A stretch of 63,027 nt of DNA, the filler included, from Sphacelaria rigidula (lineage: Eukaryota): NCBI GenBank assembly GCA_964200075.2. It is 10 parts of 10 records of this genome, joined end to end, with 100 filler letters (N's around TTAATTAATTAA, not from the genome) between each part and the next. Parts side by side here need not be neighbours in the genome. Positions count along the whole stretch, not along the records: positions 37,879 to 44,091 come from CAXNAA020021474.1; 9 more parts are not named here. One strand, written 5' to 3'. Each line of letters begins with the position of its first letter. Position 1 is the stretch's first letter. The notes under the pieces are model-generated. The model was not told the origin of the DNA, ran no database searches, and worked only from the letters and a program-made list of their open reading frames with translations. Position numbers and translations under genes: made by a program. Below, piece after piece: positions 1-63,027 of the stretch.

Positions 1-68
1 ATACACCGAAAGGTGTAGACTGGTGCCCAGAATAAATGGGACGACAACACACACACAACAACACACAC
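1..68 (+). mobile_element. 3' end of tRNA-derived SINE with (AC)n tail
   Basis: CCGAAAGGTGTAGACTGGTGCCCAGAATAAATGGGACGACAACACACAC matches the 3' ends of the copies at 17385-17717 and 53453-53816. The tail also occurs at 56816-56845. Confidence 0.8.
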
Positions 69-458
69 CTCTCAAAATTGAGGTGAAGTGGGGCCTGCAA
101 CCTACAATTTCGCGTCTAGGCTGGGCAAGCTGGTAAAACGCCTTGGACATTCCGCTTTTATGAGCAAAACGTTGGAAACACATGTTTTGAACGTCGCGTA
201 AGTTCCCTCTACACCATCCCCGCTCATGAGAACAATAGAAAACGTGGGTCCGTGGATCACCGCACCCTGACCAAGACAGCGCGATACAACAACGGTGAAA
301 ACTGCAATTGGTGTAACGTTTACGGCTCTGCAGGCGTAAGTTTTTAATGAGCATTCTTCCTTTGGCCGAAACTTTTTACCCGTGACAGCCTGCCAACATC
401 GGGGCCCTTTCTCTTTTGTGCTAAAAGGAACATGCCAAACGGTAGTCACAGATCTTAC

Positions 459-3400
459 CAGAACTCCGTATCCGAATGTGGAGAATATCTTGCGATGAAG
501 CGACGAAATCCGACTTCATGATCCGCGGCATCGAATCCAAGAAATATTTCATGCTCTCGATCACCTGCGTGGGGTTGGGGAACACGAACAACGAAGTAGA
601 CAACAAACGTGTATTCAGCAAAATCTATACTCGACTCTTGGATTAAAAAGACGACGTTAACTTTTAACGGGAAGGATGATCAGCCTGCCTTGGCTCCCAA
701 CGGGTTCATTGCTGCGCGGAACGCCACAGCTGCAACAGATCGCAGCAAACGGTCTCGTTTATCGAGTGGCGGACACACGCTAGCATCACGCGAATGGGGA
801 CGGGGCGGGGTGTACTCATAATCTTGCATGCCATAGCCAGATGACCATTGACCTCCCATCTGGACAAAGCGGAGACGGATCACGCCGGGTTTTCGCCGGA
901 CCAGGTTCGCAATCGATCAACGAGCGCAAAACGCCGTGTTGTGTACGGAGGACTGCATCCTGCGAAGATTGTTCCGCCCGAGGCCTACTGATTATTTTGT
1001 ATGTAGACCAAAGCCTCCAAAAAGTTATTTCAAATCGCCACGCCCAGAGACAGGCACGGCTTACACACTGCCTCATGAGTGTCTCACCATTTAAACACGA
1101 CGTATTAGTATGACCATTCCCTTTGCGCGAAATCAAAGTTTCCCGCCCCTCAGAGTATGGATTAGCTTGACCACCATCATCGTTACCGCAAAAAAAAACG
1201 CAAGCGCGCAAAAAAAACGGTAACCTGGTCGCCTAGCTTACGCAGTGAGTGCCGTGTTTTACAGCGTCACTACCAACCGACGCCAACCCCATCGGCGATC
1301 CGTCCCTACAAGGCCGGGACGGAGCACGCCGGGTTTTCGCAGGACCAGGCAAGCAAGACGCCCGCAACGATGGACGGTCTCCGTGGCGACAGCTTTGAAA
1401 CCTAAACTTTCACCTCTTGCACTGTACCTCCGGTAGACGGATACACTTTTTCAAACATACCTGGTATTCGCATCGTTTTTCCCACGTCTTCTGGATCATT
1501 GGATCTGCCGAAAGAGAACAGAGCGCGCGATGTATCGCAGTATGCCAGAAATAAAAAAAAAACATGAATGAAGAAGCGGGTGCATGGGGCATGGCGAAAA
1601 GTCCACCACGTGGGTGACGAAATCCATTGAAGCGAAACAGCCAGTCCACGACTCTGCAATGGGCAGTCAACACCTGACTGTGACGATGCCAAGCACAATA
1701 TCACAAAACGGAACGCGTTCTCTTGCGATGACATACAGCGAACGCCTACCTTAAACGGGGGCATTTATACCAAGTCACAGGTAAGGTGGTCAAATTTCTC
1801 CTCGGACCTTCCCACAGCAGTTAGGGGGAGGGGGGAACGCCAAAATTTTACAGATATGCGACGGTCAGCAGTCGACAAGCCAAGCACTCCATCACCGGCC
1901 GGATATGGGATTGAAGAGCGTGCTCCCAAACCAGGATCCACAAGTAATCGGTGGTGACGGTCACTTTACTCATCGAGTCCTTCCGTTTCTTCACGTTGGG
2001 TACGGGTACATCGGCCTCCAAACCACAGCTGTATTACCACCGAATGAGATAATTGTATTGCGCGACAACCCATCCCTCAATGAGTCAATTCAATCAATCA
2101 ATACCGCTGTTGCGGTGGCCCTCCTTTTCCGTTTCTAGGCGACGGCCTGCCTCACCTTCCCACAACGACATAATAGCCCGCCCGACTTCCTCGTCGATTG
2201 GAGCCTGATTGTCCAAGTCGTTTATCAACTTCATCGCTTTCTGGTTCACCACCTACAACCAAGGACGAGGAGGATAGGCGGGAGAGGTGATGGGGGCGAC
2301 GAGCGTTGACTTGTGCTTATCTCCACTTGGTGAATCGACCACGCTGTTCGCTCCACGTCATGCAAAGCGGACGGTCGATATGCGTGTTGAATGACGTGGA
2401 CTGCATATCAACGCCACTAGTTAATAATCATCCAAGCCCCGAGCAATATACTTTGCAACAGGGGATAAGTACGAACTGTGGAATGGGTGCTCGGGGATTA
2501 ACCATCTTCGATTTTTGGTCACTTTTACAGCTAGAAGCACTGCGGCAGCTCCCGCGAGGGGGAGGGGGGCGCGGGGGGCGGTGAGAACACGAGACAAAGA
2601 TAAACGCCGCGTATTGTAGTGCACCTGGCACAATGAAGTAAATTCGGGGAGGTAAAAGGGTATTCGTTTTCGTGTTGCTTCGGAAAGCTACATTCGCTAA
2701 TCTTCATTTCGCTTGTGCAAATCCTGTTTCTTCAATATCTTCGCCAAACAATGAACGACAACAGCTCAAAAGATGAATTTCCACTAGTTTCAAGAACCCC
2801 ACTGATGGGCGCTAGTACAAGAACCCTAGTAACACAGAAAAGCTACGTGTACGCGGTCAAGTTACGTAGGAACGTTCGCCATGGGAGTCTTTGACCCTCT
2901 TGAAAACACGTCACCTGGGCCGGCTTCAGCTGTGAACGTAGCCGTCAACTGGCTTGTCGATAGCCTGTGTATCGATACCATTTTATCTACTGCATCCAAT
3001 CAGCTAGGCATTGTGCTTTGTTCAAACGAAAACAGAGCAGCTGGTGAAAAGTCGCACGACCATGACCGGCAAGTGTTCGATCGTCACCCCACACCGAGCT
3101 CATCTCACCTGCTTGTCGAAGCCGTAGGAGCTAGTCTTTTTCACCACCGTCTTGATCGTGCTGATGGTGTTTGCGTAAACCACCGGCGTCTGTCCAACAA
3201 CGTATCAAACCGACCACAAAAAAAACAACGGGTACAACGAGCTATCCATGACAATCGAACGGCGAGGATATCGGCCCGCAATTCGCGTACGAATCATTCG
3301 TTTCCGACCGAAAGACAGGGGGACCCTGAAGAAGAACCAAACATCTGATGGGAGAACAAATGTTGGCATATCGTTGAACGTACAATACGCTTTTACAAGC

Positions 3401-4895
3401 ACGATCGGCAGTTAAGAAACAGCAGAAAAAAAAAACAGATGCCCACCGAGGCTCAATCTTGGTTGCAGCGCGAATAATGCGGGTTTGCTGTTCATTTCTC
3501 ATTCGAGTTTAGTAAAACGTTGAGAGCTCTGCCAAAGATTCGACGGCACTTGCCATGACACGGCTGGACCCATGGGTGGTCAGTTAAAGCGCGACAATTA
3601 ATCAATCAATCAAAAAATGGCGGGAAAAAAAAAACATAATCCAAAGCCCGGCGCGGTGTGCACACACTGAGCGGCGGCGTTTCAAGCAACATCCAGAACT
3701 TCTGTTTTCCATAGCCTCCAGGAATAACAACCCTGAACAGTAGACCTCGTCCACGTACCGACACCAACCCCGTTTGTCACGCAACTAGTGGTCATAAAAA
3801 CCAACAAGAGGATCAAAATGAGAAACCACCATCGAGACAAGACAACATATTATACGCGACATCTACCTGTACCCTTGGAAGACGACGAGTTTTAGAATAG
3901 ATTGCGAACACCGTAGGTCATAATCCGGGGTATTTCACCCGGGTCGAGAAATAATGAAAAAAGACCCCCAACTTGTAGAAACCGACGGCGGCTCCGCAGA
4001 TGAACTTGTATCTTTCTAAATATTTCATCGCGACCTTGCGGTCAAATTTAATTATGCTGCAGTGCGAGGGCATGTATACACAACGATGCTGGAGGTTGAC
4101 TCTCTCACTCCCCCGTGTTGACACCTACGGCACCAAATTACCACCGTAGGCTCGTCGAGACTGTCAACATAACCTTCTGACTATTTCACCACAGAAAACA
4201 CAAAACGGCATGGTATGACTTGCATGTCTTCTTTGCCGGTTCATATATGGGCCAATTTACAATAGCAAGCGACGTCAGGGTCAAAACGGTAGAAATAAGA
4301 GAGTGTACAACGGTGCGCTGCACGGGGCAGGCGCCTGCGTGGCAGCGGGAAGCAAGCTGTTTCGTAGGCCAAAATGTCAGTAGAGAAAAACACCACTCGG
4401 TGCGCATACTTACCCTTGCAGCGGCAACCCAAGCAATTGTGCGCCAGCTTGTGCGACACCTCCTTGCCACCAAATTACTACATGAGTGTGACTCGAACAC
4501 TAAAGGAAGTAACGATTGTTGTCGACAGGCTGTCCAGGACACCTATTATCAGCGCTTTGCTGGTTCACGGTGCGAGACTCTTGTATGGTGAGTCGCTGAC
4601 CTGCGGACAAACCGCACGCGCTTCCACAAGAGGAAACTTCATGGTTTTCCTCATGATAGAGCAAGCTCGAGGATCATACACCAAAGGCCGAAGCCTCGGT
4701 AAGTTTGTTGGGGGATTTAAGCGAGCTCAGGTGCCGTGCAGTTAAGCGTACAGAGGCGGTACTCACAAGGTTAATTCTGTCCTCCTCTGAAATCACGCCA
4801 TATATGAGCTTCATCTGTCGGAAGATCGTGCTCTTCCCGCTCTCTCCGGGTCCCAACAGCAGCAACTTGATCTTCTCTTGCTCCACCTTGTTGTC
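459..4895 (-). CDS. Heterotrimeric G-protein alpha subunit (partial, 5 exons)
   Basis: GT-AG exons on the minus strand with consistent phases: 4895-4767 (DNKVEQEKIKLLLLGPGESGKSTIFRQMKLIYGVISEEDRINL, G1/P-loop), 3189-3109 (TPVVYANTISTIKTVVKKTSSYGFDKQ), 2252-2156 (VVNQKAMKLINDLDNQAPIDEEVGRAIMSLWE), 1504-1461 (DPMIQKTWEKRCEYQ), 564-459 (VIESMKYFLDSMPRIMKSDFVASSQDILHIRIRSSG, switch I). The first exon and the G3-G5 exons were not found in this contig. Confidence 0.95.
805..955 (+). repeat. Dispersed repeat family (GGGG.GTACTCAT...TGACCATTGAC core)
   Basis: Related copies at about 10178-10320 (-), 20285-20360 (-), 34472-34520 (+), 61725-61800 (-), and partially at 1290-1350. The copies span five independent contigs. 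Confidence 0.75.
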
Positions 4896-5273
4896 CTGCA
4901 AACACGTGACCGAGGAACACCAACAACGACATGATATCGCGAGCTGATACACAACCTGAAAGGGAACTGGCCGGGTGCAAGAACACTCGCGAAAGTGACT
5001 AATATACTTCACTCTGGTTGTAGGACATCGCATGGACCTCTAATCGTGTCATTGATGTTGATGTGCGAAAGAGCCATTCAACGACACCTTGACCTGTAAA
5101 ACACTTGACTCGTCACGAAGCAGCAACGTTCACCCTTGAAACGCGAGGCTGCTTTCCGGAGCGATATAACTGGTCGACAGTCAAAGCCGGTGACCCCAGT
5201 GCTACGGTATATCTGTTTTCTCTGCTATAAATTGAGACGAGAAAGGGGCTTGAATAACGTGCGGCTTTGTACT

Positions 5274-6100
5274 GCCTGCATTGCCCATGAGCGTGGACGC
5301 AGATCGGTTGCCCACCCGCCGTGCAGTTCCATCGCTGATCCCTTCCATGAAAGAAGATGCTCAAGTTGTCGCCAACGAAAAATAAACCAAGCATACCCAA
5401 CTACAACAGTGTGTCTATCCCTGTGCTCAACTCGTTTTCTATGCTGCAGGGTTGCGGTGGTACCTGAGAATGAGTTCTATGCAGTTTGCACGGTTCCGTG
5501 AACCGGTGGTATCTGGCGTGGTGGTCAGTAAGATGAGAGTCAAGTGTCCTTTCGTACCTTCCGACTGCACGTTTTGGATCGAAAAAGCTTAGATTCATTG
5601 TTTTTTACTTATTCTCTGAGCGCCACTACAGGCGTGTCTCAGCACATTTTTTTGCCGATCGAATTAAATAGGCGGTGAAATTTATCTGAGCAAAATTCGC
5701 TCATTTTTTAGAGTTGGGCCCAGGCGAATTTTTAAGCCATCGATGGAAAAAAACAGTGAATTTCGTGAAGCGGTACTTGGTCGCTTGAGTACGGTACAGA
5801 CGGTCTGTACTGTCTGCACTGTTTGCACGCAGTGTATCTGTGTGTTTGCGTGCGTGTTTCGTACAGTAGGATATGAAAGAGAAGAAGGCAACGTGCAGTT
5901 TAGACTCTGTACTTTTTGCTTACATCGCGACGTGAAAAGGACTTGGACAATGTGCAGCTTTGTGCTGCCTGCACTGCCCACGAGCGTGTAGGCAACTCAG
6001 TTGCGTGCCTTACCACGCGCTTCCGTCGCTAATCCTTACCATGAAAGACGATGCTCAAGTTTTCGTTAGCGAAAAATAAACAAAGTATGCCCAACTACGA
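5274..6100 (+). repeat. Two diverged ~130-bp direct copies (about 5274-5407 and 5967-6100)
   Basis: Both read GCCTGCAYTGCCCAYGAGCGTG...CATGAAAGAMGATGCTCAAGTT...CGAAAAATAAA...CCCAACTAC. Confidence 0.75.
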
Positions 6101-6213
6101 GGTGGGCCAGCCCAGAGGCGGATTTGAAGTTTGCAGGCCCATGCTCTTTTATGCATTTAGAGTTGGGCCCTGAAATTTGGTATGGACGGTGCACAGGGCA
6201 TAACAAAAAAAGT

Positions 6214-6313
6214 NNNNNNNNNNNNNNNNNNNNNNNNNNNNNNNNNNNNNNNNNNNNTTAATTAATTAANNNNNNNNNNNNNNNNNNNNNNNNNNNNNNN
6301 NNNNNNNNNNNNN
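6214..6313. other. Artificial contig linker (44N-TTAATTAATTAA-44N)
   Basis: Identical 100-bp linkers at 6214, 12527, 18840, 25153, 31466, 37779, 44092, 50404 and 56716. TTAATTAATTAA places stop codons in all six frames. Confidence 0.99.
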
Positions 6314-6479
6314 GCACTCCCGCTTTTTGTGCATTTTCTTTCGGTCCCTATCGTTCTGTCCACGGGCTGGCCGTCTCTATCCCGTCACGAGAGTACGAAA
6401 ATGACACGAATGTCCGGCGTGTCTCGAGGAAACGAGGCCTGTTGGTTCCGTTTTTCTGGTAGCGCGCCGTTTTACGCAG

Positions 6480-7960
6480 TACTTTTGCTTTTCCAGGCCT
6501 TCGGGCACAAGTGTTTTGAGCTGGACGATGCGTGACTGACGGCATGTGGTTGGTTGTGATCAGTACGCTGCATCGCAGCTTGTGCTTCGAGCGAAATTTG
6601 ACTTGGTCGAACCTCGTGTTGGAGAGGGAATCATTGTTCACTAGTCACGTTCCATTTCGCCGCATGACCTATGAGAGCGTTGCCAGATCAGTCACTACCG
6701 TACCCCCATTTTGTTTCGTTGTAGACGATGGTGGTTGTTCGACAGAGGAGAAGGCAGGGGGTAAGGACCAGGTTTCGTTTCCAAGTGTTTTTTCGTTTGT
6801 TCGTTTATTTCGGGGGAGCAGGTCACATCACATGAGAGGGGAACTGTCGACAGTAATGTCGGCAACAACGGGGTGTAGCTAGTACTAGTGGTGTATCTCG
6901 GGAGTGTATCTCCCTAATGACTGGACTGGGTAAAAACGTTGTAAACGGTAGAAACATGAGAAATTGAGTGAATGGGATGTATATCCCGTGCAGTACAAGC
7001 GGGTACGAATTATCCAGGGAAAACGAACGGTGTCCGGCAGGTGGAATGCTGGTTCTGACTTCGTATTTTCCGGCAAGCTGGATCACGTTGCATGTCGGAC
7101 AGCGGCACCGTGGTTGTTGGCGTTTCTCTGGCACTGTGGTAGAAGTGTCGTTCACTGAACCGAGAATGCGGCTTGTTACCCCGAGTGCATAGCTTTGAGA
7201 GTGAGTGTCCTACTCAGCAACATACTGTCTCCAGTCGTGAGAAACCGCGCCGTAGGTGCCCTATGGAGGGAGTACGACTGTTCTTCGAGCAGGCTTTGAG
7301 CTCAACACCCATCGAGAAGCACCTCTCCTCTCGTATGACATCTGGAGATGTTGCCTTGGGGGCGTTTTGCTCGTGTGTTGTCCTGTAGGGGAAGGGCGCA
7401 AATGGACGTGGTGGCCGTTCTTTCCCGGTGTCTGCGTATCCTCATGAAGTTTTTTTTTCCCTCACAAGTACAGAAGTATTATCCTAGTAATGTGCTGGTT
7501 TACAAGGACTCGATCCGGCCTCGCGCCATCGTGAGCGTTACCAGGCAAGGTGTGTCCTGAGTGCTGGTATTGTGACTACGAGCACAGACACTCGTGTAGC
7601 CCTGAAGAAATATTTTTTCGGCTGCCCTTCAGTGCTTCTACGATACACGAAGCATTTTCTGAGGGAGGCTGTTCTAGTAGATGTTGGCCTGTTGTTCCAG
7701 TTGTCATGGGGGGAAACGTGTACCCAGGTCGGTTGTTATGCTGCTCTTGGTGCTGAAATGTTAATTTAGGCTTTTACGGTAGTTGATGTTGGGTTGAAAA
7801 ATGCGCTGCGGAGCAAAGCTTGTTTTTCGCTAACTTCCTGCGCATTTTGAGTTGTAAGCATAGAGGTCTTGGGTACTGGCTACTCAAGTTCTCTGATGAG
7901 CCTCGCTGCGAGATGGAGTGTGGAAACAAGTACAACAGTTGGTGTTACCGCTGCGGGTAG
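6480..7960 (+). pseudogene. Highly decayed Ty3/Gypsy-like pol remnant (RT C-terminus to RNase H)
   Basis: Frame-broken fragments occur in the order expected for Gypsy pol: 'ELDDA', 'LCFERNL..NLVL', 'LLAFL', 'EQALSSTPI..KH', 'DVALGA', 'VVAVLSR', 'ALKKYFFGCP/F', 'ARWSVE..Y..YRCG'. There are many stops and frameshifts. Confidence 0.45.
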
Positions 7961-8966
7961 CCCAGTTATTCAAGGCAGCTCGTTGCACACGGTCCATCAT
8001 GAGCGTTTAGCCTAGTGCATTCTGGTGCATTCAATTCGCCGTTTGCAGCAAGGACGGGTCCGGTCAAGACGTTCTCCACAGAGCTCGTACACGCCACTCG
8101 TTGAAGCTGCCATTACGATGGCTGGTTGCAGCTGCTCCGTTGCTTTAACTGTGGTATGCTTTTGCACACGATTCTCATGGTACATGGGTATTGCCATTGG
8201 CGGGGGATCAGAGTCCCGCACGGATGTGTCGGCTCATGGGCCGATAGCCGGTGCGAAACAAAGTGGTTGGAGTTATGTTTCCCGAGGTCGTGTTGAGTTA
8301 TGAAGGAATTTTGCAGCGTCAATGAATTAGGCTGTCGTGTGTAGGGGAGGAGGACCTGCCCACCCTCAATGCGGAGTCGTCATCTCCGTTCTTGTTCCAT
8401 CGGCGTGGGTTTCGGCTATCTTCTAATGTTTTTTTCATTCGGACTACAGCTGCATGGGAGAAGTACGAACACACGGAAGAATGCTGTCTACAACACTGAA
8501 CACCGTGTGATTTATTCGGTTATTATTCTCGTGCTTCTAGCGTGTGATTTGTGATGTGCCGTCTGAATGCTCCGGGCTGCTGGAGAAGGAAATTTCGTCG
8601 ACGAAACCTGACGTTATTCATTGAGTCATATCTGATGGTCACATTTTCACGACGAGCTGCGTATGCTCGCGTTCGCGGGCAACAGCTTGTGTCCAGCAGC
8701 CACCAGTCGTACGGGTACATGTCATCACTCAATGCCTCATGGGAAAGATCCCTTCGTCCAATCGCTGAACTCGCCAGCATTTTGTCGCCATCTTTGGCGG
8801 CTTATTCCAAGTTTCCTGATTTCTGATCGCATGCACATACATTGCAATAGGGCTGCGGACGCTAACGAGTGAGGAAGAATTTCATCCGAATGGATAATCC
8901 GACATTTGAGCCGTTGGTGATCGGATAACAATTTCATTATATAAACACGTTATTACCGGTATCAAT

Positions 8967-9044
8967 TTGATTGATTGATTGATTGATTGTCGCACTTCAA
9001 CTGACCCCGCCAGGGGTCCAGCCGTGGTCTCATGATGGACGTAC
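8967..9044 (-). mobile_element. Retroposon 3' end with (CAAT)n tail
   Basis: The reverse complement reads CATGAGACCACGGCTGGACCCCTGGCGGGGTCAGTTGAAGTGCGACAATCAATCAATC. Related copies lie at about 3553-3612, 30917-30992 and 55754-55817, with a weaker one at 2022-2102. Confidence 0.75.
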
Positions 9045-9337
9045 TAAAAAAAACGGAATTCAATCATGATCTAAGGAAAAAAAAAAGGAACAGAAAACAA
9101 TAGGAACAGGAAAGAGAAAAGAAAAGAAAGAGGGGTCGAACAGAACGACATAGCAGACTAAGTCGTGACAAAAAAACTAATAAAAATTCCACACAAGCAA
9201 AGCGAAATGGCCGACCTAAAGCAAGGAAAAGAAAAATAGGAGGAAAGTACAAATTAAATAAAAAAAACACAATGGAACAAGGGGAAAAAAAGAAGAAATC
9301 AAAAGGAAGTAAAGTAGAACGCCTACTATCTTCTTAA

Positions 9338-9466
9338 CCCTTTTGAACCTCATTGACGATTTTTGTTTCCGTGAATCGGTATCATCTTGACTTGGAAATG
9401 ACTTGGAAATGACTGACAATGATGCTGAATCACGGAAACAAAAATCGTCAATGGGTTTCAAAAGGG
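9338..9466. mobile_element. piggyBac-type MITE (129 bp, near-perfect hairpin)
   Basis: TTAA target-site duplications at 9334-9337 and 9467-9470, CCC...GGG termini, and ~48-bp inverted arms (CCCTTTTGAACCTCATTGACGATTTTTGTTTCCGTGAATCGGTATCAT and its near-complement). Confidence 0.88.
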
Positions 9467-9915
9467 TTAAGCGCGTGGTATGTTCTGTTTTTCTTTACAG
9501 AACCACAGATACCCAGGGGAACACGCTGTTCCTTTCCTGCCGCAAGTACGCGGAGGTCATGATGCACCGTCAGGGCTTGCTACATATGAATGGTGGGCGT
9601 CGGTCGGCAACGACGCGCTGTGAAACACCCCACTCATTACATATACTAGGCAATGGTGTTAACATTTTTTCCCTTTGCTTGCTCTTTTTACGCGGTAACC
9701 ATGATGGTAGTCGAGCTAGATCATTTAGTGTAGAATCAAGATCCCGAAGTTTGCGCGAAGGGGATGGTCGTACTGCGTTGTGGTTATATGGTGAAACACC
9801 TATGAGGCAGTCTGGAAGTGGCGATGTCAGAGAATGAAGTAACTCATTCGAGCCTGTCATCCATATGCAAGGTAATCAGTACACTTCGGCAGGACGCAGC
9901 TCATCCTTTGTGCGA

Positions 9916-10177
9916 GAGCAATACTGCTACGGTAGGGGTACACTTTTTTCGCGAAATTTTGTCTGGTTCAGGGGCTCCTAACGACTCTAGATGCACAAGA
10001 ATATGGGTCAGGGCAACCCCGTTTGAACATTTATTCGGGATATCCCCAGCACATTGGAATAATAATCCTGGCGTACTGTCGCATATTTTCATATTAAGTC
10101 GTGTCTGGGATGAGATAAAGGGCTCCTGACATTCTAACCTCAGAAAATATTTGTGTACCCCTACCGTAGCATCACTC
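9916..10177. mobile_element. MITE with GAG...CTC termini, probable Sola-like (copy 1)
   Basis: Perfect 19-bp inverted repeat TGCTACGGTAGGGGTACAC (9925-9943) / GTGTACCCCTACCGTAGCA (10153-10171). Flanks are GCGA/ACGA (3 of 4 match). A second full copy lies at 20493-20750. Confidence 0.85.
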
Positions 10178-11096
10178 ACGACTCGCCGAACACATCACGG
10201 TGCTTCGCGCCAGGTGATCGCGAGCTTGGTTCAGCGAAGACCCGGCGTGTTCCATCCCGGCTTTGGAAGGATGCGACGTCAATGGTCATATGGCTGCGGC
10301 CTACAAAATCATAATTACCCCCCCCCCCCCCCCCCCCGCCCCCTTCCCCGTAACTACCCGCAGGGGTCATGATGCACCGTCAGGACCCGTTACACTCGAA
10401 TGGTGAGACCCCTAAATACGCGGGAGGTATCCCTCGAACTTGCTTACCCTACACTGCTGGCTTAAAACCCTTGTCCCTGCCGCGCTTTCTCCCTGGGGAC
10501 AAAATCAACGCATTCCCTCCCCCGAACAATCCCATCGGGAAGGGGGTCTCATCCGACGTGTGAACCATTTGCGGCCAGACAACAATTAACCTGATGTGAC
10601 GCTAAGGCAGGAGTTGCATGTTCGAGTCACGCCACAGTTAGAGTGTAATTTTTTTCACAGCTTTGAATTTTCATGAGCCCTTAATCTCGGCCAAAAAACA
10701 TGGTACGAAGTATGTGAGAGCATACACGCCGCGATTAGCGTCCCCATGTGTCCCTATGGACTGGGGATATCTCGAATGGATATTGAAACTCACACGATGT
10801 TCAAGGGTGCAGGGCGAAAATGTCGTGGGTACACAAAAATCGACTACACGGTTGACATGGGAAAAGGGCTTCTGAACCCTTCGTATTTGTTATAGATTAA
10901 GTTTCGTTTTAAAAATCCCGAGGATCGGGGTTCGGTGAGTTCAGCAGCCAATTTCCCGCCGTTTGGTGCCCTGTTTGTTGTTGCCTGTTTACAGAATTCG
11001 CACCACACTATTTTTGCCGGCGTTTCTGTGTTCTTTAGATTTGATTTGCTCGGGTTCGGGGGTCGTTCAATTGGCGTTTTCCTGCGGGTAAAATAA

Positions 11097-11916
11097 CAAG
11101 CTCCTGTGCGACCCCAGCTGGTGCGCCCACATACACATATATACCGAAAGGTTTAGATCGGAGCCATGCCACGGTAGAAGTTCACTTTTTTTGCGAAGAT
11201 GTCTCTCGGGGTGTTGGACGGGCCACTTTGACAGTCGGCATCATTATAATATCTTGAAAAACACTGAAAATGATACGGATTCACGAAAAGACCCCGGCGT
11301 ACATTTCATTGTCCGGTCCCCGGATATTTCGATTGCACAGTAGTAAGCGAGAAAAATAAAGGCAAGCACCGCAGAAGGAAGGTGGCGTACTAAAAACAAC
11401 TGAAAAAGAACAAGCTCCTGTGTGACCCCGGCTGGTGCGCCCACATATATATATATATATACCAAAGGTGTAGATCGGAGCCATACAACGGTAGAAGTTC
11501 ACTTTTTTGACAAAAATGTCTCTCGGGGTATTATTGGACGGGCCACTTTGAGAGTCGGCATCATTATAATATCTTGAAAAATACTGAAAATGATGCCGAT
11601 TCACGAAAAGTCCCCTGCGTACATTTCAATGTCCGGTCCCCGGATATTTCGATTGCACAGTAAGCGATCAAAAATAAAGGCAAGCACCGCAGAAGGAAGG
11701 TGGCGTACTAAAAACGAATGAAAAAGAACAAGCTCCTGCGTGATCCGGCTGGTGCGCCCACATATATATACATACCGAGAGGTGTAGATCGGAGCCATAC
11801 TATGGTAAAAGTACACTTTTTTGGCGAAAATGTTTCTCAGGGTGTTGGACGGGTCACTTTGAGAATCGGCATCATTTTATCTTGAAAAATACTGAAAACA
11901 ATGATGCCAATTCACG
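11097..11916 (+). repeat. Tandem array of ~315-bp units (about 2.6 copies): SINE 3' part fused to a MITE left end
   Basis: Units start CAAGCTCCTG at 11097, 11411 and 11729. Each has the SINE segment ...CCGAAAGGTKTAGATCG followed by GAGCCAT...GGTAGAAGTTCACTTTTT, a diverged form of the GAGCAATGCTACGGTAGGGG terminal repeat. Confidence 0.9.
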
Positions 11917-11969
11917 TCTTGACTTTGTGTATTTGTTGGCATGATTTTTATTTTACGGTAAACGTTTTC

Positions 11970-12190
11970 CCCTCACATCATGCCCAGCAGCGGAGAGCGC
12001 ACATGTCGTGGGTACACAAAAATCAATTACGAGGGAAAGGGACTGCTGAACCCTTCTCGCGATAAAAAATAAAGGCCAGCACTGCAGCAAAAACAAATAA
12101 AAAAATACAAGCTCCTGTGTGACCCCGGCTGGTGGTGCGCGCGCGCACAGACACACACATATATATATACCGAAAGGTGTAGACCGGAGC
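11970..12190 (+). mobile_element. 5'-truncated tRNA-derived SINE copy
   Basis: CTCACATCATGCCCAGCAGCGGAGAGCG...GGGAAAGGGACTGCTGAACCC...GACCCCGGCTGG...CCGAAAGGTGTAGACC aligns with 17457-17690. Another fragment lies at about 10820-10882. Confidence 0.85.
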
Positions 12191-13400
12191 GATTGTAAAG
12201 GTTTACATTGCTTTTTCGTGAGTTACATACTACATGGTGGGAGTGTGACACCGGTTGTTTCGCGAGGGTTCTGTCGTATGCTTTCACGTTTCCGTCTTTA
12301 CTTTCTGCGATTGTTTGCGAGCAGTTTTTTCAGGAAAAACGTTTCCCCATCATACCTTTTTCTCGCAGTGGGTTTCAGCCCATGTGGTCCGTCGTAGCCT
12401 CGGTAAATACAGCGTTTTCGTGAGATTGAGAGTAGATCATACGATTGAGAGTGAAAAGCGGTCAATCAATGAATGAATCGATTCAGTTCCGAAATGCACT
12501 TCCACGAGTCCCAACATGCTTTCTGCNNNNNNNNNNNNNNNNNNNNNNNNNNNNNNNNNNNNNNNNNNNNTTAATTAATTAANNNNNNNNNNNNNNNNNN
12601 NNNNNNNNNNNNNNNNNNNNNNNNNNCCTATCAAAACGCTGCGACGGGTACAGATTTTGCATTTCACTGTCAGGGTTTTTTCACAAAGACTGTGGAGGAC
12701 CCTGTATGGACCCTGCACAGTGCGCCCCACAGGGTGCTATCTGTCCACGTGTGGAGAGTCAATCGATCACGCCCTAGCCTGTCGCGACTGCTCCCCCGTG
12801 TCACAGGGAGTTTGTGAGAAATACCTTCACCACAGTTATGAACGCCATGCACGGCAGGTAGCAGAACCGTGTCGTCTATTTTGCCGGCGAAGGCAAGCAA
12901 ACGATGAGATCGGCACCGTCTGCAATGCGATATCTAGCAGCAACAGTGGAGAAAATAACGAGCCCTGGGCTATTGCTGGAAATTCAGACCTTCCCCCATT
13001 TTTTTCATTGAACGATAATGGAGGCCGAAGTAAAGCGTGCGTTGCGAGAGCTCAAATAGACGCCTTTCGAGAGCTCAAATCGACGCCTTTGAACCGATTT
13101 TGGACAAAAACACGTTTTTGACGACCTGGGTCTAATGCTCATCACTGCTCACCTGCCCCACATCATGGATTTTCTCAGAACTTCCTTCAGTCTGAAATCA
13201 TGTAAAATCGAGTACCGATCATCACATTGGAAAATGCGGGTATATGATATGATGGGTGAATTATGATGCAATGCTGGTTAGACTATCACTCCTTTCGACT
13301 GCGATCGTTCATTGCGGCCAGCCGCTGGCTTCGTGCCACCCCTGGCCTGGTATGCTCCTAAAGAGTGATCACAATATCACCCCGTGGCTAGACCACAACT

Positions 13401-13429
13401 TGGTGACCAATCCGAGAATCGAACTCGGG
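13401..13429 (+). promoter_or_regulatory. Primer-binding site complementary to a mature tRNA 3' end
   Basis: The reverse complement is C-CCGAG-TTCGATT-CTCGG-ATTGGTC-A-CCA, i.e. T-stem/loop, acceptor 3' strand, discriminator base and CCA. Confidence 0.85.
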
Positions 13430-13520
13430 TTTTCACACAGGAGGTAGTCGTAAGACCAGGAGACCCGCTACTGCATATGTTGTTGAAGCTTTGCAATTCA
13501 AGACATCAGGTAGGGTGAGC

Positions 13521-13760
13521 ACGTCCCATTGGCTTTTGGAACCAAGCGCACATTGCCTGACACACTCCTTCCCTCCCCGACTTGCCGTGTCGACGCAAAA
13601 CCACGCATGTATCTAGCCTGACTTGCACTCATCTCACAAAAACGTCTCATTGGCTCTTTGAACGAAGCGCACATTGCTTGACACGCTGCTTCCCTCCCCG
13701 AGTGCCGTGCCGACGTAAAACCACGCATATATCTATAGCTGATTAGCACTTATCTCACAA
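13521..13760 (+). repeat. Tandem duplication, ~121-bp unit x2
   Basis: ACGTCYCATTGGCT...AAGCGCACATTGC...TTCCCTCCCCGA...AAAACCACGCAT...TCTCACAA starts at 13521 and again at 13642. Confidence 0.9.
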
Positions 13761-16700
13761 GAAGCAGAACCACGTTTAGTACTGGATTCTTGCGTAGAAT
13801 AGAGCGAACAGCACCAATGCGAGGTAAGACTGGTGATGGATCCGGAAAGAGAGATCTCAACGACTCGGGATGGCAATGGCAGGAATTGCAGCAATGGTAC
13901 ACGGTACATGGAAAGTTGACAAGGATCGATTCGGCACGCGGTCCAAAGGTGGTGATGCAAGGACACAAAATACGTATGCGCAAGATAGCCCGCCGTAGGT
14001 CGAACCGTATCTCGTTACCCGCCTCACCCAAGATAGTCAATCGCAGACGGTTCCGCCTCGTTTGTCTGAAAACTAGACTTCAAGGCGACGCCAACCTTGA
14101 ACCCAAAATCCTACCTCCTCACCCGGAAAGACCGTCGCGAGTCTCAATCAAGAGAAAATCAGATGGGAAAAAGCGAGGAAAGGCTCAGGATGGAGCAATG
14201 TCGGAGGGGTTACCAGGAAGCGGAATGCTGGAAAGCCTCACGCTCCCACGAGTGGACGGGTCCCACGTCCTTTGGCATCTGCACCACCGGGCCAAGGCAT
14301 CAAGTGTGCCATCCCGTCCGAGCACGCCATGTTCCTCTGTCGCGCAGGGATACTCTGAACTTGTCCTCCATACGTTCCGTATTCTGAGAGGATTTTGACG
14401 GAGCTGAGCGAAAAAGACAAGTGTTCGACGACGTCAAACGCTTCGGGAGAGTTATAAGACGGCGAAGACTGCGTGGAGTCTTCAAGTGAAGAGTTCCAGC
14501 AAATGGCCTACACGAGCGAGCCTATGGCATTGAGCGAACAAAGCAGAAAAAAGCATTAATTTTGTACGAAGGAGATAATAGGGGATCGTTTTGTGCTGCG
14601 TTACATGAGCGAGCACCGTTCCGTCATTTTTGTCCAAGTAATGAACAGTAGTTCGGTAGTGCCTTCTTTTCACTGGAACAGCTCTTCGGGGTTTGTTTTG
14701 TACCCTCCCTAGGTCTGCTTTCACTCGTGCTTTCCCGTTGATAATGAGCTAGACTACATATTTGGTCATCGTTTGCGGCTTCATTATCTTCAAGAAGATT
14801 GATCTTGATTCAGTTTCAGAGCATGGTCCGCCTTGTTCAGTTTTTCGCCTCGTTCTTCTTGGGACGAAAAACTTTCTCCGTAGGCCCTCGTTGTTTTTCT
14901 CTGTTCGGGTTTCTGTTCAGGACCCCTCCATTTGTTCCTTTTTTCTCGTCCGTTTTGTTTTTTTTTGCTTTTGTAAAACCTGATCGTTTTTCTCGTCTCG
15001 GTCTTCGCCATTTTTTTCCTGTTTTTATGTTTCATGCGTTTCTTCACTGCATTGTGGACCTGGTATGTATTTCTTAGTTTTCCCTCATGTTCCCATTTCC
15101 TTTCTCCCGTTTTTTTCTTGTGTAGGTCTGGTTTGTTTCTCCGGCACTATTTTTCGGTTTGTTTTCCTTTCCACGCTTGCGTGGGATCAATCTTCTTCCG
15201 CCTTTTGTTTTTTTCCCAGTCTTGCATTCCGTGGAGATTACTTAATTCTCCGTTGTGTCAGACCTGATTGCACCCTTTACTTCAGGCCCCTGGTCCGTTC
15301 ATCCCGTTTCTTCATCCTCGGAGAACGTTAATCCGATTCTAGGGTGCCCCACCCCTTCCAAGTAGAAAAATTCATGTCGTGGAGGTCAGCATTGTACGAA
15401 AAGGGTGGGGAACGAGTACCTGCTTGGACACTTTACCACGACGGAACTGTTGATCTGAAATGGAGTCCCCCGATCTCCAATAGGTCCGTTGCTGCTGGCG
15501 GGTGAGAGAAAAGCCTACGCACTCTCATCAACTAGTGTGCGCTTTCTTGGGGTTTTCGAGTGGGTCGGCTTTTCTTGAGAGTCCTACACTGCTCAGAATT
15601 GGTGTAACCAATCAGGGGTGTTTAAGCGCCGTTACCATTGGAAAATAGTCACCGGCTATTCTCGGTGGTTTCTGTTCCCAGTGTAACTGGGAGCCCGGAA
15701 CGACGTAGCATATGCGAAAGCACTCGCTGAGATCCGAAGGGGCGTGAGAGAGCTTTCCCCCCCAAAATGAGGCTTTCCCCCCCCTGAATAACAGGTTTCC
15801 CTCATCTTTTTACTTTCATGCGTTTTTCCCGCGGTCAGCTGTAGCCCCGACATCCTGCGGTTTTCTCGTCTTTGACCTTATATTAGGCTGATAGCAAAGA
15901 AACTTGAGTGAATCACCTGGAGTGAATTGAGCTGTTTCTGTCCTGGTCTTGCATGAGCTGCCTGCACAAAGCAAGGCAGGGGGATGTCACTGTGGATACC
16001 GACGGTATATGTAGTAGGCATTTAGAAGTGCACATGACATGTACAGTCGGTTTTATTCCATTCGCATATTGGTGTCGTGTTCCAATTAGACGTGCTCAGT
16101 CGGGGCCCTGGCCTATGACAACTTTTCCATCACGTAGCACCTTCGGTTCTAGCCAATCAGTAGCCAAGCACCATGACAAAAGCTATCAGCCAAACTTGGA
16201 GACATCCCGCTTGCACGCAAGTCAAGAGCACCTCACTGCACGTGAAAGTAAGTCCCTGTTTGGCCTGATGATGCAGTGCTGGTCGGACGCAAGAATCAGT
16301 CCTCTCGACTGCGATCGTTCATTGCGGCCAGCCGCTGGCTTCGTGCCACCCCTGGCCTGGTATGTTCCTCAAGAGTGATATCAGTATCACCTCGTGGCCA
16401 GACCACAACACACTAGCGAGAAGCCAGCACACATCTTCAGCACACTGGAGCATCACCAGAAATATTGCTCGTCACGGAGCATAGGACGTACTACAGCATG
16501 ACATCGGTTGAACTTTTCGTGTTTTGTTTGAAATGGAACACCACGATCGAGTGAGGGCGTGGACAGAGGCGAGCAGCTACAACATCACCACCGAAAAACG
16601 AACCGGAAAAGATGAACGAACGCTACAAAAGTAACATCATTATCGAGTACAGATCCAGCAAGATATTTGTCAATGACTGCTTGACTGGTGGAGAGACTAT

Positions 16701-17188
16701 TTGAGGAGATATTGGCTGTGCACTGGTAGCGCATGATGGTTGGCAAGCACGTCGAAATCGATGAAAGGTTTTGTTATCATACATACCCCGTTCGATACAA
16801 TACACAGTCATGAAATGCACTGCGTACAGTATCGACTATTGCGCCTGTAGCAGTAGACAATAGATTTCACATTGTACACAATACATCTTCCTACAATAAT
16901 AGAAGCTTTTGTCCAGGGTGTGTTCGCTACACTGTTTTTCATGCATGGGCCTGTATGAAGGATCGAGCTTTATTTGAAACTGTGCACCAGGAGTACCGTA
17001 CACCGTACGTACCGGATTTGTTTATCAACCTGTGTACAGAAGTTCTTGATGACGCACTAAGGTCATATGCCTCAAGTCGCGCCCATAATAAGCGTTGGAG
17101 CACAAAAACGATATATCAAAGACATTGTTGGAAATCTGACACACAACTTTTAGTTTATATGCATTTTCCATGTTATGGGATTCGGCTA

Positions 17189-17375
17189 CAGTGAGGGTCA
17201 CGGTTCAAGAGAGCTCAGTTGAAGAGAATTGCAGGTTCTAGAGAGGTGAAAAAAACTTGGCGCGCCTCTCTCTTAGGACGAACCCTGGTTCCTTCTAAAC
17301 CGGACCCATCTTTTTAAACCGACCTCTCTTTTCTCTCAAACCGGATCCACCCCCGAATCCCACGCTCCTTCACTG
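17189..17375. mobile_element. Tc1/mariner-type MITE
   Basis: TA|CAGTGAGGG...CCTTCACTG|TA. A related partial copy (CGGTTCAAGAGAG...AAACCGTGCCCCCCACTA) lies at about 18401-18504. Confidence 0.6.
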
Positions 17376-17384
17376 TACAGTACT

Positions 17385-17717
17385 GTAGTTGGTACGCTCG
17401 AAACCTTCTGACGGTTGGGTCGTGGGTTCAAATCTCGGAGTGATCTGGGATTTTTTCTCACGCCATGTCCAACAGTGGAGAGCGACTATGTCGTAGGTTC
17501 ACAAAATTCGTCTTAATGGTTGACAAGGGAAAGGGACTGCTGAACCCCTCTCGCGATAAAAAATATAAGGCATGCACCGCAGAAGGTAGAGTAGTAAAAA
17601 CAGGCAGAGAAAAGCTCCTGTGTTGACCTTCCTCCCATGTGACCCCGGCTGGTGCGACCACATAAACCGAAAGGTGTAGACCGGCGTCCAGAATAGAAAA
17701 GACGACAACACACACAC
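17385..17717 (+). mobile_element. tRNA-derived SINE, near full length
   Basis: B-box-like GGTTCAAATC at about 17425, a body shared with 53453-53816 and 11970-12190, and an ACACACAC tail. Confidence 0.85.
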
Positions 17718-18571
17718 TGTAGCCCGAAAAAAACATCTCCGAACGTTCAGCAGTTGTATCATACGAACAGCTTCAAGCTCCACTGGCTGCGAGCATGATG
17801 CCGTGTGTGGCGGGTATTACATTGTTCGTACAGCAGTATAACTGCAGAGAGGTGTAACATGGCGGAGGTGTCGTACCATCTTCGTAAGGCCAAGCTGGCC
17901 TGGATGAACGGGTTTGAGTCGAGGAAACCAAAATAAACTTGCATGGCAGACTTCATGCATGTAGCAATGCAGAAGCTGCCGATGAGCGCATGTCAAATGT
18001 TGCTGGGCAGGACGAGTGTAGGTACTTGAGTTTCACTGGTGGTGGGAGAATCACTTATACAGCAGTACAAAGTACAGTACTGTTTGTGTGGGTTCTCGTC
18101 TTTTTGCCTTATTTTGTTCTTTGCTTCTGAGATGTGACGTGTGCGTAGCGTGCATGTGTTGGGTTGGCCGCTCTGTTCAGGTGATGTGGGGATAACGTTG
18201 ATAACGCGGAATATATTGACTTTTTCAAACTGTGATGACGCGGAATATACTGATTTCTTCATAACAAGGGGGGACCGTACTGGACGCGGGTCCCGTAGCG
18301 CACAATAACATTGCGTGAACGATATGAGATGCTCCTTCAACACTTTGATCTGTACCACGGCACAAGCGGCCCTTCAAAGACTGTCAATAACCCATTTTTT
18401 CGGTTCAAGAGAGGTTTTCCCTCAAACCGATTTAGTAGAAGGTCGTGTTCAAGACAGGTTTTCTTGATCTGCCGAACCCCCCACTGAAACCGTGCCCCCC
18501 ACTATATATAGCAAATACCGGTACATCATATTGTCTTTCCCTTGCTCCAAAAAATAAATCATCCCCAAATG

Positions 18572-18652
18572 ACCAACCATCCATCCATCCATCCATCCAT
18601 CCAATAAATTAATTAATTAATTAAATTTATTTATATATATTATTATTATTAT
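18572..18652. repeat. Compound microsatellite (CCAT)n/(TAAT)n/(TAT)n
   Basis: Directly visible in the sequence. Confidence 0.9.
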
Positions 18653-20492
18653 GATTGCGGTTCAATGAAACTGTTAACAATTTAGTGCCGTTTCATGTGG
18701 ATCTTTGATGTAGACGTATGTCCCAACACGTGTAGCCACATAAGCTCGTAGAATACTGCATCAAAAACAGCCAATCATCTATGTTGAGGATGGTGCTTTT
18801 GATTGAGGATGAGAACCCGGAGGATTAAAATCTTCGTATNNNNNNNNNNNNNNNNNNNNNNNNNNNNNNNNNNNNNNNNNNNNTTAATTAATTAANNNNN
18901 NNNNNNNNNNNNNNNNNNNNNNNNNNNNNNNNNNNNNNNCAAGCTCCCCTTCTGTGAGCTTGACTGTACACCACACCACAAGCGTATTCTGTGAGCTTGA
19001 CTGGTTTATGGTCTGTCTGTCATCCGAGACAAGGTGCGGGTCATCGCTGCTCGCCCCCCGTCTCTCACTCAACACCTCAACCCTCTTCTGGGATCTTGTC
19101 CTGTCCTCAACCGACCGTCATTGCTTAATCGATAGAGCGCTCTGCTGTCTCAGAGAGGCGAGGGCTCATAACCTTCTGGCGGCATTCTTCTGTTGTGTAG
19201 TGACCCATATTGGCGTCAACTTTAGGATGCCGTGTGCTGATTATTATTAGGATTAGTGCCATATGTATTTATTAGTGATGTATTACTACTGTGCATGCGC
19301 TTCTTCCCTTCGAAAGGTCCTTCCGATCATACCGTTCTCCGATAGCCCAGTCGCAAAGTGCTTCCATGGCCCTGGCGCGGGACTGTCGGGGTCTCTGTGG
19401 GACCGCTTATAGTCTACCGTCTATGATTCTACTTTTGCCAATTTCATTCTTCGTTCATTTTCGAGATTCATCTCCTTTTCTCGTTCCTTCACATAGTCCG
19501 TGCGAATGTTTTCTCCCTTATTTTCCCAGGGTTTTTGAAAAATATGACTATAGTTGGTTTCGTAGCGAATCAGTTTTTTTTTTCGTCACACTGTAACCTC
19601 TTCACAGGATAAGGCTCAAGTACGAGCGCATTGAAACAAACAAACCAGGATTGTAATCAGTCTCGTGATGCAGGAGGGGTTGGTTAAGTCGTAACAGTAT
19701 TTGTGCGGGAAAATCGTTTGTGTGTGTATGTGTGCACACTGATTTCGTGTGAATTGTCCATGTTCTGTAAAATTAAACATGGATGGCAGCCTATATTTTG
19801 AGCTCTGCAATTATTTTTGTGATAAGTCTCATGGCCGACAGATTTACAGAGGAACACGAACGAGGCTACTGAGCAGGATGAGGAGAACAGATATCGATAC
19901 GCTACTCTGTAGCATAACAGTGCACAAACATTGTAGCTGTAGTGTCCGTCTCCTCCCCGAAAAAGCACAGCTTCAACAGATGATATCGTAGGCAGCAATG
20001 TTGTGCCTGACACAAGGTAGCCTTCGTCCGAAGGGCACCAACATTTTATTCACGTACGCTAAAAACCCATGGACTTTACCCGCGGAATGATCAACAATCA
20101 GTAGGAAGCAGAACAGGTGGTAGTCACAGAAAATTGGTCGCCAGTTCCTATCATTAATAGTGAGATCTTAGACAGAAAGAAGCTTGTAAACCCAACAACG
20201 GTTTCGGGCCCAACACCAACTACAACCACGAACGTTTCGTTAACCAGAATCTCACGATGAATTTTCAACCCCTCCCCTTCCTCGCTCCGTCTCGAAAGGG
20301 ATGCGTGGTCAATGGTCAAACGACTAAGGCAAGCAACAAATGAGTACGCCCCCCCCCTCCTCGGGACGAGTCCGTGGTCACAAAGGGCCAACCTCTCTCT
20401 CCGCCGGTACACGCCTTACATTTTAGTATCGCGAATTGGATCATGGCCATCACTAGTCCCGCACCGCTTCGACTGTCGTCAAACTCAGTCAA

Positions 20493-20750
20493 GAGCAATG
20501 CTACGGTAGGGGTGAACTTTTTTCACGAAATTATGTCTAGTTCAGGGACTCCTAACGATTCTAGATGCACAAAAATATGGGTCAGGGCATCCCCGTTTGC
20601 ATATTCATTCGGGATATCCCCAGCATATTTGAAGTAGTAATCCTGGCGTACTTTCACATATTTTCATAGATCGTGTTTTGCCTGAGATAAAGGGCTCCTA
20701 ACAATGCTGACCTCAGAGAATATTTGTGCACCCCTACCGTAACATCACTC
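20493..20750. mobile_element. MITE with GAG...CTC termini, probable Sola-like (copy 2)
   Basis: GAGCAATGCTACGGTAGGGGTG...CACCCCTACCGTAACATCACTC, flanked on both sides by TCAA (4-bp target-site duplication). The interior is colinear with 9916-10177. Confidence 0.88.
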
Positions 20751-21058
20751 TCAAACGCCATCTCTTCTGCTACTCACGTACGTCCTTACTCTTTCAACAA
20801 TGGAAATTAATATACTCGGCGAAAAGTAATAGATAAACGAGTCTGGCGAGAATAGAACCCACAGTGTTCGATCTAAGGGTGTAAGTTGAACCAAGAGAAA
20901 AGCGTAGTGAATCAGAACGAGAGATCAACCAGTCAATCTACATGTACACGAAAGTAAACTTCACGAGCATCTTGCTGGGCTAGCGTGCTGAACGTGTCTC
21001 GTGACGCCAGGAACTGAATGCGGACTTCCTTACCCGCCAAGACTTTTGTCTACATCGG

Positions 21059-21110
21059 CAGACATGACAGACATGACAGACATGACAGACATGGCAGACA
21101 TGACAGACAT
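21059..21110. repeat. 9-bp minisatellite (CAGACATGA)n, intronic
   Basis: CAGACATGACAGACATGACAGACATGACAGACATGGCAGACATGACAGACAT. Confidence 0.9.
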
Positions 21111-21121
21111 CACGCACGTAC

Positions 21122-21614
21122 CTTCGGCCCCGCCGCTCGGTGAATCGCCCCGTCCACGCCGCCGCCTCCTAGCATCTGCGGACGAAAACGATGGGCGTAC
21201 GTGTACCACCGGGTCGACATGGACAAACGTGGCCGTACAGTCAAAACCGAGGGTGGCTACATCCTGAGTATACCTGTCCGACAGCACTATTATATCAGTA
21301 CGCCCTGTGTTTGAAGAGCGTGCCAGTGAGGCAGTGTCCCAAATGAGACAGTAGTTGGATAATCGGGTAAAACAGTGTGTGGTTCGAGTCATTGGTCGTC
21401 GCACATTAACTGATCGCCGAGGGATCCACCCATGTTCATTATCCACATGATAGACGAACCCAAGGCGAGAAAAAACAAAAAGGAAAACTTCGTCCAAATA
21501 GAAGAGAAAATGTGGCGGGAAGGGGGGGGGGGGGGGGGGAGAGTAATAAAAAAAAAAAAAAAGAAGAGGAAAAGAGAAGGGGCTGCCTGTGGGGATTAGG
21601 ANNNNNNNNNNAAA

Positions 21615-21646
<32 letters not shown>

Positions 21647-22490
21647 AAAAAAGAAAAAAAAGAAGAAAAGAAGGAGGGGGGGGGGGGGGGGGGGGGGGGG
21701 GGTGGGGGGGGGGGGTAAGAGTCATAACAAGAACAAAAAAGACGCAGAAAAGGAAAGGAGCTACCTGTGAGGATCAGAAAAAAAAGGAGCCGGTCGAGAT
21801 GGAATAGAATGAAATATCATTCCTTTTCTTTCCCTTTTCTATCGATGTGCTTTTCTCAGCAAATCCCAAGTTTTTTCTTGTTTTGTTTTTCACCCCGTTG
21901 ATCTCGGGGAAGGTACCTCTTGTGTTCCTCTCGGCGTCTTCCTTCTTTTTCTCATTTTGTTAATATTTCAGTTGATCGCGCTTGTTCTTGTAATTAGGTT
22001 GCCGTCTTGAAGAACAAATGGTGGGGGACTATGTCTTGTAAGGAATAGCAGGGACGGTATTGGAAAGACGAGCCCACGTCTGTGACCACGGGTTCGAGAG
22101 ATCGGACTCATGTGCGGAAATAATAATGATGAGATGACCTGGACACGGCCGGCCCCTGCCGCATGGCTTCAGGTGAAAAAGGTCGTGCGCAAAGGAACCA
22201 CACACACAACCATGCACAGAACAAAACAGGATGTGTGAAGTCCGACAAGGAGGCACAGCAACGCTAGAGCTAGACGGAGAGATTTTTAACGAGACATACT
22301 CCTTTCACAATTCTGCGACTGTTGGCATAAGTTTGTAGAGGATACTTACTGTACACAACTTGGGGGTCAAGCACCACCTCGTCTCACTGGGTACTGTCGA
22401 CTCAATGCCCATCGTGTGGATGCACCGTTTCACTCACACGTTCATTAGCAGCGTTGACAATGGCGTCGCCCTCCCACTGGGTCAAGTCGC
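21122..22490 (-). CDS. MacroD-type macrodomain protein (ADP-ribose / O-acetyl-ADP-ribose hydrolase), partial
   Basis: Exons 22490-22438 ((G)DLTQWEGDAIVNAANER) and 21175-21122 (MLGGGGVDGAIHRAAGPK) join in phase to give the NAAN..LGGGGVDGAIHRAAG signature. A candidate first exon is 24438-24345 (MRLNLSKVPSFGALLFGGSRHVMTTMGVNGS, phase 1). Downstream exons were not found. Confidence 0.92.
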
Positions 22491-22877
22491 CTGCGCAGAG
22501 GGCGAAGGAGATACAAACGTCAAATTTCAACTGCATGGCGCCGCAAATATTGGGCAGTGCCTATAGGTAATATAGCAACATCTGAGATCACGATCCTTGT
22601 CTTGGTTCCGAGAGTATCAAGACATGAGAAAAGGAGGGCATCGCTAGCTATTTGGAAACAAGGAGTGAGATTGCAGATGCTCCTCGGTTCCACGGAACGT
22701 AGTCCGACCAAATGACATGGAGAGTGCGGGGGTGATGGGTCTAGACGAGGTCCATCGTGTGCCCTTGACGAAAAATCATGTATCTTATATCCACAGCTAT
22801 CAACAAATCTGTAGTGTTCGACGACCCAACGCTAAACTGCACAGTTGTCATTTGCCCGGTGGATTATATTTGCACTA

Positions 22878-23417
22878 CAGTAGTGGGCGGTCCAACTTTT
22901 CATTTTGTGATTTCTTCGTGATTGGCGATTTTCTTGGGCTCTTTTCGCTCGCCACCCCTTATCACATCGGGAATCTGAAGATATTTGTATCCGCTCCAAA
23001 CTCCAAGAAGAGAAAAACATCTCTACTCAATATGGAGTGACTTACGGACTGACCGATCGTCGGGCGTCCTGCCACGTTTCAGTCCAGATTCTTAATATTT
23101 GGTATTTTCGGTCCATCGAGCCCGTCCCGATCATATTTGCAGAGAAATGTACAGTTTTATTTTTTGAAATTCTGCCTACTCAGAGCGCCAGGGCCGAAAA
23201 AGTGTGTTTCACGGTCAATAACACCCTCCTGATAAACGGGGTATTTTCTCGTTTCGCCCCATAACACCAAGTAACACTGACTTGGGCACTGTGTTTCGAA
23301 AATGATCTATTTTGTTTTACCAAAATCTACCGAAGCTAACAGTTTCGAGTTCTATCGAAGAGTAGTACGCGAGCAAAACCCCGAAACGCCCCTAAATAGT
23401 TAGACCGCCCACTACTG
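22878..23417. mobile_element. Tc1/mariner-type MITE (540 bp)
   Basis: TA|CAGTAGTGGGCGGTCCAACT ... AGTTAGACCGCCCACTACTG|TA, with a 19/20 terminal inverted repeat match and TA target-site duplication. Confidence 0.88.
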
Positions 23418-24599
23418 TACTGTATATCTCGACCGATACCCACTTGGTTGCTCGATCTCTCACCCCTTGAAATTGCCAGCACGCTCGATCCCTTCAGTTG
23501 AAATAGCTGGCGACCGAACTGTTCCGCCGTGCGTTTCTTCGCTGGAATTTTGTCCATGTAGAAAATCATGATATATGTTCGAGGAAGGGCGAAGAGAACG
23601 TACAGCCATCAGAATGATGTCCAATCATCAACGATCTATCTTCGAAGCTTCTTCGCCTTTCCACTCCAGACACGTTACAGGCTGTACATGTAACGTGCTA
23701 TCACAGCGGAGATTCATGTATCAGGAGTTAGTTCCGCACCCACACAGCTTTCAACCTCTGTCACGACCAACTTCACCTCCACGTCCAGCGTACACGCGAG
23801 GCATGTCTAAAGACCCAGTGTCGAACAATCATGTGCCACACGGCGTCTTTTGAACACAGCGGTCGTGAGTACATTCTGTCAGTCTATCTACAGGTATATC
23901 TACTGCCCATGAAGCCACAGCAACACGAACTCGGGGTTTTGAGAGTAGAACATCGCGCCTTCCTCTGTCCAGGAAGAATTTCACACATGTAGATAGTGCG
24001 GAGCGATTTCCGCCGCAGGTTAACGGGGTATAACACCCGGCAGGTAATGGTCTCTACTGAACCTAGGTGCTCTACACAAACAAGGCTCCATGCTTCCGAG
24101 ATGTGCAGTTCTTCATCGCATCGAAAAGATATCTTCCCAATGACACCGTTCTCAACAGCGGGGCTATCGGCACTTCCGAAGAAATCGAGGTTGAAAACCT
24201 CATGCTACAGAGTGCAAACCCGTCACGTTTTATCGGGTACTATTATACTTCATGGTATGGTGCTGTTGTCTGTCTGTCTGTTTTACCTGGTCTAGCAGCA
24301 ACGAAAAAGGGCGGCAAATCGCAAACCAGTACCATTTTCTTTACCTGAACCGTTCACCCCCATGGTGGTCATAACGTGCCTACTGCCACCGAAGAGCAAT
24401 GCACCGAAGGAAGGGACCTTGGACAAGTTTAGTCGCATTCAAATAAATCACAACAGTAGTTGATTAGAACCAGCTGCTCTTGTTGTACTTGATCCCACCC
24501 GTACGCTCAGACCCGCAGTTTTCATTCGTAACCACCCGCCACCTGTAAAAAAAACGCCGCACGTTACAACAGTGCACAGCTGGTATACTTATACCTTTG

Positions 24600-24849
24600 A
24601 TGGTGCTCGTGCGTGGTCGGAGCGTTATGGCAAGGGGGATACAGCTTTCTTCTCTTGCCTGGGTAGTCGTGCCGAGCGCTGCCTTCGCTGTGGGACTAGG
24701 CTGCAGAGCGATCACCGCATCATTTCGTAAAAAGAGTACGGGAGCCAAAGGGTCAAATGTAGGTACACCAGATGTTGTGAGAAGGGAAACGCCGCATCCG
24801 GATTGGACACCCGGGCAAAAACAGCCACCACCCGACGAGCTACGCGCAG
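24600..24849 (+). CDS. Probable first exon, possibly a flavin reductase-like FMN-binding protein
   Basis: ATG at 24600 or 24627, a hydrophobic N-terminal stretch, then PHPDWTPGQKQPPP, ending at a G|GTCAG donor. The family call comes from my recollection of the HPxWxPxxKQPxP N-terminal motif and is not verified. Confidence 0.45.
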
Positions 24850-25365
24850 GTCAGATCTTGGGTACATACCCTTTCTCAAAACTATTTCAGTATCACACTA
24901 GCTCTGTAGATGGAATTGCACCTGCAGGCTCGTCAAGGGATTGTTTTTTGTGCGTTTTGTGGTCAGATATTGCCTCGACACGATTGCTGTTGTTTTTGTT
25001 CGATAGTGGCCAGAAAAATATATACCTTACGAGCTGGGCCAGCCGAGAAGCGATTCTGCAGTTTGCAGGCCCATTATACGGCCAATACTTGGAGTTGGAC
25101 CCTGAAATTTGGTATGGACAATGAGTAGGGCATAATAAATGAAAAATACTGGNNNNNNNNNNNNNNNNNNNNNNNNNNNNNNNNNNNNNNNNNNNNTTAA
25201 TTAATTAANNNNNNNNNNNNNNNNNNNNNNNNNNNNNNNNNNNNNNNNNNNNCAATGTCCCCTCACTGTTTGGCAGGTACTTGACTCCCCCCTCCCTTCC
25301 CCCAAGGTAAAAGAACCCCCTCCATCCCCCCCCCCCCCCTCCCCCTGGTGTGGTGTGCGTTGTAG

Positions 25366-28300
25366 ATCAATTCACTGATCGACACGATGGAGAAAGAAAC
25401 ACGGGCCGCCGGCGAATGGCTGATGAAGGAAGGAGAGCCGGGTGACGCGATGTACGTCATCCAGACAGGAAAGCTAGAGGTCTACGTTGGGGGTAAACTG
25501 ACGCGTCACGTGGGGAGGGGTGCCGCGGTAGGCGAGCTGGCCCTGCTCTATCACACGCCACGTAGCGCAAGCGTGAAGGTGAACCAAAACGGATCTTAAT
25601 ATGATAATAGTAGCGGTGGCGTTGGTGGTGGTTTTTGACCACTGCTTTTGGAGACTTGTGGTCTTCTCGCAGGGCTTAAAGCGATGATACTTGGAAAAAC
25701 GACTTCGTTTGGCGAAGCGCTTGGCGTATACACGCGTTTGGAGCGAAACACGATCGTGGGCATGGGCTGGTGCTGCTATCTCCGAACATCTTCCAGTACG
25801 TGGTTCGTGTACTGTCAACTTGCAACTGGCAGACTAGCAACCGAAATACGTGCCAACACTATTCAAGCCACGCATGTGCCTCGAAACACATCCTGCCGCC
25901 CCCCCCACTGCTCATCACCATCTCAAGTTCTCTCCTTTATCCCTTCACAACCGTCCGTCTTCTGGTATACATTCCTCCAAAATCGCACTATCCCCGCTGT
26001 ACGAACAGGCCATCGAGGACTGTGTGCTGTTCACCCTTCATCGATCCAAGTTTCGCGAAATGCTGGCGCTCTCTGTCAGCTCTTCGCTCGTTCAGCGTGT
26101 GGCTTGGATGCAAGCGATACCTGAGTTCGTGAGTGGCTCCCCAACACGCGATAGAAGCAGATGGGAAAGGAAGGGGCAAAGGGTAGTCCGCAGGGGGAGG
26201 TTTTGATTTGTAACACGCGCGAGAGGAATGTTTTTATACGGTGCGCGCGCGCGAGGGGAGGGTTATCACTGCGAAATACATGAACTCTCGAGCGAAAGTT
26301 TCACAGACGACTTCCGGCACGCTCATGGATCCATTTTATGTTCGGTTCCTGGGTGACATGCAACCACGGCCATTCATGTCGAGGTACTTCGTCTCATTAC
26401 TTACGTGCGTTCGTGGAGATCCACTGTTCCGACACGGAGTCACTTTGCCTCACCGGCCACAAGGCGAATAGCGCAAACTACGTGGTAGTTCTGGTGAGGC
26501 TTCCACCCTTCCCACCGGAGCACTCATCTATTCCAAATCTTCGCCGCGTATCGGTTCTTCATTTTACCAACATTTCATCGCTTTTCCTGAGCGAACGACA
26601 GACTTTTCAGCATCTACGAAATTTGACGCTTATAACCCCCCTCCCCCCCTCCCCCCCCCCAAACGTTAGAGGACCGCTGTCGATCAGTGCCACTGCTCTA
26701 CTTTATCAACATACTTCAACACCGACAGGTTGTGTCTCTCAGACAAACACTGTCGTACGATGCACTGGATCTTGTCATGGCTGCTCCAGCGTGTTCGTGT
26801 CGCATTCTTCCCCTTCCCAACAGCCGGCGCGAGAAGACACGTTTCATGTATAGACCAAACGAGACGATGAAAAAATAAAAACGATTATCGATCTTGTCTC
26901 GACAGGAACCACTCGACAGCCAGTCCACTTCTCGGCTGGCAGGAGCGTTCAGCACGATGCACCTCCGTCACGGCGAGACGGTCGTCGCCGAAGGGGACAT
27001 CATCGACCGCTGCTTCTTGATAGAATACGGATCTGTCGAGGTAAGTAGTCAGCGGTCTTGATGCCAAAACTATCCATGAATATCCTCGCTCAAGAAGAAG
27101 CACGTTTGTTGTACGCACGGGGGTCATGATCGTTTTCGTTTTCCCCCCCCGTAGCCCGTTCGGGTTTTTGCTGGTATACCATTGTTTTTTGCGGTGTCAG
27201 TGTAGCCCAGCGCTCAAGGTGGCGTTGTAGCGTGCTCCTTCTTGATAGAGTACGAAGTCGCCGAGGTGATTGAAATACGTACGTACAGCTTCGTTTTTTT
27301 CGTCCTTAGTCGAATGGTTGTTGGTATGCTTTTCGTTCAGCTGCACCCGCTCCATCCTAATATTGAGAGTAGACTACGGCCATTCGAACGTGATAGAGTG
27401 AGGGCCCAATCGTGTCACAGCAGAAACCACCCTGTTCTGACCTTGACAGAGCATAGGCCCCTCGAGGCAGAGAGAAAAGTTCCACATTCAATATCTTGAT
27501 AGCATACAGATCAGGCGGCATGGAAAATACTTCCATCGACCCCATTCCGCCAACATCACTGAAGGTCAGAGACTTGGCGCTTTGCTCGCAATGTCCCCTG
27601 CAGCTCAACTGTGATCTGTTGCACAAGTGCGACGGCTGCTTTGTTACGGTGAAACGCGCTTCACGAAGCTGCGCGGCGATTCTCGTCACAAGTTATCTGT
27701 AGTCTGCGGTCGAGAGAGAGGAAGGGAACGTTTTACGACCATCAGATTGGTCTGGGGAAAGCCTCAATGAAGGTTGTTTTGAGATCACCACCGAAGCCAT
27801 GCCGCTATTTTCACAGTCACGTCATTCTCAATCGTGTGTTGTCCTCGAAAAAAATACGTCAAGCATTATATTCCCGATAAAATGTACCTCCGGTTCTCTT
27901 CACGCTTTATCGTTTCGCTTTGCGTTGCATTCTTTCGCACAGGTTACTTCAACCACGGAATCTCCGGAGACCCTAAAGCGGCAGGTGCATGCCGCCTTAC
28001 CAAAAACGAGCATGCCAACATCACCTTCCGCCGCCCCCACCGCACGAGATTTCCCCCCCGCCTTGTCATCCCCAACAAAGACAGCATCAACATCGTCTAC
28101 GACAACAGCAACGACAACAACGACATCGGATAAAGGTGCAGCAACCCCCCGAGAAGAAGCCAAGGCTGCACACAAAGAAGACAGGGCGGCAGCTGGGCCG
28201 GGGGAGGGGAAACTCGACAGTATTTCCGAATGTAAGGCTGGAGAATCGCGGTCGACCGGGAGCACCGCGGAAGAAGCGGCGGGAAGCGCAAATCCCTCGG

Positions 28301-30862
28301 CTAGGTACGGAGTACGACTTTGATGATAGTGGGTTTTTGTTGAAAGCGGCTGTCCAGCCTTGCTTCGTCAAGTGATAAACACGTGTCAAATTTCCGCCCC
28401 GTTTCCCTCGCTCGCCCCCGCACCCCCGACCTTCGCTCCATTGTTCCCGGCCCATCGCTCCCCGCCTCGCCCCCTGCGTGCGCTGCCACCGACCCGGCCC
28501 CACATCTGTGCGTACCGCAGTGCGCTTGAATACGGACCCGGAACGTTCTTCGGCATGCCGGTGCTGTTTTGCGCCGGAAAGGGCAAAAAAACGGCATGCT
28601 GGAAAGCGGCACCTCCTCGCTCATCTTTGGGGGAGGCAAAAGACGCGGAGGCGGAGGGCGGGCTGGGGGGAGCATCGGCGGCACGACCGCACGCGTTCAC
28701 GGGAGCAGTGTGTCCTGTAACGATTACGGCGAAGGAGGTGCGCGCCTGAGGTGGTGGGAGGGAAAAGGCTTGATTTTCCTGGCGCCTGCTACGTAACGTC
28801 TGATAGTTTTCACTTGGTAGACTAACCCACAAGTACCACAAATGCGGCTTTACAGGGCTTGAGTCTCTCCCAGCCTTTGATGGTGGCTTTTACCAACTAT
28901 AGGAGTTCTTGTGGGACTTTTTCAGAGCTTTTCTCGATAGTCTTACCTCTATCACCTCGCTGTGGCGGGTCGGTGTTTGAATGCTATTTGCACTCTTGCG
29001 CAGACTTGCAAACTCCATCACTATACCGCATCGAGGTATCGTGAAATTGTATTTCCCATTTAGGGCGAAACTCGTACCGCGAATCCCTGGTACCGCCTCG
29101 TACCATACCGCCGATCATCCATATCGCGCCGTATCACACCGGTGCCGTCCCGTGCAAACACCGTGAAACACATTCACAGAAAGTAAAAACGTGAAACCAA
29201 ACGTTGTCGAAGATAGAGCACGAACCCATGCGATGTTCTTTCTCCTATATATTGCTTGCACTCGCCCCTCTTCTTCTTGTTTTTCTGAATTTCGTTCTCT
29301 CACGTACGCGATGGCCTTCAGGATTGGGATGCATTTACCTGTTTTATGATGTATACGTACAGACATACCGAGAAGTGTGATTAACGTGGGAGGGTACCGG
29401 TGTAATCGCAACATTTGTTTTCCCCCGCGGTAGGTACCGTAGCCGCCTGGCCTTATAGACCGCACGTTACCGTGCCGTACTGTACGGTAACGTACCGCAG
29501 TTCCGGGAACCATGTTTCCTACTACAGTGCGAGCCCAAGATAATACATTACTACAACGTACCGTACCGCACTTTATAGGTACCGCGCACCGTGTGTCGCA
29601 ATGATCCCACAAGAATCAAGTACCGCACCGTGCGATCATTTTGCAGTACCGCAACGATATACAACGTTTGGTTTCTTTCGCCGTCATGAAAACTCTTCTT
29701 AATAGCCACCGCCTGTTCTGTTGACTTTTCACACACACACAGACACAGACACAGACACAGACACAGACACGGTGGCCGAGGCCGTGTGAAATTAAGAGAA
29801 GACTCGCGTGTTCATTGAATCTATTCGTCCCTCGTATCTCAATCCACGGACGCACAAGGTACAATGACTGGAGGTAGCGTAGCACTGCTATCCCAGTTGC
29901 TCCCAACTTCGCAACCCGCAACTGTGCGAGTGCCCCTACTTGGGCATCATGCTGCGAAAATATGTGGTGTGAACGAATAGCCACGACCACACTTGCAGCA
30001 CATTTCACGCATTATGCGAACTCCACAAACCTCCTACATTCTAGGAGCCGTATAATCCACGTGCCCTTACCGCGAATGTGGATACCCGCTCCCTCACCCC
30101 CGCAGGACCTTCGTCTGAGTTACTTCACTCCGTCTCAGTTCGAAGCCATCGTGGGACCTATTCGAGAGGTGTTTTCCCTCCAGCTCAAGGGTCGCCCTAG
30201 CCTCCTCAAAAGGGCCAAGAGTCAAAGGTGGACCGAAAAGTCGACATAACAATGCTCCCACAAAAGGCACAGAACATACTAGACAGTAGCAGTATACGTC
30301 TGTGCGGTGTATGCATGTAAGATTGGCGAAGTTACGGTTGTCAAGAAATGCGACGGGACGTTTTCGTACCGTGTCAGGGTTGATGCAGTTGTGAACGCCT
30401 TGTGCCGGGGGTAGCAAGGTGTCGTTCAGCGGTTTTCTTTGCTTGCGAAACAGTTCTCTGCGCGCAGCGCATGTCCTGCCCTACTGCAAACAGCAAGTAG
30501 CGCACGTACCTCGAGTCATGGCGCATTCGGATGAACGTGGTGGGGATGAGGGGGCAACCTAGTTATCCTGTGAAGGGGAGGGAGGCAATGTCATGAGGTC
30601 AACGAGCACGAATCAAAGCGCGCAGCGAGTGCCCCCTGCTGCTGTCCGCAGCAATCGTCGACTGAGGTAAAGCAGAAGCGAATATCTCCACTACTCACAC
30701 ACTTTCCTTTGAATCTTGAGCTGAGATCAGTGTGGTGGTTGCTGGTTTCAGGTTCGTCGGGAAGGAGCAGGACGAGCGATTCACACCCGAAGATTTCGAC
30801 ACGAAGCTGTTCCTGGGGACAGGCAGCTTCGGAAGGGTCACTCTCGTCACCTTCAAGGAGAA
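25366..30862 (+). CDS. Cyclic-nucleotide-binding-domain AGC kinase (PKG-like), partial, 7 exons
   Basis: Phase-consistent exons: 25366-25578 (CNB with EGEPGDAMYVI..G and GELALLYHTPRSASVK), 26009-26128, 26906-27040 (GETVVAEGDIIDRCFLIEYGSVE), 27943-28304, 28521-28737 (GPGTFFG), 30106-30227 (QFEAIVGPI), 30752-30862 (EDFDTKLFLGTGSFGRVTLV, kinase glycine-rich loop). Confidence 0.92.
29060..29660. repeat. TACCG/CGGTA-rich repetitive element in a kinase intron
   Basis: Dense recurrences of GTACCG/TACCG. A similar tract lies at about 31215-31420. Confidence 0.6.
29730..29770. repeat. (CA)n/(CACAGA)n microsatellite
   Basis: Directly visible in the sequence. Confidence 0.9.
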
Positions 30863-33800
30863 GTGAGCACACTCACTTTTTCTTCTGCGAGTGTTTCAGT
30901 TCTGTCTCGTCTTGGGTACGTCTATCATGTGACCACGGCTGAATCCCTGGGGAGTCAGTTGAAGTGCGACAATCAATACATCAATCAATCACTGACGTAC
31001 GCACGTACGCGTGGACAACGCAACGCCAACGCCTTACGTTCTTAACCTGGAATCACACCAACGCCCTCTCCACACGACATACTAAACACAGTAAACCCCA
31101 TCAAAAAGAAAGCAAGCAACACGCGCACCCCGAGCGAATCATTACCAAACGTCACACAAGAGAAGCATACCTGCCGTTGGCATGTTGTGATACCTTGCCC
31201 CCCCCGCCCCGCCCGTAGATATCGTAAGGGTATGAGATGTCCCGAATACCGGTACCGGGTACCTGCCTTACCCTCTATACCGAATTCAAAACTGTCATCT
31301 GGCAGTGCGAAGCGTTTCAGATCTGGGGGCAAGCTGGGCAGTCGAAGTTTTCACATGCACCGTAGGTACGGCACCGTACCGAGCGTACCCCCGGTATTTA
31401 CCGGGGTTCCCATACCGTGGTATGCGTGTACGGCGCTTCGCACTTGGTGATTGAGTGCGAGCCTGNNNNNNNNNNNNNNNNNNNNNNNNNNNNNNNNNNN
31501 NNNNNNNNNTTAATTAATTAANNNNNNNNNNNNNNNNNNNNNNNNNNNNNNNNNNNNNNNNNNNNGACAATCTTTGACAAACTAAGAAATTACGGATTCT
31601 GCATACTTCTGACGCTGACTACTGTACCTGACTGGAGCACAGCCAACATACAGTACTGACTGTACACAACAGCGATTAGCACGAACAACGTAAAACCGCA
31701 GTACGTCAACACAGCGGCGATTGATTGATTTTGGATCCCCAAAGCATTTACAGAGACATGCGACTACATATCAGGTTTGCTGACTAAACTCTGAGACTTG
31801 AGCAACTCCCGAGGTCACAGCTTTGAAAAACGAGACACCCTGGGCAACAGCCCACATCGGGAAAAAAAAGTGTACCGGGTACCTGAGAAACAATCTTTCC
31901 GCTCCTGCACTGAACGCAGCACACTTCTATTGATGTAGTCTACTGTACTGTCGAGGGTGCGCCATGACCGTGTTGATATGCTTTCCTTCGCCTGCTTGTG
32001 GGGGCGATTGCAGCAGATCCGCGCCGCTTGCTGCTCTCGGCATTGCTTCAATCGTCACTCGCTATGCACCTATCAAGTCTCCAACACTGTCCAGCACAAC
32101 GGGGTACGCACTGCTCGGGAGGCCGACCTTGGGTAACACTGCCCAACGTTTTCAGAAAGTAGTGATGAACCTCTGTACGACTGTCTGAAAATCTGGCTCA
32201 CCCTGCACCTCCCACAGATAGAGGTGACTCGAGGTGGGTTACAAGATTTTTGCGCGAAGCGCGATCATCGCCGAGCGCTCAAAAATCGGCACTCGTCAAA
32301 AAAGGAGGACCCGTCTGAACTAAGGGAAAGAACCATCACATGAGACATAAAGGCAGATAGCTGCTACGATCAACCGCTTGGGATACAGCAGCTCCGTGCT
32401 GTCTCAGTTTGATTGCCCCAACCTGCACGCGTCCGCCTTGCGTGTCTTTTCTGATCACAGCACCCGACTAGAACTGAACTTTCAAGGACCACCAGCTCCA
32501 CAGTCGTCACACGTAGTCGTTTCAACTGTGTGTGTGCAGCTGTACAACTGTTCAGGCCCTCTCCAGCGCACATTACACCATGTTCATCGTACTGTAGAGG
32601 GCTTGAATGCACAACAGTACAGCGACGACCAAGTACAACATAAAAATGATGGGTGTGGAAAGCGACTTGTTGGTTTGGCATGAGACGAAACAGCCAACAC
32701 CGACAGTAGTCTGCATACAGCACTGCGTGCCGAAAAACATAATTTCGCTCATTTTCTGTAGGGACCAAGGCAGTGAGTGACAGTAAGGCAACTTGGGCAG
32801 TCCCATCTGCAGCGGAGATCCAACCGTCTTCGCAAAGATCCGGACACACCACAGCAAAGCGACAGCTACAGCACATGGGAGAGAGCGTGAGTACGTTTGT
32901 GTTGCAGCACGGTGAAACAGCACATATCCAATGTGATAGGTCTTCCCCTCATTTCAGATGGGTCCTCAATTTTGCCGAGGGCCGATTTTAAAGCGCCCGG
33001 CCATGATCGCGGTTTTTGCGCGAAATTCTTTCAATTCACCTCGACTCAGCCTTATGTGTGGGGGGTGAGCCGAAAAACGTGTCCTGCTGTATCGCATGCT
33101 CGCTTCCTTCGTCTCTGAACTTCCATGCAAGCCGGATACACGTCACGTTTGTCTCATGTTGTTCGTGTTATTCGCTGTCAGTGTCAAGTTGTGCTCCGCA
33201 CTCTTTCTTCGTGCATATGCTGCTGTGCTGACTTCATGAGAACACCAGTGTCACACCGACCGTCTTCGGGGTATGGTCTGGTGTACGCCCTACGCGCGAT
33301 GGTAGAGCTGGTGTGGTATGTGCCGGGAGGACGGAAAACCCTTCGGGTCTGTTGACCAATAGCATGAACACCTAAATGGCCATACCGACTGAAGACCAGA
33401 ATGGTCTTTTCGCTGCCGACTTTGGGGGCAAATATATCCCCCAGACCAGAGTGATCCAAACCTTAAAACCTAGTTGTTGAACCGAAATAGGGTTACATTC
33501 CGGTCTTGCTCTGCATTTCAAGACCGGACCCGATTTTGGTCTTCGCAAACACCCTAATCCTTGCTCAGGCGAATCGAGGTCAGTTTACCACTTGGGATGG
33601 TGAAGAAAGTTCTGAGGAAAAGTTTGGTTTGGTGCAGGTGAGGATGATCCAAAATTGTTCATTCCGCACATGAGCATGATATATGGAACCATACCCCAGA
33701 TCTGTCCATCACCTCTGTGCGTGACAGTCTCGCACGAATTGCGCCGCTTCCCAGCAGAAGCGAGCACACACAGCCAGGACACAGGATACACACACGCAAA

Positions 33801-36800
33801 CCCAAGCACGCACACTCACATACACACACAAGGCCACTGCGCGGCATTCCTACTGCTGTTGCATTTACTGAGTTGCTACAGCTATCTGTCTCCACGTGTA
33901 CCCTGTCGAGAGTAGCGAGGTTGCGCAGTGCACCTCCAGCTGCTGCAGTTGCTGTGAGGGTGATTGAGCGCCGAGGTCAGAGGGACACGGTCAGATACGG
34001 CTCGAGTGCCTCTGTAAATTCTGCATCATCATACCACAGCAAAATTGTGGGCCTGTTGTCGAGGAACCGGACGGAATGGCTCCGACCGGGGTTTCGTTCG
34101 GTCAACACTCCACACCCGGGCGACAGCGCCCATCCTCCGGCGGTAAGTTCTGCACAATACGACTCTGCGCCTTCTACCAGACCATCCTATTACTTACAAT
34201 TGGATTTTGTTGTTGTGAACCGACACGGTTCTCTCGGGGTACTTCACGCGGGACTACTGCATCGCAGGATGGGGCAAAACGCCGAACCAGACATACCGCT
34301 TCTTACAGCGTAGGGGGATCGGGGTCGGGGGCACGGAGGGGGTGCTAGTCGATCAGACGGTTTGGTCGGCGGAGGTGGTGTCAGGGGCGGTCGCGATAGG
34401 AACGACGGCAAGGGGGGGGGGGAGGAGGCGACGGAGAGTCATGCTTATGCGCAAGGTGCAAGGTGCTGCACCGGGGCGTACTTATTTGTTGCTTGCCTTA
34501 GTCTTTTTGCCATTGAGACGGGAGCGGGAGTAGGCACGGGAACAGGGGCGGCATGGTGGCGGCTGGAAAAGAGGAATGTATAGAGACGTTGGGGGGGGAG
34601 AGGTGATGGCCGCGGCGGCGGGGAGGCGGCGGGGGGGGGCGCATGTGGGTGATGATGATGGCGTTTTTTGGGCCGGGCATGATGTGTAGAACTCGTCATC
34701 GCTCAACGCTACGAATTGTCAATGCGAAACCGTCCCAGGGTGCCTGGAGAAGGGCTTGCCATGGAGGGGGCGGGCGCAGTGACAGCAGCGGCAGGAGGCG
34801 TGGGAAAGGGAACGGAGGCGGCGGCGGTGGCTGGAGGGTGTATGGGCGAGGACGGTGGAGGGTCAACCGTTTGCATGAGTCCGGCGAGGGAACTAGTCGT
34901 CCACGACGTGAAGGAGGGCGGCCTCTATGATCTCTGCGTTTGATGTCTCAGGGATAAGGCCGGATTGAACTCGTGAGTCAAGCAGCGCACTTTAGAATCG
35001 TGCACGACATCTGCTTGTACAATACGGTAGGCACCATCCACGGTTTAGGATCACCTGCCGTGTCTCACTCGAAACAAAAATAGCACGAGTCGTTTTTTGG
35101 TTCGCCGAGAGAAGTCCTAAACCGTCGTCCAGAAAGCTGTACGTAAAAAGATCTGTTTGGAATTGCCTCGAAATGATTTTCTCGCCCTGTGTGTGAACGT
35201 TTAATGTTTTTTGTGCTCCTCGGCACTCGATTCCGTTTCGACGATTTAGGGATGCGAGGGGGGCAGATTGCTGTGTCATTCACGAAGTTGTTGGAAAATA
35301 TATATATTTCAGTTTGTATTGCCTTGAGAATTTGTTTTACGATCAAGGCTTCAAGATTAGCGTCTTGGTTTGACCTGCATTTTTAGGGGGGATTTATTTT
35401 TGGCGACATGTTTATAATTCAACAACTGAAACGTTGCAATAAATACCAGAGCGAGATCCGTAATTTTCACGCACAAATTAGCCTACGGTACATATTCAGG
35501 AAAATCGACCGACTTCCAGAAAAAAACGGTAGTATTTTTGGATCGGCCCCGCCTCGTGCGTTTCGCTTGATATTGCCTAGAGGTACGAGTGGAACCAGCT
35601 GAAAATTGGCAGTAACAGGCTTATCGCTTTATTTTATTTTATGTTTCCAGATGTTTGCCGGGGTGATTCGCGTAGTTAATACTTCCTCAGCTTGCATGAA
35701 GCGGCTGTTGCTCTAATGGAGGAGTGCAGGGTCACGGCGGCGAATCTGATGGCGTGCAGGACACTTCGATAGCGTAACGGGTAATAGTGGCGGGGACGGG
35801 ACGGGTCGCGGGGCAATCGGCGGGGACGATAAGGAGACTCGTCACTGGCGCGATGTAAATAAACATGGAACCGTTGCTCCGCAAAGTGTTGGCGACGGCC
35901 GCTGGTGCGACGAACCTCATGGGAGCACCGACTCTGCTTCGCTTGCACGGCTTTTCTGTTGAGCTGCTGGTCCCCGACGCAGCCGAGCGTGAAATGCCAA
36001 GGAGTGAACTGTGGAGGAGGTGGAGCACTACTCGAATATTGTGAGGCAAGCAGCCACTGTAGTTTATTTACGTTGCGCTCTGGCCCAGCTTTATCACGTA
36101 TTTGGTATAGGTCAAGGTGAACCTTATCGCTGCCGAACTACGACTCTCCCATGACCGCATGAATGAGAAAGTGGGTGCGGGCATTGAATGTTGTTTTCGT
36201 CTCGTTTTTTTTAATCGATCATTGCGAAGATTTTGTCGCAAAGTGTGCTTTTGCTGTTTCATGACGATGCACAAGGTAGTATTCTGCTATTCAAAAGCGC
36301 CCCCTCCGTTATATCATCTGACATTATTTTGCGCAAAATTGCTCTATGTGCCCGTCATCATTCCTCCAGTGCGTATTCTATTCGGTGCGGGAGGGTTTGG
36401 GACCCCTTTCCATGCTGTGAAGTGCTTGCAGGTTTCACTATCTGGCTACAATCCTGGAGAAAGTACGAGTGAGGAGGGATTGTTTCAAGGCTACGGTCTA
36501 CTCTTCAACATCAAACCGCCCGCCTCACGATTGAAAACCTGATCCGTCTCTCGGAAAGTGCGCTGGACTGTACCTATCCTCAGATGGACCTGACGAGACA
36601 AATCACGGCCCGCAGTGTCTAGCTTCGTTCGGTGAGATCAGGACGTGTCACGAATTGGTGGGCGTCCTTCTCAACCCGTATGAGCAGGACCACTCCAAGA
36701 AAAAAACAATTTTGCGTTCTCTGAATATGATGGGCTGTGATCCCTGCGCTTTCACGGTGACTCTCACGAACGAGCTCGGGAACTAGGCCATCAGCCGCAG

Positions 36801-39504
36801 GTCGGTGGATCGCCTCGTGGAGAGCGTCACCGGGCACTCCTCAGACAATCTATTGGATTGAAATCAAGCTTGTGGAACTGCGGACGGTAAATCTGTAGGA
36901 CTCCCCTCATGCGATTTTTGTCATCGGTTCCGTAGAATTGCCGTGGCGTTTTTGAGTGAAGAATTGGTTTTGTAACGCTTACGGATGATGATTTTTGCTC
37001 GAAGCTCCTGGGCCGGTGCAAGAAGATGCTTCGCGGGGTTTGCAATTGAAAGGGTCGGTGCTATCGTCTTTGTGCTGGTACATTGAAAAATGGTGTCCGG
37101 ATGTTGTGGAAGGCGACTTTGTGCGCTTCAGGAACGTACGTGCGCGAGGCGGGAGTAGCGCTCTGCAATAGAATGGGATACTGTCTAGTATACGAGCGAT
37201 GAGCTTCTTTGACATGCATGTCCCGCTTTGAACCGCTGTGCGACCTGGGCCAGTTCGCAGCCATTTTGTTTCGCTCGACCAGGATTGCCCAGCGAAAATT
37301 TGCAGACTTACAAGCTTTTGTTTTCAAGCATCAAACCATCGATGCGAGCGAAGTAACCGACATTTTACGAGGAGGGGGAAAGCAGAAAGTTGAGGCCGTT
37401 TGAAGTCGAAATGCCATACCCCCTACATGAGGACACGAAAGCCGACCTCCACACCAGCCCCAAGACTATTTCGAACATAATAATTGTGCATTGCGTGGCA
37501 GCAGGTTTCAGACCGCATGAAGTGCCCCATGGGGCCGACATTGACGGATGTTGTCCCAAGCGTACCAGTTTTCCAGCTAGTCGGTGCGCTCGACAATCGT
37601 CATTTTGATTCGCATGTAGATATGGCCTCTTGAAACACACCCCTTTTCTGCAGGGGGGGTTACCGAGGCCTCAATCCGATCAACGACGAAAAAAATACCT
37701 CTCTTGACAAGAATGCCCAAAAAACAAAATACGAGACCTTATGCCCCTTTCGTGAAGCCTGCAGGTTTTCGGGGGGGGNNNNNNNNNNNNNNNNNNNNNN
37801 NNNNNNNNNNNNNNNNNNNNNNTTAATTAATTAANNNNNNNNNNNNNNNNNNNNNNNNNNNNNNNNNNNNNNNNNNNNGGCGGTGGGGGGGAAGGGGGGA
37901 GGCGGGGGGGGGGGGGAGGGCGGGGGGCAGGGAGGGGGTGCGGCACGGGGGAGGACTCTGGCCCTTGATACGCACGATATACCCGAAATCCTAACCCAAC
38001 GCTCGAGGGATGATAGTACTTGCCGACACTGCACCGAACGTGCGGGCGGGCGACAGCAACTGTAAGACAGTGAACAAAAAACGTGTCGATTGTTTTACTG
38101 TACTGTCTGTACTGTCGAAAGGGCCGCGCTTCCGATTTCTTTTCTGTATCAGCAACCAGCCGTGTGCACAGGTAGGTCATCGAGAACGTGACAAGGTGCA
38201 GCAGCTCCCCACGCTCGCGTGTAACTACCTTTCCGCTACACACAACATAGCTCCGGAGCTGCATGTATTTTCGTGTCCAGAGCGAAAGTCCACGGAAGTA
38301 CATGTACATGTGATGAATTCGCGTGCGAGGCCATGATGTTTCGTCATTGGATGTCCATACTTCAGACACGTGACAAGCCATCTCGAAAGGAAATGGAAAG
38401 CTTCACCCGTGAGTGATGTCTGTAATTCACAAAGCACCAACAAAAACAACGGAGGGCTGTCAAGTTTATCCTCCGTTTTGGGCGCAACTTCTGCTGCTGC
38501 TGCTGCTGCTGCATGTACAGAGGGTTGGTACACGTCCAGCAGACACCGCTGCGTGCACAGACGCTACGCACCGTTGGAACGGTGTGACGTGCTGTACTGT
38601 GTACAGAAGGGAGCGGCGGGAATTGCGTGCAACTACAAGTACAGAGCTGTTGGTCGGAACGGGGTTGGCAGAATGTATCGGAGAGAGACAGCGCTAGCAG
38701 CCTGAGTTTGCCATAGTCCAACGACCTCAGAAGGTCATGCACATCATTGTGTACCCACGCTAGGAAGTAACGCAGATAGCACAGCAATGGTAACTGGTTG
38801 CTCACAGCACTCAACTCTGGTGATTTCGTCCTGTCCTACGATATATATGGCTTGTAAAAGTTTGCAAAAGCACGCAAAACCATGAGGATCGTATACAGAA
38901 GTACAGTAGCACTTCTTTTTACACTACGGTCGGACACAAGTGGAAAAAAGGTACAATGCCGGCAGTGTCGACACCTGGCATAGGATGGACAAATCCAGAC
39001 CCCTCGAATTGTCGTCGTGTGTAGAATATGCTTGGCAGATGCAGCAGTGCATGGAGCATCACGGATGGCCACGACGAGCTAGATTTAGATCGGCGCATCT
39101 TTCCTCCACACTTACAGGCTGGTCATGATGGGCATAACGCAATCCCCTCTCCCATCCAACATGTTCGCAAATGCACCATTGAAAGACAGAGTACGGTATG
39201 CACGGTACAGGGGATGCAAAAGAAAGTACAGTAATCAAATAGAGACAGCGTGACTCTACTCTGGCCTGTTATCGCTGAAACGTGCACGAGCACACACCGA
39301 GGCGCCCGCCGTTTGTTGGAAGGCCTAACGCACACGAAGACAGCATCACTGAACATGAAGGATCACCGTACACGACATACTTCGACCCACGGCATCGACA
39401 GTGGTACATGCCTGGTACCTTGCTGGAACACAGCATTGCTTGTGATGCACAGCAGCACTGTGACCGCACTGGCAAACAGTTGTCACATTTCACCCAAACC
39501 TCAC

Positions 39505-39630
39505 CTCGACGGTCGGGTTCCCGCGAGAGTCGATGATGTACCTTCCCTTCACAGCCGTGACAGCAGACATGTGGCGGGCAATCACGGGCCGGGCCGCACG
39601 GGCAGCAGCGGTGGATGCAGAGGCAAGCAT
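39505..39630 (-). CDS. ENO: Enolase, first exon, with a mitochondrial-type presequence
   Basis: ACCATG start; MLASASTAAARAARPVIARHMSAVTAVKGRYIIDSRGNPTVE followed by a GTGAG donor. DSRGNPTVE is the enolase N-terminal signature. The ~20-aa extension is Ala/Ser/Arg-rich with no acidic residues. Confidence 0.92.
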
Positions 39631-40238
39631 GGTGCAGTATTCCTTGGGAGATTTCGGGGTGTACTTCGTGGTATTGTGAAGGCTGCGGAGCACTCCCCGT
39701 GCACAACCCCCAAACAGCCGGCGGTGGGCGTCCGGTCCAGTGTGGTTCTAAACGGAGGCTTTTTTTGAAACCGTCATGTGTCGACGCGACCAAAAAAACA
39801 CGGTATCCAAAACGGAGACCGCTTGCTGCTGGAATGCGAACAGTAGTTGTATGCATTTCGAAGTGGCGAGTAGGAGTTTCACAACTTCGTTATTCAAGCG
39901 TAGATCCTGCAGCTGTACACGCACCCCAAACTTCCTCGCTACTAGATTGCGCCGTTTTGTGGTACGCGCAGCTGCTACTGTCGTATTGAGTCTGGCTGGC
40001 TGGCTGCGTTATTTGACCGCAGTTGTTGGGGTTGCGGAGCAACAGCTGTTGTGCCGCCTTTCGATATGCGACGGCGTTCGCGTATCGGTCCCATTCTAGT
40101 AATCCTGCCGGTTTGCACCGGGTCTAAGTCGCGACAAAGACATCAATAATTTTGGATCGAAAATCAAGTAGGTGACTTTCCATTTGAGAAAAGGGCAAAC
40201 CGTACGACTTCCACGAGAAGCAACCGGCTGCTACAACG

Positions 40239-43200
40239 ATGGGGCTTTTGGTTCGACGCGCGGAGCCGGGAGACCAGCGGGGCCTCACCCCTCTCATCAG
40301 CAAAGCGGGTGGCCCAGCTATGGTGAGTACGGAAGAAGAACAGAGAATCCTCGTAAAACCATGGATCGTGTGCCCATTGCAATACCACCGTTGCTGTACC
40401 GTGCTGTATATGCAGTATATATCGTCGATTCTCATTTTCGGGCATGCAAATGGTCAGCCACAACAGTGGAGTGACTCTGCACCTCCGACTCACCACTGAT
40501 ACTCGAACCACAGGGCGTTAGATTTTCCACAAGTCCTCGTTACCCTCGCTCAAAGATCAACTGCATTACTACGCCCTCGTTGAGCTTCTGAGCACTTGAC
40601 TGCGCTTTCTCGCCAAGTCACATCCGTCATGCACGTGAAAGCTGAGAGCATGACATCAGAACAAATCCATGCCGCAGCTTGCCCCCCACTACCGGTATAA
40701 TTGCGGGAATAATATCATTAGATTGTACGGGTCGGCTCTGTCTCCCAGGACTCTGTTACCGATGTACACGCATCACCGCCGTTGTACAGCGAGCAGGCAT
40801 CTACCTCTATGCTCTGCTGCGCAACACAGAAACATTTGCCTTGATACCGACACAGCAAATACGCTAGAGCAACTCCACCCATTCCCCTTCGCTGCCACCT
40901 CGCTCGTGCCGTACACAAAATGCATGCGCAACATGAAACAATGTCGCAGTTCCGTAAGCTATTCGGGTCGTACAACCTGGGCCAGATGATCGAGACGTCT
41001 TACCTATCCGTCAGCGCAGTATTCGTCGCCGACAAAGACAACCGCGGACATGAATCACCCCCACCTGCGACGTCAATAGCGAAACCTCTAGAAACCTTGG
41101 TGGGATTCGCCATTCTTTCAGACAACCCACGCTCCGGTCTTTCCGAAGATTGGCTCGCGTGGTTCTCGGAGACACACGCTCCGGTGGATGCAGAGGTGAC
41201 CATGACCAACACATTGTGGGTGGATTTTGCAGTGGCGTTGGGCACCCAGGCCACTGCGGGTCGGCTGGGGGAACATCGCGACGATGGTTACGAACAAGAG
41301 GAAGAAGCGGCCGGGGTAATCGAGAACATCGTGCGAACGGTCTTCAACACTCTTCCCGAGGTAAACGCTCTGCGCATTTGCGTAAAAAGGCGTTATTTTG
41401 TTGCACTAGTGGTATAGACTGGTATAACAAAGTATTCAAAAACCACGAAATAGGATACTTCGTATGCATGTATCATCTGGATACGAAGTAGGACATTGAT
41501 TTAAGTTAATGTCTGGTGCAAACAATATTTCATGTTACTTCACTCCCCAGTGTACAATCCTTTGGCCAGGTCGTATACTCTCTCAATATCTAATATTTGA
41601 ACATTTACTGGTGCTACTCTAGGCGAAGGATTTATGCTGCTGGTGCGAAGAAACACGCCTGAATGGTTGTGCGCAAAGAACGACCACGATGTCTCGTGGA
41701 GACGTGGCAACGCTACGTCTGCGCAGTTCCTCGTCGTTTGCGGTTTTCTGCTGAAACGACGGTGCCATCCGCGCTGTTTGGTGGTTGACTGCCTGGACAG
41801 GTGGACTACTTGGTTATGAGCCTGCCGGGCAACGAGGATGGGAATGCCAAAAGGGCGGTACCGACGCCCAAGTATTTGTTGCGTGCGTTTGAGGTTCTGG
41901 CGCGGCACGCCGACGCATTGCCCAGCAATCTGGACGAGGCGTACGGCAAACCTTTGCTGTTGCTGTGCGATCGAATGGCGTTCCTACCTACACTCGCTGT
42001 GAGAGCGCAGGACATATGAGCACAGGATAGCTGGTAATACCGCTGCCAGTGGTGCGGGTTCCGTCCCACCCTCACGAACAAACTGTAATCTGCCGACCGC
42101 GATTTTAATATTATGAATCGATAATCGCTTGTATTCTCTTTAGTTTGTCCGTCGATCGTTTGGCGGTCTTTCGGGCATAGTAGTTGTCACCGAGACCTGA
42201 TGAATGAATTCAACACAAGATTTCGTCCCGCGGCTTCATGGAGGCGACACCCACCTTGCTAGATCTGTGTTTATTCGCAGTTGTCGAAAATGTGGGGGAT
42301 GGGGCGAAGTGTTTTTCACAAAAAGAGAGAGAAAGAAACGCAGCAGCTACTGGAGGGAAAAAAAGGACGCGGTTCGATTGCTTTGTGGCAAAAGCCTGAG
42401 CACAAGGTCGTCGCAAAACTGTTTCATTCATATTCGTGTGTACGGCGTACTCGTTTTTTTAATTTCGTGATGACGAGTTTTGTCGACATACCTTCCCTAT
42501 ACTAATACCAGGCACAGGAGTAAGGCAAAACGTTCGAGGGATGTCGTACAACCGTGCTAGCTGAGTTGGTACATTATGCCATTGACCCGGTCATTGACAC
42601 AGGATGCACCTACGTACTTACTTCGTACGCAGGTCCGACCAGCCTGTGTGGAGGACCACGACGACTTGATGCCGGTCTTCGCCGCGCAAAGCGACCTTCT
42701 CAGTGCCACTTACGGGGAGTTCTTCCTGGCGGATATGATAGAGCTTCAAGACGACGAAAACAAGGTGCTATTGGTTGAACAACAAAATCTCATACTCGGG
42801 CTTGCAACTAGCTCTCGCGCGTGACTCAGACGTCACCCAGGTACTGATATATATTTTGTGTCACGACTACCGCCAGCTATAGACTGTGTTCGCAATATAT
42901 ACCGCCTCGCCCGTGTTGCTGACTCATCTGATTTGACATTGAGAGTCTAGAGCCGAACGCCGTGGCTCACAAGGCGCATGCGCCAATCTCGTGCGTCCGA
43001 ATCGCTTGTTCGGGCGTCCATTGGCAACCGCTTGAGTTGGGCTTGTGCCTTGTGGATTTACTCGAACCCAAAGTTTTGTTCGATATCCTGTGAGTGGGTC
43101 ACGTAAGAACCGTTAACGTGATTTTAAAGGCGCTGGTGGCACTGGTGCAAGGGCGAGCGTGTGGACTCTTGGCGACGTCCAGCGATCTGGAGCTCAGCTT

Positions 43201-43973
43201 ACTGCAGAACTGCTTCGAACTTGACAACTACGAGCACCTGGTCAAGGTAGGGCTTGTATTCGGCTTGAAGAACAGACTTGAAACCAAAATATCAACCTCC
43301 CTAAGCTCAACCCGCAATAGTGCAGGCGGAACAAAACCCAAGGCGGGCGGCTACTTCATCCGTTGCGCTCAATTTTCGGCACGTCTGAAGGGTATCACCC
43401 ACCCCCGCCTTGTCGCAACCTCGCGTTAGGCCATGTGTCTAGCTTGCGCTCGTCTCAGAATAGCACCACGGATCTCCCCACCAGTTGCAACGGATATACG
43501 GTGGGACTATCGAACAACGTCGCTGAACCCCTCGCGTCCCCCGGCCCCCCCCCCCCCGCTCCTCCGGACCTCCGGCGCTACTCGCAACCACCCCCCCAAC
43601 CACGCACGCCCCCCCCCCCCCCCCGCCCCATCCTTCCCACAAATTGTTTTGAATCTTGACGACAATGTCTACTCCTACTTGAAAAAACAGCTGATCCCAT
43701 ACTCACCTCCACCTCCTTCCCTTCCTCGGTTCCCTTAGATTCCCCAGGAAACACGGATGCAGATCGCCGCTGGCCGCCGCCGTAAGTCAGACGGCGTTGG
43801 AGGGCCAGGCGAAGCCGATCTTCAGGTGGTTGAGGCGTTACGAGTCCTTGTGCTAGGCCCCCCGGGCGCGGGAAAAACGACGCTAGCCATGGCTTTAGCC
43901 GCTCAGTATGGGTTAATCCTGGTGTCGGTGGATATGGAGGCAAAAGAAGCGGCGGAATTGGGCTCGCAACAAG
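40239..43973 (+). CDS. CFAP61: Cilia- and flagella-associated protein 61 (N-terminal part) continuing into an adenylate-kinase-like P-loop
   Basis: Phase-consistent exons: 40239-40322 (MGLLVRRAEPGD..), 40950-41360 (FG.YNL..MIETS; NTLWVDF; IVRTVFNTLPE), 41801-41998, 42633-42764 (VRPACVEDHDDLMPVF..QS...YGEFFLADMIE.QDDENK, typical of CFAP61), 43130-43246 (FELDNYEHLVK), 43739-43973 (RVLVLGPPGAGKTTLAMALAAQYGL). Confidence 0.9.
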
Positions 43974-44255
43974 GTAAGGAAGTATAGCCCTTTCTCGTTG
44001 TGGGATGGGGGGGGGGGGGGGGGGGAGCACAAAATTATAATTAGATTCAAAAGAGAACAAAAAAAAACAAAACACCACACCAAAAAAAAAANNNNNNNNN
44101 NNNNNNNNNNNNNNNNNNNNNNNNNNNNNNNNNNNTTAATTAATTAANNNNNNNNNNNNNNNNNNNNNNNNNNNNNNNNNNNNNNNNNNNNGTAAAAGCT
44201 CCAAAAATACATTTTTCTGGGTTTTTATTTTTGTCTATTATAAGAAGCGGCCTAA

Positions 44256-44429
44256 GGCCAACTCTTATGGAAGCGTTTGAAATTTTATTTTGCAACAATT
44301 TCAGAGGAGTTTTTTTTTTCTTTGCCATCATGGTGAACGGGCAAAAAATACACAACTACGGCAAAGAAAAAAAAAGTTGTTTAATATTATTGCAAAATAA
44401 AATTCTAAACGCTCCCACAAGAGTTGGTC
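44256..44429. mobile_element. PIF/Harbinger (Tourist-like) MITE, 174 bp
   Basis: TAA|GGCCAACTCTTATGGAAGCGTTTGAAATTTTATTTTGCAA...TTGCAAAATAAAATTCTAAACGCTCCCACAAGAGTTGGTC|TAA, with ~44-bp terminal inverted repeats and a 3-bp TAA target-site duplication. Confidence 0.85.
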
Positions 44430-45815
44430 TAAGGCATGGCCTGAGTCAACGACGAGAGTTGGAGAATGAGCATATTGTATCTGCTTGTATGCTAAAGGAG
44501 GGGATCATTCGAAATAATGCGCTGCCGTGTGCAGCGCGAAAGATCACAAAGAACGCCTTCATACAACTGAGCGATGCCTACATGCACTTTGTACCTACTG
44601 TACCGCCACCATCGGAGTATACTGCTGCGCTGCGCGATTTGCATGCGAGATTTGAATGATATCACGTTTTCCCGCGGGTGCGCGACATGATATACCAGAG
44701 GTATGTCTATATGTATGGTACACACATGATCATTTGGGCTCACTCTCTGCTAACACGGCATCGAGATCACGGCCAAAAACGTCCGTCGTTATGTCCAAGT
44801 TATGACGCACTTCCACAGTTTGTGAAGACACATTGGACATGGAGTAACCACGACGCGCAGTACACGAGACCTGTCTTCGACCAACTTGGAAGTTTCCGTA
44901 ATTGATCCGTGCACACATTCGTATATTGCTCAAGATGCACCCACTGACCACCAATCGTTTATTGCACTGCACTTGACATGACACTTACCCAATGCGCAGA
45001 CTTCGATGCTGAACCTTGAAACTTGGCGGCCTGTACTGCTGCTGCAGTTTGTGATACAATGGTGCGGATCCCCTCCAGTTGGAATGTCGATCGCAGGGCG
45101 ATTACGCCTCTGCTGGCTATAAACGTGCAGAGTGCGACAAATCAAAACCTCAATCAGAAATTACGTGGTCTACATCAGTGGTGACCGCCGTACGCTCACA
45201 GCTTACACCACACACAGCTGCAACCCTTACACGCAGCTACAACGCGAGCCCGTAGACCTGGGTCATATTCGCCTCATGTCAATGTGTCAGACCTGTGGTC
45301 TTTGAGAGAGAGGGCTGGAGAAGAATGGAGAAAAAAAAAACATCCGACCTATCGGGAGTGCAGTCTACAGATTTTGTGAGAGTAGTATCCGTTTGTTCGA
45401 GAAAACGAAAGCACTCTCAATGAAGCTATTCTGACTTACCAAAAACACAGAATGAGTACACGTACTCATGTAGGTTTGTCGTGATCACAACAACATTGTT
45501 GGTTCAAAAGTCAGAAGGAGCCGGAATGCTACAAACCAAACTGCGAGAAAACTATCCACAGAATTATCTACGGAGCAAATTTGTACCTGCCCAACAGCCA
45601 ACATCAGCATAGTAAAGACCACCTTCGGCTAAGTCCATAAGTGAAGAATTGGAACAAGCGTGCGAAAGGCGGCCTCAAAGTACTCGACTGACAAGAATTT
45701 CACTCAGAGTGACGAGCTGAACTGTGGTGCTGCGTGGTCGGTGCTGCGTGTGTGGGTTTGCTAGAAATATTACTACGTGGAAGAAGTTGAGAGCTAACCT
45801 CAAAGTTAGAGTATA

Positions 45816-46932
45816 ATGGTGGTCCGGCCTTCGATGACTGAGCGCGATAAGCGAGATGCCGCGGTTGAGGAGCTGCTGAGCACGGAGGCGACTTACGTAT
45901 CTGATATGAAGGTGCATTTCTTCCGTGTTTGTGTGCTCGACCGTTCTGCGCTGTTTTCTGTCGTTTTCGGGTGATGCGTGACCCCTTGTCTCATTCATGC
46001 TTTCCGCGTGTGAGATGAGAGCTGTCTGTCGGACATTGTGAAGTATCTCTGACTTGTTAATTTTCAAAATGTGATAGTTGTACCTCGCCCAAATGAGATC
46101 ATGGTCGTCAATTATAGTCAGAATTTCCTAAAAACACAGACAACAGTATAGAAGCGGAAGTACACAGTACAGACAGCATACGTAGTATCGTGCACACACC
46201 AGTGTTTGCTTCGGAGACGGTATGCAGACACGAGTTGACATTCTTGAGCCTTGCCATGCACGGTTACGTTGACGGTAGAGAGTGGGTGCACCACACCGTG
46301 GATGCATTAATACGTACGCACCAACTCGCGAAGAGGATAGGATTTGAAGTACCCGTTCTTGTCAGTGAATGATCTGTACGAAAAAAAGCCCTGCTGATGT
46401 ATTTTACACAATTTCGCAAGTCACAACACGTGCGACCCCCCCCCCTCCCCCCCTCCCCCGCTTGTTTGGACCACCCGAACGGTTCAAGGTGCATGCGCGG
46501 TAAGGTGTTACACTGACCTTCCTCTATGCACATCAGTGCCGAAATGACAAGGCAGTTTCGTATCCATCATACCATGTATCGTTCCATAAAAAATGCCGTT
46601 TGCGGTTGTTGCTTTCAGCAAACTGGATCCCCCAATAACAGCAACAAGCAGAGTGCGCTTTGCCATTTATGCGGTTGTCGTGACTCGTATTTTGTTGGTA
46701 CCCTTCAAACAAGAGACTCATTCGTATTTACAAGACTGACTGAACTCCATCCTGCTCCGCCCCTCCGTCCAACGCTACTGTGCCGTTTGCAATTGTCACG
46801 TGTACTCGATACTTCAGCTGTTGGTGGATGTGTTCGTGTTACCTTTGGAAGGCTGGGCTGCTGATATGCAGGCTATGAGAGAATCGGATTCGGGAGACGG
46901 AGAATCACGCCGACCCCACCTTACTCAGCAAG
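45816..46932 (+). CDS. Dbl-homology (DH) RhoGEF domain protein, N-terminal exons
   Basis: Exon 45816-45911 (MVVRPSMTERDKRDAAVEELLSTEATYVSDMK) and exon 46818-46932 (LLVDVFVLPLEGWAADM...) join to give the DH CR1 motif R...V.ELL.TE..YV.D...L...F..PL. Confidence 0.8.
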
Positions 46933-48870
46933 GTAATTGGTGTACGCAGGATAACGGAACAACCTGCTCACTCTCCTCTCTGTAGGTCTCCTCAAGTGTT
47001 GGTACGGGTAGTATTGCTTGAAATATGTTGAATCATTTCGGCTGCGGGGGGTCCTTCAGCCCGAGTAAATTATCTAGCATCGGACCAGTTCCGTGGTTGG
47101 AGCAGAGGAAAGCTCGAATGCGCATATATTTCCCTGTGAGAATCCATTCTCCTCTTGTGCGAGTTCGACATCCATGTATAAAAAACAGAAGATACCTAGC
47201 CATCACCTCATTCGCTAGGCTGTTGCACGGATGGTGTTCGCTTATGCTGATATGTGTACCGCGTGGCTACTATACCCCCCTTCATTGCAGCACAGTACCC
47301 CCTGCCATGAGTTCATATGTGAGCTACTGCAAACCTAGCATCGGTTCCCTTATTTCACGTGTTTACTACAGTGAAATATGGAACTTTGCGGCAAGGCGGA
47401 CCAATTTTGGTAGGCATGTTGGGCGCATGTTTCTTCCATTATACAAAACAAGGAGCCCTGATGTCCCTACTTTCGTTGTACAAGCAAGCGGCGGCACATT
47501 CTTCCATATCTTCAGAGAAGATTCTCTGCACCACAAGGTTTGAGGTTCAAGGTTCGTTGTAGGCTCCTCACGGTGTGGGGTTCCTGGAGCAGCATGACAT
47601 TGTTGAACACCCTGTCGCTCGCCATGTATTCTCGTGCGTATTCTGTACATGTCGCTGGCCACGATAACCGAAACGTTGGCTCTACAGCACATGTCGCATG
47701 TAGTCACATTCGAATATGTGCGTATTGAAGTCCACTGTCTGTACATCAACACACGGCGCAATCAGGCAACTGGCATCATGGCGCATAACTGTGCAGTAGT
47801 AGTCGGCAGGCGCTATCAAGCCTGAAACCCCTTCTCTACTGCACAAGTAAGTCGTTATCGTATTATACTGTAGTTCAATAGGCATATCGTACACTTCTGT
47901 TTGCAGTTACCAAGGCTTGTCCAAGTGCAATGCAGTTCGGTGGTGCAGGTCTCGCCAACCCTTGTTCATAATCCCATGGTCGGAGCGTCGTTTTTGGATT
48001 ATCCCCATGAAGAATGGTTATGTTCATGTTCTGTGATTCCCGGACTCAATTGTACAGTCTGGATATTGGGGGGGAGGCTGGCAGTCGCATGTTTCATGTT
48101 TTTCGTTCTCCAACGTGCAGCCCTCAGGCCCTGTCCTCGCACATTGTTTTCCAAACAAAAAAGTGCGACGAAAAAGAAAATGTCATAATATCAAAATATC
48201 CGACCGTCTAGGTTGTGGGTCGTTACTTTGAAATGCATGATATGGACAAGTATGACGACCTATGATGACACAGTACATCGATAATCCTCTTTCCGCCGCA
48301 CTGTTTCAATCGAGAAAAGATAGCGAAGACGCGCTCTCGCCAAACGGAGGTCAGACGAGCTCTTAGCAAGTCGACCCTTTGACACGAAATTCAACACTTT
48401 GACCGCATCTTGGTCCTGGTTGTTCATCATTCCAATAGATTGCCCGCCCTGGCGGTTAAACGAGGTTGCCCATTGGCGTCGCGCTTCTTTTCGGAATAAT
48501 ATTTCCGGGCCACTTTTGACGTCGGGAATCGGGAACCCCGACGCTCCACTTGACAGCAGCCCTTTTTCATCTCCGAGAACCGATCTCTATCGATGACGAC
48601 ATCCTGCATTTATTGATTCGCCATACCTCGCTGAAGTCAATTTTTGCTTCTCAGTATGAGTTCATTAGAGCAGTGATTCACGACGTGTCTTGAGTGGCTA
48701 ACGTCGTGTCTATTCCGAGGGGCCCTGGCGTAGGGGTTGATCTTTGGACCATCAAGCGTTTGAGATTCATTTCCAACAGGAGCAGTCACTCAGAAAACAC
48801 AATTCAGAACAATGCCGTGCGCTGCACTGGCCAAACCTGCTCCAGTGGTTCGCGGTGGAGAGGCCAACCC

Positions 48871-49257
48871 TTAACCCCTTGGCCAGGGTAGGTAGGTCAT
48901 CTGGATCTTGCATCGATTTTTCATGTGAGATTGGCGCCGATTCAACAGATGACTCTCATATTGGTATTTAGTCGAAAGGGTTGACCCTTTCACCACCAGC
49001 ACAGGCAATCTGTGAATCGGCATCATTTTCCTCGTGGTCAAAAAGTTAACCCTCAGACAGCGATGTGGGTAGTTCATCTGGATCACCTATACTTTTTTCA
49101 AGTGAAAATTGATGCTGATTCAGCAGGTGGCCCACCCTCGCTGTCCAAACCTTAACCCTTAGACCGCAAGGTTAGTCTTCTGTTGAATCGGCATCAATTT
49201 CAAGTGAAGAAAAGTATGCTTGATCCAGAAAGGCTAATGTCGCGGTCTAAGGGTTAA
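48871..49257. mobile_element. Chain of ~60-110-bp piggyBac-type mini-elements joined at TTAA/TTGA sites
   Basis: TTAA or TTGA followed by CCC at 48871, 48981, 49046, 49152 and 49254. The best-preserved unit is 49156-49253: TTAA|CCCTTAGACCGC...GCGGTCTAAGGG|TTAA. Confidence 0.75.
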
Positions 49258-49413
49258 CCCCTTGTATCACAACGTGTCTAGTGTCATACGTTCAAAGCTT
49301 TGGCCCTTTGGACCGCAACACAGCGTTTGTAAATTTCATCGTAGAAGCAGTACTCCACAGCACTCGATGCACGGAGAAGTACTGTAGATTGGCAATTGAC
49401 CGATTGATGTTGA

Positions 49414-49550
49414 GAGCAATGCTATGGTAGGGGTTGCACTGTTTTGGCTAAAACCCTTCTCGGGGCTACTCGGGGTGTTGGACGAGTTATTTTCAAAAAC
49501 AAAGACTGAAAATGATGCCGATTCACGTGAAGGCCCCTGCGTACAAACAC
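49414..49550 (+). mobile_element. Left end of a GAG-terminus (Sola-like) element related to the tandem-array unit
   Basis: GAGCAATGCTATGGTAGGGGTTGCAC...CTCGGGGTGTTGGACG...CTGAAAATGATGCCGATTCACG...CCCCTGCGTACA matches 11480-11625. Confidence 0.7.
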
Positions 49551-51369
49551 CTTTTTCTGGGAGTCTGGACCAGTCTTACGCCAAAAGAATAAAAAAGAAA
49601 TAATCGGAACAGAATCCGACACATTTTCGCCCGAGTACGAAAGCGCACACCGCGCAACCCCAGATTCAGCAAGATGGGGTTGTTGTCTGTAGTCTACATG
49701 ACATGTGGTCAGAGTTTCAGCACGTAAATGCACTGACAGCGCTTGCACGGCCGTGTCTCCTGAAGTGAGCGCCTCTACAGGCGATACCAAGATAGGTACC
49801 GCGCAGAATGACATCATCCAGAGTGTGCGCAATACGGATCGATGTGTTCGTTTGCCGGGGCAGGAGCCACCCAGTAGGAAGTGAGCGTATCTGCGTGTCA
49901 ACATATGCATCCACTGACGTCTCACGCAGTCTGAGCCGAGGGGACTGCGTTTTGAGGGCGTATCGATGGCATTGCCCATAATCCGTATTTTGCTTCGTGC
50001 GTCTAGCGCACCACGTAAAACGTGCCGCCGCTCCGGGAATATACTGTCTGTGTTGTGGTGTATCTCTGTGCCAAGTTTCAGGCTGGTTACAACAGACACG
50101 GCGGAGAAATCTACAAGCAAAATAACCCTTGATTCGTACCGAAAATACAGTACTCAACCCTGTTAGGCCGCCTCTTGTAGACTGAAAAAAGTCTCTTGAG
50201 AAACGTCATGTTGGACGACTTTTCTCAGAGACTTTCTCCAGAGAAATCAGTTTTCAAAACCCCACCTTAACCAAGGGGCCCTACAGACTGGAAAACGGTG
50301 TTCACCGCCCCAATTTCCCGAAAACCTCACTCTGGGCGACCGGGGGGGGGGGGGGGTCCCCCATTTTGGGGGGTAGGGCACCCCCCCATCCGAGGGGGGA
50401 TCGNNNNNNNNNNNNNNNNNNNNNNNNNNNNNNNNNNNNNNNNNNNNTTAATTAATTAANNNNNNNNNNNNNNNNNNNNNNNNNNNNNNNNNNNNNNNNN
50501 NNNATGCGAGGTCAACGGCCATATAACATGCATGATCATGAGTTTCCCTCCCCCCCCCCCCCCCCCCTACCCGTTGTTTCAAGTGAAGAAATTTTTTTCT
50601 TCGACAAGTATTTTGACGTACAGTATAATCAACTTTTGAAACGCTGGAACAGTTTCATTCGGGATTTGTTTCTCAGACTAGTTGTCAATTTCAAATGTCG
50701 AAATTTTGGAGTAGGTAGATGTTGGTAGAATCTGTTCGTTCACGGGACTCATATCCAAATGTTGTGTTGTTGGGGCAATGCGGAGCAAATCTTAGTTTAT
50801 TTGGCTACAACGCAGTTAAAAACTCAAGGACTGAGAAAACTAACCGTGCGAGTATCAATTGTGACAGTCGGGACTAGTTCGACCAAGCGATGATGTAAAA
50901 AAATGAGATCCTGAGGCTACATGCTCATCGGACCCAAGACGACCGCTCAGCCCGTGAGCCGGTCAAACATTGAAATGATGAATTATGTTCCTTTCGAATT
51001 TTTGCCGAGTATAAGTATCTCTCGATGCCCAAACAGGGGATCAGAAGTCCACCGTGAACGATCTTGGGCATCGATAACCCTGAAAATCGCCTTCAACCAG
51101 AAATATCAAGCACAAATCCAAATGTTGACTGCTCCACAATGTACAGTTGTCGTTATATCTAAACTGCTGCGGCTGACGACATGCCGCGCTCCTCCTGAGC
51201 AGAGCTGCGGGAAAATTCTAGTGTTGCACAGAAGCACAAATACCGACAACCACAACAAACGTCCAAGACTACCGGGCACGAAACACGAACACAACCCCGT
51301 AACAATAGCTAAACAGGAGACATCCCCACAACAAGTTGACGCCGTACAGTATTTACAACATACGTCTCT

Positions 51370-54136
51370 CTATTCAATAATTCCCCACACAACACCCAGA
51401 TGCACGTGCGTCACCCAGGCACCCATGCAAACCGCCACACCGCCGACAATTCCCCAGTACACAAATCCGTCGGTATTCTGAAGCACGGACAACGCCGGCT
51501 TGACACGGGCGTAAAAATTTGACCACCCGAACGACTCGAAATCGACGAGCGCGATGATGCCCAACAAAAATACAATGAGCCCCCCCACGAGACTGTATCG
51601 CACTGTGGACTGCAACTTCGCGTCAGAAACCACCGTCATCCCTATAGCAGCTCCGATACCCCACCCGACACATAAAGTCGCCAAACGTGACCGGGCGCTC
51701 GCTGCGCTTCCACCGAAACAACTGTGCACACATCTACGGACGCACAACCCAACTAGCGCGGCCGCAAAACATGCGGCAATTACTGAACCAGATACGATCA
51801 GATCTGTCCTGAGCTTGGACGAATCCATGACGACTGAGTGGCTGAACGTCCCGCCCATGATGAAACTGGCAACGACCAAGGCAGCCCACGTAACTGCGAA
51901 AAACGGGTCCTCACAAACAACATCACGGAACACGTCGAAACAGAGAAACAGGCTATGTACTCTCTTCGAGCCTTTCGTTGTTGCAACCAGAGCCGATCGC
52001 TTTGCCACCACCGCCGCCCCTAGTTTCCACACGGCATCGTTGACCACTAGTGCACAGCAAGTCACGGTGCCGGGGTAAAACGCGAACGTGAAGTAGGGCT
52101 TGATCACTTGGCTCAGACTGCGCGAGGAGGCAACATCAGCGCTGGTGGTGGAGCTATTCGTGTTCAACGACGGCGAGACAGCGTAGGGATCTCCCAAGTA
52201 CAGTACTCCCACCAACGCGAGCCAAAAGCTGAAGCCCACGATCTCCAGCACCCAGAACAAGCGCCACCTGACCTTTTTCGTCCGGAGTAGCATCATCATC
52301 TTCTCGTCCTGGCGGCCACCACGACGCGTGAAACCATCCAAATCGAGACAGGAAAGTACAAGAACATAGCCCTTTGAAACGTGCATACGCTGACGGAAAA
52401 CGAAACACTCACTGGGCTTGTCTACATGAACGCAAGTGTTTTCGTTTTTTTCGCGCCAAACGAAAGAAACGAGTAGTCTATACAAAAATATTCAGAAAAC
52501 GCGACACGGAACACCACGCGTATCTCAGCGACTGACGGGTACTGCTATCGCAGAATAGTTCAGCTTCCAGCATCCCCCCAAGTCAATTGCTGCGCTCTGG
52601 TCGTCAAACTGATACATCGTCGGCCAACAAAGGAGAATTGTTCGTGGGTTCGAATCCCGATACCGATTTCCGTCGTGTAGAGCGTGAGAACGTAGCTTAA
52701 CCAGAAAATCCATGAAAGTTGACGGGCTGCGGTAGTGCCGACAGTCATCATCCAATGCTGCACAGCTAATTGCAAGGCACGTACGCGTACCGGAGGGAGA
52801 ATTTGATTATTCACTGAGGCTAGGGACTCATCTTCAGGAAGAGGGCGGAGTACAAGTATGGCGAAAAAATACAATCCCCGCTCGCACTCACCACATCATT
52901 GATGAAAAGCACCGTTGCCGCGCCGGTCACCAGCTCGGCATTCCCGATCGCATCGGCAAAGAGCACACACATGGAAGCATATACCAGCAGGAACATCGAG
53001 CACAGGAGGAAGAATCCGAATGCGCGGCGCAAGACGGAACGCCGCGAGAACAAGACGAGAACATAACCCGCGCGGATATCCGGCGCCGCGATGACCACCA
53101 TGAGGTACATGGCCAAGCCAACCGAAAAGATTGAGTAGCTCGTGCCTTCCTCTGCGTCTCCCGCGTTGAAAATTAGCGAGATGTAGGACACGATTTGCGT
53201 CTGTGTAGGGGAGGGGACGATGCAAAAACACTGGGAGGTGACTTTCGATACCGAAAACCTTGACATTTCCAGCTTTTCAACAGACCCAAGCTCGGTTTTT
53301 TCCGTCTGCGTCAGCAACATGCTCAGGAATTAAGCAAAGCATTAGCATTTGCGCTACGGTACTGAGACTATTTCACTACGTTCCTTCACGTGGTGCTGCG
53401 CGCCTTTCCTCGAGTTTGCTGCAGCCCAACAATGCCTCTCGAGAACATACCGAGTGTATTGATGACATCCCATCTATTCTGCTCGCCAGTCTACACCTTT
53501 CGGCATGAGTGGGCGCATCAGCCGGGGTCATACAGGAGGAAGGGCAACACACACAGGAGTTCTTCATGTTTCATGTTGTTTTAGTACCCCACCTCCCTTA
53601 CTCGGTGCTTGTCTTCCTTGTCACGAAAAGATTTCAGCGGTCCCTTTTTTTTGTCGATGGTGAAGTCGAATATTATGTTCCCACGACAAAGTCGCTCTCC
53701 ACTGTTGGGCACGATGTGAGAAAAATCCCAGATCGTGTGATTCACCGAGATTCGAATCCCACGTCCCAATTGTATGAGGGTTTGAGGTTATCAACTGAGC
53801 CACCAGGGCGACCGGCTAATAGTGCCGTTTGATATATCAGTCACACCAACGAAGCAGAACAGTCCACAGGATGATGCAGTCAAGGAATATCATGGGTAAT
53901 GTACTCATATCACGCGTTTTTTTTTTCCCCTCTTACCGCGAGTGTGATCCAGCCGACCGCCATGTCTGTCGCAGTGACATCTTCGTCCGACGGCGACTCC
54001 TTTACCCCACAAGCCCACAAGTACACAGAATCAGGCATATGCTGCACCAGTTTTTCCTCCATGCTTCTGTCTTGACCGTCTCTCCCTGTATCATCGCCTT
54101 GGCTGTCATTCGTCTTATCGCCATGTCCGTCGCTAC
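51370..54136 (-). CDS. Uncharacterised polytopic membrane protein (partial, at least 3 exons)
   Basis: Phase-consistent exons: 54136-53937 (..MPDSVYLWACG..AVGWITLA), 53200-52892 (TQIVSYISLIF...GAATVLFINDV), 52308-51370 (DEKMMM..., many hydrophobic segments). Confidence 0.8.
53453..53816 (-). mobile_element. Full-length tRNA-derived SINE (~360 bp) in an intron
   Basis: The minus strand begins GCCGGTCGCCCTGGTGGCTCAGTTGA (A box) ... GGATTCGAATCTC (B box). The body and 3' end (CCGAAAGGTGTAGACTGG..AGAATAGATGGGA) are shared with the other copies. Confidence 0.88.
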
Positions 54137-57000
54137 CTGAGGGAGCAGACGTGCCAGAAATTTATGCAGGACTCCATTCGCACGCCTTCACGAAAGGATT
54201 CCATCTGTTGTAAGCACATTCTAGCGACTTCAAGCGCAGCGCCTATTCATTTTCGCGTAATTCCGATAAATGTTTTAGCCCGAACATACAAGGGGCGTAG
54301 ACGCAGTGTAGCTTTCGGTGGGGCACAAATTGCCACCGGAACATTTTTTTCACCACTCGTACCTGCCAGCGGGCGATCATCATCTCCATGTGCACTTCTT
54401 CTACTGTAGGAAGTAGAGCCCGCAGCGCTATCGCCGATGCGTTTTAAACTGTCGTTGAATCTCCCATCTGCCTCGGCGTCAACCTAGGCCATTGGTCGGT
54501 ACGAAAAGGAAGTGAGGGGTGGGTCAAAACATGGACATTTCCAATGCATTTTCTGGGACCTCCGCAACGGACGATGCTCATCATTCCCAGCCGGAAATTT
54601 TTGAAAAGGCAAACCGTTTTCTGGCAACATGAGACTGCGAGATCCACGAATAGCGTAAAACAGCGTTTCTCAAGGAAAGAGGCGAAGCCGAACGAATGCT
54701 GTCTAGACTATCCAGGAATGTTTTGAATTTAGTGTGCTCGTCCTATCGCCCATCGGTGAGCAATCGATGAGAGATGAAAACGGTTGTTATAATCGGAATT
54801 CCCGAACACATCACCCTGGGTATTTGTCGGGAAAGATTGTCCTTGATCCGCACCACCGAGGTAGAAACCAAAGGAGGAGAAGAAAGTCGATATCCGCCGC
54901 TGCCGCACGTCGCAAGACGTTCCTCGGCGGGGGCCGAGTAGCTGCTGCTCCAACGGTCGCGGGCTTGTGGTGTGTTTTCCGCTGTGACGGCAGGGCAACG
55001 CGCGGCATGGAAAATCAATCGGGTTGAGGCAGTGTGGTGAAACTGGGGTTCAGCGCAATTTTCGACGTGTTTGTTGCTTGTTGCTTTTACATACATTTGT
55101 CCTGGTATCACTTAAAAGACACTCTAAGCGACAGCATCTTTTTTGGGTGTCGTTTCTCGCGGAACAGTACACTTGAGAGTACAGCACAGGTACTGGAACA
55201 GCTGAGGACAATAATGCTCCCGATTCATCGTTCTTCGACACTGCACAGTACTACGGGTAAGACAAAGCAAGCCTTGAAAGCGTTTCGTGCAAACACGCGT
55301 CGCTACCAGGACGACATCAAATAGGGCATACAATACTATACTGTGGGCAGAGCAGAATATCCCCCTAAACATCGGACATGTGCCACCTATACTGAGAACT
55401 GCACCGATTATACCACGGCGCCAAATGCGCTGTTTGCAACCCTTCAAGGCCCACAGATCTCATAACCGGGCGTCGAAACATCACATAATGAGTGTTTCTT
55501 CCCGGATGGTGCTAAAGCAGTCACACTGAGAGGGATTGGACCGATCAAGCGACCAGCGACCAACATCCTGTTGGCTGACTTGTTTGTTTTCGATTCGTCT
55601 TTTGTTTTCATGCGGCCTCTTTACCGTAAGCGGCGGAGGCCTGCCGTTTCGTCTCTCGTTTTCTCTCTCTACTGTACTCCCTCCTTTCTCATTTCAATTC
55701 ACCGTTTCTCGAGTTTCCACCGCGAGTATATTTTCCCCCCGTACGTTCCTCGCGTGACCACCGCTGGATTCATATCGGATCAGTTATCAGTCCATGTGCG
55801 ACAATCAACCAATCAATTTCATCGAATTTACAACTAGGGCTAAATTCCCCCCGGCGTAAAAACATGGATGGGAACATGAAGAGGGCCTTGTTCAGGGAAG
55901 AAAAGGCCATGCACACACATGGCGGGAAGCCAAGGCGTCAGTATTGGAGGGTTGAGGCCCACCCCCACGAGGCAACTTGATCGTTTTCCGGCCGAGGGCG
56001 AGAAATATCAGCACAGCGGTCTCCGCAGGTAAGATGGAGGTACCAGGTACGCGTCATGTTTAGACACAACACCGAAAGATGAGTTGGATCGGGGATAATG
56101 CGCCCAGATAAGCCGGCGGGGCAGCGCCCACCATGGAATTCAACGGCCCAGGGAGAGCAACGTCGTCCCCCATCTCCACGTTACGTTGGTCCACGTATTC
56201 GAGGAAAACCACTACCATCACCATTACCAGTCATTCCGACAGGCCGGTCAAGCTCGTCATACAAAGGAGGGCGTAACTGAAGTTACAACTGTCGCCGCTC
56301 TCATCACGGCTGCCGTTTGGCCTAAACGGTGGCAACGTATCCGTGGGCGGTTGTGACACTGGAGGGAACAGCGGACTCGCGTTTTCATTTAGGGGAGACA
56401 TACTGTGGATCCGGGCGCAGTCAGCTAGTTCCAAGAATAATCAGGAGCTGCTTTTCGATGTCAAAGGCCAAATGCACAAGGCATCATGAAAAAGGGGGTG
56501 GTGGCTCCCATTTGGTTGCCGCTGAAATCAATGATTCAATGTCTCACATTGATCTTACCTGAGGCGATAACCGTGGAACGCCAGGGTAAGCACGACAGCG
56601 TGACGGAAATATGTGGAGTGATCCTTCGAGGGCGGGGTGGGGGGGGGGGGGGGGGGGGGGTTGTTAAAAAAAAAAAAGAAAGAGAAGGGGGGGGGGGAAA
56701 AACAACAGCAAAAAANNNNNNNNNNNNNNNNNNNNNNNNNNNNNNNNNNNNNNNNNNNNTTAATTAATTAANNNNNNNNNNNNNNNNNNNNNNNNNNNNN
56801 NNNNNNNNNNNNNNNAAATGGGACGACAACACACACACAAACACCCCCCCCCCCCGCTCCCCCCCATTCCCGTCTATCTTAGGATGACCCGAATAACCAA
56901 ACCAACATTAACCAACCTGGTTCGAAAAAGCAAACGTGGTTCTTAGTCCTTCTCTGACCGAAAGTCGTATTGCCCGATCTTCGACTTTTGGCGCGTGCAG

Positions 57001-57163
57001 CACGAATGCGTTGGACTGGGCATCGGGAAGGGGTCATGCAGACGTCGTCAGCTTCTTGCTGGCCAACAGGCGCGAGGGGTGCACCGAGAAAGCTCTAGAC
57101 TGGAGCTCGCATAACGGCCACAGCCGCATATACACCGATCTATCGCTACACGCAACAAAAAGA
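57001..57163 (+). CDS. Ankyrin-repeat exon (stramenopile-type EGCT..A.DW repeat)
   Basis: TGCAG acceptor; STNALDWASGRGHADVVSFLLANRREGCTEKALDWSSHNGH; putative GTGAGT donor at 57164. Confidence 0.75.
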
Positions 57164-57566
57164 GTGAGTGCAATTGCTGCTCCCTCCCATATCGGAACCT
57201 TTCACAGGTCGGACAGCTCATCAGCTACCTGAATATTACTTCTTATTAGTGTGCTGATCTTGTGAATGATGACCACATGTACGCCCGCGCGCGCCGCCCC
57301 TCATCCGGCTGTTTTGTGGATAAGTATCATGTTCCGTGAAGAAGTCAGCGTATTATGTGAACTTGAGACCAGCCGGATGTTTGTTTGTTTTTTCTCGTTT
57401 TTTGGGGGGTATTCTACAGAATAGATCAAGACTTCACTTGTGTACAAATGTATTTAAATATACCGCACGATGTCTACTCTCGTCGAATTGAAGTGTGCTG
57501 CACGCCTTACCATGCTTTTCAACGGCAAGACATCTCGTAATGCTGCCGTAGGAAATATATATATTT

Positions 57567-57640
57567 CGGGATTCGAAGCGGAAACCCTTCGCTCTAACCA
57601 GCTGTTGCTGTGGCCCCTTACACCACGGGGGTGCGGCGGC
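57567..57640 (-). mobile_element. tRNA-like head of a second SINE family (or a tRNA pseudogene)
   Basis: The minus strand reads GCCGCCGCACCCCCGTGGTGTAAGGGG (A-box-like) ... GCTTCGAATCCCG (B-box-like). It does not form a complete cloverleaf. Confidence 0.5.
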
Positions 57641-60600
57641 AAAGCCATGCATCACTTACTGCATCACTTATCTCTTGTCCACGACGCGCATTCTTTACAG
57701 GATAATCTGTGGGTTGGTTGGAGAGGAGTGAAATGAAGAAGAGTTCAAAATCACGCCCCTTTTTCCGGGGAGGGGGGCGGGGGGCGGAATATGAGTCGCT
57801 CAAACAATCAGACAAATTATTGAGCAACTAGCATACGCATTTTTTTCCAGTGTTGTTGTTTCGGGTGTTGTATATATTACTCTATACATACATGTACATA
57901 TTGTTGTTACAAAATGCCGGTTTCTCCGGTTTGGATGACGCGTGTGCTCTGCTGCTCTTGGCTCAAGTTTTAACAGTGTGCCATGATTGCCGTGATTGGT
58001 GCACTTGTCCTGTCCGATAGGCGAACTCGACAAGATTGGCCGGAGGTACAACTGAGCACATGTCATGCGGTCCTTGTACCATAGCTTGAGGGGGTGCATA
58101 AGGGGATGATGCTGTCCCTGCCCCATCACTGGAGGGCGCGGTACACGAACTGCCGATGACATACTCTTGGAGCACTCGCGAGAATTTTCCGAGAATATGC
58201 GGCTGATTATGAGGGGATGTTTTCTCGGGACAACCTCGGAACAATTAGCGCGCCCTAGGCTCCGTCAAACTGGGTGATTTCCCGGGCAGGGAGTGAGCTC
58301 TCATGTGTAAGGGTGTGTGTGCAATTGGTGCTATGTCATGGGTGGGGGCAGGAGGGTGGGGGGAGGCTCTTGTATGTGTGAAGTGTTTTGCACGTGTGTT
58401 ACGATTGTCGTCGGTACGGCTCTGCCGCAAGTGTGTCCTTTAAATGGTCATCATCTATTCCCAACCATGGGAGTACTAGGAGCGCTATACTAGCGACCGC
58501 AGGCGAGGCCTACACGACGTGTGTTAAATTTGCGGCATGACGGGTACAAAGTACCACTTATAATATGTATACAGTTATACATATCTATGTATGCCATACT
58601 TCAGGTTTTAGACCCTCTGGTGTGACCATCAGGGGCAATGGGAAGTTCAACGTATTGATTCCACGAGGCGGCCATTTGAACCCTGGTTCATGTTACCAAC
58701 CTCGTGCTTTACCTGTACCTCTCATGACGCAAAGGGACACCCGGCGTCGGCTCTTGTCTGCCGAGCGAGGGCTCACACTGCCTTGAAATCCCGGATGTCG
58801 CATGTTACGGGACAATCGAGGTTGGTGTCCGTGTAACACACTCGGTATCGTGCGGTATACGTGTTGTACCAGTCGGGACTCGTTGTCATTGACTGGCTTG
58901 TGGTTCATATTATTTCGCACACAGGCTGGCAGGAAGAACAGTAATGTCTTGTGGTGTGCGATAGTCCGTTTCAACTGTTGAAATGTTTGAATATTGGGTT
59001 CCGCGTGGACAGTTGAAGGCTTAGCCATTCAGCATGTGTATACTATATAGTATATAACATACACGTTTCATTTTCTTGAAAGCGAGAAGAATATGAAAAT
59101 GCTGTTGAATCGCTTTACTCTGGGAACCAAAAAGTAGACTGTATTTTGGGGGTTTGCATAGGGAGGGGGGAAGAGAAAAGGAAAAAAAAGGATTGATTTT
59201 TTGTTTTATTTTATGGTCAGAAAACAAGGGATCCATTGCTCGGCCGTTGGTCGGGAAATAAGTACTGCACCCGTCGCGTAAAACGTGGTAGGATTTTACG
59301 CACAGGCAATGTATCTCATATTTGTCTTCTGTTTTATTTTTTATCAGGGGGGGGAGGTAAACGGGATGTCGTTTGCAACATTAAAATGAGAGGGAAATTG
59401 CTGGAAAGGATAGCATACAAGATGTAGGCGAAATTTGGCACACGGTTGTCTTCAAGAATTTCAGTGGCGCCCTCTGACCGACTTTGAGGGGTACCCCGTG
59501 TTGTGCAAAATAGAGTTTGTCGTTGCTGCTCAATGCGGCGAGGCACCCACTCGATATCATGTTATTATGCTACAGTATAATGGTGGTTTCGTCTTGTTCT
59601 CTTCTCTTGTTTCCTTCAATTGCCCTGCATTTTTCCCCTCAATTTTTTCCTACCCGTTGCTTTTTTTTGTCGGGGTGTGCGATACATGAGCTGGTCCATT
59701 AGATTTTTTCGAGCACCACATGAAGAGAGATGGAGAGGGGGGGGGGAGATGCGGGAAAGGAAAGAGAGCATTCTATTGGTTTAACGCCCATATAAGAATA
59801 TTTTGCATCCTTGAAACTTTCCTCTTGTGGCATATGTACATCATTGAATGTAGAGCCACGGCGCGTATACAACATGCATTGAATCTTTTTAAATTTTTGC
59901 ATCACGCAAAATCCTGCCTCAATGCAGGCACTCTCCCCTACGCCTTCTTGAGCTTGAGTACTCCCATTTACCACTTGCGTTTTTCCATTGTGGAGGATGA
60001 CAAGCGAAGAATTTGCAACCCCATTCTGGGGAGGTTCATGTCCGGCATGATGTGTGTATGGGTTTGAATATATTTCGCAGCGTATCCATTTAGGGGTGGT
60101 GAGGTCACCAGGGAAACATGGAGGTGAAATTTGTTTCAGGAGCTGGAGGATGGAGAGGCTGTTGGCGTTTCTCTTGGGTGTTTGTGATGATGAGGATTTG
60201 TCGATGTAGTCGTCGGTGAAGGATGACTCTTCCGTGTACCTCGAAAGGATTCCGTTAAAGTCGTTTGTCACATGCCGTGTCGTTTGATCGTCGCTGTCGG
60301 TCTAGAGTGTAATTATCTCTATATTTACGTTTTGAATGAGCTGAACAGACTAGACGATCGCCGACATGGGGGGGGTTGCTGAGCTCAATTCCTGGCGATC
60401 ACTGTACTGTGGTGTGTAGGTGTCTGCTTCCCAACCTCCATATTTTCGCATCGGCTGATGAGCACGGAACGCTCCGTAGACCACGCCCCCATGTTGCCAT
60501 TTATTCACAGTGCAGAGCTGTGCAATATTGCTTAGCACTCGGGGTTAGCCATGCGAATCATTGCTGTTGGCTTTGCTCGCGTATCGTATTCCGCTGCAGG

Positions 60601-62164
60601 GGGGGGAGGGGGAGGCGCCTACGTGTTGGCACAACAACAGTGACGACTGCATTATTATTGTCTCTTGAAGCAAGCACCGGAACAGCGTGGTGTTGGTAGC
60701 GGTTTATTTGTGCGTTTAACCGCATCACCCGATGAGCTTATATTCTGACGCCCTGTTGCCTCATTTTGGAAAATGGCGATAGGAGTATTCTTACTTTGAC
60801 TCGAAGGCGAGGGATCAAGAGATGACGGTTTCCAGGTGTGTTGCATGTTTCATGTCCCCGTGGGGTTGGTTTGGTTCATTCGGTAAATCGATCGATCTCG
60901 TGACCTATTATGGCACAGCTTGGGCGATTCCATATATGTGTTACAATGTTTATATGGTTCAGATGGCGTTCCAAAAGTTGAGATGGGCATTTTGCGTGTT
61001 GATCCCGAAGTTTAGACCGAAAATAACGGATTATGTATGGCACTGCATCGCGCCCTCATGGCGTTTGCTGGAGACGATGATTATATTACGGTGTGTGAAG
61101 GGTAGCGAGTACTACCAATTATTGCTTGTTTGAAGAAGAGTAGAGAAGGTGAAAACTATTCGCTCGTCTGGAGTAGCAAAAACGTGCCGTAGTAGAGAGC
61201 GTTGTGAATGCGTGCGCAAAATCCCATGTGGCGCCGCGGGGGAAGGGGTGAGATCGTCGCCCGACGTCATGTCCGTGTTCTTTTTAGGGCTTGTGTTGGG
61301 CGTGACGTTCGGTCTTGTGTTGTTGTATACTAGTTTCATTATAACACGTTGTTCCAGTCCCTGCGTGTGTGTCTCCCGGTTGTCTCGATACCTCGTTGGT
61401 ACGATTTTATAAAACCGAATAAGAAAGGAGTAGATGCCATTGGATACAGTACCACAACGGTACCACACGTCGCGCCTTCTTCGCCGCTGCTGGCAACTAA
61501 AGCGATGAGCTCGATGTGGCCGGAAACGAACACCTGCGCCACATTTTTGTCAAGAAAAACGTTCAACATCTTCCCTGCCTCGAGACGTGCCGCATACGGT
61601 CAGTGCTGACTGCGTGAGCGGAGCTGACCGCCGAAGAATCGTTCGTTGCAAATACCGTGTCGTGTCTTGGAATATTTTCTGGCGCAGTATGCGCCAGGTC
61701 AGGCAGCATGCCCCCCCGCCCCCACCTATCGTCTCGAAAGGGATGCGTGGTCAATGGTCACACGACTAAGGCAAGCAACAAATGAGTATGCCCCCTCCCC
61801 CCCCCTCCTCTCCTCTTCCCCCTCCATGTGTGGGGTATAACTGACGCTGTCTCCAGAGGGCCAATAGTGGGGTATAATTCTCGACCACAATCAGCTATAT
61901 TATGGTGTAATAGCAACAGTGGCGGGTATCACCGTACAAGAGAACCGATGCATTCCCAAGACACAGAAAATTCAACCCCCTTCGATTAGAATTGTTCTTA
62001 CCGCTAATAAGTAGTTTGCTGCTTTTTAGCTGAACCAGCTGAAAACGCCTTTTCTTTGAACCATCTCAGTAGCCTATCGTTATTCTTAGGGTGATTCTCG
62101 TTTGGTCTGTTGAAGAACCGTTCAGACGCATAATTCGAACCCAGCGAGGTTTTCGCATCCTGTC

Positions 62165-63027
62165 ATGGGGCAGCACGGAGAAATGTTTCAGACATGTAGC
62201 CCCCCCCCAAACACTGTTATTGGGATGCACACATGAACAAAGTAATAGAAAAGGGCAAGGCACATATAGGAAGGATGGACGTAATCCTTAGAGATTCGCA
62301 CATAAGCACTAGGGTCAAGAGATGTATCCTGATGAACGTGATCGTCCCACAGCTGGAATATGCAGGAGAAGTATGAGAGGGGATCGTGAAATTGGTGAAG
62401 AAGTTAGAATCAGTACAGATGGCAGCAGCTAAGAAGATACTTGGATGCTGGAAAACGACGAGTAATACCGCACTGAGAGGAGAGTTGGGAATGTACTCAC
62501 TCAAAACAGAGACATGATGAAATTGAGATGGCAATATAGCGTAAAGAACATGCAAAGAAAGAGATTGCCAGCTATAGTTGATGAGGCTGTATGGAAGAAA
62601 AGTAAGAAAGGGTATGCTATAAGAAGGTGGGATAGAAAAGTCGAGGAAGTGTCGAAGGAGATAGGAGGAAGCCCAGACGAAATACTGTCCATGGGTGAAG
62701 GCGCGGGGTACAAGACAAAAGTAAGGGACATGATAAAAAAAAAAGGGAAAACGGAGCGCTCAGACGCAGAGTAGACGAGGAAGAACATCTGGAGATATAC
62801 GGGTGGTTGAGAGAGGGGATCGGAATGAAAGCCTATCTGCATGGCCCCATCGACGCGGCGAGAAAATTGAAACCGCGATTTCGGGTGGGGGACCTGGACC
62901 TGCCAAAAAGAAGGAGATATACCAGTAGTCGAAAGGAGGAGCAACTAGATGGGCAGAATTGCCTCTGTGGCTAAGCAATAGAGAGCAAAAGTCATATAGT
63001 GGCAGAGTGTGAACTGTACAAGGAGGA
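62165..63027 (+). mobile_element. Decayed non-LTR retrotransposon (LINE) ORF2 C-terminal region
   Basis: WDAHMNKVIEKG..ILRDSH..ILMNVIVPQLEYAGEV*..LESVQ.AAAKKILG...SNTALRGELG (RT thumb), ...LRWQY..RLP..., and a C-terminal C.CG...ES..HIVAEC Cys/His motif. In-frame stops and frameshifts are present. The element is truncated by the contig end. Confidence 0.9.

What the first reader, a model, noticed from the sequence alone, without database searches (positions are those of the whole stretch)
43130..43973. CFAP61 carrying an in-frame adenylate-kinase-like domain
Seen: after the CFAP61 N-terminal exon ending FELDNYEHLVK (phase 0), the next exon (polypyrimidine tract + TAG acceptor at 43738, phase 0) encodes RVLVLGPPGAGKTTLAMALAAQYGLILVS. 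Established: this is the NMP/adenylate-kinase beta1-P-loop-alpha1 pattern (GPPGxGKxT...LA..YG). CFAP61/FAP61 is a calmodulin- and spoke-associated complex / radial spoke 3 protein, and as I know it in animals and Chlamydomonas it has no such domain here. Inference: a lineage-specific fusion that tethers an ATP-regenerating or nucleotide-sensing module to the radial spoke. This is the strongest candidate for an undescribed system in the window. The contig ends before the NMP-binding and LID regions, so catalytic competence cannot be judged.
Basis: partly seen in the sequence, partly recalled or inferred. Interest (0 to 1): 0.7.

Follow-up and report, generated by a model that had tools for sequence, protein, structure and literature searches.

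The report
Radial-spoke protein carrying adenylate-kinase domain
This brown-algal gene for the flagellar scaffold protein CFAP61 has an adenylate-kinase domain inserted into it, an old feature shared with water moulds and other stramenopiles, where the domain looks like a working ATP-recycling enzyme, while in brown algae it has lost the AMP-binding residues and more likely only binds or senses nucleotide.

Summary
The fusion is real. Five clean exons encode the CFAP61 N-terminal domain; a sixth (43739-43973) adds a 34-residue linker and the start of an adenylate-kinase (AK) fold. Nine of 12 close homologues, brown-algal where named, carry the same P-loop at the same place; the other three end earlier. 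It is not a narrow oddity: an AK domain sits in this linker in Tribonema, Triparma (also one transcript-derived ORF) and named oomycetes (1-4 copies), with eroded remnants in unnamed relatives. It is absent from the pelagophyte, alveolate, cryptophyte and animal proteins seen. Oomycete and Triparma domains keep all 14 AK residues checked. Brown-algal and Tribonema domains keep 5 of 14: the ATP side (K13, T15, R123, R167) stays, the AMP side (T31, G32, D33, R88, Q92, R156) goes. Yet the domain's first half is 60% identical between the two classes. Best reading: an ancestral stramenopile AK tethered at the radial-spoke-3 base that became a conserved pseudo-kinase in this lineage. Pfam annotation already shows the architecture; eight literature searches found no description. 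The junction is not shown in this organism's RNA. New variant of a known kind.

The parts
40239..40322 (+). CFAP61 exon 1 (ATG, 28 codons, phase 0)
   Evidence: 79% identical to P0006 residues 1-28; GTGAGT donor
40950..41360 (+). CFAP61 exon 2 (137 codons), N-terminal domain
   Evidence: PF16092 E 4.8e-9; AG/GT, no stop
41801..41998 (+). CFAP61 exon 3 (66 codons), N-terminal domain
   Evidence: 66-73% identical to brown-algal homologues; AG/GT, no stop
42633..42764 (+). CFAP61 exon 4 (44 codons), conserved VEDHDDL motif
   Evidence: PF16092 E 6e-15; 41-43 of 44 identical to Ectocarpus, Scytosiphon, Hapterophycus, Laminaria homologues
43130..43246 (+). CFAP61 exon 5 (39 codons), end of the N-terminal domain
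   Evidence: PF16092 E 5.5e-6, profile positions 224-263 of 264
43247..43738 (+). 492-nt phase-0 intron with C-rich repeats and a polypyrimidine tract
   Evidence: joining is inferred from homology, not seen in RNA
43739..43840 (+). exon 6, first part: 34-residue linker
   Evidence: matches the linker of P0010, P0006, P0009; the equivalent region of P0086 is low-confidence in the AlphaFold2 model
43841..43973 (+). exon 6, second part: AK-fold beta1, P-loop (GPPGAGKTT), helix 1, beta2 and an altered first AMP-site motif; ends in phase 1
   Evidence: ADK E 4.1e-4; 24-33 of 44 identical to nine brown-algal-type homologues, 24/41 Tribonema, 15/42 Triparma, 12/42 P. infestans
43974..44091 (+). start of the next intron and end of the contig; four further CFAP61 exons (P0006 residues 748-1080) lie on another contig, G000:C15541, minus strand
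   Evidence: the exons for the rest of the AK fold were not found

Best explanation
This is the single-copy CFAP61 (FAP61) gene of a brown alga. An adenylate-kinase domain sits in the variable linker after the N-terminal domain. SHOWN: exon structure, conserved architecture, residue pattern, distribution. INFERRED: (1) The insertion happened once, early in stramenopiles, from the tandem-AK family that resembles plant chloroplast AK. (2) CFAP61 builds the base of radial spoke 3 beside inner dyneins d and g, so the domain hangs there on flexible linkers. (3) Where intact (oomycetes, Parmales) it turns 2 ADP into ATP + AMP next to these dyneins. (4) In brown algae and Tribonema it is a pseudo-kinase: it keeps the P-loop lysine and the ATP-side arginines, has lost the AMP-acceptor site, and is still conserved. 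It most likely binds ATP or ADP without phosphoryl transfer, acting as a nucleotide-dependent docking or signalling element at the spoke base. My odds: fusion real 0.95; no normal AK activity in this copy 0.8; given that, nucleotide binding retained about 0.6.
For:: 9 of 12 closest homologues have the P-loop right after CFAP61_N; the other 3 end before the site. P0006 = CFAP61_N 74-327, ADK 368-562 (E 2.9e-14, over cut-off), CFAP61_dimer 1454-1614; same site in Tribonema, two Triparma, an MMETSP transcript ORF marked complete (P0044) and named oomycetes; 29 of 29 named oomycete proteins have at least one domain with all 14 checked residues; 7 of 8 Parmales-like proteins have 14/14 (the eighth 13/14); P0006, P0009 and Tribonema have 5/14. 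maps the brown-algal domain on E. coli AK over its whole length (E 4e-17): K13, T15, R119, R123, R124, D158, R167 kept; T31V, G32D, D33A, R36K, D84E, R88A, D159G, R156 changed. PMC11313852 (passages): replacing any one active-site arginine drops kcat from 330 to 0.28-2.44 per s; R36, R88 and R156 touch the acceptor nucleotide, K13 and R123 cap ATP; first half of the domain 60/100 identical between a brown alga and Tribonema, against 142/269 for the N-terminal domain. AlphaFold2 model of P0086 has a complete AK fold (351-530, pLDDT about 94; Foldseek 1zak TM 0.80) between low-confidence linkers. AK signal in 40 of 85 rows of one clade, 0 of 101 outside; inserts of two unnamed subclades match AK profiles at 94-99%; four control groups under 1%. 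Location of CFAP61: PMC10266980 and 10.1101/2025.05.19.654877 (passages).
Against: The junction was not seen in RNA of this organism. The second half of the domain is missing from this assembly, so R88, R123, R156 and R167 are judged from only two full brown-algal-type gene models and Tribonema. Five NCBI brown-algal models (P0002, P0003, P0008, P0010, P0011) stop in mid-domain at one intron, and in Scytosiphon a second model (P0014) carries the rest: probably an annotation split, not verified. Single origin is weak: the 18 CFAP61-borne domains form one side of a branch at only 18/92, the brown-algal branch is very long, and the 85-row clade has no usable support value (parent node 0.66). The same tree with FastTree placed the degenerate domains elsewhere. 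No binding or activity data exist; kept ATP-side residues could be structural. A second sample shows K69N at the R36 position in one contig, which may mean slack constraint or an assembly error.
Confidence: 0.68

Rival explanations
1. The brown-algal domain is a purely structural module: an AK fold kept as a docking surface on radial spoke 3, binding no nucleotide.
For: Several lineages keep a roughly 200-residue AK-derived insert with no recognisable P-loop (22-sequence subclade); pelagophytes lost it altogether (inserts of 2-26 residues in 6 of 7), so it is dispensable in some flagellates. Two of three AK9 domains in mouse RS3 appear blocked by LRRC23 (10.1101/2025.05.19.654877, passages). 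A new conserved motif (LEEAIVMA) replaces the RT..QA segment in brown algae and Tribonema.
Against: K13 is kept in all 10 brown-algal-type and Tribonema proteins, and R119, R123, R124, R167 in all 3 that reach them, while the AMP side is lost: a one-sided pattern that a scaffold would not need.
Confidence: 0.17
2. The domain is an active enzyme with changed chemistry: a slow AK, a kinase for another small acceptor, or an ATPase switch. The P-loop now reads GKTT and the D84 position holds E.
For: Canonical Walker A GKT and an acidic residue at the end of the fourth strand; the acceptor-binding subdomain is conserved in length and sequence across brown algae and Tribonema.
Against: R88, R156 and D159 are all changed; single arginine changes cost over 100-fold in E. 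coli AK. Pfam, PDB and Atlas searches rank AK families first and show no other kinase family over the whole domain.
Confidence: 0.1
3. In this organism the P-loop exon is not spliced into CFAP61 (separate gene, skipped exon), or the gene is truly split in mid-domain.
For: No RNA support here; five NCBI models end in mid-domain; pelagophyte CFAP61 lacks the domain.
Against: Same exon order, phase and linker in 9 homologues; contiguous models P0006, P0009, P0016; transcript-derived P0044; the exon's best matches are CFAP61-borne domains; no stop or frameshift in two DNA samples.
Confidence: 0.05

Closest known systems
CFAP61/FAP61 (CSC subunit, base of radial spoke 3; PDB 8j07_d0, 9d2f_J, 9fqr_Xg, 8glv_LZ)
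   Same: N-terminal domain PF16092, oxidoreductase-like domain and PF23150 in the same order in full-length relatives; best sequence and fold matches.
   Different: The human linker of about 120 residues (266-385) is replaced by 280-380 residues holding one AK domain, or up to about 880 residues holding four in Saprolegniales. Ciliates have a different, helical insert of about 400 residues (PMC4395127, passages; its position was not checked).
AK7 and AK9 of radial spoke 3; AK8/FAP385 of spokes 1 and 2
   Same: AK domains on a radial spoke, proposed to buffer ATP/ADP; some of them blocked or degenerate. The AK8 N-terminal domain shows a similar GKTT loop and no R88; the Atlas ranks an AK8 cluster first for the brown-algal domain (0.91).
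   Different: Those are separate polypeptides in the head and neck; here the domain is part of the base protein. Intact CFAP61-borne domains group with stramenopile, cryptophyte and red-algal tandem AKs; AK7, AK8 and AK9 were not in these trees.
CPC1/SPEF2, FAP42 and Hydin: axonemal scaffolds with built-in AK-like domains
   Same: An AK-like domain fused into a structural axonemal protein (PMC6678824, PMC4395127, passages; Pfam Hydin_ADK PF17213).
   Different: They belong to the central apparatus, not to a spoke on the outer doublet, and are other protein families.
Maize chloroplast adenylate kinase (1zak) and E. coli AK
   Same: Best single-domain sequence and fold match of the intact domain (E 1.5e-62; TM 0.80).
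   Different: The brown-algal copy has lost the AMP-site residues.

Membership tests
CFAP61/FAP61 | N-terminal domain PF16092 | tested here: met
   three exons hit it; the only locus in the assembly, 2 matches, both on this contig
CFAP61/FAP61 | Middle and oxidoreductase-like domains | tested here: met
   four exons on G000:C15541, 55-86% identical to P0006 748-1080; linkage to this contig is inferred
CFAP61/FAP61 | C-terminal PF23150 domain | tested here: inconclusive
   not found in the fragmented assembly; present in P0006, P0013, P0014, P0015
CFAP61/FAP61 | Localises to the base of radial spoke 3 | not testable with these tools
   taken from animals, Chlamydomonas and Tetrahymena
Adenylate kinase (EC 2.7.4.3, PF00406) | AK fold over its whole length | tested here: met
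   brown-algal-type relatives over the Pfam cut-off (E 3e-14) and aligned to PDB AKs end to end; the window holds only the first 45 residues (E 4e-4, under cut-off)
Adenylate kinase (EC 2.7.4.3, PF00406) | P-loop with K13 and T15 | tested here: met
   GPPGAGKTT in the window; G14 is T
Adenylate kinase (EC 2.7.4.3, PF00406) | AMP-site motif T31-G32-D33 and R36 | tested here: not met
   V-D-M and K in the window's exon; T31, G32, D33 changed in all 9 brown-algal-type homologues, R36 kept in 1 of 9
Adenylate kinase (EC 2.7.4.3, PF00406) | D84-G-F-P-R88 and Q92 | tested here: not met
   E-G-V/I-G-x in the 7 brown-algal-type homologues that reach it, and altered in Tribonema; exon absent from this assembly
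Adenylate kinase (EC 2.7.4.3, PF00406) | LID arginines R123, R156, R167 with D158/D159 | tested here: not met
   R123 and R167 kept, R156 and one aspartate lost in P0006, P0009, P0016; not visible in this assembly
Adenylate kinase (EC 2.7.4.3, PF00406) | Catalyses 2 ADP = ATP + AMP | not testable with these tools
   no assay; predicted absent here, present in oomycete and Parmales copies
AK7/AK8/AK9 ciliary adenylate kinases | Descent from these subfamilies | tested here: inconclusive
   AK8 leads the PDB list only by summing two domains (50 + 45 bits, against 68 for one bacterial domain); no AK7/8/9 sequences were available for the trees

The most novel reading that the evidence does not exclude
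Stramenopiles hard-wire adenylate kinase into the base of radial spoke 3, and lineages tuned the module: up to three intact copies in oomycetes with long-swimming zoospores, one in Parmales, none in pelagophytes. In brown and yellow-green algae it became a dedicated ATP/ADP sensor, a pseudo-kinase whose lid closure on nucleotide reports the local energy state to inner dyneins d and g.
Probability: 0.3. Interest if true: 0.72.

Novelty: new variant of a known kind. Interest (0 to 1): 0.5.

Why it matters
Radial spoke 3 was recently proposed to be a metabolic hub that buffers ATP through AK7 and AK9. An independent fusion of an AK domain into its base protein is evolutionary support for that link, and places the activity at a new site, beside dyneins d and g. 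The natural series (multi-copy intact, single intact, ATP-side-only, eroded, lost) makes an open question testable: do axonemal AK domains matter as catalysts, as nucleotide sensors or as scaffolds? Ectocarpus is a laboratory model with flagellated cells (own knowledge), so the domain can be deleted. It also corrects annotation: several of these proteins are filed simply as 'adenylate kinase', and brown-algal models are cut in mid-domain. The limits: AK domains in axonemal scaffolds are a known theme, and the architecture is already visible in Pfam annotation.

Tried and rejected
RNA: no RNA holder listed for the stretch; two RNA-guessed runs of the same species label (X5, X6) gave no cover over the exons; this says nothing either way. 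DNA runs X1 and X3 cover the exons but break at the C-rich repeat (43543-43608) and gave no usable extension past the contig end. Own-genome searches for the rest of the AK domain and for PF23150 found nothing in a 27,214-contig assembly. Whether this alga has AK7 or AK9 (a 'fusion replaces them' idea) could not be settled: PF00406 gave 4 loci from 10 candidates, read as short exons of ordinary AK or UMP-CMP-kinase type; Dpy-30 gave 2 loci, one RSP2-like, one unclassified. I first read P. infestans PITG_18373 (FAP61) and PITG_18377 (an AK) as split pieces of one gene; rejected, because full P. infestans models hold both parts (P0049) and other oomycetes have a separate AK-bearing paralogue next door. 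Cluster members could not be listed, so unnamed proteins are placed only by tree. Phage search with the exon: no match. Whole-protein Atlas search: only plain CFAP61 clusters at 0.87. Inserts of the Cafeteria-containing group match AK profiles only at 16-36%: not counted as remnants, though P0081 hits AAA_17 at E 6.6e-7. The brown-algal domain itself was not folded: no whole protein under 1,200 residues holds it complete. Earlier findings of the scan: three look-ups, nothing.
Full report
Observation. The finding lies on one 6,213-base contig (window 37879-44091, G000:C21474) of a 244-Mb, 27,214-contig assembly; the window is a string of contigs joined by spacers. On the plus strand six exons (40239-40322, 40950-41360, 41801-41998, 42633-42764, 43130-43246, 43739-43973) have GT donors, AG acceptors and no stops. 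Three hit CFAP61_N, and this is the only such locus found in the assembly. The sixth exon follows the strongest polypyrimidine acceptor of the region and encodes a 34-residue linker, then beta1, the P-loop GPPGAGKTT, helix 1 and beta2 of an NMP-kinase fold. Alone it scores under the Pfam ADK cut-off (E 4.1e-4).

Is the exon part of CFAP61? Searching with exon 2 gave 12 proteins, brown-algal where named (Scytosiphon, Hapterophycus, Laminaria, two Ectocarpus, Discosporangium, Choristocarpus); the organism is therefore very probably a brown alga. Nine of the 12 have the same P-loop directly after the N-terminal domain; three end before that point. Two are full length: P0006 reads CFAP61_N 74-327, ADK 368-562 (E 2.9e-14), CFAP61_dimer 1454-1614. 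The window's exon matches these domains at E 1e-11 to 1e-21 and stand-alone AK proteins at 1.6e-5 at best, and its linker matches too. Four later CFAP61 exons lie on another contig; the exons for the rest of the AK fold are not in the assembly as searched. The junction itself was not seen in RNA of this organism. Against a simple picture: five NCBI models stop in mid-domain at one intron, and a second Scytosiphon model carries the rest. I read this as an annotation split because P0006, P0009 and Tribonema P0016 run through, but these are gene models too.

How widespread. A search with the C-terminal part of P0006, which holds no AK, returned 25 proteins; of the 21 with CFAP61_N, 8 carry PF00406, among them Tribonema and Phytophthora kernoviae. 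A profile that includes the AK region, and so favours fused forms, gave 184 hits, 120 listed: 55 carry both PF16092 and PF00406, 12 carry PF16092 without it. Named carriers: Phytophthora, Plasmopara, Nothophytophthora, Pythium, Globisporangium, Lagenidium (two AK domains in the CFAP61 linker), Aphanomyces, Achlya, Saprolegnia (three or four), Triparma (one), and an MMETSP transcript ORF marked complete (P0044). Named non-carriers: a pelagophyte, crocodile, pangolins, Vitrella, Perkinsus, Baffinella; Cafeteria has a long insert without a clear match. An unbiased sample (150 best of 1,494 representatives, query without AK) had 9 proteins with an AK domain at 50 bits or more and 20 with any signal (one of the two HMMs was built partly from degenerate CFAP61 domains, so its scores on these are circular). 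In a FastTree of 186 CFAP61 cores (216 passed the occupancy filter, 30 near-duplicates were dropped; the linker was left out), AK signal occurs in 40 of 85 rows of the clade that holds all named stramenopiles and in 0 of 101 rows outside. That clade has no usable support value; the subclade with oomycetes and ochrophytes has 0.977. Profile comparison shows that the roughly 200-residue inserts of an unnamed 22-sequence subclade and of a 4-sequence group are eroded AK domains (94-99%), while alveolate, animal-like and two other groups score under 1% and the Cafeteria group 16-36%. In an IQ-TREE of 40 domains the 18 CFAP61-borne ones form one side of a branch at 18/92: one origin is allowed, not shown. 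Intact copies resemble maize chloroplast AK (E 1.5e-62) and the tandem AKs of stramenopiles, cryptophytes and red algae.

Where it sits. Human CFAP61 aligns to a fused relative at 125-265 and again from 386, so the domain replaces a variable linker, which in other lineages ranges from a few residues to about a thousand. An AlphaFold2 model of P0086 (Parmales-like, 41-row alignment, mean pLDDT 81.8) shows a complete AK fold at 351-530 (pLDDT about 94) between low-confidence linkers (316-347, 537-565); Foldseek returns the four solved CFAP61 chains, then 1zak (TM 0.80). CFAP61, CFAP91 and CFAP251 build the base of radial spoke 3, which associates with inner dyneins d and g (PMC10266980, passages; 10.1101/2025.05.19.654877, passages).

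Is it an enzyme? I scored 14 positions (E. coli K13, T15, T31, G32, D33, R36, D84, R88, Q92, R123, R156, D158, D159, R167; the six basic residues and D84 from PMC11313852, passages; the rest from my own knowledge, mapped through). All 29 named oomycete proteins have at least one domain with 14/14; 7 of 8 Parmales-like proteins have 14/14. P0006, P0009 and Tribonema have 5/14. The loss is one-sided: K13, T15, R119, R123, R124 and R167 stay; T31, G32, D33, R88, Q92 and R156 go; R36 is mostly K and D84 is E. The window's own exon already shows V-D-M...K in the first AMP motif. In E. coli AK one arginine change lowers kcat from 330 to 0.28-2.44 per s, so normal AK activity is unlikely. Yet the domain is not drifting: its first half is 60/100 identical between a brown alga and Tribonema, against 53% for the N-terminal domain, and 59-61% between Discosporangium and other brown algae, against 71-74%. 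One contig of a second sample has N at the R36 position.

Mechanism. Shown: architecture, distribution, residue pattern. Inferred: an early stramenopile gained an AK tethered at the spoke 3 base, recycling ADP beside dyneins d and g; oomycetes multiplied it; several lineages eroded or lost it; brown algae and Tribonema kept the fold and the ATP site as a pseudo-kinase that most likely binds ATP or ADP and serves as a nucleotide-dependent docking or signalling element (0.68 overall). Rivals: pure scaffold (0.17), changed enzyme (0.10), not spliced or truly split (0.05).

What is known. AKs at radial spoke 3 are established: four AKs co-purify with the CSC (PMC4395127, passages); AK7 and AK9 form the head, and FAP61 knockout halves salt-resistant axonemal AK activity (PMC12399478, passages). 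AK-like domains inside axonemal scaffolds are known for CPC1/SPEF2 and FAP42 (PMC6678824, passages). So the thing works like these, is a true CFAP61, and is not a member of active AKs in this lineage. Eight searches of the open-access library showed no description of an AK domain within CFAP61; 'CFAP61' with 'oomycete' returned 0 papers. The P. infestans flagellar survey lists FAP61 as uncharacterised (PMC3471859, passages and supplement rows); the P. sojae fusion catalogue lists only an AK-protein kinase fusion (PMC2705460, passages and two supplements); PMC5795050 has no mention (passages). Not seen: the alignment figure and one supplementary file of PMC4395127, bioRxiv supplements, the 2014 brown-algal flagellar proteome paper (reference only), and subscription journals; any of these may mention the domain. 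The architecture is already visible in public Pfam annotation.

Verdict. Real, conserved and apparently undescribed in print; a new variant of a known kind. Interest 0.5; if the sensor reading holds (probability 0.3), 0.72.

Noticed in passing
window 39502-39630, minus strand: First exon of an enolase (Enolase_N E 1.8e-4) with an Ala/Arg-rich N-terminal extension that looks like a mitochondrial targeting peptide (my reading; stramenopile mitochondrial glycolysis is the subject of PMC5715807, seen as a listing only). It lies head to head with CFAP61, 609 bases between start codons. Run X5 has contigs of depth about 5,000 over 39530-39652. No further enolase exon was found on this contig.
   Followed up: partly
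P. infestans PITG_18377, listed as a flagellar AK beside FAP61 PITG_18373 (PMC3471859 supplement), may be this gene.
   Followed up: partly
proteins P0038, P0039, P0041, P0046, P0053, P0069, P0095: In Saprolegniales the first of 3-4 AK repeats is degenerate in a similar way (GKTT or GKST loop, no T31-G32-D33, no R88), in front of intact repeats: a parallel or shared decay.
   Followed up: partly
proteins P0002/P0014, P0003, P0008, P0010, P0011: Five NCBI brown-algal CFAP61 models end at the same intron in mid-domain; probably a shared annotation fault.
   Followed up: no
window, whole: The window is a string of roughly 6.2-kb contigs joined by N/TTAATTAATTAA/N spacers; neighbours across a spacer are not genomic neighbours.
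   Followed up: yes
L018 (G000:C15541) about 6430-6680: A 43-base tandem repeat, about six copies, upstream of the CFAP61 C-terminal exons (seen).
   Followed up: no
window 51370-52491, minus strand: A 373-codon stop-free frame with several hydrophobic stretches and no Pfam hit.
   Followed up: no
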